From a bacterium (GTDB taxonomy: Bacteria > Zhuqueibacterota > Zhuqueibacteria > Residuimicrobiales > Krinioviventaceae), in NCBI GenBank assembly GCA_963693055.1, contig OY843751.1:544001-608000 (forward strand): 64,000 bases of DNA, written 5' to 3'. Numbering within the stretch: position 1 is the first letter of the stretch; each line of letters begins with the position of its first letter. The notes under the pieces are model-generated. The model ran no database searches. It was not told the DNA's origin and saw only the letters and a program-made list of their open reading frames with translations. This document shows positions 1-64,000 of the stretch, piece by piece. The position numbers and the translations under genes were made by a program.

Positions 1-1611
1 GATATTGGAAGTGATCCTGCTGCTACATTGTATGTAGATAATCAGGTTGGGCGAAAAGTATTTGAAACAATTCAAGGCGGAGACCAGTGGATAGGTGAAG
101 TAGAAATGTATGGCAAAGATGGCAGTGTTTTGCAAATACTGTTACGAGCGTATCCATTCAAAGATAAACAGGGAAACATTTCCGGGTTGGTTGGTCTGCA
201 TACTGATATAACCAATTGGAAAAAAGCAGAAATTGCTTTGCGTGAAAGTGAGAAAAAATATTCTACGGTTGTTGAAAATAGCAATGATGCTATATTGATC
301 CACAGGAATGGTAAAATTCTTTATGCCAATGCGGCCGCCTTTAGATACACCGGATATACTTATCATGAACTGGTTGGGAAAAATATGTTCGAGTTTTTAT
401 ATCCTGATGATATTAACTCAATTAGTGTACGAATGAGTAATAGAATTGCGGGTGTGGATTTAAAGAGTTCTATTGAAGTGTCTATCAAGTTAAAAAATGG
501 AGAATACTTGCCAGTAGATCTGAATGCTACTAAAATTGAATACCTGGGAGAACCTTCCATTGTTGTATTTCTGCGAGATATTCAGGAAAGAAAAATTGCA
601 GATGAGAAATTAAGACAATATAAACGGGCCATTGAAGGTGTTAAAGATCTTATTGCTGCTGTTGATAAGGATTACAAAGTTATTTTTGCCAACAAGATGT
701 ATTTGGAAAGGCATCAATTACAAAACAACCAGATTATTGGGGCCCATTTTGCAGATATTGTTGGTGAAAAAATATTTTATGATGTATTGAAACAAAAAAT
801 TGATCAATGTTTACGCGGAGATATTGTATTTTTTGAGGTGCCATTTACCTACCCTGAGATTGGTGAAAGACAACTTGAAGTTTGGTATTATCCATTGAAA
901 AATGAAAAAAATGATATTGAAGGTGTTGTCGGAATAGTTAAAGACATTACAGATAGAAAAAAAGCTGAAGACCAGATTAAAAGGAATTTGCAGGAAAAAG
1001 AAGTGATGTTGAAAGAAATACATCACCGGGTTAAGAATAATCTTCAAATCATGAACAGTCTGATTTATCTCCAGTCACGTCATAACAGTAAATTGACTTT
1101 TAAAGAATACGCAAAAGAACTGTCAGGACGAATTCAATCAATGGCTTATATTCATGAACAATTGTACAAGACTGAAAATATGGCAAGTATTTACATGCCA
1201 ACATATATTGAAAGCCTGGTAGGCTCTATTATGAACAATTATTCATGTGATAATATTATGGTTACTAAAGATATTGATGATATATATTTGGATATTGATC
1301 GTTCTGTTCCCGCAGGGTTGATATTTAATGAATTAATGACAAATGTTATAAAGCATGCATTCCCTGAGGAAAAAGGGGGGCTGGTCAATATTTCTTTAAA
1401 GATTAAAGATGATTCTTATGTGTTTATATTTAAGGATAATGGTGTGGGGCTACCCGATTCAATTGATATTAATGAACCTTCCACACTGGGGTTAAAGCTG
1501 GTTTCGATTCTGGTAAAACAATTGGATGGAATATTTGAAATAGAAAACCGTAACGGTTTGACCGTTACGGTTCGAATTTCTGCAAATGGGGAAAGTGGAT
1601 CTCACAATTAG
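1..1611 (+). CDS. Multi-PAS sensor histidine kinase, HisKA_2 type (5'-truncated by window edge)
   Basis: Frame is open from base 1. PAS/PAC repeats end in DITNWK, DIQERK and DITDRK. H-box EIHHRVKNNLQ; HATPase NELMTNVIKHAF, DNGVG, LGLKLV. Confidence 0.93.
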   Translation, partial: DIGSDPAATLYVDNQVGRKVFETIQGGDQWIGEVEMYGKDGSVLQILLRAYPFKDKQGNISGLVGLHTDITNWKKAEIALRESEKKYSTVVENSNDAILIHRNGKILYANAAAFRYTGYTYHELVGKNMFEFLYPDDINSISVRMSNRIAGVDLKSSIEVSIKLKNGEYLPVDLNATKIEYLGEPSIVVFLRDIQERKIADEKLRQYKRAIEGVKDLIAAVDKDYKVIFANKMYLERHQLQNNQIIGAHFADIVGEKIFYDVLKQKIDQCLRGDIVFFEVPFTYPEIGERQLEVWYYPLKNEKNDIEGVVGIVKDITDRKKAEDQIKRNLQEKEVMLKEIHHRVKNNLQIMNSLIYLQSRHNSKLTFKEYAKELSGRIQSMAYIHEQLYKTENMASIYMPTYIESLVGSIMNNYSCDNIMVTKDIDDIYLDIDRSVPAGLIFNELMTNVIKHAFPEEKGGLVNISLKIKDDSYVFIFKDNGVGLPDSIDINEPSTLGLKLVSILVKQLDGIFEIENRNGLTVTVRISANGESGSHN

Positions 1612-1631
1612 TTTGTTTGGATATTGGGAGA

Positions 1632-2540
1632 TTAAAAATTATCTGCGTCTATATAAGCTTGTAAAAGTGCTTTTTCACCCTCAATGCCTTTTTTAGACAA
1701 TCCATGCTCCATTCCCATAATGTAGGATGCGTCTTTTTCATAGATATGTTTAAAAATATTGCGATAGTTGATTTCTCCGGTGCCCGGTTCTTTACGTCCG
1801 GGATTATCTCCCATTTGAAAATATCCAATTTCGCTCCATGCCATATCCATATTGGGAATCAGGTTGCCTTCGGTGACCTGCTGATGGTAGAGATCGTCAA
1901 GAATTTTACAAGAAGGGCTGCCAACAGCCTGGCAAATCATATATGCTTGTGGAATTTTTGTAAGGAACAGACCCGGGTGATTGGTCCAATGATTTAGTGG
2001 CTCTAAAACCATAACCAGGCCCGAAGGTTCACAAATTTCAGCGGCACGTTTTAAATTATCAATTACATTGGCGGTTTGATAATCCCATTCCAGCCCTTTA
2101 TCATAACAACCGGGGACAACAGTAGTAAATTTTGCATTCACGCGTTTGGCAACTTCAACGGCAGCTTTAATGTCTTTGAGGATCTGATCGCGAATTTCCT
2201 TGTCGTTACTGGCAAAGTTAACATTTTTAAAATCGGCTGTTGCAACAAAGACCCCCATTTCAAGGCCCAGGCGGTCCATCTCTTTTGCAATCTTTTCCTG
2301 TGTTGCAATTTCGCGACCTTTCATTCCGTTATCTTCAAATGCTCTGAATCCTGCATCGGCAATGAATTTCAGTTGATCAATAAAATCTTCACCGGCATGA
2401 TGTTTAAACATACCAAAATGAGGTGCGTATTTTAATTTGAAATTCTGTTTTTTTACTGCAGCGGAAGCGTTTTTATAGCTTGTAGCAGCAACACCTGCTG
2501 CGGCAATACCTGTGGTTGCCAAAAATTCCCGACGATTCAT
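1632..2540 (-). CDS. Tat-exported hydroxypyruvate isomerase-like / xylose-isomerase TIM-barrel protein
   Basis: Tat signal NRREFL; Hyi-family motifs VLEPLN, DDLYHQQ, DNPGRKEPGTGEINY, GMEH. Confidence 0.88.
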   Translation of the reverse strand: MNRREFLATTGIAAAGVAATSYKNASAAVKKQNFKLKYAPHFGMFKHHAGEDFIDQLKFIADAGFRAFEDNGMKGREIATQEKIAKEMDRLGLEMGVFVATADFKNVNFASNDKEIRDQILKDIKAAVEVAKRVNAKFTTVVPGCYDKGLEWDYQTANVIDNLKRAAEICEPSGLVMVLEPLNHWTNHPGLFLTKIPQAYMICQAVGSPSCKILDDLYHQQVTEGNLIPNMDMAWSEIGYFQMGDNPGRKEPGTGEINYRNIFKHIYEKDASYIMGMEHGLSKKGIEGEKALLQAYIDADNF

Positions 2541-2682
2541 TGTACCTCCGAATTGTAAAATAAGCGATTAATTCTTTTTTTTATTCTATGGCTTTTTGGT
2601 AAAAGAGTCAAGAAAAAAAAGTTGTTGTTTGGAGCTAAAGCACAGCATTTACAGTAATTGAAAGTTAATGTTGTTTTTTGTA

Positions 2683-2711
2683 TTGACATTCAATTCAAGA
2701 ATAATTATAAT
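2683..2711 (+). promoter_or_regulatory. Consensus sigma70 promoter for perR
   Basis: TTGACA (2683-2688), 17-bp spacer, TATAAT (2706-2711), about 30 nt upstream of the ATG. Confidence 0.85.
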
Positions 2712-2713
2712 CA

Positions 2714-2732
2714 ATTAGGAATGATTATTAAT
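2714..2732. promoter_or_regulatory. Putative PerR/Fur operator (autoregulation)
   Basis: Imperfect 9-1-9 palindrome ATTAGGAAT-G-ATTATTAAT over the expected transcription start, directly before a Fur-family gene. Confidence 0.6.
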
Positions 2733-2740
2733 AGAGCAGT

Positions 2741-3154
2741 ATGGAAACCAAAAACAACCGTTCTCTTTATAGACAAAGTAAGCAGCGCGACAGGATTTTA
2801 GAATTATTACGTTCTACTAAAACACATCCTACAGCGGACTGGATTTATGAGAATCTGAAAAAGGAATTCCCTAATCTTAGCCTCGGAACCGTATATCGTA
2901 ACCTTTCTATTTTGGCTGAGCAGGGTTTTATTAAGAAAATTCAGTATGGCAGCACGTTTGATAGATTCGAGGCCAATATTGCACTGCATTACCATTTGAT
3001 TTGTGACAAATGCGGCAGTATTTCTGATTTTGAAATGCCGGTAGAACAGGGGTTGAATGAAAAAGCAAACCAGTTTACTGAATTTAAAGTAAAACGACAT
3101 AAATTGGAATTTTTCGGATTATGTAAATCTTGCGGTGATCTTGAGATAGACTGA
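2741..3154 (+). CDS. perR: Fur-family transcriptional repressor, PerR-like
   Basis: HPTADWIY, SLGTVYRNL, RFE...HYHLICDKCG and a second CxxC (CKSC); upstream of bacterioferritin. Confidence 0.85.
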   Translation: METKNNRSLYRQSKQRDRILELLRSTKTHPTADWIYENLKKEFPNLSLGTVYRNLSILAEQGFIKKIQYGSTFDRFEANIALHYHLICDKCGSISDFEMPVEQGLNEKANQFTEFKVKRHKLEFFGLCKSCGDLEID

Positions 3155-3313
3155 GTGAGAGGCAACCCGGGGCCAGATAGACAATTATTAATGCTTTGAT
3201 ATAATAATTTCTTTTTTGTACCTTATAATGTGCATAATATTTTTATGCGCCCTGTTTTTTATTCTCTCAAATTATTACATAAATCATCACTGAAATTCTT
3301 GGAGGAATTTGTA

Positions 3314-3808
3314 ATGCATGAAAAAAGTATAGAGCTGTTAAATAAAGCTGTTGCGGATGAAATGACTGCTGTTCATCAATATATGTATTTTCATTTTCAT
3401 TGTGACGATCAAGGCTTTGATTTGCTGGCAAACCTGTTTAAACGTACCGCTATTAGTGAAATGATGCATGTAGAACAATTGGCAGAACGTATTTTGTTTT
3501 TAAAAGGTGAAGTTGAATTACATGCTGCCAAAGATGTTGTAAAAATTCATGATGTTAAAGAAATGTTGAAAACCGCATGTGGTATGGAAGAAGCATCTGT
3601 TAAAGATTATAACATGTGGGCGAATGAATGTGCGCAAAATGCAGATTCTGTATCTAAAAAACTTTTTGAAGCACTTGTAGCAGATGAAGAAGGCCATTTT
3701 GATCAGTTTGATACCGAGCTGGAAAATATTGAAAAATTTGGCGTTCAATACCTGGCTCTGCAATCCATTGAGAGAAGTAAAGCAATGGGCGCCGGCGGCG
3801 AAGCTTAA
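3314..3808 (+). CDS. bfr: Bacterioferritin
   Basis: GGAGG RBS before ATG 3314. Ferroxidase motifs EMTAVHQY, EMMHVE (heme Met position), EEASVKDY, DEEGH. Confidence 0.88.
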   Translation: MHEKSIELLNKAVADEMTAVHQYMYFHFHCDDQGFDLLANLFKRTAISEMMHVEQLAERILFLKGEVELHAAKDVVKIHDVKEMLKTACGMEEASVKDYNMWANECAQNADSVSKKLFEALVADEEGHFDQFDTELENIEKFGVQYLALQSIERSKAMGAGGEA

Positions 3809-3844
3809 AAAATAATTTTTTTCTTGAATATTTTTGATTAAATT

Positions 3845-3872
3845 AAGGTCTGTTTTATAACAGACCTTTTTT
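3845..3872 (+). terminator. Intrinsic terminator after bfr
   Basis: AAGGTCTGTT-ttat-AACAGACCTT followed by a T-run. Confidence 0.8.
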
Positions 3873-3996
3873 ATTGGCCGTAATTAGGGGCTATATCGGC
3901 TCGTTAGTTAACAACCCCATCCAAGTTTATTCTTCTTAAAATATTATCACAGATTTTTGTGGTACTGCAGAGGTGTATTTCTAGAAAGACATAGAT

Positions 3997-5721
3997 ATGG
4001 TTCAGGAACGATTTGAACCCAAATTGATAACCGTTATCAAAGAGGGTTATTCCAGTTCGCAGTTTTTGAGTGATCTGGTTGCAGGAATTATTGTAGGTAT
4101 TGTTGCGTTGCCGTTGGCCCTGGCGTTTGCAATTGCATCAGGTGTCAAGCCAGAACAGGGGCTTTATACGGCAATTATTGCAGGATTTTTAATTTCTTTT
4201 TTTAGTGGAAGCCGGGTGCAAATTGGCGGCCCTACCGGTGCTTTTATTGTTATTGTTTACAATATTGTTCAGAATTATGGCTATAGTGGTTTGGCTACCG
4301 CTACGGTTATAGCTGGGGTGTTGCTCGTTATTATGGGTTTTTTACGCCTTGGTACAATCATAAAATATATCCCTTATCCTGTAACGGTTGGTTTTACTTT
4401 TGGTATCGCCATTATTATCTTTGCGGGGCAAATGCGTGACCTGCTAGGATTAGATATGGAAACTGTTCCTGCTGAATTTGTTGAAAAGTGGGTTGCTTAT
4501 GCAGACCATTTTCATTCCTTTAATTTTTATGCCTTTGGAATTGGACTTTTATCCGTTTTGATTGTTATCTTTTGGCCCAGGGTAACCCATCGGGTACCCG
4601 GTTCGTTGATTGCTATTCTATTGACTACTGCAATTGTACAGATTTTTGATGTGCCTGTTGAAACAATACAAAGCCGTTTTGGAAGTGTTTCCGGTCATTT
4701 TGGTGCAATACAAATTCCAAAATTGGATTTACAACATGTCAGGAATTTGTTCTCTCCGGCGGTATCTATTGCTTTGCTGGCTGGTATAGAGTCGTTATTG
4801 TCTGCTGTCGTTGCGGATGGCATGACAGGTCGTAAGCATAGATCGAATATGGAACTTGTTGCGCAGGGGATAGCGAATATTTTTTCTCCATTATTCGGCG
4901 GCATTCCGGCAACGGGTGCAATTGCCCGAACAGCTACCAATATTAAAAATGGGGGTAAAACCCCAATAGCAGGAATTGTGCACGCTGTTGTTTTGCTGTT
5001 AATTATGCTGTTTCTGGGCAAATGGGCAGCTTTAATACCTATGGCAACCCTGGCTGGCATTTTAATTATTGTTGCATACAATATGAGCGAGTGGCATTTG
5101 TTTATTAAATTGTTCAAAAGCCCCAAAAGTGATGTACTAGTATTGTTGATTACTTTTTTTCTTACCGTTTTTGTTGATTTGATTGTTGCTATCCAGGCTG
5201 GTGTTGTGCTGGCGGCTTTATTGTTTATGCGAAGAATGACCATGGTGACACAGGCGGGTTATATTAATGGTATTGTTCAGGATGAAGAAGAACAGGACGA
5301 CCTGAACAGCCTTTCGAGAAGAATAATACCGGATAATGTTGAAGTGTTTGAGGTGAATGGACCATTCTTTTTTGGTGCGGCAGACAAGTTCAAGAGCGCG
5401 CTGTACCAGGTACAGAAAAAACCGGATGTTTTGATCTTGAGAATGCGCAAGGTGCTATCCGTTGATGCTACAGGTTTGCGTGCATTGGAGGAAGTGGTTA
5501 ATAAAACGCGTCAGGAAGGGACGGTGCTTATTTTGTCAGGTGTGCATGCGCAACCGTTGGTTGCAATGGAACGTTCGGGACTGTTGGAAAAGATAGGTAG
5601 TGATAATTTGTTTGGAAATATTGATGACGCATTAAACAGGGCCAGAGATTTGATGGGCCTTCCTGTTGTGGAACCACCGCAACCCTTTATTCCGGTTGTA
5701 AAACGGGAAATGGATAAATAA
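3997..5721 (+). CDS. SulP/SLC26 anion permease with C-terminal STAS domain
   Basis: DLVAGIIVGIVALPLALAFAIASG, GSRVQIGGPTGAF, ATGAIART; STAS GPFFFGAA...VDATG. Confidence 0.93.
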   Translation: MVQERFEPKLITVIKEGYSSSQFLSDLVAGIIVGIVALPLALAFAIASGVKPEQGLYTAIIAGFLISFFSGSRVQIGGPTGAFIVIVYNIVQNYGYSGLATATVIAGVLLVIMGFLRLGTIIKYIPYPVTVGFTFGIAIIIFAGQMRDLLGLDMETVPAEFVEKWVAYADHFHSFNFYAFGIGLLSVLIVIFWPRVTHRVPGSLIAILLTTAIVQIFDVPVETIQSRFGSVSGHFGAIQIPKLDLQHVRNLFSPAVSIALLAGIESLLSAVVADGMTGRKHRSNMELVAQGIANIFSPLFGGIPATGAIARTATNIKNGGKTPIAGIVHAVVLLLIMLFLGKWAALIPMATLAGILIIVAYNMSEWHLFIKLFKSPKSDVLVLLITFFLTVFVDLIVAIQAGVVLAALLFMRRMTMVTQAGYINGIVQDEEEQDDLNSLSRRIIPDNVEVFEVNGPFFFGAADKFKSALYQVQKKPDVLILRMRKVLSVDATGLRALEEVVNKTRQEGTVLILSGVHAQPLVAMERSGLLEKIGSDNLFGNIDDALNRARDLMGLPVVEPPQPFIPVVKREMDK

Positions 5722-5770
5722 GATTATAAATCACCGGCAGCCCTCCTGCTGGCCACCGGTGTTTGTTTTT

Positions 5771-8092
5771 CTAATGACCCAGTGTAAAACCTATTAATAA
5801 TCTTCTTGGGACTGATGGTCCATAAACATACCCTGCATCTCGGGCAATGCCTTTGTCAAAGTCTTTCTGAAAAGAGTCTGTAATATTGTACATACCGATT
5901 GAGAATGTACCATATGAATGCCCCATTACAGGCAGTTTGTAAGAAGCAACAAGATCAAAAGTTACAAAGCTTTTTGTATGTTCAAGACGATCTTGCACAA
6001 TGTATCCGGCATAGTGTGGAGCATACATGGGACCGGTATATTTTGAAATTCCAAGTAAATTGATTTTATTCGAAAGATCATATGAAAGCCGTACACTGCC
6101 ATATAAATCAGGGGTGCGGAAAATGTGTGTAGAATTGAAATCGGGTTCCGGGGAATCCAACTCGCTGTTTTGCAGGGTAAATCCGGTTGTGATTTCTGCT
6201 TTGCGTGTTCGAAAACCAACTTCAAACTCTACTCCTTTGACGACTGATCCATCGCCATTGGCACGATAAAATTCGAACTCATCGGTATTGGGATCATCTC
6301 TTTCATCCAGAATAAATGTTTTGGTAAGATCAGTATAAAATCCATTTAGACTGAACCGCAATCCATTTGTGCCCAGTATTTCTGTCCATTCTGCACCACC
6401 ATAAAAGGTTGTTGCCCGCTCTTCTTCCAAATCATCGCTATTGCGAATGATTTGACCTTCACCACCTACTTGAGTAATATGTAAATCTTCATCAAAGATT
6501 TGGGGAGGTTTAAAGCCAGTAGAAATACCACCACGTATGGTAAGAGGATTGGTGATATGCCAGCGCATAACAGCCCTGGGACTGAAAATAGCATTGTTTA
6601 TTTCAGAGTGTTTATCGATTCGGCTTCCATAAACCAGTTCAATCTGATCATTTTTATCCATTTTCCACATGTCTTGAAGGATTAATCCCAAATTGGTATA
6701 TGTTTCATCAATTATTCGATTGTAAGAAACGGCTATGTCTTTGAGTTTTTCTTGTTTGTATTGTACGCCTGCGGTTAGGAGGTGATTACTCAACAGGTAA
6801 TTTGCCTGGGCACCTGTTACCACTAGCGGATTTTCACTTTCTCCATAAGCATTAGGATCTTGCTCGGCACCATAATATGTATCACGGTTTGTTAGTGCCA
6901 GAGATGTGAAGACTTTATAATCAAGTAAGGCGCTGGGATTATGGGTCCACTTTAGTGAACCACCATATCGTTCTGTTTCGCTTGCTTCGGCAATGTCTGC
7001 TTTATGTGGAGCAAGATCAAATTTATTGCCACCCCGACGATCTTCGTGAATGAAGTGGGTTTGCAATGCCAGCTCGCCATTGATTACTGGTTTATAATAC
7101 CAGTTTAAACCAACTGCCTGATTTTCAAGTTTTCCGATTTCACTAAAACCATCGCTATTGGCATCCCAGGGATCACGATTCCTCATTGTTGCGAACAGAT
7201 ATCCACTCGAATTTCCTTTGCTATTTACTCGTGCAAGGGTAACTCCAAGCTTTTGGTCCAGATCACCATTGATGGAGCCGTTACGATAATCCAAAGCAAT
7301 GTCATTGTGAGTAGGTCGCCGGGTGATCAGGTTCACAACACCCGCAACAGCAGTGCCACCATATAAGGCTGAACCACCACCTTTAACAATTTCTACTTTT
7401 TCAATCATTTCATCAGGGAACTGTTCAAGTCCATAGACATTGGCAAGGCTGCTAATAACGGGGTCACTGTCAATAAGTACCTGGGTGTGGTGGCCTTCCA
7501 TGCCCAGCAGGCGTACCTGGGTAAAATTACAATTCTGGCAGTTTTGTTCAACTCTTACACCTGTTTGAAAGTCCAATACTTCTGCCAGGTTGTTTGCTTT
7601 TTGGGCCTGTATCAATTTTCGGGATACAACAGATGTTTTAACCGGTGCGTCTTTATAAAATTGAGGAACTCCGGTTGCTGTAACAACAACTTCTTCAGCT
7701 TTGATCACTGAGGGATTGAGTTCGAATTCAATGCTGGTTGTTTTGTTGAGGGATATTTTTACTTCTTTTTCAATAGACTCAAAACCCATCATTGATACTT
7801 TGAGTCTATACATACCTGGTTGAAGATTTGATATTTTAAATGTACCATCATGGTTGGTAGCAGCACCAAGATAAGTGCCTGTAATTAATACATTGGCACC
7901 AGGAAGCGGTTCATGACTTTCAGTGTCTAATATAACTCCAGCTAAGGTACCGTTTTGATTATTGTGATGATGACCTTTGCGGTGTTGATGTCTGTTGGTT
8001 TCCTGTGCGTATGAAATATGAATATTCAGGGATTGAAATATATATAAAACAGCGATGAACACTGCCAATTTGATAGAATAATTCCTTGACAT
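5771..8092 (-). CDS. TonB-dependent receptor (likely metal uptake) with carboxypeptidase-like N-domain and His-rich N-terminus
   Basis: Signal peptide; RHQHRKGHHH; EPLPGANV..TNHDGTF; plug with VVVTAT, CQNCNF, IEKVEIVKGGGSALYG..AVAGVVNLIT; barrel ending YVYGPSVPRR. Confidence 0.92.
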   Translation of the reverse strand: MSRNYSIKLAVFIAVLYIFQSLNIHISYAQETNRHQHRKGHHHNNQNGTLAGVILDTESHEPLPGANVLITGTYLGAATNHDGTFKISNLQPGMYRLKVSMMGFESIEKEVKISLNKTTSIEFELNPSVIKAEEVVVTATGVPQFYKDAPVKTSVVSRKLIQAQKANNLAEVLDFQTGVRVEQNCQNCNFTQVRLLGMEGHHTQVLIDSDPVISSLANVYGLEQFPDEMIEKVEIVKGGGSALYGGTAVAGVVNLITRRPTHNDIALDYRNGSINGDLDQKLGVTLARVNSKGNSSGYLFATMRNRDPWDANSDGFSEIGKLENQAVGLNWYYKPVINGELALQTHFIHEDRRGGNKFDLAPHKADIAEASETERYGGSLKWTHNPSALLDYKVFTSLALTNRDTYYGAEQDPNAYGESENPLVVTGAQANYLLSNHLLTAGVQYKQEKLKDIAVSYNRIIDETYTNLGLILQDMWKMDKNDQIELVYGSRIDKHSEINNAIFSPRAVMRWHITNPLTIRGGISTGFKPPQIFDEDLHITQVGGEGQIIRNSDDLEEERATTFYGGAEWTEILGTNGLRFSLNGFYTDLTKTFILDERDDPNTDEFEFYRANGDGSVVKGVEFEVGFRTRKAEITTGFTLQNSELDSPEPDFNSTHIFRTPDLYGSVRLSYDLSNKINLLGISKYTGPMYAPHYAGYIVQDRLEHTKSFVTFDLVASYKLPVMGHSYGTFSIGMYNITDSFQKDFDKGIARDAGYVYGPSVPRRLLIGFTLGH

Positions 8093-8225
8093 TTTCTACT
8101 CCAAGTCAGATGAAAATATTTATATATATCCTGTATTATTGGACGGAATAGGATAGAGTCCAACAATTACCCATCGCAATAAACAGGTTGAAAAATGAAT
8201 GTGTTATAATGTGAAAACAGTTGTA

Positions 8226-8603
8226 TTAGATAGAAACAGGAGGTGCTCTAAGAATAATGAAAAATGTGAGAAATAGAGACTGTAAAATGTGCGTTCGCCC
8301 AATTTTTAGCTGTTGCGCGAATTTTTGGTCAATGAGAGAGTGTATGAAAAGTATAACAAGAAAAGCCAACAGTGTAAATAGCGTGTGGCAAAGAAGAAAT
8401 CCGCTTTCAGTGTGAGAATGGCTTTGATTGGGGCTGCCAGTTTTGTTGAATGGAATTGCATGGCTGTGAACTACAATTTTACCATCAGGCAGAACGTGAA
8501 TATGGGTAAATAGCATTGTAGCTATTAAAAGCATAGACAATGCTGCAATCATGAAAATTGATATTATAGAACAAAAAAGATTTTTTCTGTTATGACAGAT
8601 CAT
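8226..8603 (-). CDS. Small two-TM His-rich membrane protein ending in RAPP (DUF2946/CruR-like putative arrest leader)
   Basis: ATG at 8603 overlaps the end of the DtxR gene; 125 aa: TM, HIH..VVHSH..HSHTES, TM, LRAPPVSI-stop. The longer 8828 start in the ORF track lies inside dtxR. Confidence 0.75.
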   Translation of the reverse strand: MICHNRKNLFCSIISIFMIAALSMLLIATMLFTHIHVLPDGKIVVHSHAIPFNKTGSPNQSHSHTESGFLLCHTLFTLLAFLVILFIHSLIDQKFAQQLKIGRTHILQSLFLTFFIILRAPPVSI

Positions 8604-9144
8604 TTTCCTGCCTAAAGTAATTTTCATCACCTGAGAAATAACATTCGATTTCGCAAACATCACATTGTTCATCTTGGTGGGTGCAATTGTAATTGTATTC
8701 TGAAAAGGCTTTGCGAAATGCAACAGCACGTGGATCATCTGAAAGGTAAAAGCCCATAAAAGATAGAATTTTGGCACTGGATTCTTTGGTAACCAGGTGC
8801 TCAATTTTGCAGGCATCTTCTTCTGCAACTGTGGGATTCACCAGCATAATCTCGGACAATAATCTTTCAAATAATCTTCTTTTCGACAATACCGCGTTTA
8901 CAAGTTGATTGCCAGTGTCAGATAGTTTAAAAAAACGGTTTTTATCTTCTAAAATATAGCCTTTTGCCACTAGTTTATTGACTGTTATGGAGACACTGCC
9001 ACGCGTTAATCCCAGGTAATTTGAAATATCTATGCTTCTTGCGTAACCCTGAGTTTTAACAAGTGTGTGTATTGCCATAAGATAATGCACTGAACTGTGG
9101 CTGAGTTCAATTTCGTCAAATTTTTTCCAAACATCTTGAATCAT
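8590..9144 (-). CDS. DtxR/MntR-family metal-dependent repressor with Cys-rich C-terminal tail
   Basis: wHTH HYLMAI..ARSIDISNYLGLTRGSVS; dimerisation EEDACKIEH; tail CTHQDEQCDVCEIEC. Confidence 0.9.
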   Translation of the reverse strand: MIQDVWKKFDEIELSHSSVHYLMAIHTLVKTQGYARSIDISNYLGLTRGSVSITVNKLVAKGYILEDKNRFFKLSDTGNQLVNAVLSKRRLFERLLSEIMLVNPTVAEEDACKIEHLVTKESSAKILSFMGFYLSDDPRAVAFRKAFSEYNYNCTHQDEQCDVCEIECYFSGDENYFRQENDLS

Positions 9145-9156
9145 GATTGCTACTTT

Positions 9157-9174
9157 TGTTTTGCATGTCAAACA
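9157..9174. promoter_or_regulatory. Putative DtxR/MntR/TroR-type operator
   Basis: Imperfect palindrome TGTTTTGCATGTCAAACA (14/18) between a minus-strand TTGTAT-17-TATATT promoter (9179-9207) and the DtxR ATG. Confidence 0.6.
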
Positions 9175-9314
9175 TTGAAATATAATGTGATTATTATAAA
9201 TATACAAGTAAAATTATGTGGTTTTTTATTTGAATATTTGTATTTTGAACAAGATTCAGATTTATTTGTACTTGATTTCTTGCAGTATGGAGAAATGTAT
9301 GAAACTTTGCCAAA

Positions 9315-9677
9315 ATGAACAACGATATTCTTGTTTTAACATCCTCGGGGCCATTAATTGATTCTGAAAATAAACAGTTCCTGGAAGATTCTTTTCATTT
9401 GTCAAAGAAAATAATCCCAGATTTGTTCTCATCGATAGCCGAAAGCTTGAAGGGCGCTTTTCAATAGGCGATGTTTTTTTTTTTTCAAATCAAAGATATA
9501 TCCCTGTGCACTGATAGAACCTATGAAAAAGTTGCAATCGTTGAGCGACAAGAGTTTCGTGATAAAATAGAGTTTTACAGAGTAGCCGCCTGGAACGCGG
9601 GATTACGGTTGAATTTCTTTTATGATTATGAGAGCGCTCTTGATTGGTTAAATACTCGAGTCCCCCCAAAGATATAA
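9315..9677 (+). pseudogene. Disrupted STAS/SEC14 (SpoIIAA-like) small protein
   Basis: Frame from ATG 9315 stops at TAG 9465. An alternative frame over about 9403-9480 reads KENNPRFVLIDSRKLEGRFSIGDVFF and rejoins through a T12 run to KVAIV..NAGLRLNFFYDYESALDWL, similar to intact 52527-52892. Confidence 0.55.
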
Positions 9678-9844
9678 TTATGGAAATATTATCATAAATA
9701 GCTGTGAAATTCTATATGATTTAAGGGACGCAAAGTTTGAATTGTATATGTGAATTGTAAGAAACCGTAGGTAGTAAAAAGGGCTTGGTATAAATATTAC
9801 TGAATTATAATCAAGCCCTTGAATGGTAATACAGCCAGGAATTT

Positions 9845-11206
9845 TTATAGATTTTTTAATTTTTCTTGCAGTTCCAAATACTCGCATAGCAAGTTGATAT
9901 TCATATTGAAAACAGTACTGTTGATTCTGTCTTTGGTGATATATTCACCACTCCATCTCACTCCGGGAATGTAATTTTTATACTTGTCATTTTTTGAAAC
10001 CCAGCGTCCTTGAGCATCCTGGCTTTTAATAATTTCCTTGATTTGTGGCTCAATTTCTAACAGACGGGCTTGTATCCCATCTTTGGTTTGCATGGGTTCT
10101 GGTAACGGAATTTTATTTTGAACAGCGTTAATGGTAATTTGACAACGTTTTTTTACTGCACTCAACGCATTACTTAGATCACTTTCATAACCGTAACCGG
10201 TTCTTCGTTCAATGTGCAAGCTGTCAGTAGTTTCTACTCTGATACGACCGCGATCGTAATAGAGGGGTTTGTTGGTATAGAGTTCAACAAAACGGGCCCA
10301 CTTGCCATTGGGGAGCTGGATATCATCCAGCCAGTTTAATGCATCTGGTATTGCAACAAGATAGTGTGGGTCATTTAGACATTCAAACAAGTCCAACAAA
10401 CTGTTCATAACACGTATAGTTACCAGGGGACAGGCAGCTGGGGGTTCAAAATCACGGGCCCAAGCCGGCTGCAGGTGTTGATTATATTGTTGTGCCCAAC
10501 CGGGTTGAGGAGGCGCAATTTGAGATATCATGAGAAAACGGCCAACTTTTTCTAATGATTGTCTATATTCAGGGTTTTTATAATATTGCCAGGCATCCAT
10601 CATGACCTGAATGCAGTCATTAATACCGCCATCATTAAAGGTGGCAAAATCGTGATAATTGCCCTGTTCAGGGTATTTGTGAGGCCAGCCTCCATCTGTC
10701 AGTTGGCTTTTTTGCATCATATCCATTGCTTTTTCAATTGAATGCGTTAGAGAATCCTCGTCAATGATTTGATCTAACTGCATTAAAAAGCGTATTGCAC
10801 TTTGAGTCTGATTATCATCAAAACTTACGATATCACTTTTATGGGTAACATTGATAGTATGGTCCCAACCACCGAGATCATTTTGACCACGGATTAATGC
10901 AAACGCAGCTGCTTTTGCGGCTTCAAGTGCGGTCTGACTCGATGTTGCGTGATATGCACGAATAAAACTCATACCCACAGCAGGTGTTCCCGGAGGCTGA
11001 ACTTCTATTGTATTATCATCGGTTCTGCTTTCGCCCCAGCGTTCAGTCATATCCAGTGTATAGCTATAAACATAGCCGCCGTGTACATTTATAGAGTAGT
11101 AATATTCTACTCCCTTTTCGATTGCGTTTTTTGCGTTTTGGACAATGTTTTGTGAAAAGGCGGTAATAGAAAAGAGGACGAAAATAGTAACTATTTTCTT
11201 TTTCAT
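9845..11206 (-). CDS. Secreted pectate lyase-like protein, PL10 (PelA/pectic acid lyase type)
   Basis: Signal peptide from ATG 11206 (GGAG RBS); SFDDNQT, GGWPHKY, ATFNDG, GWAQQY..PAWARDFEP. Confidence 0.75.
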   Translation of the reverse strand: MKKKIVTIFVLFSITAFSQNIVQNAKNAIEKGVEYYYSINVHGGYVYSYTLDMTERWGESRTDDNTIEVQPPGTPAVGMSFIRAYHATSSQTALEAAKAAAFALIRGQNDLGGWDHTINVTHKSDIVSFDDNQTQSAIRFLMQLDQIIDEDSLTHSIEKAMDMMQKSQLTDGGWPHKYPEQGNYHDFATFNDGGINDCIQVMMDAWQYYKNPEYRQSLEKVGRFLMISQIAPPQPGWAQQYNQHLQPAWARDFEPPAACPLVTIRVMNSLLDLFECLNDPHYLVAIPDALNWLDDIQLPNGKWARFVELYTNKPLYYDRGRIRVETTDSLHIERRTGYGYESDLSNALSAVKKRCQITINAVQNKIPLPEPMQTKDGIQARLLEIEPQIKEIIKSQDAQGRWVSKNDKYKNYIPGVRWSGEYITKDRINSTVFNMNINLLCEYLELQEKLKNL

Positions 11207-11475
11207 AAGAGGTCTCCGGAAGTGAGTTGTTTTTATGATTATTAGTATATACATATTTTGTTTTGTAGTCAATAGATATATTTTCGCTGCATTCTGAGAA
11301 AAGGGTGATTGAAAAAAAAGGAAGAAACCTAAATTGATTATGTTATAATATTTAAGAATCTGTCTGATTTGCCGACAATATGTAATAATGCTAAATCCTT
11401 TCTTAAGCATTTCAATTGTTTTCAAGTAATATAATTAACAATATTTTTAAATTTCAAATTAGAATTGGGGAAGTG

Positions 11476-12345
11476 ATGGAATCTTTTGACTCTGAAGTAA
11501 TTGAAAATATAAAGCTTGAACCCGCAGATCTTGACTCTTTTGCATGTTGGAAAAAAGAGAATGGTCACGATATTGTAAATAATGAAGGCATCTATTGGGA
11601 AAAGATATTTCAAGGATTTTATCAACCGGCGCATATTGTGCAAAAATTAAGTCTTGAACAAATCAATTATCCTCAATTTTTGCACTGGGGTGTAAGAGGC
11701 GTTTTGCAGGATTCAGAGTCATCCCTTGCGAATGGCTTGATACCTTTTTATGCTTTTGAACAGATCGATAATTTTGATATCACTGTTTTCTCTCATCAAC
11801 GTCGGTCCAATATTCGAAAATGCTTTAGAAATGTTGAAATACGTGAAGTCAAAGATGAAAAAGTAATGTTAGAACAAGGCTATAATGTTATAACATCTTC
11901 TTTACAAAGAACAAATCATTTGGGAATACCTTCAAAAGAAAATTATATAAAGCATTGCACCGCGTACCTAAATAGTGGTGATAACAGCCATATTGTATTA
12001 GGTGCATTTCTGGAAAACAGGCTTTTAGCATATCTTGATATTTGTGCTGTAGAGGAAACCGCGTATTTGATGAATATGTATATTCACTCAGACGCATTAC
12101 GCTTTTCTGTTAGTCCGGGTTTGTTTTATAGTGCATTTTTACTTTGCCGGGAGAGTGAAAAAATTACCCAGGTATTAGCAGGTGGCCCAACTCCGGATGA
12201 TAACGGTTTGGAAATATTTAAAAAGAGAATGGGGTTTAATATAGTTGACGTTCCAACATTTTGCAAAATGAATAAAATGGTTGCTTTATTATTAAGGATG
12301 AAATGTCCTGAAAGTTATCATAAACTATTGACTACACACCACTAG
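11476..12345 (+). CDS. GNAT/FemAB-like fold protein, paralog 1
   Basis: RRSNIRKC, LGAFLENRLLAY, FKKRMGF pattern typical of Fem/acetyltransferase-like proteins; paralog of next gene. Confidence 0.6.
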   Translation: MESFDSEVIENIKLEPADLDSFACWKKENGHDIVNNEGIYWEKIFQGFYQPAHIVQKLSLEQINYPQFLHWGVRGVLQDSESSLANGLIPFYAFEQIDNFDITVFSHQRRSNIRKCFRNVEIREVKDEKVMLEQGYNVITSSLQRTNHLGIPSKENYIKHCTAYLNSGDNSHIVLGAFLENRLLAYLDICAVEETAYLMNMYIHSDALRFSVSPGLFYSAFLLCRESEKITQVLAGGPTPDDNGLEIFKKRMGFNIVDVPTFCKMNKMVALLLRMKCPESYHKLLTTHH

Positions 12346-12398
12346 TTATTTTCATTTTGTGAAATCTGATAGTATTATTTCTAATCAGGTGAATCTGA

Positions 12399-13271
12399 AT
12401 GAAAACTGTAGATATTGAACCAATTCTGTCAAGTATAACCCTTTTTCCTGCTTCAATTAAAGATTTTGCAATTTGGAAAGCCTCGCAAGGTCATCATATT
12501 GTTGAAAAAAACAATTTATATTGGCACGAGGCTTTTAAAGGCTTTTACCAACCGATACATATATTACAAGAATTGCATCAGAATCAAATCCATTCGCCTA
12601 AAATGATGGCCTGGGGAGTACGAGGTGCATTGAAAAAGAGTGAACAGTTTTTAGCAAATGGGGCAATTGAGTACTATACCCTCCCAAATTTAAACAGTTT
12701 TGATTTTAGCATGTTTTCTCAAAAACGGAGAGAAAATATACGTAAATGTTTTCGCAGGGTAGAAATTAAAGAAATAAAAGATGAAAATATTTTACTGGAG
12801 CAGGGATATGATGTTGTTCGTTCTTCATTAGAACGTACACATCATGCTTCCATACCCACAAAAGAAAAGTATCTTGCAAACGGCACAGCATATGTGAACA
12901 GGGGTGATAACAGTCATATGGTTTTAGGAGCGTTTGAAGACAATAAACTGCTCGCATTTTTAGAACTCTCAGCGGTTGAGGATACGGTTTATCTGGTGAC
13001 TATGATGATTGCATCTGAAGCATTAAAGCATGGTGTGAGCTCGGGTTTGTTTTATACGTCGTTTGAGCTGAGCAAGTATGCTCCCGGAGTAAGACGAATG
13101 TTTGCCGGTGGCAGAACCAGCGGACATGAAACGCTTGATGTTTTTAAACAAAGTATGGGAATGTCTATTGTTAAAGAACCATTCTGGAGTAATATTTTAT
13201 CTTCTGCAAGATTTGTTTTAAAACACAAGTACCCTCAAAAATACAATCGGCTGATTGGTGGATTGGTATGA
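12399..13271 (+). CDS. GNAT/FemAB-like fold protein, paralog 2
   Basis: RRENIRKC, LGAFEDNKLLAF, FKQSMG; collinear with the preceding gene. Confidence 0.6.
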   Translation: MKTVDIEPILSSITLFPASIKDFAIWKASQGHHIVEKNNLYWHEAFKGFYQPIHILQELHQNQIHSPKMMAWGVRGALKKSEQFLANGAIEYYTLPNLNSFDFSMFSQKRRENIRKCFRRVEIKEIKDENILLEQGYDVVRSSLERTHHASIPTKEKYLANGTAYVNRGDNSHMVLGAFEDNKLLAFLELSAVEDTVYLVTMMIASEALKHGVSSGLFYTSFELSKYAPGVRRMFAGGRTSGHETLDVFKQSMGMSIVKEPFWSNILSSARFVLKHKYPQKYNRLIGGLV

Positions 13272-13352
13272 GTATGTTTAAATAATAGTCTGTTTTTAGT
13301 CTTGATAGAATTGTTGTTATATTGACAATAGCATTAATTATATGTATATATA

Positions 13353-14564
13353 GAAACATCTGAAATATTGGATTTTTTCATATTGAACTATTAAATTGAG
13401 TTCAATTTTCCAAAGAGATTAAAATATTTATAAAATCTATATCATTTGCAATTGTTCTTTGACAAAATTTACTATTATAACTCGAATGCATAGGTTATAT
13501 GCCTACGAAATGGCTCAAGTGGTTAATGTAACCATACGCCGGATATTATAAACCCATGCTGCAATCACAAATTCGAAACGATTTCGGCCCATATCATAAT
13601 AACTGCACCGATCATAATCTAATACTTGCTTCATGAAGGCAAACGGTCTTTCAACTGCATTCCGAACTTTAGATAATTGCTTATTTCTTTTTACCTGCTT
13701 TGATGTCAAATTTCGGTTCCTATATCCTTTATCAAGAATACCGCAATAGACTCCTTTGCCTCGCAGGTTGCACTTGCGGGCTTTGTTCGTGTAACCTTTA
13801 TCTGCGAACACCGCATTTTCTTTTTCTGTTATCAGATCCGGAAATAGATTGGTGTCGTGAATACTTGCGCTGGTAAACTCTACTGAATGAATAATATCAC
13901 TGTCTAAATCTGTACCAATATGGCCCTTGTAGCCATAATGCGTTTTGCCACGTTTCTTTGTGAAATCTGCATCACGATCACGTTTGCTTCCTGGTTTCGC
14001 TTGTGCTTGCTTAATGGTTGCATCAACAAGGGTTCCTTTGCCAACGATTAGACCCATTTTTTCAAGCTGTTTGTTGAATTGCCGGAACAGTATTTTATCA
14101 AGACCAAGGCGAGAAAATTGTTCACGATAGCGACAGATAGTGGTCTCGTCAGGGATTGCATCAGCACTGGTCAGTTCCAGAAACAATTGAAAACTACGTC
14201 GATCCGCAATCTCTTCTTCCAGGCGAGGATCGGATAAACCATAGATACGTTGTAATAAAAAACAACGAACAATAACTAACAAATCAAATGACGGCTTGCC
14301 TGCATTTGATTTTCTGGTTTTTGATTGTTCAATACGTTCTTCAATGGGTTCAAGCAAATTTTGCCAATCAATTTTTTCTTTGATAATTTCCAGAGCTTGT
14401 TTGCTTTGGGTTTTTATATGCTTTTTGAAATTTTCATTTGCTGCTGTGGTAAACAAGTCTTCATTGTGTATTCTATTGCGGCCCATGTGAAGCTCCTATT
14501 TGTTTTTTCATACAGCAAATTAGTAAATTTTAACCTTTGATTCTAATAATATTTCAGAGGTTTC
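13353..14564 (-). mobile_element. IS5-family insertion sequence, 1212 bp, apparently intact
   Basis: 17-bp TIRs GAAACATCTGAAATATT (13353-13369) and GAAACCTCTGAAATATT (rc of 14548-14564), one mismatch; ATATA on both flanks (13348-13352, 14565-14569). Confidence 0.9.
13515..14486 (-). CDS. IS5-family DDE transposase
   Basis: LSDPRLEE, PDETTICRYR, LVDAT, HYGYKGH, ADKGY, RNAVERPF. Confidence 0.95.
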   Translation of the reverse strand: MGRNRIHNEDLFTTAANENFKKHIKTQSKQALEIIKEKIDWQNLLEPIEERIEQSKTRKSNAGKPSFDLLVIVRCFLLQRIYGLSDPRLEEEIADRRSFQLFLELTSADAIPDETTICRYREQFSRLGLDKILFRQFNKQLEKMGLIVGKGTLVDATIKQAQAKPGSKRDRDADFTKKRGKTHYGYKGHIGTDLDSDIIHSVEFTSASIHDTNLFPDLITEKENAVFADKGYTNKARKCNLRGKGVYCGILDKGYRNRNLTSKQVKRNKQLSKVRNAVERPFAFMKQVLDYDRCSYYDMGRNRFEFVIAAWVYNIRRMVTLTT

Positions 14565-14591
14565 ATATAATTAATGTACTATTAACGAGGG

Positions 14592-15002
14592 GTGACTATG
14601 AAGATAATTTCAATTTTAATTCTATTATTAATGTTTACGGCTTGTTCAGCACTGCTTGATCCTGATGAGCAGGCAAAGCTGGTCCTAAGTGAGGGGTCCT
14701 ACCAAAATTTTACCGATTCCTCCGGCAATACACATTCCGCCATACAATGGAAATATCGTGTGAAATCTGTTTCCTGCCAAATTGGTGGCTATGGATTAAA
14801 CAGAGGAGGGCATAGTGCTTCTGTTATCTGGTGGAAGAAGAAAACCATACAGCCGGGGATAGAGTATACGTTTTCAGATACACTCAATTCAGCAATCACG
14901 GCTAATAGCGGGACACGCGTTTCCATGGAGGGATATATAGATCAGGATAATGGCGGAATTAAATCCATTTCTTCTGAAATCCATTTGGTGGAACGAAAAT
15001 AA
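14592..15002 (+). CDS. Hypothetical lipoprotein
   Basis: GAGG RBS; MKIISILILLLMFTAC lipobox; true start may be ATG 14598. Confidence 0.65.
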   Translation: MTMKIISILILLLMFTACSALLDPDEQAKLVLSEGSYQNFTDSSGNTHSAIQWKYRVKSVSCQIGGYGLNRGGHSASVIWWKKKTIQPGIEYTFSDTLNSAITANSGTRVSMEGYIDQDNGGIKSISSEIHLVERK

Positions 15003-15167
15003 AAATTAGACTGACAATTCAAGTTGTTCCAATTATTTAATTCTTGTATCCTGTAAAAGAATTAATTATACTCTGGTGTATACTGTTTGTATTTTTTTAA
15101 AATAGCTATTCTTTTTTATCCATCCTTTTTAAAAAGAGAACTGTCATTGAAAATACAGAGGAGCACT

Positions 15168-16618
15168 ATGAGAAACCTACCTCGTCGTCATTTTTTGCAA
15201 CTTGCAGGTTTAGCGGGGGCATCAATGTTAATCCCGGGTTGTGCAAAGAAAACAAAACCCAACATAGTATTGATTATGGCCGATGATATGGGCTATGGTG
15301 ATCCGGGTTGCTATAATCCGGAAAGTAAAGCACCAACTCCTAATATCGATCAGCTTGCGGCTGATGGAATGCGGTTTACCAATGCTCATTCAGCCGGGTC
15401 TTTGTGTATTCCCGCACGATATGGTTTGTTGACCGGCAGGTACCCCATGCGGGAAGATATGGACAAGCATCACTATACCAATCTGATTGAACCGGGACGC
15501 GAAACGCTAGCTACTATAGTCAAGAAAAGCGGATACCGGACTGCCATGGTAGGGAAATGGCACCTGGGTTTTGAACATATCGATGACCCTGATTTCAGTA
15601 AACCACTCAAAGGCGGTCCTGTTGATTGCGGTTTTGATTCCTTTTTCGGCATGCATGCATCGCTGGATATTCAACCCTATTATTATATCGAAAATGACCG
15701 TGCCGTATCTCCACCCACAGAGACGATAGAGGCCCACAACAGTCCCGATGTTACTCCTGTTCAGGGTGCATTCTGGCGGAAAGGTAAAATAGCGCCGGGA
15801 TTCAAACATGATGAGGTTTTACCCAAATTTGCGGAAAAGTCCATTACATTTTTAAAACAGCAGGATAAAAACAATCCGTTTTTTTTCTATCTGGCGCTTG
15901 CAGCGCCGCATACTCCCTGGCTGCCCCAGGGTAAATTCCGTGGGATGAGTAAAGCTGGGGATTATGGAGATTTTGTATCGCAGGTTGATGATGTGGTTGG
16001 CCGTGTCTTGAAAACGCTTCAGGACAAAGGTCTTGCTGAGAATACTCTGGTCATATTTACCAGTGATAACGGACCTGTCTGGTTCAAACAAGATGTGGAA
16101 CGTTATGATCATCGTTCTGTTTCTTTTTTACGGGGAATGAAAGCTGATGCCTACGAGGCGGGCACCGGATGCCCTTTATTGCACGCTGGCCCGGAAAGGT
16201 ACAGCCCGGCAGTGTAAACGATCATGTTATTAGTTTTGTAGATATTTTGGCAACACTTGCCGAGGTAGCCGGTCAGCCGTTAACCCAATATGCTGAAGAC
16301 AGCTATAGTATTGTTCCGATTCTGATGGACAAGGATTACCCAAAACCTTTACGGGAAGCTACTGTAATAGACAGTAACACGCTTATACAATGGCCCTGGA
16401 AACTGATTGTGGGATCAGGATTGGGTGGAATACATGCGCGTTATAATCCTGAATTGCAGGATGATCGACATAAAGGAACGCATTTTAACGAACTTTATAA
16501 TTTAGAAAAAGACCCATCTGAAACTCAAAATCTTGCAGAGCAGCACCCTGAAATTGTAGAGCGTTTAAAGAAATTGCTAAATACATATAAAGAACAGGGA
16601 TTCAGTGTAAAACGTTAA
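15168..16618 (+). pseudogene. Tat-exported arylsulfatase split by a 1-nt frameshift near 16160
   Basis: RRHFLQ; PNIVLIMADDMG; CIPARYGLLTG; GKWHLG; SDNG. The conserved YEAGHRMPFIARWPG is broken across ORFs 15087-16217 and 16169-16618 at gcgggcaccgg. Confidence 0.85.
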
Positions 16619-16646
16619 TTCAATTCTGATAAAAATTGGGAGTTTT

Positions 16647-17948
16647 ATGAAACGCAGACAGTTTTTAAAAGATCTGGTCACAGGTACCGCAGCAATATCT
16701 ACATTTTCGTTTTATCAATGCAGTAAAATAAAACCCAAGCCCAATGTTGTATTGATCATGGTAGATGATTTTGGGTATGAATGTATTCGTGCCAATGGCG
16801 GCACCTCTTATAAAACACCATATATCGACAGACTGGCAGAGACCGGCATGCGGTTTACGCATTGTTATTCCATGCCGCTGTGTACACCATCCCGTGTGCA
16901 GATCATGACCGGGAAATACAATTTTAGAAACTATACGGAATTTGGTGCGCTTAAACCGGGCGAGTATACGTTTGGTAATTTGTTTCAGCAGAATGGTTAC
17001 AAGACCTGCGTTGCCGGTAAATGGCAGTTGGCGGGAAGTGTAAAGGGCACACCGCAGGTTGGTGAGGGAACTATGCCAAATGATGCCGGATTTGATGAAT
17101 ATTGCCTGTGGCATTTAAATGTCCGTGATAAGCGTTACTGGTATCCTGTTATTGATCAAAATGGAGAAATGCGCAAAGATATTCATGATCGTTTTGGGCC
17201 GGATGTATTTGTTGATTATATAAATGATTTTGTGAACCGTAATCAAAAAGACCCATTTTTTGTATATTATCCCATGGCTCTTACCCACGATCCGTTTTTG
17301 CCAACTCCTGATGATAATCCCACAGACGAAGAAAAAGAATCCAAAGGACCTGAGAATTTCCCCAGTTTTGTTCGCTATACAGATAAAATGGTCAAACGTA
17401 TAGTAGATAATCTGGATAAATTGGGCTTACGAGAGAATACATTGATTTTGTTTACCGGAGATAATGGTACACACAAGAGTATAACCAGTCAGCTGGATGG
17501 CAAGCCTCTTCGCGGAGACAAGGGTATGCCCACCATTGCCGGTACGCATGTACCCTTGATTGCAAACTGGCCAGGAACAATTCCCGGGGGAGTTGTTAAA
17601 AACGATCTCGTAGATTTTACTGATTTTTTTCCCACTTTGGCAGAAACAGCAGGTATAGAGCCTCCTGTTGAATTGTTTTTGGATGGACACAGCTTTTTAC
17701 CCCAGCTAAAAGGCGAGACCGGAAATCCCAGAGAATGGGTGTTCTGCCATTATGATCCACGTTGGGGAACGCGACCCAGCGCCAGATATGTTCATAACAA
17801 ATATTTAAAGCTGTACGGCGATGGCAGAATATTCAATATTGCTTCTGATCCCCTGGAAGAAAAACCGCTTGAATTTGAAAACATGGACCGGGTAAGCCAG
17901 GAGACAATAAGAGAATTTGAAAAGGTGTTAAAATTATATCGGAAATAG
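16647..17948 (+). CDS. Tat-exported sulfatase (S1, Cys-type)
   Basis: KRRQFLK; PNVVLIMVDD; CTPSR..MTG; GKWQL; GDNG; VPLIANWPG. Confidence 0.92.
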   Translation: MKRRQFLKDLVTGTAAISTFSFYQCSKIKPKPNVVLIMVDDFGYECIRANGGTSYKTPYIDRLAETGMRFTHCYSMPLCTPSRVQIMTGKYNFRNYTEFGALKPGEYTFGNLFQQNGYKTCVAGKWQLAGSVKGTPQVGEGTMPNDAGFDEYCLWHLNVRDKRYWYPVIDQNGEMRKDIHDRFGPDVFVDYINDFVNRNQKDPFFVYYPMALTHDPFLPTPDDNPTDEEKESKGPENFPSFVRYTDKMVKRIVDNLDKLGLRENTLILFTGDNGTHKSITSQLDGKPLRGDKGMPTIAGTHVPLIANWPGTIPGGVVKNDLVDFTDFFPTLAETAGIEPPVELFLDGHSFLPQLKGETGNPREWVFCHYDPRWGTRPSARYVHNKYLKLYGDGRIFNIASDPLEEKPLEFENMDRVSQETIREFEKVLKLYRK

Positions 17949-18005
17949 CGTTTGAATTTAGTTGTAATTGCGTTTAGTAACAGTGTTTATCTTGTGTGTG
18001 AAAAA

Positions 18006-19622
18006 ATGGAGAACCGTTTGAAAAGATTCAAAGATTGTTCTGGCTTGATTTTAGTGTTTTTAGTAATTTGCTCAAATCTCGTTTATGCACAATCAACGAA
18101 AAACGCAATTCTTTCAACAGAAATTCTAGAATCATATATTGATCGATTTGTCGAGCAGGATGAAGAAATAAATGTTCAGTATATACCTAATGAAAAGGCA
18201 TTTGAATTTTTACAATCCAATATTCCACTGTTTGAATGTCCGGATAAAGATATCGAACGCACCTACTATTTCAGATGGTGGACCTTTCGAAAGCATATAA
18301 AAGAAACCCCAGATGGTTTTGTGGTGACCGAATTCCTGCCGGATGTCGGTTGGGCAGGGAAGCATAATACAATCAGTTGTGCAGCTGGACACCATTTTTA
18401 CGAAGGTAGATGGCTGCATGATTCGAGATTTCTAAATGATTATGCCCGGTTCTGGTTCAGAGGAGGTGGCTCACCACGGGGATATAGCTTTTGGGCTGCT
18501 GACGCTTTATATGCTTTTCATAACGTCCACATACAAGACTCTCTCCTAGTGGATTTACTTCCGGATCTGATTGAAAATTACGAAAAATGGATTGAGGGTT
18601 GGTTATGGAGAGATAAATGGCCAATAGGACAAGATCAAGATGGATTGTTTTATATTGTTGATGACCGTGAAGGTATGGAATTGTCAATCAGTCATTATGG
18701 TAAAAGACCTTCAATTAACTCGTATATGTATGGAGATGCCGTTGCCATAAGTAAAATTGCAGCATTAGATAATAATGAAGAGATAAAAAATCAATATGCA
18801 GCAAAAGCAAAAACGTTGCAAACCCTTGTTCAGGAAAAGTTGTGGGACGACGAGCAAAAGTTTTTTAAAACAAAACTCACAAATTCCGCAAAATTGGTCA
18901 ATGTCCGGGAGTTGATAGGGTATACACCGTGGTATTTTGGGCTGCCCGACAGGAACAAGGGCTATGAAGAGGCCTGGCTTGAGATTGTGAATACCGAAGG
19001 ATTTTACGCGCCCTTTGGACCAACAACGGCTGAACAACGCCACCCCAAATTTATGAAACAGCATACAAAGGGTTGCCAATGGGATGGACCTTCGTGGCCA
19101 TACTCCACATCTTTGACCTTGACTGCGCTTGCGAATGTATTGAATGATTATGATCAAGAGTATGTAACAAAATCAGATTATTTTGATCTTTTATCCATTT
19201 ATGCCAACAGTCACAAGCTTTTAAAACCAAATGGTGAGATAGTACCATGGATTGATGAAAATCTGCAGCCTTTTACCGGTGACTGGATCATGCGCTCAAT
19301 TAATATCATGTGGAACTGGTCTCGTGGTTATGAACGGGGAAAAGATTATAATCATTCTACTTTTTGTGATTTAATCATAACAGGCTTGATGGGCTTAAGA
19401 CCCAGTGCCGATAATGTGCTTTTAATAAATCCTCTGGTGCCGGAAAATGTTTGGGACTGGTTTTGCATGGATAATATATTATATAAAAATCATATTGTTT
19501 GTATTTTATGGGATGCTTCCGGAAAGAAATATAACCAGGGTGCGGGATTCAGGATTTTTATTGACGGCAAACCCGTTGCACAATCACAAAAGCTAGAGAC
19601 AATAGAGCTACAATTGGATTAA
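18006..19622 (+). CDS. Secreted (alpha/alpha)6 glycoside hydrolase (MGH1/GH63-like; possibly GH142-like)
   Basis: YYFRWWTFRKH, GHHFYEGRW, DDREGME, RELIGYTPW, CQWDGPSWP, DYNHSTF; start codon uncertain. Confidence 0.7.
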   Translation: MENRLKRFKDCSGLILVFLVICSNLVYAQSTKNAILSTEILESYIDRFVEQDEEINVQYIPNEKAFEFLQSNIPLFECPDKDIERTYYFRWWTFRKHIKETPDGFVVTEFLPDVGWAGKHNTISCAAGHHFYEGRWLHDSRFLNDYARFWFRGGGSPRGYSFWAADALYAFHNVHIQDSLLVDLLPDLIENYEKWIEGWLWRDKWPIGQDQDGLFYIVDDREGMELSISHYGKRPSINSYMYGDAVAISKIAALDNNEEIKNQYAAKAKTLQTLVQEKLWDDEQKFFKTKLTNSAKLVNVRELIGYTPWYFGLPDRNKGYEEAWLEIVNTEGFYAPFGPTTAEQRHPKFMKQHTKGCQWDGPSWPYSTSLTLTALANVLNDYDQEYVTKSDYFDLLSIYANSHKLLKPNGEIVPWIDENLQPFTGDWIMRSINIMWNWSRGYERGKDYNHSTFCDLIITGLMGLRPSADNVLLINPLVPENVWDWFCMDNILYKNHIVCILWDASGKKYNQGAGFRIFIDGKPVAQSQKLETIELQLD

Positions 19623-19651
19623 TCAGGTATGGGGGCGCTACCAGAGAATGT

Positions 19652-19692
19652 AAGCACACATTGTATCCATTACAATGTGCGCTTTTGTTTTT
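19652..19692 (+). terminator. Terminator between convergent genes
   Basis: AAGCACACATTGTA-tccat-TACAATGTGCGCTT followed by T-rich tract. Confidence 0.65.
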
Positions 19693-20486
19693 TATTGATT
19701 TTTATAATAGATAAATTCTACGCTGTCATTGGTGCGTGTGTATTGCTTGAGATCGTCGATGCTTTCAGCCTGGTTGCAAACAAAGTAAAAAGAATCTCCT
19801 ATTCTCATCCCCACAAGCTCGCCACCATAAACAGATTTGATCCTTTGCAGTTCAGATACAAGCTTTGCATCCATAACAAAAGTAACATGGTATTCATACG
19901 CAAAACCATCTGTAGAGGCGTTTTCTTTTGTAATCTTTACTAAATGTGCATTCATTCTTGCCTGTTGGGGAATTTCTGCAGGCCATTGGTCTTGTTGCGA
20001 GTTTGATCCTGAATTTAATTCTGCAAAGTTGAAGGATCTAAATAATTGAATTGCTGCATTCTTTTCAAGCATGGGGGAGGCCATTACAACAATACTGGAA
20101 AATAGTTCAGGCATTTGCACACACATCATTGAATATGAATGCTTTGCATCCATTGCAAAATATACAGACTTTAGACCGTTCAGATCGAATTCTGTTTCAT
20201 TTTTTGATGCTGCCATCATTTTGTATTGCGAGAAATCTGAAATGGCATTAAAACTGATTTTAAAACCCGATTTTTGATTTTTTCTGTATTCTGCATTATA
20301 TACTACTGTTTCATTAAATTCAGCTTCTCCTTCTTTACTTGCCTGAATAAAAGAGTATCCTGGTAATGCTTGCTTTTTTGCCCATTTTTCAAAAGCAGTA
20401 AATAAAGTTTTGTCTGTAAAGTTGGCACCAATTGCTACACTCGTAATCGCAAAGAATAAAACGGACATTGTTATTCTTTTAACCAT
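19692..20486 (-). CDS. Hypothetical exported protein
   Basis: Signal-peptide-like N-terminus, GGAG RBS; no recognised motif. Confidence 0.6.
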   Translation of the reverse strand: MVKRITMSVLFFAITSVAIGANFTDKTLFTAFEKWAKKQALPGYSFIQASKEGEAEFNETVVYNAEYRKNQKSGFKISFNAISDFSQYKMMAASKNETEFDLNGLKSVYFAMDAKHSYSMMCVQMPELFSSIVVMASPMLEKNAAIQLFRSFNFAELNSGSNSQQDQWPAEIPQQARMNAHLVKITKENASTDGFAYEYHVTFVMDAKLVSELQRIKSVYGGELVGMRIGDSFYFVCNQAESIDDLKQYTRTNDSVEFIYYKNQ

Positions 20487-20610
20487 AGTCGACTCCAAAT
20501 TTTGAAATTGTAATATTTTGAATGATTAAAGATATGCATTTATGAATATAAATTCAACTCGGTAGGTATTTTTTTTATTATTTTTAAAAGAATTTATCAC
20601 TAATGTTTTT

Positions 20611-21159
20611 TTACATCCACCAATTATCTTCTCCCTTGATTAATATCAGCTTGTCGTTTTTTAGATTATATTCAAAGGTTATTGTGGGGATGTATTGCCA
20701 TTTTGTAAAAATTGCGTCATCAATATGTTCTGGTAACTCGTCTTCATTGCCCTCAAAATCTAGTGTGAGCACATGTCGATTCTCATCCAATGTGATTTCC
20801 GGTGTGGATGGATGTGGAATGTTCCGGGATTCGGTAATTTTATTATTTCTGTGAACGGTTATAAAAACATAGCTGCTGGCAAAAACACCAGTGCCCATGG
20901 ATAGTTGAGAAATAAGCAGTACGTGTTTTCCACCATATGAAAATCGGTTATTTATATAAAAGCTGTCCCCACCGGTCAATTGATAGACGGTGTCTTGATC
21001 TACTGTAAGAAAATAATCCGTTTGTATACGCTCGTCTGCTTTTACAATTTGAATGTCTTTGGGGTGTTGCGGTATTGTGTTTTTCAATGCAAAAGTAAAG
21101 ATGAAAAGACCTGTAATGGTTCCCAGTACAATTGTTAGTATTACAGATACTTTTGACAT
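20611..21159 (-). CDS. Hypothetical N-terminally membrane-anchored protein
   Basis: Single hydrophobic N-terminal helix followed by a soluble domain. Confidence 0.5.
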   Translation of the reverse strand: MSKVSVILTIVLGTITGLFIFTFALKNTIPQHPKDIQIVKADERIQTDYFLTVDQDTVYQLTGGDSFYINNRFSYGGKHVLLISQLSMGTGVFASSYVFITVHRNNKITESRNIPHPSTPEITLDENRHVLTLDFEGNEDELPEHIDDAIFTKWQYIPTITFEYNLKNDKLILIKGEDNWWM

Positions 21160-21229
21160 TAAAATCCATCCTTGAAAAAGTCCTGAAATATGATTAATAT
21201 ACAAAATTATTTTTGAATTAAAAGGTATT

Positions 21230-23155
21230 ATGAAGACGTTTATATATATAATTATTCTGTTAGTAATTGCTATATCAATCAGTATAATTTATGATACAAC
21301 AAGGATATTGAACATCCATGTCAGTCCTTCTCGTCCTGCAGAACGAATTGGTGGTGATGCACACGGTATGCTCTGGAAGCTGAAAAACGATCAGCCGGTT
21401 TCCCTTGAAAATGCGAAAAATATCAGGCAATATGTTGACAGCAGATACGATTGTTCGGATTTTCGTCTGCAATCGGTTTTGCGCATGTTGTATGAATATC
21501 CTGATGAACTGGGAAACGAGATTGCAGCAGAGTTTAGATCCATGCTGTTGAATTTTAAATATTGGATGGATGAACAGGGCGACGATGGAATGTGCTACTG
21601 GAGCGAGAACCACCAGATCCTTTTCGCGGCAGCGGAATACCTGGCGGGCCAATTGTATCCCACTGATATTTTTAGTAACAACGGTATGACAGGTGCCGAG
21701 CATATGGAAAAAGCCAGAGAGCGTATTTTGACCTGGCTGGACTATCGCTGGTATTTTGGTTTCACCGAATGGTATTCGAACACCTATTACGTTGAAGATA
21801 TTGCGCCTTTGAGCATTTTAATCGATTTTGCGCAGGATGATGAAATTGCTCAAAAAGCTAAAATCATAATGGACTTGCTGATTTATGATCTGGCATCGCA
21901 GTCGTGGAAAGGTACATTTGTTAGCAGCAGCGGGCGGATGTATGAGAAAGGCAAAAAATCCGGAGAACGTTCATCCATGCGGGCGGTTTCGGAGGCGATT
22001 TTCGGGTATAATACAGATCCGGGGGAGCGCAGGGGAATGGACCTGAATTTTCTCTATATCAACAATTATCAGGTACCGGAGGTTATACGGGCCATTGGTC
22101 GTGATGAAAGCACGGTTATAATCAAGGCCAGCAACGGTCTGGATGTGGATGAACTCGGCAGCCTGGGGCTGATAGGATTGGAAACCCGGCAGATTATGAT
22201 GCAGTGGGGCATGGAGGCTTTTACACATCCAGCAGTATTTGAAAATTCGCTCAATTATGTCCGCGAAAACGAAATGTTCAGTAACGAGTTTTTATATGAA
22301 ATGAAATATCTTGATTATCGGCTTTTACGATTACTGAAACCCTATAAACTGATCAATGCAATGACCTCACCCCAAACCAACGGCACCGCCATACAACGCT
22401 CCAATTGTTATACTTATAAAACGCCGTATTACAGTATGTACACCGCGCAAGACTATCATCCCGGTGAGTATGGAGATCAGCATCATGTGTTTGGTGTGAA
22501 TCTGGATAATTCTCTATCCGTGTTCCATACGCATCCGGCATTGCTTGCGGGTGAGAAACATCCCAGGGGCAATTCTCCCACTTATTGGGTAGGAAACGGA
22601 CACCTGCCGCATTCGGTTCAGGAAGAGAATATTAATCTTTCTATTTATAAATTGCCTGAAAATAAAGCACCATTAGAGTATAGACTGATAGATTTTACCC
22701 ATTTGTATTTTCCAATAGATCGGTTTGATCAGGTGATTGTGGACAGTAATTACGTGTTTGGCAGATATGGGGATACTTTTCTAGTATTTATTGGAAAGAA
22801 CAAGCTGGAATACAATGAACCGGAAAAGGATTTCATTCAGCACGGAAAACTTACCTACTGGATTTGTGAAATGGGTGATGCAGAAACAGAGACTTTTGAT
22901 GTATTTGTCAAACGGATAAAGGGGAATCCTGTAATATGGGTGAACGATCTGCTCAGCTACCAATCCAATGGCAAAACCGTGTCAGTTCAGTGGCAGCGGG
23001 ATTTTATGATCAACAGTGAGGATGTTTATGTCGATTATCCCCGTTTTGATGCACCCTGGACATACACAGAACGAGATCCGCAAGAAATACGATTTGAGCA
23101 CAAGGGACATACATTGTATCTCAATTTTAATAAAGGCATACGAGAATTTAATTAA
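21230..23155 (+). CDS. Conserved hypothetical exported protein, possible heparinase II/III-like (alpha-toroid + beta-sandwich) fold
   Basis: 641 aa with N-terminal anchor; RYDCSDF, YWSENHQIL, GFTEWYSNTYY; fold is inference only. Confidence 0.55.
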   Translation: MKTFIYIIILLVIAISISIIYDTTRILNIHVSPSRPAERIGGDAHGMLWKLKNDQPVSLENAKNIRQYVDSRYDCSDFRLQSVLRMLYEYPDELGNEIAAEFRSMLLNFKYWMDEQGDDGMCYWSENHQILFAAAEYLAGQLYPTDIFSNNGMTGAEHMEKARERILTWLDYRWYFGFTEWYSNTYYVEDIAPLSILIDFAQDDEIAQKAKIIMDLLIYDLASQSWKGTFVSSSGRMYEKGKKSGERSSMRAVSEAIFGYNTDPGERRGMDLNFLYINNYQVPEVIRAIGRDESTVIIKASNGLDVDELGSLGLIGLETRQIMMQWGMEAFTHPAVFENSLNYVRENEMFSNEFLYEMKYLDYRLLRLLKPYKLINAMTSPQTNGTAIQRSNCYTYKTPYYSMYTAQDYHPGEYGDQHHVFGVNLDNSLSVFHTHPALLAGEKHPRGNSPTYWVGNGHLPHSVQEENINLSIYKLPENKAPLEYRLIDFTHLYFPIDRFDQVIVDSNYVFGRYGDTFLVFIGKNKLEYNEPEKDFIQHGKLTYWICEMGDAETETFDVFVKRIKGNPVIWVNDLLSYQSNGKTVSVQWQRDFMINSEDVYVDYPRFDAPWTYTERDPQEIRFEHKGHTLYLNFNKGIREFN

Positions 23156-23164
23156 GGAACTGAA

Positions 23165-23374
23165 ATGGAAATAGATAATAAAGACGGTAGAATACGCGAA
23201 AATTTGAAACCCGGATTACGGGTAAATATTGTATTAAAAAAAGACCAGCGCACCGGAAAACTCACCGAAGGGGTGATCAAGGATCTGCTCACCAAAGTCC
23301 CGCGTCATCATCGCGGTATCAAAGTCCGCTTGGAAAACGGCGACATTGGCCGGGTGCAGGAGATATTGGAATAA
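23165..23374 (+). CDS. YwbE family (DUF2196) protein
   Basis: KKDQRTGKLTEG..LLT..HHRGIKVRL..G.IGRVQ. Confidence 0.88.
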   Translation: MEIDNKDGRIRENLKPGLRVNIVLKKDQRTGKLTEGVIKDLLTKVPRHHRGIKVRLENGDIGRVQEILE

Positions 23375-23392
23375 TGGGGGTTAGTAACCCCT

Positions 23393-23746
23393 TTATTTAT
23401 ATTTGATGTATGATGCTTTAATTTGCCTTTTCTCTATATCCCCTCCATCGTCTGTACTGGATGAGGTAAAAGTACTGATGTCTTTAATAATAATTGCATC
23501 CGCTCCTTTTTCTCGCGCTTCTTTGATCAGGTTGTTTTGAATATCATCGTTTGATGTTAAAAATGCACCGCTGCTTGTTGCATGACCTATGACAGTGTAT
23601 GCATTTTGAATATCATGTTCAGAGTAAAAAACATCAATGTCTGTTGTGGGGCTGTAAGACTGCCCCACATAATGAACCCTGGCGCAACCATTCAAAAAAA
23701 GCAGGAAACTAATTATCCCCATTATCGTAAGATTCTGATTTTTCAT
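23393..23746 (-). CDS. Lipoprotein, YbjQ-like fold
   Basis: Lipobox LNGC; LIKEAREKGADAIII. Confidence 0.65.
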   Translation of the reverse strand: MKNQNLTIMGIISFLLFLNGCARVHYVGQSYSPTTDIDVFYSEHDIQNAYTVIGHATSSGAFLTSNDDIQNNLIKEAREKGADAIIIKDISTFTSSSTDDGGDIEKRQIKASYIKYK

Positions 23747-23965
23747 TTTTCCTCCCTTGTTTATTATTTGATGGATTTTGATGCTATTTTGTTTACATAG
23801 CTTGAGGTTTTAGCGTAAAAAAAAAGAAAAAATATATGTCTATTAATTACTTGGTTGTATTTAGATTATTACTTATATTCTTTCAGGGACCAGGCGCTTG
23901 ATGGTTGCTTTTCTTATTTAATCCAATCACATTGCAGTAAAAATTTAGAAAACAGGACGCATGAA

Positions 23966-25699
23966 ATGAATACGTTTAAAGGTATTTCATATTTGCTGCT
24001 GCTGTTATTATTTGTATTGGCGGGGTGCGACAGCCCTGTGCAGACAGAGCAGAAACTGGGCAGTTGGTACAATGACGAAAATGTGGTAAGTGGAGTGGGG
24101 GATATACTTGACATTGCCTGTTCCCCGGTTGACGAAAGTATTGTGTTCTCTCGCAGACAAGTGTTGATGAATCTCGTAGGTTTTGACTTTCAGGGAAACG
24201 CTCAGGATACTTTATATAAAGTCCCTTCAAGCCAGTACGAAAGTATTCGATTTTGCAAGGTGTCATCTGCCAATAAAATGGCTGTTCTGTACGAGGATGG
24301 TATCTTAAGAATTACTGATTTGAATACCCAATCGACTTCCAATTCATATTGGGGTGGTACAAACATCTATGCAATTAAATGGTCGCTTGATGGTCAAAAA
24401 CTGTATTTGCTGAATAACTTGGATTATGATTTGTACCATATCATTGTTCTGGATGATCAGGGTAACAAAATCGCTGAAACTGAAGTTCAGGGATTGAGAC
24501 TATATCATGATTTTAGTATTAGTCCCGATGGAAGCATTATGTTAACGTATGCATATATATATGAAAATAGCAATGATACCCGGGGTATTTATAAAATTAA
24601 TGTTGAAACCGGTGAATATGAATTATTTATTAAATCATCATACACTAATACACCTGCCATTTCACCTGAGGGTGAACGGTTAGCCTATCTGGCTGTCAAT
24701 GACTCAACACGCATCCGGTCACTTGTCCTGGCGGATAAAGATGGAAATACCATAGAAACCGTAGTGGACACGCTGGGTAGTATTGTTCATTTAGAATTCA
24801 CTCTCGATGGCAAGAAACTTTTGTTTTTAGGACAGCCCCACAGTTCAGTGACTGGTTTTGAAAGGGGCTGGTATGCCTATGATTTTGATTCCAAAGCATT
24901 ATCTTTTTTAAATCTTGATTTTAATGATCATTACTTTGCCGGATTCGGTCAGGATGGAGAAACATTATTGAAATATTATTATGGCGAAATATATAATATT
25001 TGCACAGTTGATCAGGATTCTAGCGTGGTGAGCGTGACTGATTTTACCGAGTATGAACAAGATGATCCTGTATATACACCGGATGGCAGTGAAATTTTGT
25101 TTGTTTACAGATCAGATTTTTATAAAGTACCGGTTACCGGGGGAGAATGGACACCTTTTTTGCATGATGCACAGACTTTTATTGATTCCAAGTATAATCC
25201 TGTTATATCTCCGGATGGTCATTATCTTGCATTTGAATACCAGTATGGAACAATTATTTATGACCTTGAGCGGAACCAGTCCTTGGATTCTATTGAGGAG
25301 GGTAAAAATCCTACCTGGAGTCCGAATAGTGATGAAATTGCCTGTGTGGTTAAGGCTGATTCCTATTATTCAGAGAATGAGGTAGACCAGGTGGTGATTT
25401 GTCATTTGTGGGAGGATGGTCTTGGTCAAAAAAGAAAATATGATGTCGGAGAAATTTATGATATTGACTGGATCAATGCCACCAGCAGCTTTCCCTATGA
25501 GATCCTGATCAGTTGTGGTTGGCGGGAAAATTATGGCTATGAACTCAAAATTCTGGATGAATGGACAGGAGACACTGAAAGGTTGATGAACACGACTTAT
25601 GGCCCCCTAGAGGCCAGGTGGTCTGCTATAAACCAGGATGTGGTTTTTAAAAGAGGTAATTATACCATTGAACGACGCAGAATTTTGGAGGATTTTTAG
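23966..25699 (+). CDS. TolB-like beta-propeller lipoprotein
   Basis: Lipobox LAGC; repeated PD40-like motifs WSLDG, ISPDG, ISPEG, YTPDG, WSPNS. Confidence 0.8.
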   Translation: MNTFKGISYLLLLLLFVLAGCDSPVQTEQKLGSWYNDENVVSGVGDILDIACSPVDESIVFSRRQVLMNLVGFDFQGNAQDTLYKVPSSQYESIRFCKVSSANKMAVLYEDGILRITDLNTQSTSNSYWGGTNIYAIKWSLDGQKLYLLNNLDYDLYHIIVLDDQGNKIAETEVQGLRLYHDFSISPDGSIMLTYAYIYENSNDTRGIYKINVETGEYELFIKSSYTNTPAISPEGERLAYLAVNDSTRIRSLVLADKDGNTIETVVDTLGSIVHLEFTLDGKKLLFLGQPHSSVTGFERGWYAYDFDSKALSFLNLDFNDHYFAGFGQDGETLLKYYYGEIYNICTVDQDSSVVSVTDFTEYEQDDPVYTPDGSEILFVYRSDFYKVPVTGGEWTPFLHDAQTFIDSKYNPVISPDGHYLAFEYQYGTIIYDLERNQSLDSIEEGKNPTWSPNSDEIACVVKADSYYSENEVDQVVICHLWEDGLGQKRKYDVGEIYDIDWINATSSFPYEILISCGWRENYGYELKILDEWTGDTERLMNTTYGPLEARWSAINQDVVFKRGNYTIERRRILEDF

Positions 25700-25700
25700 G

Positions 25701-28034
25701 GTGAATACATTCAAAATGAAGAACATGATCGCATGGATTGTTGTGTCGTTGATGGTATTGGCAGGATTCAGCTCCGGTTTTGCTGCTGTGCGCGGACTGG
25801 TGCTGGATGAAGATACCAAAAAACCTCTCGAACTTGTAAATATCAAGATATTGGATACAACATCAGGTACTTCTACTGACACTGACGGTTATTTTAAACT
25901 GGTCAATATACCAGCCAAATCTTTTGATATTGAAATTACCTGCATTGGTTACAAAGATCGCATCATTGAACATATTGATCCTGATAAAGATGTGTTTCTG
26001 GATATCTTTTTAAAACCGGATGTGATCAGCATGCAGGGAGTACAGATCGATGGTGACAAGTTTGATCCGCGGTACCGAACGGAATTGTCCCGTACGGACA
26101 TGATGACCTTGAAGGCCCGCGAGGTTTACAAAACTGCTGGCGCACTTGACGATATATCCCGTGCTGTGCAAATGCAGGGCAGTGTGGTCCCAGGTGGAGA
26201 TTATACCAGTTTTTACGCGGTACGTGGTGGATCACCGGACCAAAACATAGTTATGATGGATGGCATCCTGTTTCCCAATCCCTATCGTTTGCGCATGATT
26301 ATGGGCGGTGGATTGAGCGTGTTTAATCCGCATACGGTTTCTGATGTGAATCTGCAAGTGGGACATTTTTCAGCGGAATATGGAGATTTTATGTCCTCAG
26401 TATTGGGTGTGGAAAGCCGTTCCGGCAGGAGAGACCGATTCGGTTTTGGTGGAAACATAAATGCAATCAATACCAATCTGTATTTTGAAGGACCCATTTC
26501 ACATACTAATGGCAGTTGGCTGGTTACAGGCAGACGCAGTTATTTTGATCTGATAGCAGACCAGATTGATGACACCCAGGATACGTATCCCCAAACCTGG
26601 GATTATACCGCCAAACTTGTTTTCCCCGTTAATGCCCGCAACAAGTTTGAGATAAAGTCATTGTCCAGTCATGAAGAAATGTACATGAACTCGGAAGAGT
26701 ACAAGAATATAGAATTCAAAGAAAGCGCGGATATTGATCTGTTTGCGCTTACCTATAAAGGACTCTGGACAGATAAAATATATGAAACCATCCATGTAGC
26801 CTATTATGATGAAGCGTTTAATTATAATATCAACAAGCCCACCCGATGGGATTCAACAGATGCAAACTACAAGTCTAAAATCAAGAATTTTATGATCAAA
26901 GAGGATGTGTCCATAGAGTTGGCGGAAAATCATTGGATTAGCCGCGGATTTTATTATTCCATTATGGAATCTGACATGGGTTATAGTGACAATGTAAATG
27001 AGATCGCGTTTTCCAGACGCACCATGCCGCCTACTATTGACTATGACAGATCTCACAACCAGTTAGCCGCGTATGTGGATTATTCGGCACGCTGGTTTGA
27101 TCGTCTCGAAACCCGGGCCGGGGTGCGTTACGACTATTCATCCCTGGTGGAAAAGGGCCATACCAGTCCACGTATTTCCATGTTGTATCGATTATCAAAA
27201 AATGTGAGTATAAACGGATTTTGGGGCTTGTGTTACCAGTACCCCAATGTAATGTCCATCTTTAACCGGGACTGGCCCCTGGCTCTGGACAAAGTGGAGC
27301 AAGAGTTGGAGGCTGAACGCGCGGAACATCTGGTGCTGGGTATGAAAATGAATATCCTGGATTATTTCACAGCCCAGGTTGATGGCTATGTCAAAGCGTA
27401 TGATGATTTATTGTTACCCATGGATTTTGAACAATTTATCCCAGAAAACAGCGGTGAAGGTTATTCTGCAGGTATGGAGGTTTCGCTGCAAACCCGATCC
27501 CGTCCCACAGATCGGTTTAGCGCTATGATCAGTTATTCCTTGAGTGAGTCCCGATATCGAATTAAAGAAGAATATGAACGATGGGAGAGTAAATTTCGCA
27601 CATTTAGATGGATACCCTACAATTATGACCGGCTGCACAGTTTGACCGCCATTGGAAATGTCAAATTAACTAAAAAACTATCGGCAAGCGCAACTTGGCG
27701 ATATGGCAGCGGATTACCCTATTTTGAGATACATCAATTCAGAGATGTAAGCGGATTGCATAACAGTTTTGTAAAAGAATTTGATAATATTGAACGACTG
27801 CCTGCTTATATGCGGTTGGATATACGTGTGAATTATCTGTTCGAGTGGCTGGGAATGGATTGTTCCGGCTATATTGATCTCACCAATGTTCTAAACCGGA
27901 AAAATATTTACGATGTGTTATGGTACACCGATGATGATAATGTTACATATGACGGATATCAGAAAAGTATCTTCCGTCGCAACATTTACATGATGCCGTT
28001 TGTACCCTCTGTTGGTATCAGTTTTCGTTACTGA
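25701..28034 (+). CDS. TonB-dependent receptor with carboxypeptidase-like N-domain
   Basis: GGAGG then GTG 25701; TDTDGYF; VRGGSPDQN..DGI; FSAEYG..MSSV; C-terminal PSVGISFRY. Confidence 0.88.
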   Translation: MNTFKMKNMIAWIVVSLMVLAGFSSGFAAVRGLVLDEDTKKPLELVNIKILDTTSGTSTDTDGYFKLVNIPAKSFDIEITCIGYKDRIIEHIDPDKDVFLDIFLKPDVISMQGVQIDGDKFDPRYRTELSRTDMMTLKAREVYKTAGALDDISRAVQMQGSVVPGGDYTSFYAVRGGSPDQNIVMMDGILFPNPYRLRMIMGGGLSVFNPHTVSDVNLQVGHFSAEYGDFMSSVLGVESRSGRRDRFGFGGNINAINTNLYFEGPISHTNGSWLVTGRRSYFDLIADQIDDTQDTYPQTWDYTAKLVFPVNARNKFEIKSLSSHEEMYMNSEEYKNIEFKESADIDLFALTYKGLWTDKIYETIHVAYYDEAFNYNINKPTRWDSTDANYKSKIKNFMIKEDVSIELAENHWISRGFYYSIMESDMGYSDNVNEIAFSRRTMPPTIDYDRSHNQLAAYVDYSARWFDRLETRAGVRYDYSSLVEKGHTSPRISMLYRLSKNVSINGFWGLCYQYPNVMSIFNRDWPLALDKVEQELEAERAEHLVLGMKMNILDYFTAQVDGYVKAYDDLLLPMDFEQFIPENSGEGYSAGMEVSLQTRSRPTDRFSAMISYSLSESRYRIKEEYERWESKFRTFRWIPYNYDRLHSLTAIGNVKLTKKLSASATWRYGSGLPYFEIHQFRDVSGLHNSFVKEFDNIERLPAYMRLDIRVNYLFEWLGMDCSGYIDLTNVLNRKNIYDVLWYTDDDNVTYDGYQKSIFRRNIYMMPFVPSVGISFRY

Positions 28035-28651
28035 TCTGCGGCCATTTCCTGCAGTTTGCCAATAACATAATCTTTGGTATCGTGCACCAGTTGCGGTAAT
28101 GTACCGCCAAACATGTCTGCTACTTCAGCATAGGCCTTTCGGATGTTGCTTTCCGCGTTTTCAAGGTAAGCAGCGTCCAGGTTTTCTGCGCCTTCCGGAA
28201 TCCAGATGTCCAGAATTCGAGCGCCGGTATTTTCAGCGTTGAAATAGTCGGGTACAATACCCATCTGGACTTTTTTCCAGTCCTCAGGATTCTCAGTAAA
28301 ATAGGCTTCAACACCAAAAGGATCGCTGGTGACTTTGTCTTTTTCGTAAAGCTGATCATAAGATTTGGCATACCCTTCCTGCAATAGCGCATAGGTTTGT
28401 CTCCAAATCTCTTTCCTGATACTTTCCCGATTCACAATGTCGTTAGAATCTTCTTCTGCAATCGCTGTGTCGGTTTCTGTAGATGTATTGACCTCTCCTT
28501 TTTGATTGTAAAAGGAGAAAAGACGTTCATTCATCATACGAGTAAAATCAAGCTTTTCTTCGGACTGTTCAGCCCCTTTTTCTTTAACTTTTTTTGTGTC
28601 GGTCAGCCTTGCTACGGGATCCGAATACGGATTAACCGGTGAAATCTGCAT
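28028..28651 (-). CDS. Hypothetical protein (DUF5610-like), sigma28-associated
   Basis: GGAGGTG RBS; DYFNAENTGARILD..AYAEVA..FGG.LP; sigma28-type promoter upstream. Confidence 0.55.
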   Translation of the reverse strand: MQISPVNPYSDPVARLTDTKKVKEKGAEQSEEKLDFTRMMNERLFSFYNQKGEVNTSTETDTAIAEEDSNDIVNRESIRKEIWRQTYALLQEGYAKSYDQLYEKDKVTSDPFGVEAYFTENPEDWKKVQMGIVPDYFNAENTGARILDIWIPEGAENLDAAYLENAESNIRKAYAEVADMFGGTLPQLVHDTKDYVIGKLQEMAADQ

Positions 28652-28715
28652 AACACCTCCACCCATTCAAATACATATATAAATATACAAATACCATGGT
28701 TTACTACTGTTAATA

Positions 28716-28742
28716 GTATCGGCAGGATGTTATGAATCTTGA
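28716..28742 (-). promoter_or_regulatory. Sigma28 (FliA)-type promoter
   Basis: Minus strand TCAAG-N14-GCCGATAC. Confidence 0.7.
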
Positions 28743-28747
28743 ATGAA

Positions 28748-28775
28748 AAGCCGGAAAATTTATTTTTTCCGGCTT
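28748..28775. terminator. Hairpin terminator after PHP gene
   Basis: AAGCCGGAAAA-loop-TTTTCCGGCTT. Confidence 0.7.
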
Positions 28776-28786
28776 ATTTTTTTAAT

Positions 28787-29911
28787 TTATTGAAAGTGTA
28801 TTGATGGTTGAATGGATGTGGATAAAGGTGTATCAGGTGATGTTTTCAGGTTTTTAATAGAATAGGTAAGAGTGATAATTTTATCTCCCTTTAAATTCTC
28901 GGATTTGGCCCGAATAACTATTGGGGTGATTGTATGTGGTTCTAGCACAACCGTTTCAGTAAACTCTATCTCATCTGAATTATTGTTCGCTTTAAGCTGA
29001 AATTCAATATCAGAATTGTTTTGGATATACAAAGCTTTCCTTTCTTTCCCTTTTAAAACAATGTTCGTGTTTTCAATCATTATTGCATTATTGAACAGTG
29101 GTTCTAAATATTCTTTTTTGCCCATTATTACTTTATCAAACCATACTGCAGTTCTACCTGCTTTGAGTGCTTTGTGAATGCTTTCAGCCGTTCTCTCTTT
29201 TGCAAATACAAGTGTCATAGGACGATGACTACCAGTTTGCACTGGATATTCAAGAGATACCAGGCTGTGAATGTCGGTATTTCCCAGCATTGTGAGGTTT
29301 TTATCAATTGCCCACTGAAAGGCGAGTGGATAATATTCAGATTCATTAACAATTTCTATTCCATGCATCCAGCCATTTTCAAAAATTTCGGTATGTTCGT
29401 CATACCAGATTGGAATTGTATTGGGCTGCCGCCAACCGGGGTGGTTCCAGAAGACAAATGCGCCCTGGTCTATTGCTGCTTTAATGGCATCCTGCCATTT
29501 TTTAACATCAAGTTTATCAATATCATCTACAAAAAGGGCATTAAAGTGTCCTGGCGGCATATGACGTGTAATTTCTGCACCTTTTATTAGGATAATATTG
29601 AGTGATTTTGCTCGGTCTTTGGCAATTTCGTAGGGACGGTTGTGGTTTTTTGGTAAATCCTCTTTATGGACCTGGTACTCAATATGATCTGTTATGGCAA
29701 TGGCATCTAATCCCTCTGCCCAGGCTTCATCTACGCGAGCGGTTGGCCACACATCTCCATCTGAAAATACAGTATGCGTGTGCAAATCGCATTTCAATGT
29801 TTGATATCCAGGTATGTTGGGTATCTGGATAATATCTCGTGAACGAGCAAAAAGTATTGTATGTAACATGAAAATGCAGAAAACAACAGCAAACAAAGAA
29901 CGAGATTTCAT
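28787..29911 (-). CDS. Secreted PHP-domain phosphoesterase
   Basis: Signal peptide; CDLHTHTVFSDG, ITDH, GHFNA, NHPGW, NTDIH. Confidence 0.85.
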   Translation of the reverse strand: MKSRSLFAVVFCIFMLHTILFARSRDIIQIPNIPGYQTLKCDLHTHTVFSDGDVWPTARVDEAWAEGLDAIAITDHIEYQVHKEDLPKNHNRPYEIAKDRAKSLNIILIKGAEITRHMPPGHFNALFVDDIDKLDVKKWQDAIKAAIDQGAFVFWNHPGWRQPNTIPIWYDEHTEIFENGWMHGIEIVNESEYYPLAFQWAIDKNLTMLGNTDIHSLVSLEYPVQTGSHRPMTLVFAKERTAESIHKALKAGRTAVWFDKVIMGKKEYLEPLFNNAIMIENTNIVLKGKERKALYIQNNSDIEFQLKANNNSDEIEFTETVVLEPHTITPIVIRAKSENLKGDKIITLTYSIKNLKTSPDTPLSTSIQPSIHFQ

Positions 29912-30004
29912 CTGTTCCTCCATTTTGTGATGATTAGTAATTCTTAACTTTATCTACTAATGGTATTATTAGTTTTATTTTAGAGAATGATTAATAAATG
30001 ATTA

Positions 30005-30457
30005 TTATTGATTATCTTTCTTTGACAAGTAATTTATGATCTGGTGTAATTTATCTTTGAGCGCTTTCATGTCATCTATTGATAGGGGGGAATTCATTAA
30101 ATCCTGAACAAGTTTTTCCGGTACTTTTGCTGCCTTGAGACGCATTAAACGTCCTTTATCAGTAAGGGAAATAATAACTTTACGTTCGTCTCTGGAAGAG
30201 CGTGTTCTGGTTATGAACCCCAAAGTTTCCATGCGTTTAAGCAAAGGGGTTACGGTATTGGTATTAAGGACCAGTTTTTGTGCAATATCATTGACTGTGA
30301 TATTATCAGTTTCCCAAAGGACCATAAAAACAAGGTATTGCGGATAGGTGATTCCCAATTCATCCAAATAAGGCTTATATTCCCGTATAATCAACCGGGA
30401 AGCTGCATATACGGGAAAACAGAGTTGATTTTCCAGTTTTAATTGATCAAAATCCAT
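30005..30457 (-). CDS. ohrR: MarR-family regulator, OhrR-like
   Basis: LENQLCFPVY sensory Cys, LGITYPQYLV, DERKVII; downstream of gpx. Confidence 0.85.
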   Translation of the reverse strand: MDFDQLKLENQLCFPVYAASRLIIREYKPYLDELGITYPQYLVFMVLWETDNITVNDIAQKLVLNTNTVTPLLKRMETLGFITRTRSSRDERKVIISLTDKGRLMRLKAAKVPEKLVQDLMNSPLSIDDMKALKDKLHQIINYLSKKDNQ

Positions 30458-30499
30458 AATATCTACGTTAACAAGTTTGCCTTTGAATATACATTTTAT

Positions 30500-30985
30500 T
30501 TATGAAATCAAAAAGTTTTTTATCTCTTGCTCGATCTGTGCTGGCTTTGTAGTGGGTGAGAATCGCTTTACCGGCTCTCCATTGCTGTTAATAAGAAACT
30601 TTGTAAAATTCCATTTGATTTTACTGTTAAACAAACCACCCAAACTAGATTTAAGATATTTAAAAATGGGATGCGCATTAGGACCGTTTACCTCAATTTT
30701 GGAAAACATGGGAAATGTGACACCGTAATTAATCACGCAACTTTCAGAGATAGATTTTTCATTACCGGGTTCCTGATTTCCAAATTGGTTGCAGGGAAAT
30801 CCTAAAATAATAAAGCCTTTGTCTTTGTATTTTTTGTAAAGTTTTTCCAGTCCCTCGTATTGTGGCGTTAATCCGCATTTGCTTGCTGTATTTACAACCA
30901 GAATTGTTTTGCCCTGAAACTCTTTCATATTCGCCTGGTTTCCCTGAATATCTGTTGCTGAGAATTGATAAAAATTGTTTTGCAT
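30500..30985 (-). CDS. Glutathione peroxidase (Cys type)
   Basis: VNTASKCGLTPQY, LGFPCNQF, KWNFTKFL. Confidence 0.95.
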   Translation of the reverse strand: MQNNFYQFSATDIQGNQANMKEFQGKTILVVNTASKCGLTPQYEGLEKLYKKYKDKGFIILGFPCNQFGNQEPGNEKSISESCVINYGVTFPMFSKIEVNGPNAHPIFKYLKSSLGGLFNSKIKWNFTKFLINSNGEPVKRFSPTTKPAQIEQEIKNFLIS

Positions 30986-31021
30986 TATTTGTCTCCAATA
31001 GCATTAAATATCTTTAGCGAC

Positions 31022-31039
31022 TATATCGCTTACGATATA
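31022..31039. promoter_or_regulatory. Putative OhrR operator
   Basis: Perfect arms TATATCG-N4-CGATATA upstream of gpx-ohrR. Confidence 0.65.
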
Positions 31040-31127
31040 AAATTGAAAAGGTTTCAAAAGTATTTACATTTTTCTAAATTTTAGTGATCAACATTGCAAA
31101 TAATTGAACTAGAAAGGGCGGGATATA

Positions 31128-31164
31128 AAAAAAGGCCGTAATAAAATTTATTACAGCCTTTTTT
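31128..31164 (-). terminator. Terminator of the TBDR-PorV operon
   Basis: AAAAAAGGCCGTAATAAA / TTTATTACAGCCTTTTTT hairpin with A/T tails. Confidence 0.75.
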
Positions 31165-31181
31165 ATAATTAAAAAGATCAA

Positions 31182-32318
31182 TTATTTCATCATAACCATG
31201 CGTTTGCTGATTTTTTGGCTTCCGCTGGTTAATTGGTAAATATAGATACCAGATGCAACTGATCTTGCATTGTCATCTTTACCATCCCAGGTCAACTCGT
31301 AGTTACCGGCTGGCATTTCAGAATTTGCCAGTGTACGGATTGCTTGTCCCTGCAGATTGTAAACAACCAGTTTGGTCATTTCAGTTGCAGGCAGTGTAAA
31401 AGCAATATTGGTTGTTGGGTTGAATGGATTGGGGTAATTTTGTTTCAGATTAAAATCAGTAGCAACAGCTACTTCTTCTTCAACTGCGGTTCCACCAGGA
31501 ACTGAAGATCTAACTACAACATCATCAATGATGAATTGATCGCCAGCGTCAGTTGCAGGAGCAGAGCCAAAAGTAGCAAACATGTTATAAGTACCGGTAA
31601 CACGTGGTTCTGCGTCTACGGCTTCAATCAGCCATTCTTCGGGTTCATCTTCTTCAAAACCTTCCCAAATTTTAACTTTAATGTCGCCTTCGTTGAGGTA
31701 CCATTTTACCCAATAGAATACATCCAGGTCAAAATCAAAATCGGTGGGAGCTGCAAAATAGTTCCAGGAATCTGGATTCAACGCTGCCATCGCGCCTTCA
31801 TATTTTGCAACAGCAGTTTGGTCTGCCAAGGGATTCAGTACCAGTGCGTATGTTGAAGCTTCGGTAGGATCTGCGTCACCGCGTTTTTCATCCATAGGCA
31901 TTCTTGCGCCAACCACCAACATGGAAGAGGTAAAGCGTTTACAGTTAACCTGAAAAGTCAGAATCTGGTTTGGGCTGCCCCATGAATTCTGTTTTGCACG
32001 TTCAACGGATGCATCATCAATGTTTCCATTTTCATCCAATGTCAGTGTGGGTACACCGTTTGATTCAACCAGACCAACACCTACCAAACCGCCGTAAGAA
32101 CCTGCTTGTACAAACAAAGCGCCATCACGTTGTTCGATGGTTTGGTTTTGTACATCTTGTGCAGGATAAAAAATCCAACCTACATCTGTAAGAGGAGCAA
32201 CTTCATCATCATCAAAATGATCTTCCCACAGAATTGGATATTCTTGTGCGTTAATTGGAGCAATCATGGCAAACAAAAGAATTGCCAAGATTGAAGTCGT
32301 TAATAGCCGTTTCATCAT
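31182..32318 (-). CDS. Secreted protein with T9SS-type/FlgD-Ig C-terminal domain
   Basis: Signal peptide; acidic beta-rich domain; LKQNYPNPFNPTT..WDGKD..VASGIYIYQL..KRMVMMK. Confidence 0.85.
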   Translation of the reverse strand: MMKRLLTTSILAILLFAMIAPINAQEYPILWEDHFDDDEVAPLTDVGWIFYPAQDVQNQTIEQRDGALFVQAGSYGGLVGVGLVESNGVPTLTLDENGNIDDASVERAKQNSWGSPNQILTFQVNCKRFTSSMLVVGARMPMDEKRGDADPTEASTYALVLNPLADQTAVAKYEGAMAALNPDSWNYFAAPTDFDFDLDVFYWVKWYLNEGDIKVKIWEGFEEDEPEEWLIEAVDAEPRVTGTYNMFATFGSAPATDAGDQFIIDDVVVRSSVPGGTAVEEEVAVATDFNLKQNYPNPFNPTTNIAFTLPATEMTKLVVYNLQGQAIRTLANSEMPAGNYELTWDGKDDNARSVASGIYIYQLTSGSQKISKRMVMMK

Positions 32319-32389
32319 AGAACCTCCCTAATTAATTGAGTTATGTTACTTGTGATTTATTATTGTATTATACAACTTTTTTTAAACAA

Positions 32390-33430
32390 TTAAAACGATA
32401 TTTGCAAAGAAATTCGATTTATATCACTAAAATATTCTGCACTGGTATAAGCATAATCTACAATTGCGTTATAGTTAGAATACGAGAATTTTACACCTAC
32501 ACCAAATGTTGCTGATTCAACATCGTGATTGAATTTATAACCACCACGAATTGCAAAGCGTTGCAGATAGAGAATTTCCGTACCGAGATGAACACGTTCC
32601 GTATAATCATTTGGATGGATAGCATCAACTGCTACGTTGATATCCAGGTCTTCATTACCTTCCTGAAAGATTTCGGCAACGTCCATTGCCATACCTATCC
32701 GTAAATAGGTTGGCAGACTGAATTCTTCGTACCAATATGCCATATCCTGGGAAAGGTTTTGCATAGTCATAGCAACAATTAATCCTTTCCAACCAACGTT
32801 ATAAACAGTACCAAAATCTAAACCCCAGTTGTTCATGGCATAATCTTCAAAGGTGTAATATTTAACTTCATTTTCATCGTCACCTTCATTATCAACCTTG
32901 TATACATATCGGGCTTCTCCAAGGTCTTCATGCAGGTGTTTTAGCTTGATACCAAATGAGAATTTATCACTGATACGTCTGGCATAAGAAAAACCAATGG
33001 CATAATCTTCAACACCAATGTCTCCGGTGGTTATAAAGCCTCTATAATTTTGAGATTGTGGTACAATCTGTGTTCCCATAATTTCACCAAAATCCATATA
33101 GGTCAAATCAACACCAAAGGCGCCCCAGTTTTCTGTAGAATAAACCATAGCGGTTCCGTACAGTTTGGTTTCAACCAACCAGCTTACCTGATTAAAGATG
33201 ACGGAAACGCCTTTAATGTCCGCGGTAACCGCGGGGTTGTGCCACATACCATTAATACCCTGAACTGATGCTGTTGATGCATCGCCCATTGCAGACTCGC
33301 GGGCGCCCATACTGATTGCAAGATAGGTCATACCGCTTTGTCCTACTTTTTTCTTTCTGGCCCACCCGTTATTGGGCAATGTTATTAGCATTGCTGCTAT
33401 AATTATCAAAATGTATATTTTTCTAGTCAT
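32390..33430 (-). CDS. PorV/PorQ-like (UPF0164) outer-membrane beta-barrel
   Basis: YLAISMGARESAMGDA, WHNPA, RGGYKFN, VDYAY, terminal Phe. Confidence 0.82.
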   Translation of the reverse strand: MTRKIYILIIIAAMLITLPNNGWARKKKVGQSGMTYLAISMGARESAMGDASTASVQGINGMWHNPAVTADIKGVSVIFNQVSWLVETKLYGTAMVYSTENWGAFGVDLTYMDFGEIMGTQIVPQSQNYRGFITTGDIGVEDYAIGFSYARRISDKFSFGIKLKHLHEDLGEARYVYKVDNEGDDENEVKYYTFEDYAMNNWGLDFGTVYNVGWKGLIVAMTMQNLSQDMAYWYEEFSLPTYLRIGMAMDVAEIFQEGNEDLDINVAVDAIHPNDYTERVHLGTEILYLQRFAIRGGYKFNHDVESATFGVGVKFSYSNYNAIVDYAYTSAEYFSDINRISLQISF

Positions 33431-33444
33431 ATTATTGTCTCCCA

Positions 33445-35568
33445 TTATCGAATAACGACAAATTTGCCGGTTGCAGAACCCAATGGAGTACCTAAACGGT
33501 CCCATCCTTCGATGTAGTAAAAATAGACACCACTTTTTATGGTTTGCCAGCTATCTGTGATCTGGAACCACATTTCATCGGCAGATTCGTTAACTGACAT
33601 GCGATTATCTGGGTTGGGATGGTGCAGGGTTTTTACCAGATCACCATGTACCGTAAAAATTCGGATCACAGCTTTTGCGGGAAGCCCTACAAAATAAAGC
33701 TGGTCTTCCGGGCGAGCCCCCATTCCCTGATCGATGAGATAATCTTCTTTAAATGTACCGCCATACTCTAGTCCACCAGCATGGAAGGGATTGGGAACAA
33801 CGTAGATAGAATCCATATTAGTATGTGCCGCTTCAAAGGGAACCACAGCATATTGATAGTTTCTGTTTGAAAAATGGCTGGATTCTACCGATTTCCCGGG
33901 AAACAAACTGCTGCTGTTTTGTGTGCCGTCATCAAATGCTGTAACATAATAGTAATAACTTTTACCCCGTTCAACATTACGGTCTGTAAATGTATTGGTA
34001 ATGGGATTACCGGAATTTCCACCACATTCGTATATTAGGTTATATATATTATTAAAATCACCAACTGCACGATATAAACGATATCCTGAAAAATCATATA
34101 TACCCGTGTCAATATCATTTTCAGGAAGATTGTCACGATGAGAGAAATTTATTGCATCGTAATCGCCATAATACCATTCAATATCAATTTTACCTGGTCC
34201 GGCATCCAATTTTAAATTGGGTGATTCCGGTCCGTCAGGTACCGCCGTATAACCATTCTGCCAGGTCCATTCGGCTCTTGAAACAATCTGATGTAAAGAG
34301 TCTTTGCCGGTAGCGAGAAAAGCGTTTTTAGCCGCATCACCAGTTAAACCATTAAATTCTAAATTTCCTTCAAACCAGTCTTTACCATATTGAATTGCAA
34401 GTTTTCTGTCTACAGCGCCAACCGCTTCAAATATGACAATATGAATATCTTCACCAAAGGGGATGTTATAGGGCCCAAAAGACATCAAACAATGTGGCTC
34501 TTGAACTTCAGGGTGCCAAGGATAGCTGTATTCCAGCATATCTGAACCCTGACTCTGTTTGCCACTACTCAAATCACTATACATGGTAAGCTCATCCGAG
34601 TTGGCATGTGTATGGGTTTTAGCTTTGGGAAGGAAATTAACGGTAGCGGGTTGAGATCGGTCATCCTCTGGATTGTTGTAATCTGTGTCTGCATGTAAAA
34701 CACCATAGGAAACATATTGTGGTGCCAGAAATTCTCCACTGGTTTCAGAAGGATCACCGGTGTCGTCAAAAGTTCGGCTGTTATTGTCTCCATCATATAC
34801 ATACCAGAAACCACGTAAAGAATCACCCTGCTGGTTGCCATAATAATGACACCAGTCATCACGTTGGCCTCCCATCGCTTCATGACCTTTATCGCCTGAA
34901 GGAACAAATACTCGCCAGAGTCCTAAATAGACATCTGTAAGGTTTTGCCCATCAAGCTCAATGGTACTTTCATTATCATCTACATTACCGGTATTGGTAA
35001 AGGTGTATTCTGAAATGATATAACTGTCATGCTTGCGGTTAGCAAAGGCATAACTTGATCGTTCCACCTGAATACCTACATCAGTATACCATTTGGATGT
35101 GATCAATTCATCTGCTTCAAGATTTTTGTCTCTTTTGTATGCGCTTGATCGATTGTCAACAATACGTTCTTCTGTGTCACCGTTTACAATAACTAGAGGA
35201 AGTCGTTGTCTTACAACTTTGCGATTGCTTCTTGATCGTGTAAACAAAACACCGGCTGCATCGCCATTTTGGTAACCACCTTCAGAAACATAGGCTGATT
35301 TAAACTCGCCCAGTTTATTGGTCCAGTTTTTTACACCAATCCAGTGACCAATAGCTTCCATGTTTTTACCTGTGTGCAGGTAAAAATCACCGCCAGGATA
35401 GTTCATCTGGCTTTGCAGGGGAGCATATGTAGGCATGGTTCCGGTTTCAAAACGGGTTACCCACAAACGACCGATTTCATGACTTTTGATCTGTGCCAGC
35501 GCGGGTGTTAAAATTCCCAAAATCAGTAACACCAGGCACAAAAATATATAATTTATTTTTTTATTCAT
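33445..35568 (-). CDS. Large secreted protein with Fn3-like domain and CTD-like tail
   Basis: Signal peptide; DFSGYRLYR..FTDRNVERGKSYYYYVTAFD; IYVVPNPF..IRIFTVHGDLVKTL..SGVYFY..GKFVVIR. Confidence 0.75.
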   Translation of the reverse strand: MNKKINYIFLCLVLLILGILTPALAQIKSHEIGRLWVTRFETGTMPTYAPLQSQMNYPGGDFYLHTGKNMEAIGHWIGVKNWTNKLGEFKSAYVSEGGYQNGDAAGVLFTRSRSNRKVVRQRLPLVIVNGDTEERIVDNRSSAYKRDKNLEADELITSKWYTDVGIQVERSSYAFANRKHDSYIISEYTFTNTGNVDDNESTIELDGQNLTDVYLGLWRVFVPSGDKGHEAMGGQRDDWCHYYGNQQGDSLRGFWYVYDGDNNSRTFDDTGDPSETSGEFLAPQYVSYGVLHADTDYNNPEDDRSQPATVNFLPKAKTHTHANSDELTMYSDLSSGKQSQGSDMLEYSYPWHPEVQEPHCLMSFGPYNIPFGEDIHIVIFEAVGAVDRKLAIQYGKDWFEGNLEFNGLTGDAAKNAFLATGKDSLHQIVSRAEWTWQNGYTAVPDGPESPNLKLDAGPGKIDIEWYYGDYDAINFSHRDNLPENDIDTGIYDFSGYRLYRAVGDFNNIYNLIYECGGNSGNPITNTFTDRNVERGKSYYYYVTAFDDGTQNSSSLFPGKSVESSHFSNRNYQYAVVPFEAAHTNMDSIYVVPNPFHAGGLEYGGTFKEDYLIDQGMGARPEDQLYFVGLPAKAVIRIFTVHGDLVKTLHHPNPDNRMSVNESADEMWFQITDSWQTIKSGVYFYYIEGWDRLGTPLGSATGKFVVIR

Positions 35569-35587
35569 TATTTCCTCCACGTTCCGT

Positions 35588-38578
35588 TTACCTGTGAATC
35601 CGTAAACCAAATACATAAGATTTATACTCACCCCAGTATACATTGTCGCTCCAGGTCCTCAGTATCTTGGGGTTAGTCAGCTCGTCCGTACCTAATTCGT
35701 CAAGTCTGCCCGAGTTCCACAGATCATCATAATAATCTTCTTTGCTGTCTCCACCGGGAATATTGCGGAACTTGGAGTGTAGAATGTTACTTACATCCAT
35801 ATAGAATTCCATGTTGGTGTTGAACATAGAGAATACTCTTGAAAAGCGCATGTTTGCCCAATATTGATTCAATTCCTTGAACCAGACATCCGGGTGTTCA
35901 TCATTAAAGCTATCACGCGGATGTTTCCTTCGTGTTCCGCCTTTATAAAAGACCTGGAAGCTAAGGTTTGAGTTGGAAACCAGCGGAAACTTGCCGATTT
36001 TGGGGCCCCAATCTGCCGGCGCAGAAAGTGTGATTACACCACGAGCATCTGGCTGGATGTAATTGATATTGGAACGCGGAACCCCCCACAAAACACCATT
36101 ATTACCAATGTTGGGATCATCAGTGATAATTGGGATATTGCTCAGATTTGGAATCTCGAGGTTGGCTTCACTTTCTTTAATAAAGTTGTAATTGAACCAA
36201 CCGGTAACAAAACGCCCCATGGGTTTACGCAATTCAATTTCAATACCGCGAATTTCTTTATAGTTGTTTTGGTCATACCATTCCAGTACCAGAGTTTGAT
36301 CTCCGTGGGCATAAACCATTCCACTTTCGTATCCGTCATAATCTTTGTAAAAAGCACCAAAGTGCAATTGCAGATCGTATTTGATTCCAAAATCCGCACC
36401 CAACTCGTATGCAATATTGGTTGGAAAATCAATATCCGCGTTACCCATGAATGTAACACGGGGTAGAGACCAGTCAACCATGGTGTGGTAAAGCACTTCA
36501 CTTGCCGCTACCTGAACAAAGTGACCATAGTTGAAATATATTTTACTTCGGTCAGACAGGGGGTGCGATATACCCACACGTGGACTGAAATAGACTTTGG
36601 GTTTGGGTCTAAACGTAGGGTATTTATTGTTTACATAATCGTTGAACAGATCTTCATTGGTATCATACGTGAGAGCTTGATGTGGATCGGGACGGTCGCA
36701 ATTTACATCAAAATAATCCATACGTAAACCAATGTTGGCAATCATACCTTGAAATTCCACTTTGTCTTGAACAAATGCTGCCATTTCAAGTGGGAAAACA
36801 TGGTAATTGTGAGTAAACAGTTGTGTTGAATCACCTTCGTGCCAGTGTGTACGATCTTCAAGCATATCATTGTACGAGAATTCCAAACCTGCTTTTAACT
36901 CGTGAGCAGGATGAAATTGGCTGGTCAATTCAGCTTTTAAAGTGGTAGCGTTGTGGTGGGACTTGTCCCATGTGTCTGCACCGCCATACATTTCGAATTC
37001 ATTATAGGGATCTTCTACACCATTTGCCCTTGATATCCAACCGGATTGTGGATCATAATATAAACGTCCGTGAAAATAGCGTCCGTCTTCTGCTTTTGCT
37101 GAATCGGGGCGACCAATGTTCCAGTTGATGTTCAAATGGCTAAGTTTTATTTCATAAAATGTGGTAGGTGATAGTGTGTGTGTAAATGTTGCACCAGCAA
37201 CCGTTGTATAGCGGTTTAATATTGGACGATAGAACGGATAGTACATGTATTCGCCACGAAGGTCTGTGCCATCATATTCAACACGGTCTTCATGACTCCA
37301 ACTGCTGTTAGATTTACCTTCGGTGACAGATCTGACTTCTGAGTACATATTGTTCAGGGTCAGTTTCATGTTGGGAGAAAGGGTGTTAACTATTTTTAAA
37401 GATCCTATCCGTTCATCATAATACCGGCGTGATTGCGGGTATTGAAAAGGTCTGTACTCAAATTTCCCACCGAGTAAAAAGTTTGATTTCCAGGGTAAAA
37501 TGGGGACCCTGCCAGACAAGGTTGCGTCAATATTGTGGCCGGTTTTATTACCGTATTCAACCGGGCGATGACGCCATTGCCATAGTTCAAATGCTTCTTC
37601 TGCTGACAGGTCGTTGCTGGGATCCGGATCATTTGCAAGTTCTTCTGCGTAAGCATTCCAACCGATCCAGGTATATTCATCATCGTGAATACCGTCTGGT
37701 ACCAGAATAGAACCGCCATCAAATGCGTTAGCACCAGCCTTTAATAACCATTCGGTACGATAGGCATGATCATATTTATCGCGACCTACGTGGCCTTTTT
37801 GAGCAGGAGTTAACTGGTAATCCAGTGAAAAGTGTAAACGGTCTTCAGGATTTTTAGTAATCACATTGATCACACCTGAGCGGGACTGGCCATATTCCGC
37901 GTTAAACCCGTTACGCATAAGTTTAATCTCTTCTACCGCACCGGGTTGAATAGAGATTACAGGACGGTTAAATTTTTGGTCAAACATATCCATACCGTCC
38001 ATTAAAAAGCCCACTTCCATTGCGTCACCTTCACGGATTTTGATCTCGCCTTCCATAATGTTTCCACTGACGCCTGACTGCAGGCTGATAATTTCTTCTA
38101 CACGATTGGCAAACGGAGTGTTCTGGTAATCACTCTCTGAAATATAACTTTCTGTACTGGCAACATCCGTTTTGATGATATCACGTTGGGCTTGTACAAC
38201 AACTTCGCCGCCTATATCAAGTACTTCCTGGTCCAGATCAAAATTGATTGTAGTTGTACGGTCAACACTTACATGAACGTTCTGTTTCAGTTGTTTACCG
38301 TAACCAATGATAGATGCAGTGACCGAATAGGTACCTGGCGGTACCTGCAGAATGATAAATTCACCGTCAATGTTGGATGCTGCACCAATTGAACCATCAA
38401 AAGGAATCTCTTTTCCTTCCTGCCAAACATGACTAATAAAGATGTTGGCACCTGGCAGTCGTGCACCGTCAGCCACATCTTTGATTGTACCACGGATCTT
38501 ACCAGTTACACCTCCAAATACTGATAGAGGTAGAATTATGAATAACAGTACATATTTCTTGATCCACTGATATTTCAT
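35588..38578 (-). CDS. TonB-dependent receptor (about 1000 aa)
   Basis: GGAG RBS; TGKIRG..LPGANI; GFNAEYGQSRSGVINVITK; NIGLRMDYF; SPRVGISHP; YFNYGHF. Confidence 0.9.
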   Translation of the reverse strand: MKYQWIKKYVLLFIILPLSVFGGVTGKIRGTIKDVADGARLPGANIFISHVWQEGKEIPFDGSIGAASNIDGEFIILQVPPGTYSVTASIIGYGKQLKQNVHVSVDRTTTINFDLDQEVLDIGGEVVVQAQRDIIKTDVASTESYISESDYQNTPFANRVEEIISLQSGVSGNIMEGEIKIREGDAMEVGFLMDGMDMFDQKFNRPVISIQPGAVEEIKLMRNGFNAEYGQSRSGVINVITKNPEDRLHFSLDYQLTPAQKGHVGRDKYDHAYRTEWLLKAGANAFDGGSILVPDGIHDDEYTWIGWNAYAEELANDPDPSNDLSAEEAFELWQWRHRPVEYGNKTGHNIDATLSGRVPILPWKSNFLLGGKFEYRPFQYPQSRRYYDERIGSLKIVNTLSPNMKLTLNNMYSEVRSVTEGKSNSSWSHEDRVEYDGTDLRGEYMYYPFYRPILNRYTTVAGATFTHTLSPTTFYEIKLSHLNINWNIGRPDSAKAEDGRYFHGRLYYDPQSGWISRANGVEDPYNEFEMYGGADTWDKSHHNATTLKAELTSQFHPAHELKAGLEFSYNDMLEDRTHWHEGDSTQLFTHNYHVFPLEMAAFVQDKVEFQGMIANIGLRMDYFDVNCDRPDPHQALTYDTNEDLFNDYVNNKYPTFRPKPKVYFSPRVGISHPLSDRSKIYFNYGHFVQVAASEVLYHTMVDWSLPRVTFMGNADIDFPTNIAYELGADFGIKYDLQLHFGAFYKDYDGYESGMVYAHGDQTLVLEWYDQNNYKEIRGIEIELRKPMGRFVTGWFNYNFIKESEANLEIPNLSNIPIITDDPNIGNNGVLWGVPRSNINYIQPDARGVITLSAPADWGPKIGKFPLVSNSNLSFQVFYKGGTRRKHPRDSFNDEHPDVWFKELNQYWANMRFSRVFSMFNTNMEFYMDVSNILHSKFRNIPGGDSKEDYYDDLWNSGRLDELGTDELTNPKILRTWSDNVYWGEYKSYVFGLRIHR

Positions 38579-38706
38579 AAGGTCTCCTTCCCGAAATATA
38601 TTGTTTATCAAATTTTTCCAGAGTTAAATTACCAATTATTCATTAATCCGATATTAACGGATTGTTAATTTTCAACTGAATGATATTTTGATCATTTACT
38701 TGGTAA

Positions 38707-38718
38707 GCAAACGTTTGC
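38707..38718. promoter_or_regulatory. LacI/GalR-type operator
   Basis: Perfect palindrome GCAAACGTTTGC about 130 nt upstream of the TBDR operon. Confidence 0.65.
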
Positions 38719-39050
38719 CTAATTTATGTATAAATATGCTATAACTGAGAAAGAACTCTTAATTATTCTTGACAAAATTTCTATAGTGTGATATTTTATT
38801 GTTTTGGGAACGGTTGATTCTGAATGATGAGATGTTTGTTAAAAAAGTGATCATGTTATATATTTTTTTTAACATGTTGATAAACTGAATCAGCATTTTT
38901 TTGTATGAGCAACTGATCTTGTTTCTTTTTATGGGTCTGTTAATTGTTGAAATCACTGTTTAATATATATTGAAATTACATAGAATGCAATAATTTTATA
39001 TATATTTTTGTGATTTTTCTTTAATAATGCGTTATAAATGTTTGTCAAGT

Positions 39051-39080
39051 AAAAAGGCAACTGTAAATCAGTTGCCTTTA
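39051..39080. terminator. Terminator after the MFS gene (possibly bidirectional)
   Basis: AAAAAGGCAACTG-taaat-CAGTTGCCTTT. Confidence 0.8.
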
Positions 39081-39086
39081 TTTATA

Positions 39087-40352
39087 TTAAAGATTTGATG
39101 TTCCGCGTTTGGATTTAAACCATAAAAGAAAAGTAAGTGCTGTTCCCAGAGTAGCCACTATGACCAGCATCATAAAAATGGGTACCAGATCGTGATTATA
39201 GGTTTCGTAGAGAAAACCAATGATTTCTTCCTGAAAGATAGGGCCAATTGAGCCAATGCCATTTATAATGCCTGCGGCAGCAAGTGCGCTTTTTTTAGAT
39301 GTGACATCAATAGCGCCAACTCCGGAGAGTAGTGAGTCAGGACCGTAAAGCATGAATCCGGCAAGTCCCATAGAGATGGTAAAATAGAGAACGCTGTTTG
39401 CACCCAAAGTATACATGATAAAGAATGAAACGGTCATGAAAAATAACATCAAGAATGCAATCAATGAGCGTTTACCTTTGAATAATTTGTCTGACGCCCA
39501 GCCCGCAAAAATAACACCTGCAAAACCGGTCAAATCAAATATAGTGGACAAGTATCCCGCTTCATCACCCTGTAGTGCAAAGTTTTTATTCAGGAAAAAG
39601 GGTGCCCAGCTCCAAAGAGAATATCTCAGGAATTTAATGCAAAAGTAAACCATTCCCATAAGAACAACTGTAAAGATGACGTCTTTTGACCATTTTTCAT
39701 CTTTATCGTTTTCTTCTGTTTCTTCTTCATCATCTTCTTTTAAAGGTTCAAGACCAGCATCTTCCGGCTTGTTGGGATGAATTAAAAGAACAACCGCCCA
39801 AACAACGAGAAGTACAATTGATGCACCAAAAAATGACCATCTCCAACCTGCCAGGCCCAAAAGAAATGCGGCAAATGAACTTGCTGCCAGTGAACCGACC
39901 TGGTAGCAGGTAGACCAAACGCCTAATATGGTACCGCGTTGTTTGCGTTTATACCAGAATGCCAAACTACCTATGCAGCCCGGCCAACCGGTACCCTGAG
40001 CAAGACCATTTAAACTCAGGAATAACATTATAGTCCAATAACTGTTGGATATTCCGAACATGAAATTACAAAATAATGAAATTCCCATTCCAATGAGTAA
40101 TAACAGCTTGGGACCCAGTTTTTTACCGAAAAATGCACTGGAGAATTGACCTACCATGTAGAAAACAAGGTACGCGGTCCCCAGATGTGCCAGGTCAATG
40201 GCAGTCATTCCCAGATCACCAGCCATTGCACTTTTTACTACATAGAAAGCTTTACGACAAAAATAGTACCCGGCATAAGAAAGCCAGGTAGCGGCAAATA
40301 TTTTAACCTGCCAGGGCCGATAAGCATTTTTAATTGATACTTGCTCTTTCAT
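39087..40352 (-). CDS. MFS transporter, organophosphate:Pi antiporter-like (GlpT/UhpC/SLC37 type)
   Basis: YAGYYFCRKAF, QGTGWPG, RGTILGVWST, GWASDKLF, LYGPDSL, AAGIINGIGS. Confidence 0.82.
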   Translation of the reverse strand: MKEQVSIKNAYRPWQVKIFAATWLSYAGYYFCRKAFYVVKSAMAGDLGMTAIDLAHLGTAYLVFYMVGQFSSAFFGKKLGPKLLLLIGMGISLFCNFMFGISNSYWTIMLFLSLNGLAQGTGWPGCIGSLAFWYKRKQRGTILGVWSTCYQVGSLAASSFAAFLLGLAGWRWSFFGASIVLLVVWAVVLLIHPNKPEDAGLEPLKEDDEEETEENDKDEKWSKDVIFTVVLMGMVYFCIKFLRYSLWSWAPFFLNKNFALQGDEAGYLSTIFDLTGFAGVIFAGWASDKLFKGKRSLIAFLMLFFMTVSFFIMYTLGANSVLYFTISMGLAGFMLYGPDSLLSGVGAIDVTSKKSALAAAGIINGIGSIGPIFQEEIIGFLYETYNHDLVPIFMMLVIVATLGTALTFLLWFKSKRGTSNL

Positions 40353-40364
40353 AGGCTCTGCCCT

Positions 40365-41213
40365 TTATTTTTTTTGCATTACCTGCTTGGTTAACCAATT
40401 TTTAAATTCAAGTTCTCGAATATCATCATCTAATAGGTCTTCATCAATTGCAAGTTTCCAGCGCAGGTCTTTAGTATCATCCGATTTGACAATCTCGTCA
40501 TATTGTGCTACCAGTTCTGTCATGGCCTCATGGCTTTTGAAATAGTTTTCGCGGGTCAGTTTTTCCTCACGAGCTTCAATGAGCCTGGCCATTTCATAAA
40601 GGTTATACTCGGGATGGTATTGTGTAGCCCAGAATGTGCCCTTTTTGTATGTTACGCTGACTGCCTGTACATATGTAAAGCTGTTTCCTGCCAGGCGCGT
40701 TGCACCTTCTGGTAGACCTGTAATATGATCGTCATGGCTGATGAATCCGTCAAACGCCATAGGTTTTCCTTCATACATGGGGTGGGACTTGCCTTCGTCT
40801 GTAAGGTAAACCTTGCGGGCAACACCCATTTCACGACCTTTGGGGTTGGGTTCTACCTTGCCGCCTGCAACATAAACAGCAAGCTGTGCGGCCCAGCAGC
40901 TGCCAAATTGCGGAATACCGGCTTCGTACGCCATGTTTGTAATTTTGATCATTGTGGCAACCCGTTCATCATCCGTATGATAAACTGTAAGGTTGCAGCC
41001 CGGCCATAAAACGCCATCATAATTTTCTAAATTATCGGGGATAATTGTTTCCGTATCGCTGGTATATAAAATGTCATATTGGGCATTGGGCATGTATTTC
41101 AGCAATAAATTGGCATAGAGCTGCCCTGCCAGTGTCATTCCTACTTGGTCGAATTGGTCTCTACTTTTTTGGGGATATCCGTCCAATATTAAAAATCGCA
41201 TAGAATCTGCCAT
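40365..41213 (-). CDS. Class I glutamine amidotransferase-like protein
   Basis: Nucleophile elbow GSCWAAQ; SHDD; QYHPE triad. Confidence 0.88.
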   Translation of the reverse strand: MADSMRFLILDGYPQKSRDQFDQVGMTLAGQLYANLLLKYMPNAQYDILYTSDTETIIPDNLENYDGVLWPGCNLTVYHTDDERVATMIKITNMAYEAGIPQFGSCWAAQLAVYVAGGKVEPNPKGREMGVARKVYLTDEGKSHPMYEGKPMAFDGFISHDDHITGLPEGATRLAGNSFTYVQAVSVTYKKGTFWATQYHPEYNLYEMARLIEAREEKLTRENYFKSHEAMTELVAQYDEIVKSDDTKDLRWKLAIDEDLLDDDIRELEFKNWLTKQVMQKK

Positions 41214-41215
41214 TA

Positions 41216-41971
41216 TTATTTCGCCTGTTTTTTAGAGTTAAATATTTCTGTCAATTGTGAGTAATCATTGAATTGTGCATCTGCCTGGGTATTTTCGCTG
41301 CCCCGATCAATCGCGGCAGTACACAATATTGCACCCATTCCCGCTTTTTTCGGTCCCAGAATATCGTTATGTTCACGGTCACCAATATGAACGATCTCTT
41401 TCAATTCAACACCCAGCCCTTTTGATGCGGCATCAAAGACTGATGGATGCGGTTTAGAATGACCAACCTCATCAGAGAATACAAAGAAATCAAAATATTG
41501 GGCCAAATCTTCGCCTGCCAGTAATTCACGTAATGCACGACCAGGACTAAAGATGGCGTCCGAAATAACACCCAATTTGTATTCTTTGCTTAGCTGCTTT
41601 ATTGCATCATGAACTCCCGGAATAAAGTTGGGTCTAAATTCCAGTTCCATTTCTTCATGCAGTTTTACCAATTCGTCCATTTCATTGGCAGGTAATTCTA
41701 CACCCAGGCCTTTCAATAAGACCGAAAGACGTTCATGTACAGACCAAGTTACATGGGAATCGTGCCAGACTTTTCTAAACGCGGCATCGGTTGTATTGTA
41801 GGCAATGTCTATAATATCCCGCGAAACGGATTTGTGTTTATTTACAAATTGCTCTACAAGGTTGCGCCGTTCAACAGGTTTTGTGGGGCGATTTGCAGCT
41901 TTGCGTTTGGGTTCGTCTGAATCATCAATAAAGACCGTATCCCACAAATCAAATGTAATTGCTTTTATCAT
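41216..41971 (-). CDS. HAD-superfamily hydrolase
   Basis: FDLWDT motif I; VISD; SKPHP; HIGDREHND. Confidence 0.9.
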   Translation of the reverse strand: MIKAITFDLWDTVFIDDSDEPKRKAANRPTKPVERRNLVEQFVNKHKSVSRDIIDIAYNTTDAAFRKVWHDSHVTWSVHERLSVLLKGLGVELPANEMDELVKLHEEMELEFRPNFIPGVHDAIKQLSKEYKLGVISDAIFSPGRALRELLAGEDLAQYFDFFVFSDEVGHSKPHPSVFDAASKGLGVELKEIVHIGDREHNDILGPKKAGMGAILCTAAIDRGSENTQADAQFNDYSQLTEIFNSKKQAK

Positions 41972-41985
41972 AAATGACCTTTTTT

Positions 41986-43140
41986 CTATTTCAGCATATT
42001 GGTTATCAGTTCAACTATATCTCCTTTTTCCACTTTACGTGGATTTAAAGGACAGCAGGGATCTTGTAGTGCGTAATCTTCTATTGCCTGAGCTTTATCC
42101 AGTGGAACATTCAGCGGTTTCAGGTCAGTTGGCATTTCCAATGAGATCAGCCAGTTTTTGATTGCATCAAGCACGGCATATGCATCTTTGTCTGTATTTA
42201 ACATGGTACCCAGAGACGCGAGCTTTTTATTGACTTGCGGATCTGATGCATTAAATTTCATAACCTCAAGCAAAACAGCCGCATTGGCAAGACCATGGTG
42301 CGCATCAAACATAACTCCCAGTGCGTGTGCAATAGAGTGGTTTAATCCCAATCCTTTCTGAAATGCTGTAGCGCCCATAGCAGAAGCCATCAGCATATTG
42401 CCGCGTGCGGCAATGTCATTTCCATCTTTGACTGCAACGGGCAAGTGCTTGATACACATTTCCAAACCTTCTTTGGCAATGCCATCAGCAAAGGGATGAA
42501 AAACATCCATAATGTATGCTTCAAGGTTGTGCACAAATGCATCAACACCCGTAGCGGCAGTAAGCCATGCCGGCATGGATACTGTCAGTTCAGGATCAAG
42601 TACCGCAATGTCTGGCATGAGATAAGGGGAAAAGATGATTGTTTTGGTATTGTTTTTCAATATGGTGATAACGCTGCTGCGACCCACTTCGCTGCCAGTA
42701 CCTGCAGTTGTGGGAACCGCGTAAAATGGAGGCATGTTGTTTTGAATGTATTTGTCTCCACCTTTCATGTCATCATATTTTTCAAGTGGACCCTCATGAG
42801 TAGCCATGCATTTGATGGTTTTGGCTGCGTCAATGGGTGAGCCACCACCCAAGCCTACTATGAATTCAGCTCCACAAGATTTATAAACCTCTGCGCCATT
42901 GTATACATTTTCATCAGTGGGATTTGATTTAACATCGCTAAAAATCTCTATTTCAATACCGGCAGCTTTAAACAGTTCTACAAGTTTTGCCGGAGTTCCT
43001 ACTTTTTCAATGCCTTTGTCTGTTACCAGCAGGCCTTTTTTTACACCAGTAGCTTTGATTGTATTAACCATATCTTTGACGGCACCCGGGCCGTATTCAA
43101 TTTTGGTTGGAAAATTGTATGTATGTCTTGATGTTGGCAT
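41986..43140 (-). CDS. Iron-containing alcohol dehydrogenase
   Basis: GGGSPIDAAK, PTTAGTGSE, DAFVHNLEA, HSIAH, HHGLANA. Confidence 0.93.
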   Translation of the reverse strand: MPTSRHTYNFPTKIEYGPGAVKDMVNTIKATGVKKGLLVTDKGIEKVGTPAKLVELFKAAGIEIEIFSDVKSNPTDENVYNGAEVYKSCGAEFIVGLGGGSPIDAAKTIKCMATHEGPLEKYDDMKGGDKYIQNNMPPFYAVPTTAGTGSEVGRSSVITILKNNTKTIIFSPYLMPDIAVLDPELTVSMPAWLTAATGVDAFVHNLEAYIMDVFHPFADGIAKEGLEMCIKHLPVAVKDGNDIAARGNMLMASAMGATAFQKGLGLNHSIAHALGVMFDAHHGLANAAVLLEVMKFNASDPQVNKKLASLGTMLNTDKDAYAVLDAIKNWLISLEMPTDLKPLNVPLDKAQAIEDYALQDPCCPLNPRKVEKGDIVELITNMLK

Positions 43141-43191
43141 TTTTCAACTCCTGTATATACGTTATGGTTATATAAAAATAAATAACTGAAA

Positions 43192-44580
43192 TCAAACTTT
43201 AACGCGCAGGTGAAAAGATTTTGGACGGGTTAAATGTTCGTAACCCAGTTGTGATAATGTGCATCCTCGTCCTGTATCTTTAACGCCTACCCATGGGAGA
43301 TAGGGATCCAGGTAATCACAGCGATTCATAAACAGGGTGCCGGTATCTACTCGGTCACCGAGTTCAAGAGCTCTGTCTTCATCCTGGGTCCAGATAGATG
43401 CCGTTAATCCGTATGGACTGTCGTTCATCAGTTCCAAAGCTTCTTCATCACTCTTGACTTTCATAATGCCAACAACAGGGCCAAAGCTTTCTTCAACCAT
43501 CACATCCATCGTGTGATTAACATTTACAAGAACCTGGGGTGCAAGATAGTTGGTACCCAGTTGAGTTTCCGGGAACAGTGCGGGATCTATTAATGCTTTG
43601 GCGCCGGCTTTGACAGCAGCGTCTATGTGGTTACGTACCAGGTCTGCACCGCTTTTTTTAGCTACCGGGCCCAGAGTCGTTTCTGAATCGAGGGGGTTAC
43701 CCAGTTTGTATTGTTTTGTTAATTCTGCAAATTGTTCAATAAAGTCATCGTATAATGTTTCATGTACGTAAATACGTTCAATGCCGCAGCAGGATTGGCC
43801 TGAATTGTAAAAAGAACCATCAACAAGATTCTCTACTGAAAATTTCAAATTCGCATCTGCAGCTACATAAGCGGGATCTTTGCCACCCAATTCTAATCCT
43901 ACTCCTACAAAACGTTCGGCAACTACTTTTTGGATATTGTGTCCGCCACCAACTGAACCGGTAAACGCAACAAAATCCACTCTAGGATCACGGATAACCT
44001 GTGCTGTAGATTCATGATTTAGATGCAGGAATTGGAATAATCCTTCGGGCAGGCCGGCTTTTTTGAATGCGTCAGCGAACCGCTCGGCAACCAGAGGAGT
44101 TTGAGCTGAATGTTTTAATACAATAGCATTGCCGGCTAATAAACCGGGAACAATTGAATTGACAGCAATGAGGTATGGATAGTTCCAAGCGGGAACAACA
44201 AAAACGGTTCCCAGGGGTTCATGGCGAATAAACCGGTTAAAGCCTTCCTTTTCGCCAACAAAGATGTCTGCCAAGGATTTTTGGGCCAGGTCAAACATGC
44301 CCAATGTGCGTTCTTTGGTTCCGTTAACTTCATTAACTCCATAACGTATGGGTCTGCCCATTTGCCATGCAAGTTCTGTACTTATACGTTCGGTATCCTC
44401 TACAAACGCGTTGATAAATTTTTCAATATATGATTTTCTTTCAGTCAGCGATACAAATTTCCATTCTTTTTGAGCTTTTTTTGCTTTATCCAGCGTTTGG
44501 TCAATATCTTGAGGGCCATGTTGTGCGCATTCCACATACACTTTACCATCAACTGGTGAGATGACTTGAATAGCCTGCAT
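43192..44580 (-). CDS. NAD(P)-dependent aldehyde dehydrogenase
   Basis: AWNYP, FTGS, LELGGKDP, NSGQSCC, EESFGP. Confidence 0.95.
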   Translation of the reverse strand: MQAIQVISPVDGKVYVECAQHGPQDIDQTLDKAKKAQKEWKFVSLTERKSYIEKFINAFVEDTERISTELAWQMGRPIRYGVNEVNGTKERTLGMFDLAQKSLADIFVGEKEGFNRFIRHEPLGTVFVVPAWNYPYLIAVNSIVPGLLAGNAIVLKHSAQTPLVAERFADAFKKAGLPEGLFQFLHLNHESTAQVIRDPRVDFVAFTGSVGGGHNIQKVVAERFVGVGLELGGKDPAYVAADANLKFSVENLVDGSFYNSGQSCCGIERIYVHETLYDDFIEQFAELTKQYKLGNPLDSETTLGPVAKKSGADLVRNHIDAAVKAGAKALIDPALFPETQLGTNYLAPQVLVNVNHTMDVMVEESFGPVVGIMKVKSDEEALELMNDSPYGLTASIWTQDEDRALELGDRVDTGTLFMNRCDYLDPYLPWVGVKDTGRGCTLSQLGYEHLTRPKSFHLRVKV

Positions 44581-44851
44581 ATTCTTCTCCTTGTAAAAAA
44601 AAATAATAAAGATATAAATTACTAATGGCTGAAAAAATAAAATCTTGTTGCTGTACGGGGTCTGGATTAATGAAAATAAAAAGAATTCAAGATTTGGTTC
44701 CGGAGACGTCTTTTCTTTTATCCGGAGATATTGTGTATTTTATATTATTTAAATATAAATGACAAGTTTGTCAATATCAAGCATTTCTTTATGGTAATAA
44801 TATTTTCTTAACAATTTTTTAACAATTTCTTAATATTGGACCAATCTTTAA

Positions 44852-46588
44852 TTATTCGTTAATCTTTTTTTTATTGTATCCGGGTTTTCGCTTACCTGGC
44901 CCGGATTTTATTGTGAGGATGTTTTTTTGTCTCTCTTTATCCCGAATTTCTTTTGTAATTCTTAATTTTTCACCCGTAAAAGGATTGGTTTCTGTATAGT
45001 ACATCAGCGTAGACCAGGTTGACGGGGTAGGAGTAAAGACCTGGACTTGTTCCGGAGAAATTGAGAGGGTTTTTGACGCGTAATGTTTTAGCTCGTGCAT
45101 TTCTTTATCTGTGCAGCCAGGATGTGCCGCAATAAAGTAATAAGTAAGAAATTGTTTTTTGCCTGCTGATTTTGAATGCTTTTCAAATTCTTTTTTAAAG
45201 CTTTCAAGTGTATAGGTACCGGGTTTGCCCATCAGCTTTAACACACGTTCATTTGTGTGTTCCGGAGCAATTTTTAATTGTCCCGATGTATGATGGCAGG
45301 CAACCTCACGTAAATAGTCATTACCGTATTTTTCATCATCCAGTACCAGGTCGTATCGAATACCAGAGGCAACAAAGACTTTTTTTACACCGTCTAGCTT
45401 GCGTAAGGATTTTAGCAGATCGGTAACAGGTTTATGAGTGGGCTTTAGCGTTTTACAGGTTTGAGGGAAAATACACCGTTTGTCTGAACATACTCCGGAT
45501 TTTAGTTTCTTTGCGCATTCAAATCCAAACATGTTTGCCGTTGGACCACCCGCGTCAGAGATGATACCTTTGAAACGTGGATGTTTGGTGAAACTTGAGG
45601 CTTCATTGATGATAGATTCCGGACTGCGGCTGATCACCGTACGTCCCTGGTGTACGGCAATTGCACAAAAGTTACATTCTCCGTAGCATCCACGATGGGT
45701 TGGTATTGAAAAACGTATAGTATCCAGAGCACGGATTTTGCCTGATTTTGCTTCTGACGGGTGGGGTTCGCGTTCGTATTCCAGTTCGTGGACCATATCC
45801 AATTCTGATGTGTTTATGTGTGGTTGGGGGGCATTCTGGACCATGTATCTGTCGCCGGTTTTCTGGTACAATCCCTTTGCGGTTAGCGAATCCATGTTTT
45901 GATAGAATGTTTGAAACATGTTGATGAATGCCTGCTTTTCATCTTTGCATTGTTCAAAGCTTGGTAATTGTAAATATTCAGGAATTGGTTCTTTTGAAAT
46001 ATAACACAATCCTTTTATTTTATCTGTGGATTTACCTTGTTGAAGTGCCCTTGTTAGTTCAAGTACCGATTGTTCGGCCATGCCATATAGTAAATAATCT
46101 CCTTTTGCGTCAAACAGAATAGGCCTGCGTACAGAGTTAGACCAGTAATCGTAATGGGCTATCCGGCGCAGGCTGGCCTCAATTCCACCTAAAACAATGG
46201 GCACTGTGTTTTTAAAATAGCGTCGTACTAGGTTGGAATAGGCTATAACCGCCCGGTCTGGTCTTTTATTATTGACGCCGCCGGGTGTATAATCATCCTG
46301 CTGGCGACGTTTTTTTGTTGCGGTATAATTTGCCACCATAGAATCTACACTACCGCCGCTGACTCCCCAAAACAGTTCAGGTTCGCCCAAGCGGGTAATG
46401 TCATCTGGAGATTGAATGTCCGGCTGCGCAATAATGCCCACACGAAATCCGTGTTTAACCAGCCATTTGCCAATTACAGCAATGCCTATAAAAGGACTGT
46501 CGATATAACTGTCACCACTGATTAAAATAACATCAAGCTTTTTCCAGCCCAGTGCAAGAGCTTCTTTTTTTGTCATGGGTAAAAACAT
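44852..46588 (-). CDS. ygiQ: YgiQ family (UPF0313) radical SAM protein
   Basis: GDSYIDSP, GGIEASLRRIAHYDYWS, HRGCYGECNFC, SGIRYDL, GQLKIAPEH, YFIAAHPG. Confidence 0.92.
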   Translation of the reverse strand: MFLPMTKKEALALGWKKLDVILISGDSYIDSPFIGIAVIGKWLVKHGFRVGIIAQPDIQSPDDITRLGEPELFWGVSGGSVDSMVANYTATKKRRQQDDYTPGGVNNKRPDRAVIAYSNLVRRYFKNTVPIVLGGIEASLRRIAHYDYWSNSVRRPILFDAKGDYLLYGMAEQSVLELTRALQQGKSTDKIKGLCYISKEPIPEYLQLPSFEQCKDEKQAFINMFQTFYQNMDSLTAKGLYQKTGDRYMVQNAPQPHINTSELDMVHELEYEREPHPSEAKSGKIRALDTIRFSIPTHRGCYGECNFCAIAVHQGRTVISRSPESIINEASSFTKHPRFKGIISDAGGPTANMFGFECAKKLKSGVCSDKRCIFPQTCKTLKPTHKPVTDLLKSLRKLDGVKKVFVASGIRYDLVLDDEKYGNDYLREVACHHTSGQLKIAPEHTNERVLKLMGKPGTYTLESFKKEFEKHSKSAGKKQFLTYYFIAAHPGCTDKEMHELKHYASKTLSISPEQVQVFTPTPSTWSTLMYYTETNPFTGEKLRITKEIRDKERQKNILTIKSGPGKRKPGYNKKKINE

Positions 46589-46731
46589 GGTATAATATAC
46601 GCAATTGATGGATAAAATGGGACAGAAAAACATGTTGAATTATTGAAACGACGTATGAAACCATTATTATAAATTGTATTTGACTAATTAGAATTTACTC
46701 GATATATTTGAGAAATATTAAGGAGATTATA

Positions 46732-47232
46732 ATGTATTCAAATCTTTCAGATTTTATTACCGATTGGAAAGCAGAAGCTTCATTTACTTTGAAAATTTTT
46801 GAAGCAATTCCTGACGAGTTAATTTTGACAACTGTTTCTGATAATGTTCGGAGTTTGGGGCGTTTGGCATGGCACATTACCCAGACATTGACAGAGATGC
46901 CACACAAAGCAGGTGTGGTAGATGAAGATAATCTTGACAACCTGCCCATACCGGATTCTTTTGCCAAGATTTCTGATATTTATACTCTGTACAGCGAGGC
47001 ATTAATTAAGAATCTTGAACAAAAATGGATGGGAACCGACCTTACCGACTCAATTGAGATTTATGGCCAACACTGGGAAAAACGTAAATTGTTATCTGTT
47101 TTAATTACACACCAAATCCATCACCGGGCGCAAATGACTATAGTCATGCGTTTGTTGGAACTAAAAGTGCCGGGTATTTATGGTCCATCCAGAGAAGAGT
47201 GGGCACAATTTGGTATGGAGGCGCAAGAATAG
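46732..47232 (+). CDS. DinB family protein
   Basis: RSLGRLAWHI, HQIHHRAQ, VPGIYGPSREEW; AGGAG RBS. Confidence 0.9.
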   Translation: MYSNLSDFITDWKAEASFTLKIFEAIPDELILTTVSDNVRSLGRLAWHITQTLTEMPHKAGVVDEDNLDNLPIPDSFAKISDIYTLYSEALIKNLEQKWMGTDLTDSIEIYGQHWEKRKLLSVLITHQIHHRAQMTIVMRLLELKVPGIYGPSREEWAQFGMEAQE

Positions 47233-47289
47233 ACTGTTGAATGTTTTCTTGTTATTGAGTTTGACAAAATGTTTTTTTAGGTGGAAATA

Positions 47290-47325
47290 AAAAAAAACGG
47301 CACAAGGCTGAATTTGTGCCGTTTA
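47290..47325. terminator. Terminator hairpin between convergent dinB-like and yjfB-like genes
   Basis: A-run then AAACGGCACAA-loop-TTGTGCCGTTT. Confidence 0.7.
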
Positions 47326-47386
47326 GGTCATTGTTTTTGGGAAACATGACTATATGTGAGCAGTTCTTGTTGGTCTTATTTTGATG

Positions 47387-47581
47387 CTATGCGTATGTAT
47401 CTACATGACCGTTGTTAATGACCTCGTTTGTCTGTTCAATCATTTTCACCAAAGAGTTTCCTTGACGTTCACCCTGGTCTTTGATCTCTTTTAAAACAGA
47501 CATTGAGATTTGATCTCTTACGTCAGCAGCTTTCAAGTCAGTTGCATAGCTGGCCAAATATGTAGTGTTTGTTACGTTCAT
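47387..47581 (-). CDS. YjfB-like putative motility-associated small protein
   Basis: 64 aa; ISMSVLKEIKDQ..QGNSLVKMIE..GHVDTYA; sigma28 promoter directly upstream. Confidence 0.7.
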   Translation of the reverse strand: MNVTNTTYLASYATDLKAADVRDQISMSVLKEIKDQGERQGNSLVKMIEQTNEVINNGHVDTYA

Positions 47582-47588
47582 ACCTTAT

Positions 47589-47615
47589 TTATCGGGGCGT
47601 GCTTTAAAAACTTTA
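47589..47615 (-). promoter_or_regulatory. Sigma28 (FliA)-type promoter
   Basis: Minus strand TAAAGTTT-N11-CCCGATAA. Confidence 0.75.
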
Positions 47616-47835
47616 ATTTTTTTTTAGGAAATTTAAAGTTTTTTTGAATTTTTTTTCAGTTTAATTTGAATTCTACATGTGCCATAATCTGCTGTTTTAT
47701 AAGAAAATATGGGCATTTTTGTGTATTCCGGTTGATCTTGGTATCAATATTGCTTAATGTTTTTTAATGCAAATAGTATGTGGATTTATCTGATATTTGT
47801 ATTGATGAAAGATATTAGGAGTTTGTAGTACCGGA

Positions 47836-50800
47836 ATGACAAAAAAAATGAAAAAAGATGCAAATGCTTTGGATGCCAAACGGCTGCAACTTGCCCTTGA
47901 AGCCGCCAAAGGAGCAGTTTTTTATTATGATTTAATAAATGATATTATTGAATGGGACGCAGCCAATTTTGAATTATTGGGTTTTGATAAAGAAAGCATA
48001 GCCAATACTCGAAAAGATTGGGAAAAAAGAATCCATCCTGATGATTTATCAAAAGTTATAAAAGCGATGGATGAAGTGTTCGCTGATAAAGAAAAAGATT
48101 CCTTTAATGTCGAATATCGTATTATTCTTCCGGATAATACGATAAGAAATTTCAATGCCAGGGCCTGGATCGATAGGGATGAACATGGGAAACCCCTTGC
48201 TTTCGCTGGAGTACATTTTGATATTACGGAACAAAAGCTTGCCGAGCTTCAACTAAAAACATCTGAGGAAAGATATCGTGTGCTTTATGAAGGTATTAAC
48301 GACGCTGTATTGCTGGTTGACGAAGATGGATATTTTGATTTCAATACCGCTGCATGTGAAATGTTTGGATATACTGCAGAAGAAATGAGAAAACTGCACA
48401 TGCGTGATCTTTCTCCCGATACACACAAAGAAACTCCCGAATATATAGCCTTGCAAAGAGAAAACTATATCAAAACCCTTGAGCAAGGTCCGCAGCAATT
48501 CGAGTGGGTTCATCAAAAGAAAAATGGTGAACTTTTTCAAGTAAGTGTTGTAAGCAGAATGATTGAAATTAACGGTAAAATGATCATGCAGGGCGTTGTT
48601 CGTGATATTTCTAATCATAAAAAATTGGAAAGAGAACTTTTACAAAGACAGGATGAACTTCAACGTGCTCAGGAAATTGCCAAGTTTGGGCATTGGATTT
48701 ATGATGTGAAAACTGAAACGTTTACAGGTTCAAAAGAAGCATTACGTCATTATCAATTAAAGAACGAAAATGCAAATTTGTACGAGATCGCAGAAAAAAT
48801 TGAACCCAGTTTTAGAAAAATGGTATATCGTCAATTTAAAGAATGTATGAATTCAGGGACTCGGTTTAATCATGATTTTCAAATCATTCTTGAAGATGAG
48901 AGCAAAATGTGGATCAATTCTGTGGCATATCCCGAGTTGGATGAACAGGGACAGGTTGTCAAGATTTTGGGCACCACAATGGACATTACCAAACGTAAGC
49001 AAAATGAACTTGCAATTGAACAGCATTCACAATTTGAGCGTATTATCAATCGTCTATCATCAAATTTAGTAGATCTAAAAAATCTTGATGAAAAGATAGA
49101 GAATATACTGGCAACAATTGGTGAATTTGTTAATGTAGACAGGGCTTATGTTTATTTGGTTAGTAAGGATGGAACTACTATTGAGAATTCACATGTGTGG
49201 TATTCGAGTAGATCAAAATTAAAAGATAAAATTACTGCAATAATAGATCCCGCAAAGTCCCTGCCATGGTTCTGGTCTTTAATAAAAAACGGGAAAACCG
49301 TGCACATCCCTTCTATAAAGGATTTTCCGGAAGAAGCAAAATCGGAAAAGCAATTTTGGTTAGACAAAGAATTTAAAGCATTTTTAGCACTTCCTATGAT
49401 CAATAATAAAAGACTGATTGGTTTTTTGGGTTTTGCGGATGAAAAATATGAAAAGACTTGGGATGAGAATGCTATAGCATTGTTGCGAATAACAGCAGAA
49501 ACTTTTTCTCGCGCTTTGGAACAAAAGCGTATGTATGATTCACTAAGAAGAAGTGAGGAACGTTTCAGGCGTTTGATTAAAGATTCTCCTGTTGCCATGG
49601 TTGTTAGCGATAATAGTATGTTTGTTATTGATGTAAATAGTCAATTTGAAAAATTAACAGGGTATACCAGAAGAGAATTGTCTCATGAAAAGATATGGTG
49701 GGACCTGCTGGTACCCAATCCGCAATACCGGTTCCATATCAAGCAATGGTGGGATAAACTTGTTAATGATGCTTTGGATAATAAAAATTCAATTACCGAA
49801 CCTATTGAGGTTGTATTTACTTGTAAGGATGGAGAGAAACGTGATATTTTGATAAATGTGGCGTTTACCGGTGATTTCAAATTAATTGTTCTTCAAGATC
49901 ATACAAAGCAAAGACAGGGTGAAGCGCTTTTACTGGCCCAACGTGATCTTGCAATTGCGCTTGGACAGAGTGTAGGTTTGGATGAAACATTAAAGATATG
50001 CACAGAAGCCGCAATCAATAATTCTTTTATGGATAGTGGTGGAGTATATCTTGTTATTCCTGCAAGTAAGAGCATTCAATTACATTTTTCTATGGGTTTG
50101 TCAAAAGATTTTTGTAACGCTGTATCTTATTTTGATGCAAGTTCACCAAATGTAAAAGCCATTATGCGGGGAAAGCCAATTTATGACCATTATTCTAAAT
50201 ATACGGGCCCGGATGATGAAATTGCTAAAAATGAGCAATTGAAAGCATTTGCAAATATACCGATTACCTACCATGATAATGTTATAGGTTGCATGAATGT
50301 TGCATCACATCTTTTAGATACGGTACCTGAATATTCAAGGCTCATACTTGAAACCATTGCAGGCCAAATGGGACAGGCAATAATGCGTGTGCGTGCATTA
50401 GATACATTACGGGAACGTGAAGAAAATCTTAAAATGTTTTTCGAGTCCGTTAATGATTTTTTGTTTGTATTGGATGAACGTGCATCAATTTTACAAATTA
50501 ATCGTGCAGTTACTCAACATTTGGGATATACAGAATTGGATATCATTGGTGAGTCAATTTTGACACTGCATCCTCCTGAATTAAAAAATATTGCTTCGGA
50601 GATTATTCTGGATGTTTTGTCTCAAAATCGGTTTTTGTATGATCTTCCGCTAATGAATAAATCTGGAGACGAAATTCCAGTTGAAACCAAAATAACAGCA
50701 GGGCAATGGAATGGAAGAACTGCCTTTTTTTGTGTGAGTCGGGATGTGACGGAAAGAAAACGTGCGGAACAGGCGTTAATGCGCACCAGTTCTTTTTTGA

Positions 50801-52341
50801 AAACAGTAATTGATGAAGCTCCATTTGGTATAGAAATTTGTGAAGGGGACAAGCATGATTGGGAATTTACAATAATTAACAAAGAAGCTCAACGTATTTT
50901 AGGCACAACGGCTGAACAGCATCGAGGGATAGGGAAGAGAAATGGAAATTTTTTAAAAGCAGAAAGCTTTACATGGCAATTTTTGCATTTGGATGGGAGT
51001 GTATGTAATTCTTCACAATTCCCATTGTTTATTACTTTAGAAAAAGGAAGAACAGTAACAAATCAGGAATTAATTATAAAACAATCTGATAACAGCCAGA
51101 TGATTGTTATTATTAACGCTTCACCTATCTTTGATGATGAGGGTGGAATCATAGGAGGTCTTGTTTCTTATACTGATATTTCAGAACGAAAAAAAGCAGA
51201 ACGGGAATTGTTAGATTCTCGTGAACGTCTTGCAAAGGCAGAAGAAATAGGGCATTTAGGCAGTTGGGAGATTGATCTTGTTACGGGTGAGAGTAAGTGG
51301 TCAGATGAATTTTTGAGGATTTGTGGTTTTGAACCCGGTAAAGGTGAAATGACAAAAGAGTTAAGTGCAGAAATAACTCACCCTGAAGACAGATATCTGG
51401 TAGACGAAGAAATGAAACGGGTTCTGCTAGAAAAAGATAAATATAATGTAGAGAAACGAATTATACGTCCTGATGGTGAGATCAGATATACTCATTCTGT
51501 GGGCAGAGTTGTTTTGGATGATGCAGGTAAACCTGTAAAAATTATAGGTTCATTCCTGGATATTACAGATAGAGTGCTGTCAGAACAGGAAACCCTTCGT
51601 CTGGAAAGGCAAATACAAGAAGTTCAAAAGCATGAGAGCCTGGGTGTTTTAGCTGGTGGTATTGCCCATAATTTTAACAACGCATTATTGGCGGTGTTAG
51701 GAAATCTTGAATTGGCTCGTTATAATATAGATTCAGGAGACAAAGCATTTAAAAATATTGTGAATGCAGAATCTGCTGCTGACCGGGCTGCCGAGTTGAG
51801 TCGATTAATGTTGGTTTATGTTGGACAAGGTCAGGAACACTATGTAAAATTACCCATGTCTGATTTGTTAGTAGAAACCTGTCAACGTTTTAAATCTGAG
51901 GTACCGGAAAATATTAAAATCCACTGTTCTTATCCTAACGATAATGATTTTAGAGTACATGGTTCAAAAATGTTGTTGAAAGAATCTTTACAACACCTGA
52001 TAACCAATGCAATTGAATCCATTAAAGATGGAAATGGTGAGATAAGTATTACGATTGAAGAAAAAATGCTTAAAGATAAAACATTGCAAATGAGTAAAGT
52101 ACTTGAAAAACCCAAAGAAGGAAAGTTTGTCTGCCTGACGGTTAAAGATACTGGCAGCGGAATGAGTAAAGAAACCTTTGAACGTATGTTTGAACCCTAC
52201 TTTACCACAAAATTTATTGGAAGAGGATTAGGTCTGGCAGCAGTGCTGGGAATTGTGCGAGGCCATAGAGGAGCCATTTTTGTAAAAAGTGAGGAAGGAG
52301 AAGGAACAGAAGTAATGGTAGCTTTGCCATCCATTGAATGA
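47836..52341 (+). CDS. Multi-PAS/GAF sensor histidine kinase (1501 aa, no receiver)
   Basis: Many PAS/PAC repeats and two GAF-like segments; H-box LAGGIAHNFNN; NAIES, DTGSGM, FEPYFTTK, GRGLGLA. Confidence 0.93.
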   Translation: MTKKMKKDANALDAKRLQLALEAAKGAVFYYDLINDIIEWDAANFELLGFDKESIANTRKDWEKRIHPDDLSKVIKAMDEVFADKEKDSFNVEYRIILPDNTIRNFNARAWIDRDEHGKPLAFAGVHFDITEQKLAELQLKTSEERYRVLYEGINDAVLLVDEDGYFDFNTAACEMFGYTAEEMRKLHMRDLSPDTHKETPEYIALQRENYIKTLEQGPQQFEWVHQKKNGELFQVSVVSRMIEINGKMIMQGVVRDISNHKKLERELLQRQDELQRAQEIAKFGHWIYDVKTETFTGSKEALRHYQLKNENANLYEIAEKIEPSFRKMVYRQFKECMNSGTRFNHDFQIILEDESKMWINSVAYPELDEQGQVVKILGTTMDITKRKQNELAIEQHSQFERIINRLSSNLVDLKNLDEKIENILATIGEFVNVDRAYVYLVSKDGTTIENSHVWYSSRSKLKDKITAIIDPAKSLPWFWSLIKNGKTVHIPSIKDFPEEAKSEKQFWLDKEFKAFLALPMINNKRLIGFLGFADEKYEKTWDENAIALLRITAETFSRALEQKRMYDSLRRSEERFRRLIKDSPVAMVVSDNSMFVIDVNSQFEKLTGYTRRELSHEKIWWDLLVPNPQYRFHIKQWWDKLVNDALDNKNSITEPIEVVFTCKDGEKRDILINVAFTGDFKLIVLQDHTKQRQGEALLLAQRDLAIALGQSVGLDETLKICTEAAINNSFMDSGGVYLVIPASKSIQLHFSMGLSKDFCNAVSYFDASSPNVKAIMRGKPIYDHYSKYTGPDDEIAKNEQLKAFANIPITYHDNVIGCMNVASHLLDTVPEYSRLILETIAGQMGQAIMRVRALDTLREREENLKMFFESVNDFLFVLDERASILQINRAVTQHLGYTELDIIGESILTLHPPELKNIASEIILDVLSQNRFLYDLPLMNKSGDEIPVETKITAGQWNGRTAFFCVSRDVTERKRAEQALMRTSSFLKTVIDEAPFGIEICEGDKHDWEFTIINKEAQRILGTTAEQHRGIGKRNGNFLKAESFTWQFLHLDGSVCNSSQFPLFITLEKGRTVTNQELIIKQSDNSQMIVIINASPIFDDEGGIIGGLVSYTDISERKKAERELLDSRERLAKAEEIGHLGSWEIDLVTGESKWSDEFLRICGFEPGKGEMTKELSAEITHPEDRYLVDEEMKRVLLEKDKYNVEKRIIRPDGEIRYTHSVGRVVLDDAGKPVKIIGSFLDITDRVLSEQETLRLERQIQEVQKHESLGVLAGGIAHNFNNALLAVLGNLELARYNIDSGDKAFKNIVNAESAADRAAELSRLMLVYVGQGQEHYVKLPMSDLLVETCQRFKSEVPENIKIHCSYPNDNDFRVHGSKMLLKESLQHLITNAIESIKDGNGEISITIEEKMLKDKTLQMSKVLEKPKEGKFVCLTVKDTGSGMSKETFERMFEPYFTTKFIGRGLGLAAVLGIVRGHRGAIFVKSEEGEGTEVMVALPSIE

Positions 52342-52526
52342 TATCTATGCTTAATAGATGCAAAGTCTCTTGAAAATAAACACTTGAATTGTTCAAGGGT
52401 TTATATTAAATTTATTTAGTAACTCAACCATTCTGCTTTCAAAATGGTACTATAAATGTAACCAACATATCTTGATTCTCTACGTTTGAGTATAACGGTT
52501 CTATTAAACAAATTTATAAAAATCAA

Positions 52527-52892
52527 ATGAAAAATAGTTTCCTAGTAGAAGAATACCCTGGGTATATTGTATTTCGGGTATCTGGCCAAGATAGTTTACA
52601 ATACTCTATGGATTATTGGAAAAGAGTTGGCCAAATTTGTAACGAAAAAAAAGTTTATAAAGTTTTGATAGTGGAAGATCTGCAAGGTCAAATTTCCATG
52701 TCTGAAATGTATGAACTTTGTGAGGCATTACCTCATTTTGTTTTGGGTTTAGACATTGCTTTTATAGATAATGATCCTGAACATTTATATGATAATTTAT
52801 TTGGTGAAACGGTTGCAAGAAACCGGGGGGTAAACATAAATGATTTTAGCAACGAAAAAGAAGCTATAACATGGTTGTTAGAAGCTGATTAA
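52527..52892 (+). CDS. STAS/SEC14 (SpoIIAA-like) small protein
   Basis: KVLIVEDL, IAFID, FGETVARNRG, F.NEKEAITWL. Confidence 0.7.
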   Translation: MKNSFLVEEYPGYIVFRVSGQDSLQYSMDYWKRVGQICNEKKVYKVLIVEDLQGQISMSEMYELCEALPHFVLGLDIAFIDNDPEHLYDNLFGETVARNRGVNINDFSNEKEAITWLLEAD

Positions 52893-53035
52893 GATAAAGT
52901 AGAATGTTTAACAGGTTATCATTTTATACCAAGCCTATTTTTATTCTATAACTATTGCTATCTTTTACAATTTTGTTTGTATCAATCAGTATTTTTGTTA
53001 TTTTGAAATTGGTCATTAAAAAACAAGGAAACCAA

Positions 53036-55051
53036 ATGATGAATAACAAGGCTATATTGATTGTATTGCTGATTGTTTGCAGTTCGTTTTCCAAAGGAAA
53101 TACCACCAACTCTTTTTATATCTCCAACCGCTCGCCTCTTGTTAAAGCACCTTTTGTGGAACTCCCTCTTGGATCAATAAAGCCTGCAGGATGGCTGTTG
53201 ACTATGCTTGAGATACAGCGTGACGGCCTTACCGGAAATTTAGACTCTGTTTATGCATCTGTATGCGGCCCCCGTAATGGATGGCTGGGTGGAGATGGTG
53301 ATGGCTGGGAACGAGGTCCTTATTGGTTAGATGGCTTGGTGCCACTTGCATATATTTTGAATGACCAATATCTAAAGGATAAAGCACAAAAATGGATAGA
53401 GTGGTCTTTAAATAATCAGCAAAAAGATGGTTATTTTGGACCGATTCCGTTCAGTGAAAAACCCGAGCATGAAACAGGTATCCAAAAAGATAAGCGTCGG
53501 GACTGGTGGCCCAAGATGGTAATGCTCAAAGTTTTGAAACAGTATTATTTGGCAACCGGAGATGAACGCGTTCTTACATTGATGGATAATTATTTTAAAT
53601 ACATGCTTAAGAATCTGCCTGAGACTCCTTTGGGGCATTGGTCGTTTTGGGGTGAAAGGCGCGGAGCTGATAATCTTGCTATTGTTTATTGGCTATACAA
53701 TATTACCGGCGAATCTTATTTGCTGGAGCTTGGAGAGTTAATTCATGAGCAAACACACAAATGGGAAGATTTATTAGGAAATGGCGCATTTACATGTAAC
53801 AATCCACCTATTGACAGGCATTGTGTCAATATTGCACAAGGAATAAAAGCACCTGCCGTTTGGTATCAGCAGAATAAAGATATGGAATTGTTGAATGCGC
53901 TTAAACATGGCTTGATTGATATTCAACAAAGTTTTGGTTATATAAATGGCATGTATGGTGCAGATGAAGCGCTGCATAGTAATGATCCGGTTCAGGGAAT
54001 AGAGTTTTGTTCGGTTGTCGAATTGATGTATTCTTTGGAAACCATATTGCCGATTAGCGGCGAGGTGTTTTATGCGGATTATCTGGAAAAATTGGCATTT
54101 AACACGTTGCCCGCACAGCATACTGATGATTTCATGTACAGGCAATATTTTCAGCAAACCAATCAAGCGCAGGTAACAGACCAGAGACACAATTTTTATA
54201 ATGATGATGATGCCAGGCAATGTTTTGGTGTTTTGACTGGGTATCCTTGTTGTACTTGTAATATGCACCAGGGATGGCCAAAGTTTGTTCAAAATTTGTT
54301 TTATGCAACACCTGAAAATGGAGTTGCGGCTTTGGTTTATGGCCCTGCTAAAGTCAGTTTAAAAGTTGGAAAGGGTGTTGATCTTGAATTGACAGAAAAG
54401 ACAACTTATCCTTTTAATGATACAGTAATTTTTGATTTTAAGCTGTCAGCTCGAGCGGAATTTGGTTTCCATTTGAGAATACCCGCCTGGTGTGATTCGG
54501 CAGTTATTTCCATTAATGGAGAACCTTTTAGCTCACCCAAGGCCAACCGGATTGTTGAAATTCATAGAAAATGGAACGACGGCGATATTGTAGAATTGCT
54601 GTTACCCATGAATCTGAAGACAAGTCAATGGTATGAAAGAACAGTTGGGATTGAGAGAGGTCCTTTGGTATATGCATTACGTGTTGAAGAAGAGTGGCGT
54701 AAAGTAGATAAATCTCATTTGGAACGTTATATTTATGAGCACCCCTTTTGGGAAGTCTATCCAATCTCTCCATGGAATTATGGTATATTAGAGTCAAGTG
54801 TTAATAATATGGAATTTAAAGTTTTAATCTCTGATGAATTAGCAGATATGCCCTGGAATCTTGATAATGCCCCTGTTACTTTATATACAAAAGGTATGAG
54901 AATTCCTGAATGGACAATGTATAATCATTCAGCGGGAATCCCACCCAGGAGTCCGTACCGTACTGTTGAAAAGCAGCCTATCGTTGAATTACAGCTTGTT
55001 CCTTATGGATGTACAACATTAAGAATAAGTCAATTCCCAACTTGTCGCTAG
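53036..55051 (+). CDS. GH127/GH146-like (DUF1680) beta-L-arabinofuranosidase-family glycosidase
   Basis: Signal peptide; IKPAGWL, HCVN, EFCSVVE, YPCCTCN, LRIPAWC, ERGPLVYAL, LVPYGCTTLRI. Confidence 0.85.
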   Translation: MMNNKAILIVLLIVCSSFSKGNTTNSFYISNRSPLVKAPFVELPLGSIKPAGWLLTMLEIQRDGLTGNLDSVYASVCGPRNGWLGGDGDGWERGPYWLDGLVPLAYILNDQYLKDKAQKWIEWSLNNQQKDGYFGPIPFSEKPEHETGIQKDKRRDWWPKMVMLKVLKQYYLATGDERVLTLMDNYFKYMLKNLPETPLGHWSFWGERRGADNLAIVYWLYNITGESYLLELGELIHEQTHKWEDLLGNGAFTCNNPPIDRHCVNIAQGIKAPAVWYQQNKDMELLNALKHGLIDIQQSFGYINGMYGADEALHSNDPVQGIEFCSVVELMYSLETILPISGEVFYADYLEKLAFNTLPAQHTDDFMYRQYFQQTNQAQVTDQRHNFYNDDDARQCFGVLTGYPCCTCNMHQGWPKFVQNLFYATPENGVAALVYGPAKVSLKVGKGVDLELTEKTTYPFNDTVIFDFKLSARAEFGFHLRIPAWCDSAVISINGEPFSSPKANRIVEIHRKWNDGDIVELLLPMNLKTSQWYERTVGIERGPLVYALRVEEEWRKVDKSHLERYIYEHPFWEVYPISPWNYGILESSVNNMEFKVLISDELADMPWNLDNAPVTLYTKGMRIPEWTMYNHSAGIPPRSPYRTVEKQPIVELQLVPYGCTTLRISQFPTCR

Positions 55052-55210
55052 GGAAGGGCAGGTTATTATTTTTACTGAACTAAAGTACGGTTGGTGTAGT
55101 AATTTTCCTAAAATTGAAAAAAATATATATCTTTAATGGTTGCGGCTCGTTTTTTGTTGTATTTTTAGAGTGTGCAATGATGTGTTTTGTGTAGTTTGAG
55201 GATGTTGTAA

Positions 55211-58200
55211 ATGAAACGATTTGAAAAGGAATTTATAGATCTTGTAGATCGTATATTATCACATAATATCAAGAATTCACTTCTCAATGAATATATAAAT
55301 TGTATCAATAGTATGACATCTGATTTTAGTGTGTCATATCAAATCTCTAACTGCTGTGAAGACAATTCTTTTATAATCGAAACCCCAAATAAACAATTTG
55401 GATATTTAATAGCCAATTGTGATCCTGCAGAAATTTCGTCAAGTTTTTCTCAACTTTTTTTAAAAAGCGTTTCAATACTTGCCCGAATTCTTGAAAATAT
55501 TTCCAACAACGAGTCAGGAAAAAAAACACCTCATAAGCAAGATATATCCGTAGAATTTCAAAAGTTAAAGAAAAGTGAAACGCTTTACCGGGGTATGGAA
55601 AAGGTTAGCAAAATTGGGGGATGGGAGTATGATGTTAAGAACAACAATGCATATTGGACTCCTGAAACCTATCGGATTTATGGCTTTGATTTGAGAGATT
55701 TTGACACGAATATACCCATTCCATTTGAAGACAGCCTTTCATGTTTTGCAAAACCAGATAAAGAAAAGTTGCTTGAGGCTTTTTTAGAATGTATCAAATC
55801 CGGAAAAGCCTATGACCTGGAATTGAAAATGACTAATAAAAAGGGGAAACAACTTTGGGTCAAAACGGGTGCAAAAACAATCAAACGCAATGGAATGGTT
55901 GTCAAGGCTCAGGGATATATTATTGATATTACCGAGCGTAAAAAGGCTGAACTTGAATTGCGGGAATCACATATTGATATTCAGCTTCGACACGAGATTG
56001 CAAATATATTCTTATTAAAGTCCGATGAAAAAGTTTATTCGGAAATTCTAAAAAAAATACTGATCATAGTTCAAAGTAATCATGGATTTTTGGGGTATAT
56101 TGATGAGCATGGTGATCTGGTTTGTCCGACCATTACAGAGAATCTGTGGAGTAAAAGCCTTGTTTCTGATAAATCTATGACATTACCCAAAAACGCATGG
56201 GGCGGATTATGGGGTGATTCTTTATTAAAAAAGAAAACTTTGATTAAAGAAATGAATTTATCTACCCCCCAAGGACATACGCCTTTAACAAGAGCAATGA
56301 CTGTACCCATTCTATTGGGAAGAAAATTAATAGGTTTGATTGCTGTGGCTAATAAAGAAACCGAGTATAATAAAAGAGACCAGAGACGGGTGGAATCTGT
56401 TGCCAAATATATTGCTCCGCTTATTAAAGAGCGTCTTGAGAAAATGTCTTTTGAAAGACAGCGAGCTATTGCTATAAAGGGACTGGAGGAAAGCGAAGAC
56501 TTGCTGCGAAAGATATCAGAAAATTATCCCAATTCTTTTGTTGCAATAATTGAAAAAGACCAGACTATTGGTTTTGTTTCCGGTCAGGAACTGTTAAAAC
56601 GCTCCTATCTTGATAAATCTATTGTAGGGAAGACATTCCGTGAAATAATTGGTGGTAAAGCCAAAGAACTTGAAATGTGTTTAAATAAAACGTTTCAGGG
56701 AACTGAAAATGAATTAAAATTTGATATGAACAATGTGTTCTATCATATCAGAACAGTTCCCTTGATATATAATGATTCTGTGAACAGGGTACTTGTTGTT
56801 GCGGAAAATATTACACAAAAGGTACGCCTTGATACGGTATTGAAAATTGAAAGAGATTTGGGGATAAAATTAACCAAGGTTTCTACGTTATATGATGCCA
56901 TGTGCGAGTGCTTGGAACATACTTTACAAATTCCCGGAATTGATAGCGGTGGTATTTATAAAGCTAATTATGATACTGAATATTTTGAATTGTTTGTGCA
57001 TAAAAATGTTTCCCCTAAATTTATCAAAAATGTCGATCGTTTTAGCTTTAAGGATCAAAAAAGTATACCGATTTTTGCGGTAACTCCTTTTTATATTGAT
57101 TACGAGATGTTGAAAATAATGCCCGACAAATATTTTATTAAAGAAGGATTTTTAGCTTCTGCTATTTTACCGGTGCATCACAAAGGTCATATAGTCGGTT
57201 GTATAAATCTTGTATCTCGTACAGAAACTGAATTTCCGGAATATCTTTATCCCTTTTTTGAGAATATGATTTCCATGCTGGGGACTATATTGGTGAATTT
57301 AGAAAACCAGGAGATCATTCGGAACAGTGAAGAGCGGTATCGTAATTTTATTATGAATGCCAGTGAAGGAATTTTCAGAATAGATTTCATTGAACCGGTA
57401 CCTATTAACTTGTCTAGAAAGCAATTGTCTGAAAGAATTGTTCAAAATGCTGTCTTTGTTGAAGTAAATGAAGCTCTTGCACAAATGTATGGATCAAGTG
57501 TTGAGGAACTGACTGGCAAACACGTTCACCAGGTAATACCGGATTTTGATGAAAAGATATTAAAAGCACTTGATACCAAAGGATATATTATTTCTGACCT
57601 GGAAAGTTTGATATATGACATACATGACAAGCCTGTCAATATTTCAGAAAGTTTTAGGGTTATAGTAGATGAAAAGAATATGCATCGAATTTGGGGGATG
57701 CAACGAAATATAACTGAACAAAAATTTGCAGCTCAAAAGTTGAGCGATAGTCAGCACCACCTGGCTGAAGCTCAGAGAATTGGCAATATTGGAAGTTTTA
57801 TTCTGGATGCGAAAAGCAGAAAATTCATCTGGTCAGATCAAATGTACGAAATTTTTGGATTTGAAGATGATGGACGTGTTCCAGACATTTCTCTGGTTCG
57901 TTCAATAATTCATCCGGAAGACTTGGGTGTTTTTGATAATGCAATAACAATGACTGAAAATAATGAGCTACCTGTGAATGTACAATATCGAATTCTTTTA
58001 CCGGATAAAACTTTAAAATGGGTTGTTAGTCGAAATGAAGTGATATTAGATGAAAATGGAAAACCATTTCAATTTAGGGGAACGGTCCAGGATATAACTG
58101 AACGTAAACAGACCGAGTTGGCTCTTGAAAAAAGGATGCTGGCATTGACCCGGCCTATTGATTATTCTGAAAATATTTTGTTTGAAGAACTGTTTAATGT

Positions 58201-59701
58201 TAATGATATTCAAAAACTCCAGGATCTGTTTGCATCTGCAACCGGTGTTGCTTCTCTTATAACATATGTTGATGGTACCCCCATAACCAAACCCAGCAAT
58301 TTTTGTGATTTATGTGAAAATATTATTCGCAAGACAGATAAAGGCCGTGAAAACTGTTATCGCTCTGATGCTATTATTGGCAGACATCCGGGAAGAAAAC
58401 CAATAGTACAACCGTGTCTCAGCGGAGGTTTGTGGGATGCCGGAGCCAGTATAACTGTTGGAGGAACACATATTGCCAACTGGTTAATTGGCCAGGTAAG
58501 GAATGACGCGCAGACTGAAGATGAAATGTTACAATATGCCCGGGAAATTGGAGCTGATGCAGATGCATTTATAAAAGCATTTCGTAAAGTTCCCAAAATG
58601 TCAAATAAGCAATTTCAACAGGTTGCTGATGCTTTATTTGTTATTGCAAAACAATTGTCTGATACTGCTTATCAAAATGTTCAACAAGCGCGTTTTATTT
58701 CTGAACGCAAAAAGGCGCAAATAGCACTGCAAGAGAGTGAAAGCAGGTTAAAAAGTTATGTTGAAAACGCACCTGATGGAATAATGGTTACAGATGAATT
58801 GGGAAACTATGTTGATGTGAATCCGGCTGCATGTGAGATAATAGGGTATACCCGTAATGAACTTTTAAAAATGAATATTCAAGATGTAATTGCTCCTGAA
58901 GATACAAGTTTGGGACTCGAACATTTTGAAAATGTGAAAAATACTGGTAGTTCTTCTGGTGATATGCAATTTATCATGAAAAATGGGAAAAAACGATATT
59001 GGACCGTTGATGCAGTTAAATTAACCAATACAAGATTCCTGGGATTTGCTAAAGATATTACTGACCGCAAACGTGTTGAAAAGCAAATTAAGCAAAGTCT
59101 TGATGAGAAAAGTGTTTTGCTAAAAGAAATTCATCATCGTGTGAAAAATAATCTTCAGGTAATGCGGAGTTTGATTAGCCTGCAAACCCGTTATGAAAAA
59201 AGCCAGGTGTTTTGCGATTCTGCAACAGAATTGTCAAATCGTATTTTATCTATGGCATTGGTGCATGAACAATTGTATCAATCGAACAATATGGCTGAAA
59301 TTAATTTTAAATCATATATCATGACACTTTGTGATGAAATTTTGGCAAGCTTGTTTAGAAAAGATATTAATATTCGACTTGATCTTGAAGATATAAAACT
59401 GGATATTGAAAAATCTGTGCCTTTGGGGCTTATTATTAATGAATTGGTTACCAATGCTGTCAAGCATGCATTTCCTGACGAAAAGACAGGCAAAATAGAA
59501 CTCTTGTTATCAAAAGAAAATAAAAAAGGTGTTTTGTCTATATGTGATAATGGGCAGGGAATACCAGAGAATGTAAACCTTGATAAGCCCAAGTCCCTTG
59601 GACTTGAGCTGGTCAGAATTCTTACCAGACAACTTGATGGAGAAATAGAGTTCCATCGTAAAGGCGGTACAAAAGTTACGATATCATTCCCAATAAACTG
59701 A
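55211..59701 (+). CDS. PAS/GAF/PocR sensor histidine kinase, HisKA_2 type
   Basis: PAS and GAF repeats; PocR domain IQKLQDLFASATGVAS..FCDLC..CYRSD..CLSGGLWD..GQV; EIHHRVKNNLQ; HATPase. Confidence 0.92.
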   Translation: MKRFEKEFIDLVDRILSHNIKNSLLNEYINCINSMTSDFSVSYQISNCCEDNSFIIETPNKQFGYLIANCDPAEISSSFSQLFLKSVSILARILENISNNESGKKTPHKQDISVEFQKLKKSETLYRGMEKVSKIGGWEYDVKNNNAYWTPETYRIYGFDLRDFDTNIPIPFEDSLSCFAKPDKEKLLEAFLECIKSGKAYDLELKMTNKKGKQLWVKTGAKTIKRNGMVVKAQGYIIDITERKKAELELRESHIDIQLRHEIANIFLLKSDEKVYSEILKKILIIVQSNHGFLGYIDEHGDLVCPTITENLWSKSLVSDKSMTLPKNAWGGLWGDSLLKKKTLIKEMNLSTPQGHTPLTRAMTVPILLGRKLIGLIAVANKETEYNKRDQRRVESVAKYIAPLIKERLEKMSFERQRAIAIKGLEESEDLLRKISENYPNSFVAIIEKDQTIGFVSGQELLKRSYLDKSIVGKTFREIIGGKAKELEMCLNKTFQGTENELKFDMNNVFYHIRTVPLIYNDSVNRVLVVAENITQKVRLDTVLKIERDLGIKLTKVSTLYDAMCECLEHTLQIPGIDSGGIYKANYDTEYFELFVHKNVSPKFIKNVDRFSFKDQKSIPIFAVTPFYIDYEMLKIMPDKYFIKEGFLASAILPVHHKGHIVGCINLVSRTETEFPEYLYPFFENMISMLGTILVNLENQEIIRNSEERYRNFIMNASEGIFRIDFIEPVPINLSRKQLSERIVQNAVFVEVNEALAQMYGSSVEELTGKHVHQVIPDFDEKILKALDTKGYIISDLESLIYDIHDKPVNISESFRVIVDEKNMHRIWGMQRNITEQKFAAQKLSDSQHHLAEAQRIGNIGSFILDAKSRKFIWSDQMYEIFGFEDDGRVPDISLVRSIIHPEDLGVFDNAITMTENNELPVNVQYRILLPDKTLKWVVSRNEVILDENGKPFQFRGTVQDITERKQTELALEKRMLALTRPIDYSENILFEELFNVNDIQKLQDLFASATGVASLITYVDGTPITKPSNFCDLCENIIRKTDKGRENCYRSDAIIGRHPGRKPIVQPCLSGGLWDAGASITVGGTHIANWLIGQVRNDAQTEDEMLQYAREIGADADAFIKAFRKVPKMSNKQFQQVADALFVIAKQLSDTAYQNVQQARFISERKKAQIALQESESRLKSYVENAPDGIMVTDELGNYVDVNPAACEIIGYTRNELLKMNIQDVIAPEDTSLGLEHFENVKNTGSSSGDMQFIMKNGKKRYWTVDAVKLTNTRFLGFAKDITDRKRVEKQIKQSLDEKSVLLKEIHHRVKNNLQVMRSLISLQTRYEKSQVFCDSATELSNRILSMALVHEQLYQSNNMAEINFKSYIMTLCDEILASLFRKDINIRLDLEDIKLDIEKSVPLGLIINELVTNAVKHAFPDEKTGKIELLLSKENKKGVLSICDNGQGIPENVNLDKPKSLGLELVRILTRQLDGEIEFHRKGGTKVTISFPIN

Positions 59702-59786
59702 TTGTATGATATTATATTTTGTCTTATTTTACATTCGGGCAGTATAAAAAAATAAAAATCATCATCAGTTAATTGTAAGGGGTAGT

Positions 59787-61025
59787 ATGACTTCACGCGA
59801 ACGTTTGTTAGCAGCACTTGACCACAAAGAGCCAGACAAAGTACCTGTTGATTTGGGCTCTCACCCCAGTTCAGGCATTTCTGTTATTGCCTATAATAAT
59901 TTAAAAAAACATTTGAAATTGTATCCGGGGCAGACCCGAGTTTATGATGTTGTACAACAGCTTGCTGAACCCGAAGAGGATATGCTGGACAGATTTGGTA
60001 TTGATATTATTGATATCGGCAGATTGTATAATAGAAATCAGGATAATTGGTATCCTGTTCAGGCCGCTGACGGGTCAAATGCTTTGTATCCCACCGGGAT
60101 TCGTCCGGTGAAACAAGAGGACGGATCTTTTTTGATTTTAAAAAATGGGAGTGCTATTGCCAAAATGCCCTCTGGAGGTACTTTTTTCGACCAGACATTT
60201 TTTCCGTATCTTGATGGATATCCCCGTGATTTTATGGACTTGAAAAAAGATATGGACATGGTAATGTGGGGCTCAGTAGCTGTGCCCCCCTGGGACCATG
60301 CGAGCGAACCAAACTTTTGGAATGATCTGAGGCAAAAGTTGATTGATTTTAGAGAAACCTCAGACCGGGCGGTACTCATATCTGTAGGATGTAATCTTTT
60401 CGAATGGGGCTCGTTTTTACGGCGGATGGATAATTTTTTAATGGATGTGTTGGCTGATCCTGACAATGTTGCGGCGCTTTTAGAAGCTCTGATGGAAATC
60501 CATATGCAGACGTTAACAAAGGTTTGTGAACATGTTGGTGATCTGGTGGATGTTATAAAATTTGGTGATGATCTGGGGATGATCAATGGTCCCTTTATGC
60601 CGCCGGTGACGTATAGAGAGCTTTTTAAACCGCATCACAAATATTTGAATGAATATACCCATGCACACTCGACTGCAAAAACACTGCTTCATTCCTGTGG
60701 ATCAATTTATGCTCTGTTGCCGGATTTGATAGAAGCGGGGTTCGATGCCATTAATCCCGTGCAAACAAATTGTTTGGATATGCAGCCGGAAAAATTAAAA
60801 TCCGAGTTTGGCAAAGATATTACTTTTTGGGGTGGTGGTGTAGATACTGCCACCGTTCTGAACAGAGAGACTCCTGATAATGTTTATAAACATGTAATAG
60901 AAAGATTAAATATTTTTGCCCCCGGTGGCGGGTATGTATTTAATACCGTTCATAACATTCTCCCCGAAGTTCCACCTGAAAATATTATGGCTATGTTTAA
61001 TGCTGTTAAAGATTTTAACGGATAA
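59787..61025 (+). CDS. Uroporphyrinogen decarboxylase-like / MtaA-CmuA methyltransferase-family protein
   Basis: MTSRER..PDKVPVD, GDDLG, HSCG, NPVQ, FWGGGVDT, GGGYVF..VHNI. Confidence 0.85.
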   Translation: MTSRERLLAALDHKEPDKVPVDLGSHPSSGISVIAYNNLKKHLKLYPGQTRVYDVVQQLAEPEEDMLDRFGIDIIDIGRLYNRNQDNWYPVQAADGSNALYPTGIRPVKQEDGSFLILKNGSAIAKMPSGGTFFDQTFFPYLDGYPRDFMDLKKDMDMVMWGSVAVPPWDHASEPNFWNDLRQKLIDFRETSDRAVLISVGCNLFEWGSFLRRMDNFLMDVLADPDNVAALLEALMEIHMQTLTKVCEHVGDLVDVIKFGDDLGMINGPFMPPVTYRELFKPHHKYLNEYTHAHSTAKTLLHSCGSIYALLPDLIEAGFDAINPVQTNCLDMQPEKLKSEFGKDITFWGGGVDTATVLNRETPDNVYKHVIERLNIFAPGGGYVFNTVHNILPEVPPENIMAMFNAVKDFNG

Positions 61026-61053
61026 AAAAGGCGGGTATTTTGCCGCCTTTTTT
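61025..61053. terminator. Bidirectional terminator
   Basis: AAAAAGGCGG-loop-CCGCCTTTTT between convergent genes. Confidence 0.8.
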
Positions 61054-61684
61054 ATCGGGTTGCTACAAACGGCGCTTTTTGAAACCAGGTATCATGATGT
61101 AATTGTTCAAGCATAAAATCAGCCAGATCGTATCGATTGACTTTGCCTCCCAGCAGGTCCCAGTCACCCGCCCGGATTCTTCCGGTAGCCGGATCGTCAG
61201 TGATTCTGGGGGTACGGATAGTTGTCCAATCGAGATGTGATTGTGAAAGGACTTCGAATTCTTTTTGCTTTGCTTTGATCATGTGCTTTTTAGAGCTGTT
61301 TGTTAACGTTATGATCATTCTTCGTTTAAAGCTGATCCGATCATTGGGTATCTGCAAAGCACTGTGCGAAATGGTGATGATACGTTTTATGTTGTGTTTG
61401 TCCATGGATTGGATCAGATGCACCATTGCAACCCTGAACAGGTCCGGTTGGTGGGGTGCATTCGTGGGCCCAGCCGTAGACAGTACAGCATCTGCGCCAT
61501 CAACTACCGTTTCAAAAATGTGATCATCGGCAAGCGAGCCATGTATGGCATTGATATTAGCTTGAAGGTCGCCTAATTTCTCGGGTGTACGTGCGAGTAT
61601 GGTAATTTCATGACCGGCGTCTAATGCTTTTCTGACCAAAACTTTGCCAACAAAACCAGTTGCCCCCAGTATTGCGAGCTTCAT
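61052..61684 (-). CDS. NAD(P)H-binding atypical SDR (flavin reductase/BVR-B-like)
   Basis: LGATGFVG, ARTPEKL, LDWTTIR, RYDLADFML. Confidence 0.88.
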   Translation of the reverse strand: MKLAILGATGFVGKVLVRKALDAGHEITILARTPEKLGDLQANINAIHGSLADDHIFETVVDGADAVLSTAGPTNAPHQPDLFRVAMVHLIQSMDKHNIKRIITISHSALQIPNDRISFKRRMIITLTNSSKKHMIKAKQKEFEVLSQSHLDWTTIRTPRITDDPATGRIRAGDWDLLGGKVNRYDLADFMLEQLHHDTWFQKAPFVATR

Positions 61685-61861
61685 GTTACACCCTTTCATG
61701 TTGTTTTGTATCATTTCAATAACATTTTCAGGTGAACAAGTTATTTCATTTATTGTCAATTTGGGAACCTGGATTTTTTTCCTTGAAAATAACTCGTCCC
61801 TTTTCTATATTCTTTTACATATCCTGATAAATCCTCATTTTGTTATACACAAGGAAATATT

Positions 61862-63130
61862 ATGAGCAAATCCAACCGTTTTGACCGAAGACATTTCCTC
61901 AAAAGCACTGCTGCGGCAGCTGCGTTTACAATTGTTCCCCGACGGGTGCTTGGCGGCACTGGTTATACACCTCCCAGTGACGAGCTGACCAAAGCTGTTA
62001 TTGGTGTAGGAGGTATGGGACGCGGACATGTTCGTTATTCTGGCGCCAGACTATTAGCAGTGTGCGATGTGGACAAGAACCATTTAAAGCAAGCCATGGA
62101 GCTGGGCGGTCCTGATGTTAAGGGCTATCATGATTTTAGAGATGTTCTGGCCCGTCCTGATATTGATGTAGTACATATTGCTACTCCGCCGCATTGGCAC
62201 GCGCTCATGTCTATTGCGGCAGCCAAAGCGGGCAAGGATGTATGGTGTGAAAAACCCATGACCCGTACCATTGGCGAGGGGCAAAAAGTTGTTGAAACCA
62301 TCCAAAAATATGACCGCATGTTCCGCATTAACACCTGGTTCCGTTTTGACAGCAACTTGTATCGGTTCAAAGTTCCCGCAAAACCGGTCAAAAAACTGGT
62401 GCAAAGCGGACTTTTGGGCTGGCCCTTAAAGTTTACCGTGAGTGATGCTACCGGATTTGGCTGGAAATTCTATTGGAGCGGCAAAACCCACTATACTCCG
62501 CAATGGGTACCCGAAGAATTGGATTATGATATGTGGCTGGGACCCGCTCCGTACAAACCCTATCATCCACACCGTGTGCATCAAACATTCCGTGGCTATT
62601 GGGATTATGACGGTGGCGGCCTGGGTGATATGGCTCAGCACTATCTTGATCCAGTACAATACTTTTTAGATAAAGATGATACCAGTCCCGTCAAGATTGT
62701 TGTAGATGCACCCCAGGCACACCCCGATGCTTGCGGAAGCTGGCGCAAAATCATCATGACTTATGATGATGGCTGCCAGATTGAACTGGTGGGTGGCGAG
62801 CACAAGGCAAATGTTCCTTATATTGAAGGCCCCAACGGCAAAGTCTACCCCGGATTTAAATCCGATATTCCCGATCTGGAAAAGAAATTGCGAGACTTTC
62901 CGGATCCCGTTCCACAAGAGACAGATTTTTATCAGGCAGTGCGCGAGCGACGTAAATTTGCATTGAACGAGCAGAACGGTCACCGCTCCTGTACCTTGGT
63001 GAATCTGGCAAAAATTGCTGTTCGATTGGGTCGTCCATTGAATTATGATCCTGATCTTCAACAATTTGTGGACGATGAAGAAGCGAACCGGCTGATCCAT
63101 CAGCCCATGCGCGCACCCTGGCACCTGTAG
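61862..63130 (+). CDS. Tat-exported Gfo/Idh/MocA oxidoreductase
   Basis: DRRHFLK; IGVGGMG; ATPPHWH; CEKP; DMWLGPAP; GDMAQH. Confidence 0.93.
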   Translation: MSKSNRFDRRHFLKSTAAAAAFTIVPRRVLGGTGYTPPSDELTKAVIGVGGMGRGHVRYSGARLLAVCDVDKNHLKQAMELGGPDVKGYHDFRDVLARPDIDVVHIATPPHWHALMSIAAAKAGKDVWCEKPMTRTIGEGQKVVETIQKYDRMFRINTWFRFDSNLYRFKVPAKPVKKLVQSGLLGWPLKFTVSDATGFGWKFYWSGKTHYTPQWVPEELDYDMWLGPAPYKPYHPHRVHQTFRGYWDYDGGGLGDMAQHYLDPVQYFLDKDDTSPVKIVVDAPQAHPDACGSWRKIIMTYDDGCQIELVGGEHKANVPYIEGPNGKVYPGFKSDIPDLEKKLRDFPDPVPQETDFYQAVRERRKFALNEQNGHRSCTLVNLAKIAVRLGRPLNYDPDLQQFVDDEEANRLIHQPMRAPWHL

Positions 63131-63145
63131 AATAAAGGACATGTT

Positions 63146-64000
63146 ATGATAAAATTAAAACATCTAATTGTATTATTGATCATTATAACAGTTTTGACTG
63201 GCTGTAATAAAGCCGTTATGCAGGGCGGTTCGCAAACTGCGCAAATTCCCTTGAGGGATTTGCTTGCAACGCTTCCTGCTGATAATTTGACAGAACAGAA
63301 TCTGATTATGGATGCTATTCTGGACTATGGTGAACCCGGCATTCTGGCTGTGTGTGATCAACTGGCATCTGCGGATACGTTGAAAAGTGTTTCTGCACAT
63401 TATGCTATTGATGGTTTGACACAGTATGTTTCTAAGAACAGACCTGCGCAGAACCGCTTGTACATCCGGGCATTGCACAAGGTGTTAACGAATAGTACAG
63501 ATCTTCCTGTTGTTGTTAAAGTATTTATTATTAAACAAATACAATACACGGGTGGTTCTGAATCTATCGCCTTGTTAAAGGGATTTCTGGCAGATCCGGA
63601 ACTGGTGGATGGAACGGTCCGTGCATTAATAGCAATTGGCGGTCCCGAAGCCGGAAATGCGTTATTGTCCGAATTGGATAATGTGGCCAAGCCCCAAAAA
63701 CAGTTTGTCATTCAAGCCCTGGGTGAACTGGATTATACACCTTCCGCTGTGCAATTGCTGAAATATACAGAAGATAAAGATTTGCGTGATGCGTCTTTGA
63801 ATGCACTTGCTCAAATGGGTGTAAAGTTGGCAGTTCCGCAGGTAAAATCTCTGGCGGCTGAGGATGCAGAGTATACTGATCTGTACCTGAGGTTGGCCAG
63901 CGGATTGGCAGAGCATAAAGATGTTGATGGCTGTGTTGCTATATGCCGAGAGCTGTTGGATGGTGATACTCCCGAATATTACAAGATTGCCGCGTTGGAT
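63146..64000 (+). CDS. HEAT-repeat lipoprotein (3'-truncated; missing from ORF track because no stop in window)
   Basis: My translation from ATG 63146: MIKLKHLIVLLIIITVLTGC lipobox, then helical repeats (YAIDGLTQY, RALIAIGG, IQALGEL, LNALAQMG) open to window end. Confidence 0.75.
   Translation, partial: MIKLKHLIVLLIIITVLTGCNKAVMQGGSQTAQIPLRDLLATLPADNLTEQNLIMDAILDYGEPGILAVCDQLASADTLKSVSAHYAIDGLTQYVSKNRPAQNRLYIRALHKVLTNSTDLPVVVKVFIIKQIQYTGGSESIALLKGFLADPELVDGTVRALIAIGGPEAGNALLSELDNVAKPQKQFVIQALGELDYTPSAVQLLKYTEDKDLRDASLNALAQMGVKLAVPQVKSLAAEDAEYTDLYLRLASGLAEHKDVDGCVAICRELLDGDTPEYYKIAALD

Follow-up and report, generated by a model that had tools for sequence, protein, structure and literature searches.

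In SecM, ApdA, ApdP and MifM a membrane-targeting segment is followed by a RAPP-like arrest core, an arrangement shared by the leader described below; these proteins stand before sec or yidC genes, it is the export machinery that releases them, and a His cluster is not described in the parts of their accounts covered here. Stalling leaders are also known in metal control. CruR (Bp2923, DUF2946/PF11162) of Bordetella pertussis keeps a ligand–RAPP spacing of 45 ± 1–2 residues, control was weakened when five residues were added, and its export signal is dispensable (PMC9426467); arrest at its RAPP has been demonstrated (PMC12992588). CutF of Rhodobacter capsulatus, also a DUF2946 protein, is an exported nascent leader which responds to metal in the periplasm and, through its stalling, controls the gene that follows (bioRxiv 2025.02.05.636593). 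As far as the passages covered here go, copper with Cys ligands is the only case in which metal control by a stalling leader has been demonstrated. RAPP/RGPP upstream ORFs before TonB receptors, finally, are a published class (Fujiwara 2025, PMC12992588).

The window, that is, the whole 64,000-nucleotide stretch of DNA analysed, contains a leader of 125 aa (8226–8603), which belongs to a six-His R[A/G]PP family without a family name. It lies on the (-) strand, as do all the other operon features for which coordinates are given below. Its start overlaps the stop of a dtxR gene by 14 nt, and 133 nt separate it from the ATG, at 8092, of a TonB-dependent receptor gene. The C-terminus reads LRAPPVSI-stop; RAPP forms residues 119–122 (8238–8249) and is the predicted arrest site. 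Two hydrophobic segments are present, TM1 or signal anchor (about residues 11–31, 8511–8573) and TM2 (about residues 69–87, 8343–8399, from hydropathy), the latter ending 34 residues before the first Pro. Three HxH pairs follow TM1 in the order HIH-x9-HSH-x13-HSH (H34, H36, H46, H48, H62 and H64); the first two lie at 8460–8504 and the third at 8412–8420, with H64 54 residues before the Arg. The ORF is without any CxxC. A first-pass annotation had described this layout, and the position of the ORF between a DtxR gene and a TonB receptor (coordinates and Pfam matches of both neighbours agree), LRAPP three residues before the stop, the two hydrophobic segments and the lack of CxxC were all found as it had stated. 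The second of its His spacings, x13, also stood, whereas the first, given as x7, was a miscount for x9.

It is clear that the leader ORF is a real, conserved gene. Its dN/dS against the same-genus genome G001 is 0.11, and 0.07 over residues 1–98, as expected under purifying selection. Among the called genes of the genome RAPP is C-terminal in four of its five occurrences, whereas AAPP and AGPP never are (0/10 and 0/9), and 0.7 C-terminal RAPP would be expected by chance among the 5303 genes; with the low dN/dS, this contrast argues that the RAPP of the leader is not accidental. A single-sequence search of 5.8 billion proteins returned one homolog, and genome searches and profiles found the rest; the family comprises 3273 clusters at 50% identity from this phylum and Bacteroidota. 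The leader protein alone as query matched in 17 of 41 related genomes; of the 151 genomes of the phylum, 43 matched the leader profile. For the ORF and for 37 aligned members, every Pfam and NCBIfam family stayed below cut-off, and Foldseek of the leader model against PDB gave no match at E 0.001.

Six columns are invariant in the 37-member alignment: H34, H46, H48, R119, P121 and P122. The first-pass annotation had proposed a homolog comparison and had held that a RAPP not conserved would speak against its idea; HxH, terminal R[A/G]PP and synteny with CxxC-plug receptors were all found to be conserved, and 112 of 113 unique leaders end in R[A/G/S/P]PP. The sole exception is frameshifted and has RAPP in another frame. 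The seed of the leader profile was chosen with the terminal motif, although a match does not depend on the motif, since the frameshifted leader still scored 4e-19. This leader (L169:2060-2486, G010) has no uptake gene downstream and is a decayed copy or an assembly error. The motif was also present in 145 of the best 150 library matches and in 18 of 20 new leaders from a metagenome set. The His pairs vary more: the first is HxE in many Sphingobacterium members, and the third is absent in 24/112 members (22/54 in Bacteroidota). When 79 loci were fetched by receptor alone and searched upstream with a profile of own-phylum leaders only, a leader was found in 56, nearly all of them Bacteroidota and many Sphingobacterium, and 23 had no family leader. 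The same was true of 22 of the 47 metagenome loci counted (of 83; 27 were dropped without a detected CxxC frame and nine for short flanks).

The most constant feature of the family apart from its motifs is a distance. From the last His to the Arg there are 50–55 residues in all 88 members with the third HxH; among members below 50% identity this holds for 61/61 (SD 1.1), across a poorly conserved stretch, whereas the adjoining, much shorter loop varies from 5 to 18 residues (SD 2.7). In further sets the distance was 51–56 (metagenome) and 50–57 (best 150 library matches). By analogy with CruR, this fixed spacing looks like a stall-release ruler. TM1 is hydrophobic in 108 of 112 members, and K/R are richer before than after it in 108/112; the export signal and the N-in orientation are predicted from hydropathy and this K/R bias only. 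TM2 is hydrophobic in 58/58 own-phylum members, where it ends 19–35 residues before the first Pro, as against 10/54 Bacteroidota members, and the earlier proposal of sensing "during membrane insertion" cannot rest on it.

In the predicted structure of the leader (mean pLDDT 80.6, pTM 0.48) a helix at 7–31 covers TM1, strands 33–37 and 43–47 form a β-hairpin carrying H34, H36, H46 and H48, and a long helix spans 66–117; the four His would share one face of the hairpin. The ribosome tunnel holds about 30–35 residues and the membrane about 12–15, so, at their distances from the Arg, each of the six His could be in the periplasm when the ribosome stalls. Sensing outside the cytoplasm would fit this geometry and the precedent of CutF, whose exported nascent leader reads periplasmic metal; the dispensable export signal of CruR is a counter-precedent.

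With CruR the leader has in common a small size, an export signal, a RAPP that three residues separate from the stop, a fixed ligand–RAPP spacing, a long spacer (162 nt in CruR, 133 nt here) with a C>G stretch, and a TonB receptor downstream. It differs in having three HxH pairs instead of CxxC and in their position, 54 residues from the last His and 85 from the first, compared with 45 in CruR. It occurs in other phyla and before another receptor family, which has a CxxC plug, while CrtA is described as lacking conserved Cys in the part of its report covered here (PMC12914433). In contrast to CruR, a dtxR gene and a candidate operator lie upstream here, and in the representatives scanned the leaders precede CxxC-plug receptors, ZnuA/ABC-3 and DUF1007/NicO genes rather than copper-homeostasis operons. 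DUF2946/PF11162 gave no match with the leader ORF at E 1 and none with the 37 members at E 0.1, a CxxC about 45 residues before RAPP was found in 0/145 and 0/120 members, and in the ESM Atlas a DUF2946 cluster is a distant neighbour of the leader (0.93 with 127 of 256 features). The leader likely works in the manner of CruR but falls outside DUF2946, having neither a profile match nor CxxC. CutF differs further in its motifs, CxxxC and PPP, and in its dependence on EF-P. It stalls in the presence of copper, and its target is a stem-loop that covers the ribosome-binding site for a detoxifying enzyme (bioRxiv 2025.02.05.636593).

By its layout (a small membrane protein, a C-terminal RAPP and a co-oriented gene downstream) the leader appears to fit the RAPP/RGPP arrest-peptide class. 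This class, as leaders before TonB receptors, is already in print, and members of the present family are among its table rows: the source table gives them as "hypothetical protein" before "TonB-dependent receptor", at least 92 rows with IVHSHP, and includes BT_RS02460 and BT_RS02470 of B. thetaiotaomicron (PMC12992588). Two His/Cys peptides of Streptomyces were proposed as metal sensors in the same paper, and the passages covered here do not single out the His family or its spacing, metal or mechanism. We found no description of a six-His leader family in the literature searched, which was mostly open-access and took in the supplements of PMC12992588 in part.

Other RAPP leaders were seen as well. 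Three small RAPP-ending ORFs of other types, without Pfam match, occur in the genome (G000:C1:2105205-2105516, 4987370-4987663 and 2397380-2397757); two carry HNH-x4-EHHxDCP and one is His-rich, and they come first in operons for lipoproteins and TonB receptors or, in one case, for RND efflux. Tandem leader pairs precede one receptor in L133, L143, L150, L164, L165 and L013; in the four pairs with sequence (G004, G030 and two in G143) the first ends in RGPP and the second in RAPP. Leaders look interchangeable, since the same receptor family is also preceded by different RAPP/RPPP leaders with HxH and Cys (L056, L072, L194, L195 and L253).

Upstream of the leader, the dtxR gene (8590–9144) encodes a DtxR/MntR-family repressor of 184 aa with matches to Fe_dep_repr_C and Fe_dep_repress (Pfam PF02742, E 2e-11, and PF01325, E 1.5e-6) and is single-copy in the genome. 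The Cys-rich C-terminal tail, C-x6-C-x2-C-x3-C (8590–8690), is conserved, and its codons carry the ribosome-binding site of the leader. A candidate sigma-70 promoter was read at 9179–9207 (-35 TTGTAT, 9207–9202; 17 nt; -10 TATATT, 9184–9179). Similar hexamers stand in the same place in four relatives; we infer this promoter ourselves, as it is absent from the list of predicted sites. Just after the -10 box lies an 18-bp imperfect palindrome, TGTTTGACATGCAAAACA (9157–9174), a candidate DtxR operator that is conserved before dtxR in all five genomes having the gene there. In this genome the palindrome also occurs before a flavodoxin/DUF2023 pair and a second leader operon, which, together with its presence before dtxR in five genomes, is new here.

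These sites were found with an operator matrix built from the four relatives alone, without this genome, and scanned over 6.5 Mb. The site before flavodoxin/DUF2023 ranked first (30.1 bits) and that before the second leader, at 1.483 Mb, second (27.8 bits); rank 3 was a coding site, rank 4 was 9157–9174 itself (19.9 bits) and rank 6 lay before the closest receptor paralog. Two sites reached at least 25 bits, against a mean of 0.12 and a maximum of 1 with shuffled matrices. In G001, G011, G034 and G036 no operator regulon beyond dtxR was found (eight one-mismatch matches were not before metal genes), nor was DUF2023 with the query used, so the candidate regulon is one of this genome. In B. thetaiotaomicron flavodoxin/DUF2023 rises 326–598-fold without iron (PMC10434189). 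Since the palindrome stands before this iron-starvation pair as well, the DtxR is likely iron-sensing, and on this sequence evidence it likely represses the whole operon from 9157–9174 when iron is plentiful. With this palindrome, an uncultured lineage gains a candidate iron regulon.

The DtxR layer over the leader, as the first-pass annotation had it, gains a candidate operator over the promoter but is confined to five genomes and is not a family trait: most leaders have no dtxR before them, and when the upstream regions of 57 own-phylum leaders were searched for one palindrome in common, runs of A/T were all that came up. In one genome (G003, L136) only a remnant of the dtxR tail precedes the leader, behind promoter-like sequence. 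Two relatives without adjacent dtxR (L145:9423 and L147:1995) have in common a different palindrome-like box, with a GTTAGCC core, directly before the leader. A likeness of the operator palindrome to the corynebacterial MntR box, considered at first, was not confirmed among the papers listed by a literature search and was dropped. The second family copy of the genome (G000:C1:1482741-1483210, L168), with the same palindrome over its promoter, heads lipoprotein, PepSY-TM, HmuY-like, TonB receptor, DUF1007, NicO, LolA-like and ABC genes. A Fur-family gene and a bacterioferritin-like gene (2741–3808) lie 4.5 kb from the operon of the window; a ferritin-like gene is found beside dtxR in G011, too. 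A transposase-like ORF, recognised by eye, occupies 13515–14486 and has a near copy at about G000:C1:1354000.

We consider it fairly probable that the leader is a ribosome-stalling metal sensor which keeps the receptor gene transcribed until a metal, at best guess zinc, binds its six His. The TM1 anchor would bring the nascent chain to the Sec channel, and at the RAPP stall the His pairs, 54–85 residues from the Arg, would be out of the tunnel and probably past the membrane. Without metal, the stalled ribosome would cover the C-rich stretch that follows and the receptor gene would be transcribed as well. Once metal binds, the hairpin with its His and the third HxH would fold, the pull would free the ribosome, and Rho could then end the transcript within the 133-nt spacer. 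Above this switch, DtxR would repress the whole operon at 9157–9174 under plentiful iron.

The spacer is consistent with such an output. As the first-pass annotation had noted for this 133-nt spacer between leader and receptor, it is C-rich and G-poor at its 5′ end, with 10 C and 2 G in the first 45 nt; the 60 nt after RAPP contain 12 C and 3 G. Of 1130 co-oriented gene ends in this genome, 4.5% are as strongly skewed. The stretch 8188–8237 is a candidate Rho loading site by its composition and is predicted to be unstructured over 8225–8188; over its first 38 nt the spacer is C-rich and predicted unstructured both here (G000) and in G001. The 60 nt after RxPP contain more C than G in 52/58 own-phylum leaders compared with 26/82 other gene ends of the same loci, counts that include related, hence non-independent members and in which the 60 nt take in tail codons. 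Synonymous sites upstream of RxPP are not C-enriched (0.26 versus 0.30). Among Bacteroidota the corresponding numbers, 31/54 and 85/165 controls, show no bias, and Rho may thus not be the output there. A Rho-like gene is present in the genome (the query sequence was recognised as Rho by eye), and together with the rut-like stretches of own-phylum leaders it agrees with the CruR-like reading proposed earlier.

The hairpin that had been noted at 8136–8166 does fold in isolation (about 8134–8166, -11 kcal/mol, z -2.0), but when the whole spacer is folded a longer stem, 8187–8177/8141–8130, replaces it, and its 5′ arm is mutated in G001, so that it was ruled out as a conserved element. The longer stem (8130–8187) is common to G001 and weakly predicted (z -0.9 and -1.5; no compensatory changes in the arms). 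No terminator-like site was found in the 133-nt spacer, and an Rfam search of positions 5500–10000 gave nothing credible.

A stalling metal sensor could also act on translation, its ribosome melting RNA that hides the receptor ribosome-binding site in the way of SecM or CutF, or it could control an intrinsic terminator. CutF itself uses a translational output (bioRxiv 2025.02.05.636593). Blocking the ribosome footprint in the present spacer raises the predicted accessibility of the receptor start site from 0.26 to 0.47, and in Bacteroidota the gain is above 0.15 in 13 of 34 cases, while a terminator-like hairpin occurs in 15 of 53 spacers. The gain is absent, however, in the sister genome G001 (0.42 to 0.43) and is seen in only 7/48 own-phylum cases, so that a conserved switch of this kind found no support in the phylum; the gaps from leader to next gene vary from 35 to more than 400 nt, and the spacer here has no terminator-like site. 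We regard these outputs as unlikely for this locus.

The genes behind the leaders point to metal uptake. The receptor of the window (5771–8092, 773 aa; matches to Plug and TonB barrel) has a His/Arg-rich N-terminus and a CQNC plug motif at residues 185–188, both Cys of which are nearly invariant among 13 aligned homologs; no close solved structure was found for it, and a terminator-like hairpin of 11 pairs, eight of them G-C, closes the operon at 5732–5761 (terminator-like site prediction). Receptors and ZnuA-family proteins behind leaders often begin Arg/His-rich after the signal peptide (7960–8000; L135, L144 and L161). In own-phylum genomes 39 of 40 leader operons (39 loci) lead into uptake-type genes. 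The first gene belongs to the CxxC-plug receptor family in 21 and encodes an unnamed outer-membrane-like protein in 16, of which 14 have a ZnuA-family protein next; the remaining three have a porin, a PepSY/HmuY-like/receptor/DUF1007/NicO run and, behind the frameshifted leader, nothing. A ZnuA-family protein occurs in 15 of the 40, mostly with two ABC-3 permeases. Among the downstream genes, judged from representatives scanned, there was no copper chaperone, and by eye no secA, secDF or yidC in the 40 operons.

Zinc is our best guess for the metal of the leader and not a result, with a chance somewhat short of even; nickel or cobalt is a lesser possibility, and iron, like manganese or another metal, is less probable again. 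The ZnuA-family binding proteins have three His at the usual ligand places, which we take to be a zinc-type ligand set, and DUF1007/NicO is presumably a zinc importer; in the one ZnuA-type operon scanned the best NCBIfam matches were zinc AztC/AztB, below cut-off. Nickel is indicated by weak HypB_prefix_2 matches in 8/37 members, NicO in 2/40 operons and a NikR gene in the genome. The latter has no uptake neighbour within 3 kb, and no NikR link of the receptor was evident by eye among the leaderless metagenome receptor loci listed, which speaks weakly against such a link. Counts by family weakly indicate that [NiFe]-hydrogenase does not track the leader (f1, leader 9/16 and hydrogenase 1/16; f11, 10/12 and 1/12; f6, 0/18 and 11/18; f9, 0/10 and 7/10; G149 excluded), with a hydrogenase cut-off of 1e-20 that was too strict and missed this genome, which has hyp-like genes.

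In B. thetaiotaomicron BT0503 is a leader-family member, judged by eye, and BT0504 is its receptor. Without iron they rose 2.39- and 2.43-fold, respectively, and hmu more than 100-fold (PMC10434189); the near-equal rises leave their ratio unchanged, so iron does not shift read-through there. His-tag pull-downs have yielded Bt0502 as a contaminating background protein (PMC12578637). The literature searched had no paper in which zinc or Rho controls these loci.

Two readings give the leader another task. It could be a stable small membrane protein that binds periplasmic metal or passes it to the receptor, with RAPP only timing its folding or coupling expression; the two membrane segments of all 58 own-phylum members, the ordered model and the strong constraint on residues 1–98 are in its favour. 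Such a protein would leave unexplained the fixed His–Arg distance, the long spacer, the first position before unrelated uptake operons, the tandem copies and the replacement of the leader, in front of this receptor family, by RAPP leaders unrelated to it, and RAPP/RGPP is strongly avoided in ordinary proteins (PMC12992588), which makes it rather improbable. An export monitor like SecM or MifM, in which the ribosome is pulled free as TM2 inserts into the membrane and the His have a structural part, would suit the 19–35 residues between TM2 and the first Pro in the own phylum and the RAPP leaders that precede sec genes (PMC12992588). It is still harder to credit, as the genes downstream are of metal-uptake types and not sec or yidC, and 44/54 Bacteroidota members lack TM2 but retain their His pairs. 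A frame open by chance or a decayed gene, in either case without a role, is a reading for which one might cite the missing curated family and the one frameshifted relative; it is refuted by the conservation of the ORF (dN/dS, 3273 clusters and invariant motifs) and has virtually no probability. Taken together, the observations of the first-pass annotation were confirmed and its interpretation is partly supported.

A bolder form of the stalling-sensor reading is possible but doubtful: a Cys-free, six-His nascent-chain sensor of periplasmic zinc (or nickel/cobalt), with a ruler of 50–55 residues acting via the Sec channel, as a main and so far overlooked regulator of metal uptake in Bacteroidota and this phylum, placed here in series with an iron-sensing DtxR. 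The receptor would then be made only when both metals are short.

If the leader is such a sensor, a His-only family would extend stalling-leader control to another metal and to gut Bacteroidota. The family is accessible in B. thetaiotaomicron, which has two copies, BT0503–BT0504 and the neighbouring pair, and from the fixed His–Arg spacing the behaviour of insertion mutants can be predicted exactly. The leaders may also offer a handle on the cargo of orphan CxxC-plug receptors, including PG2008 of P. gingivalis.
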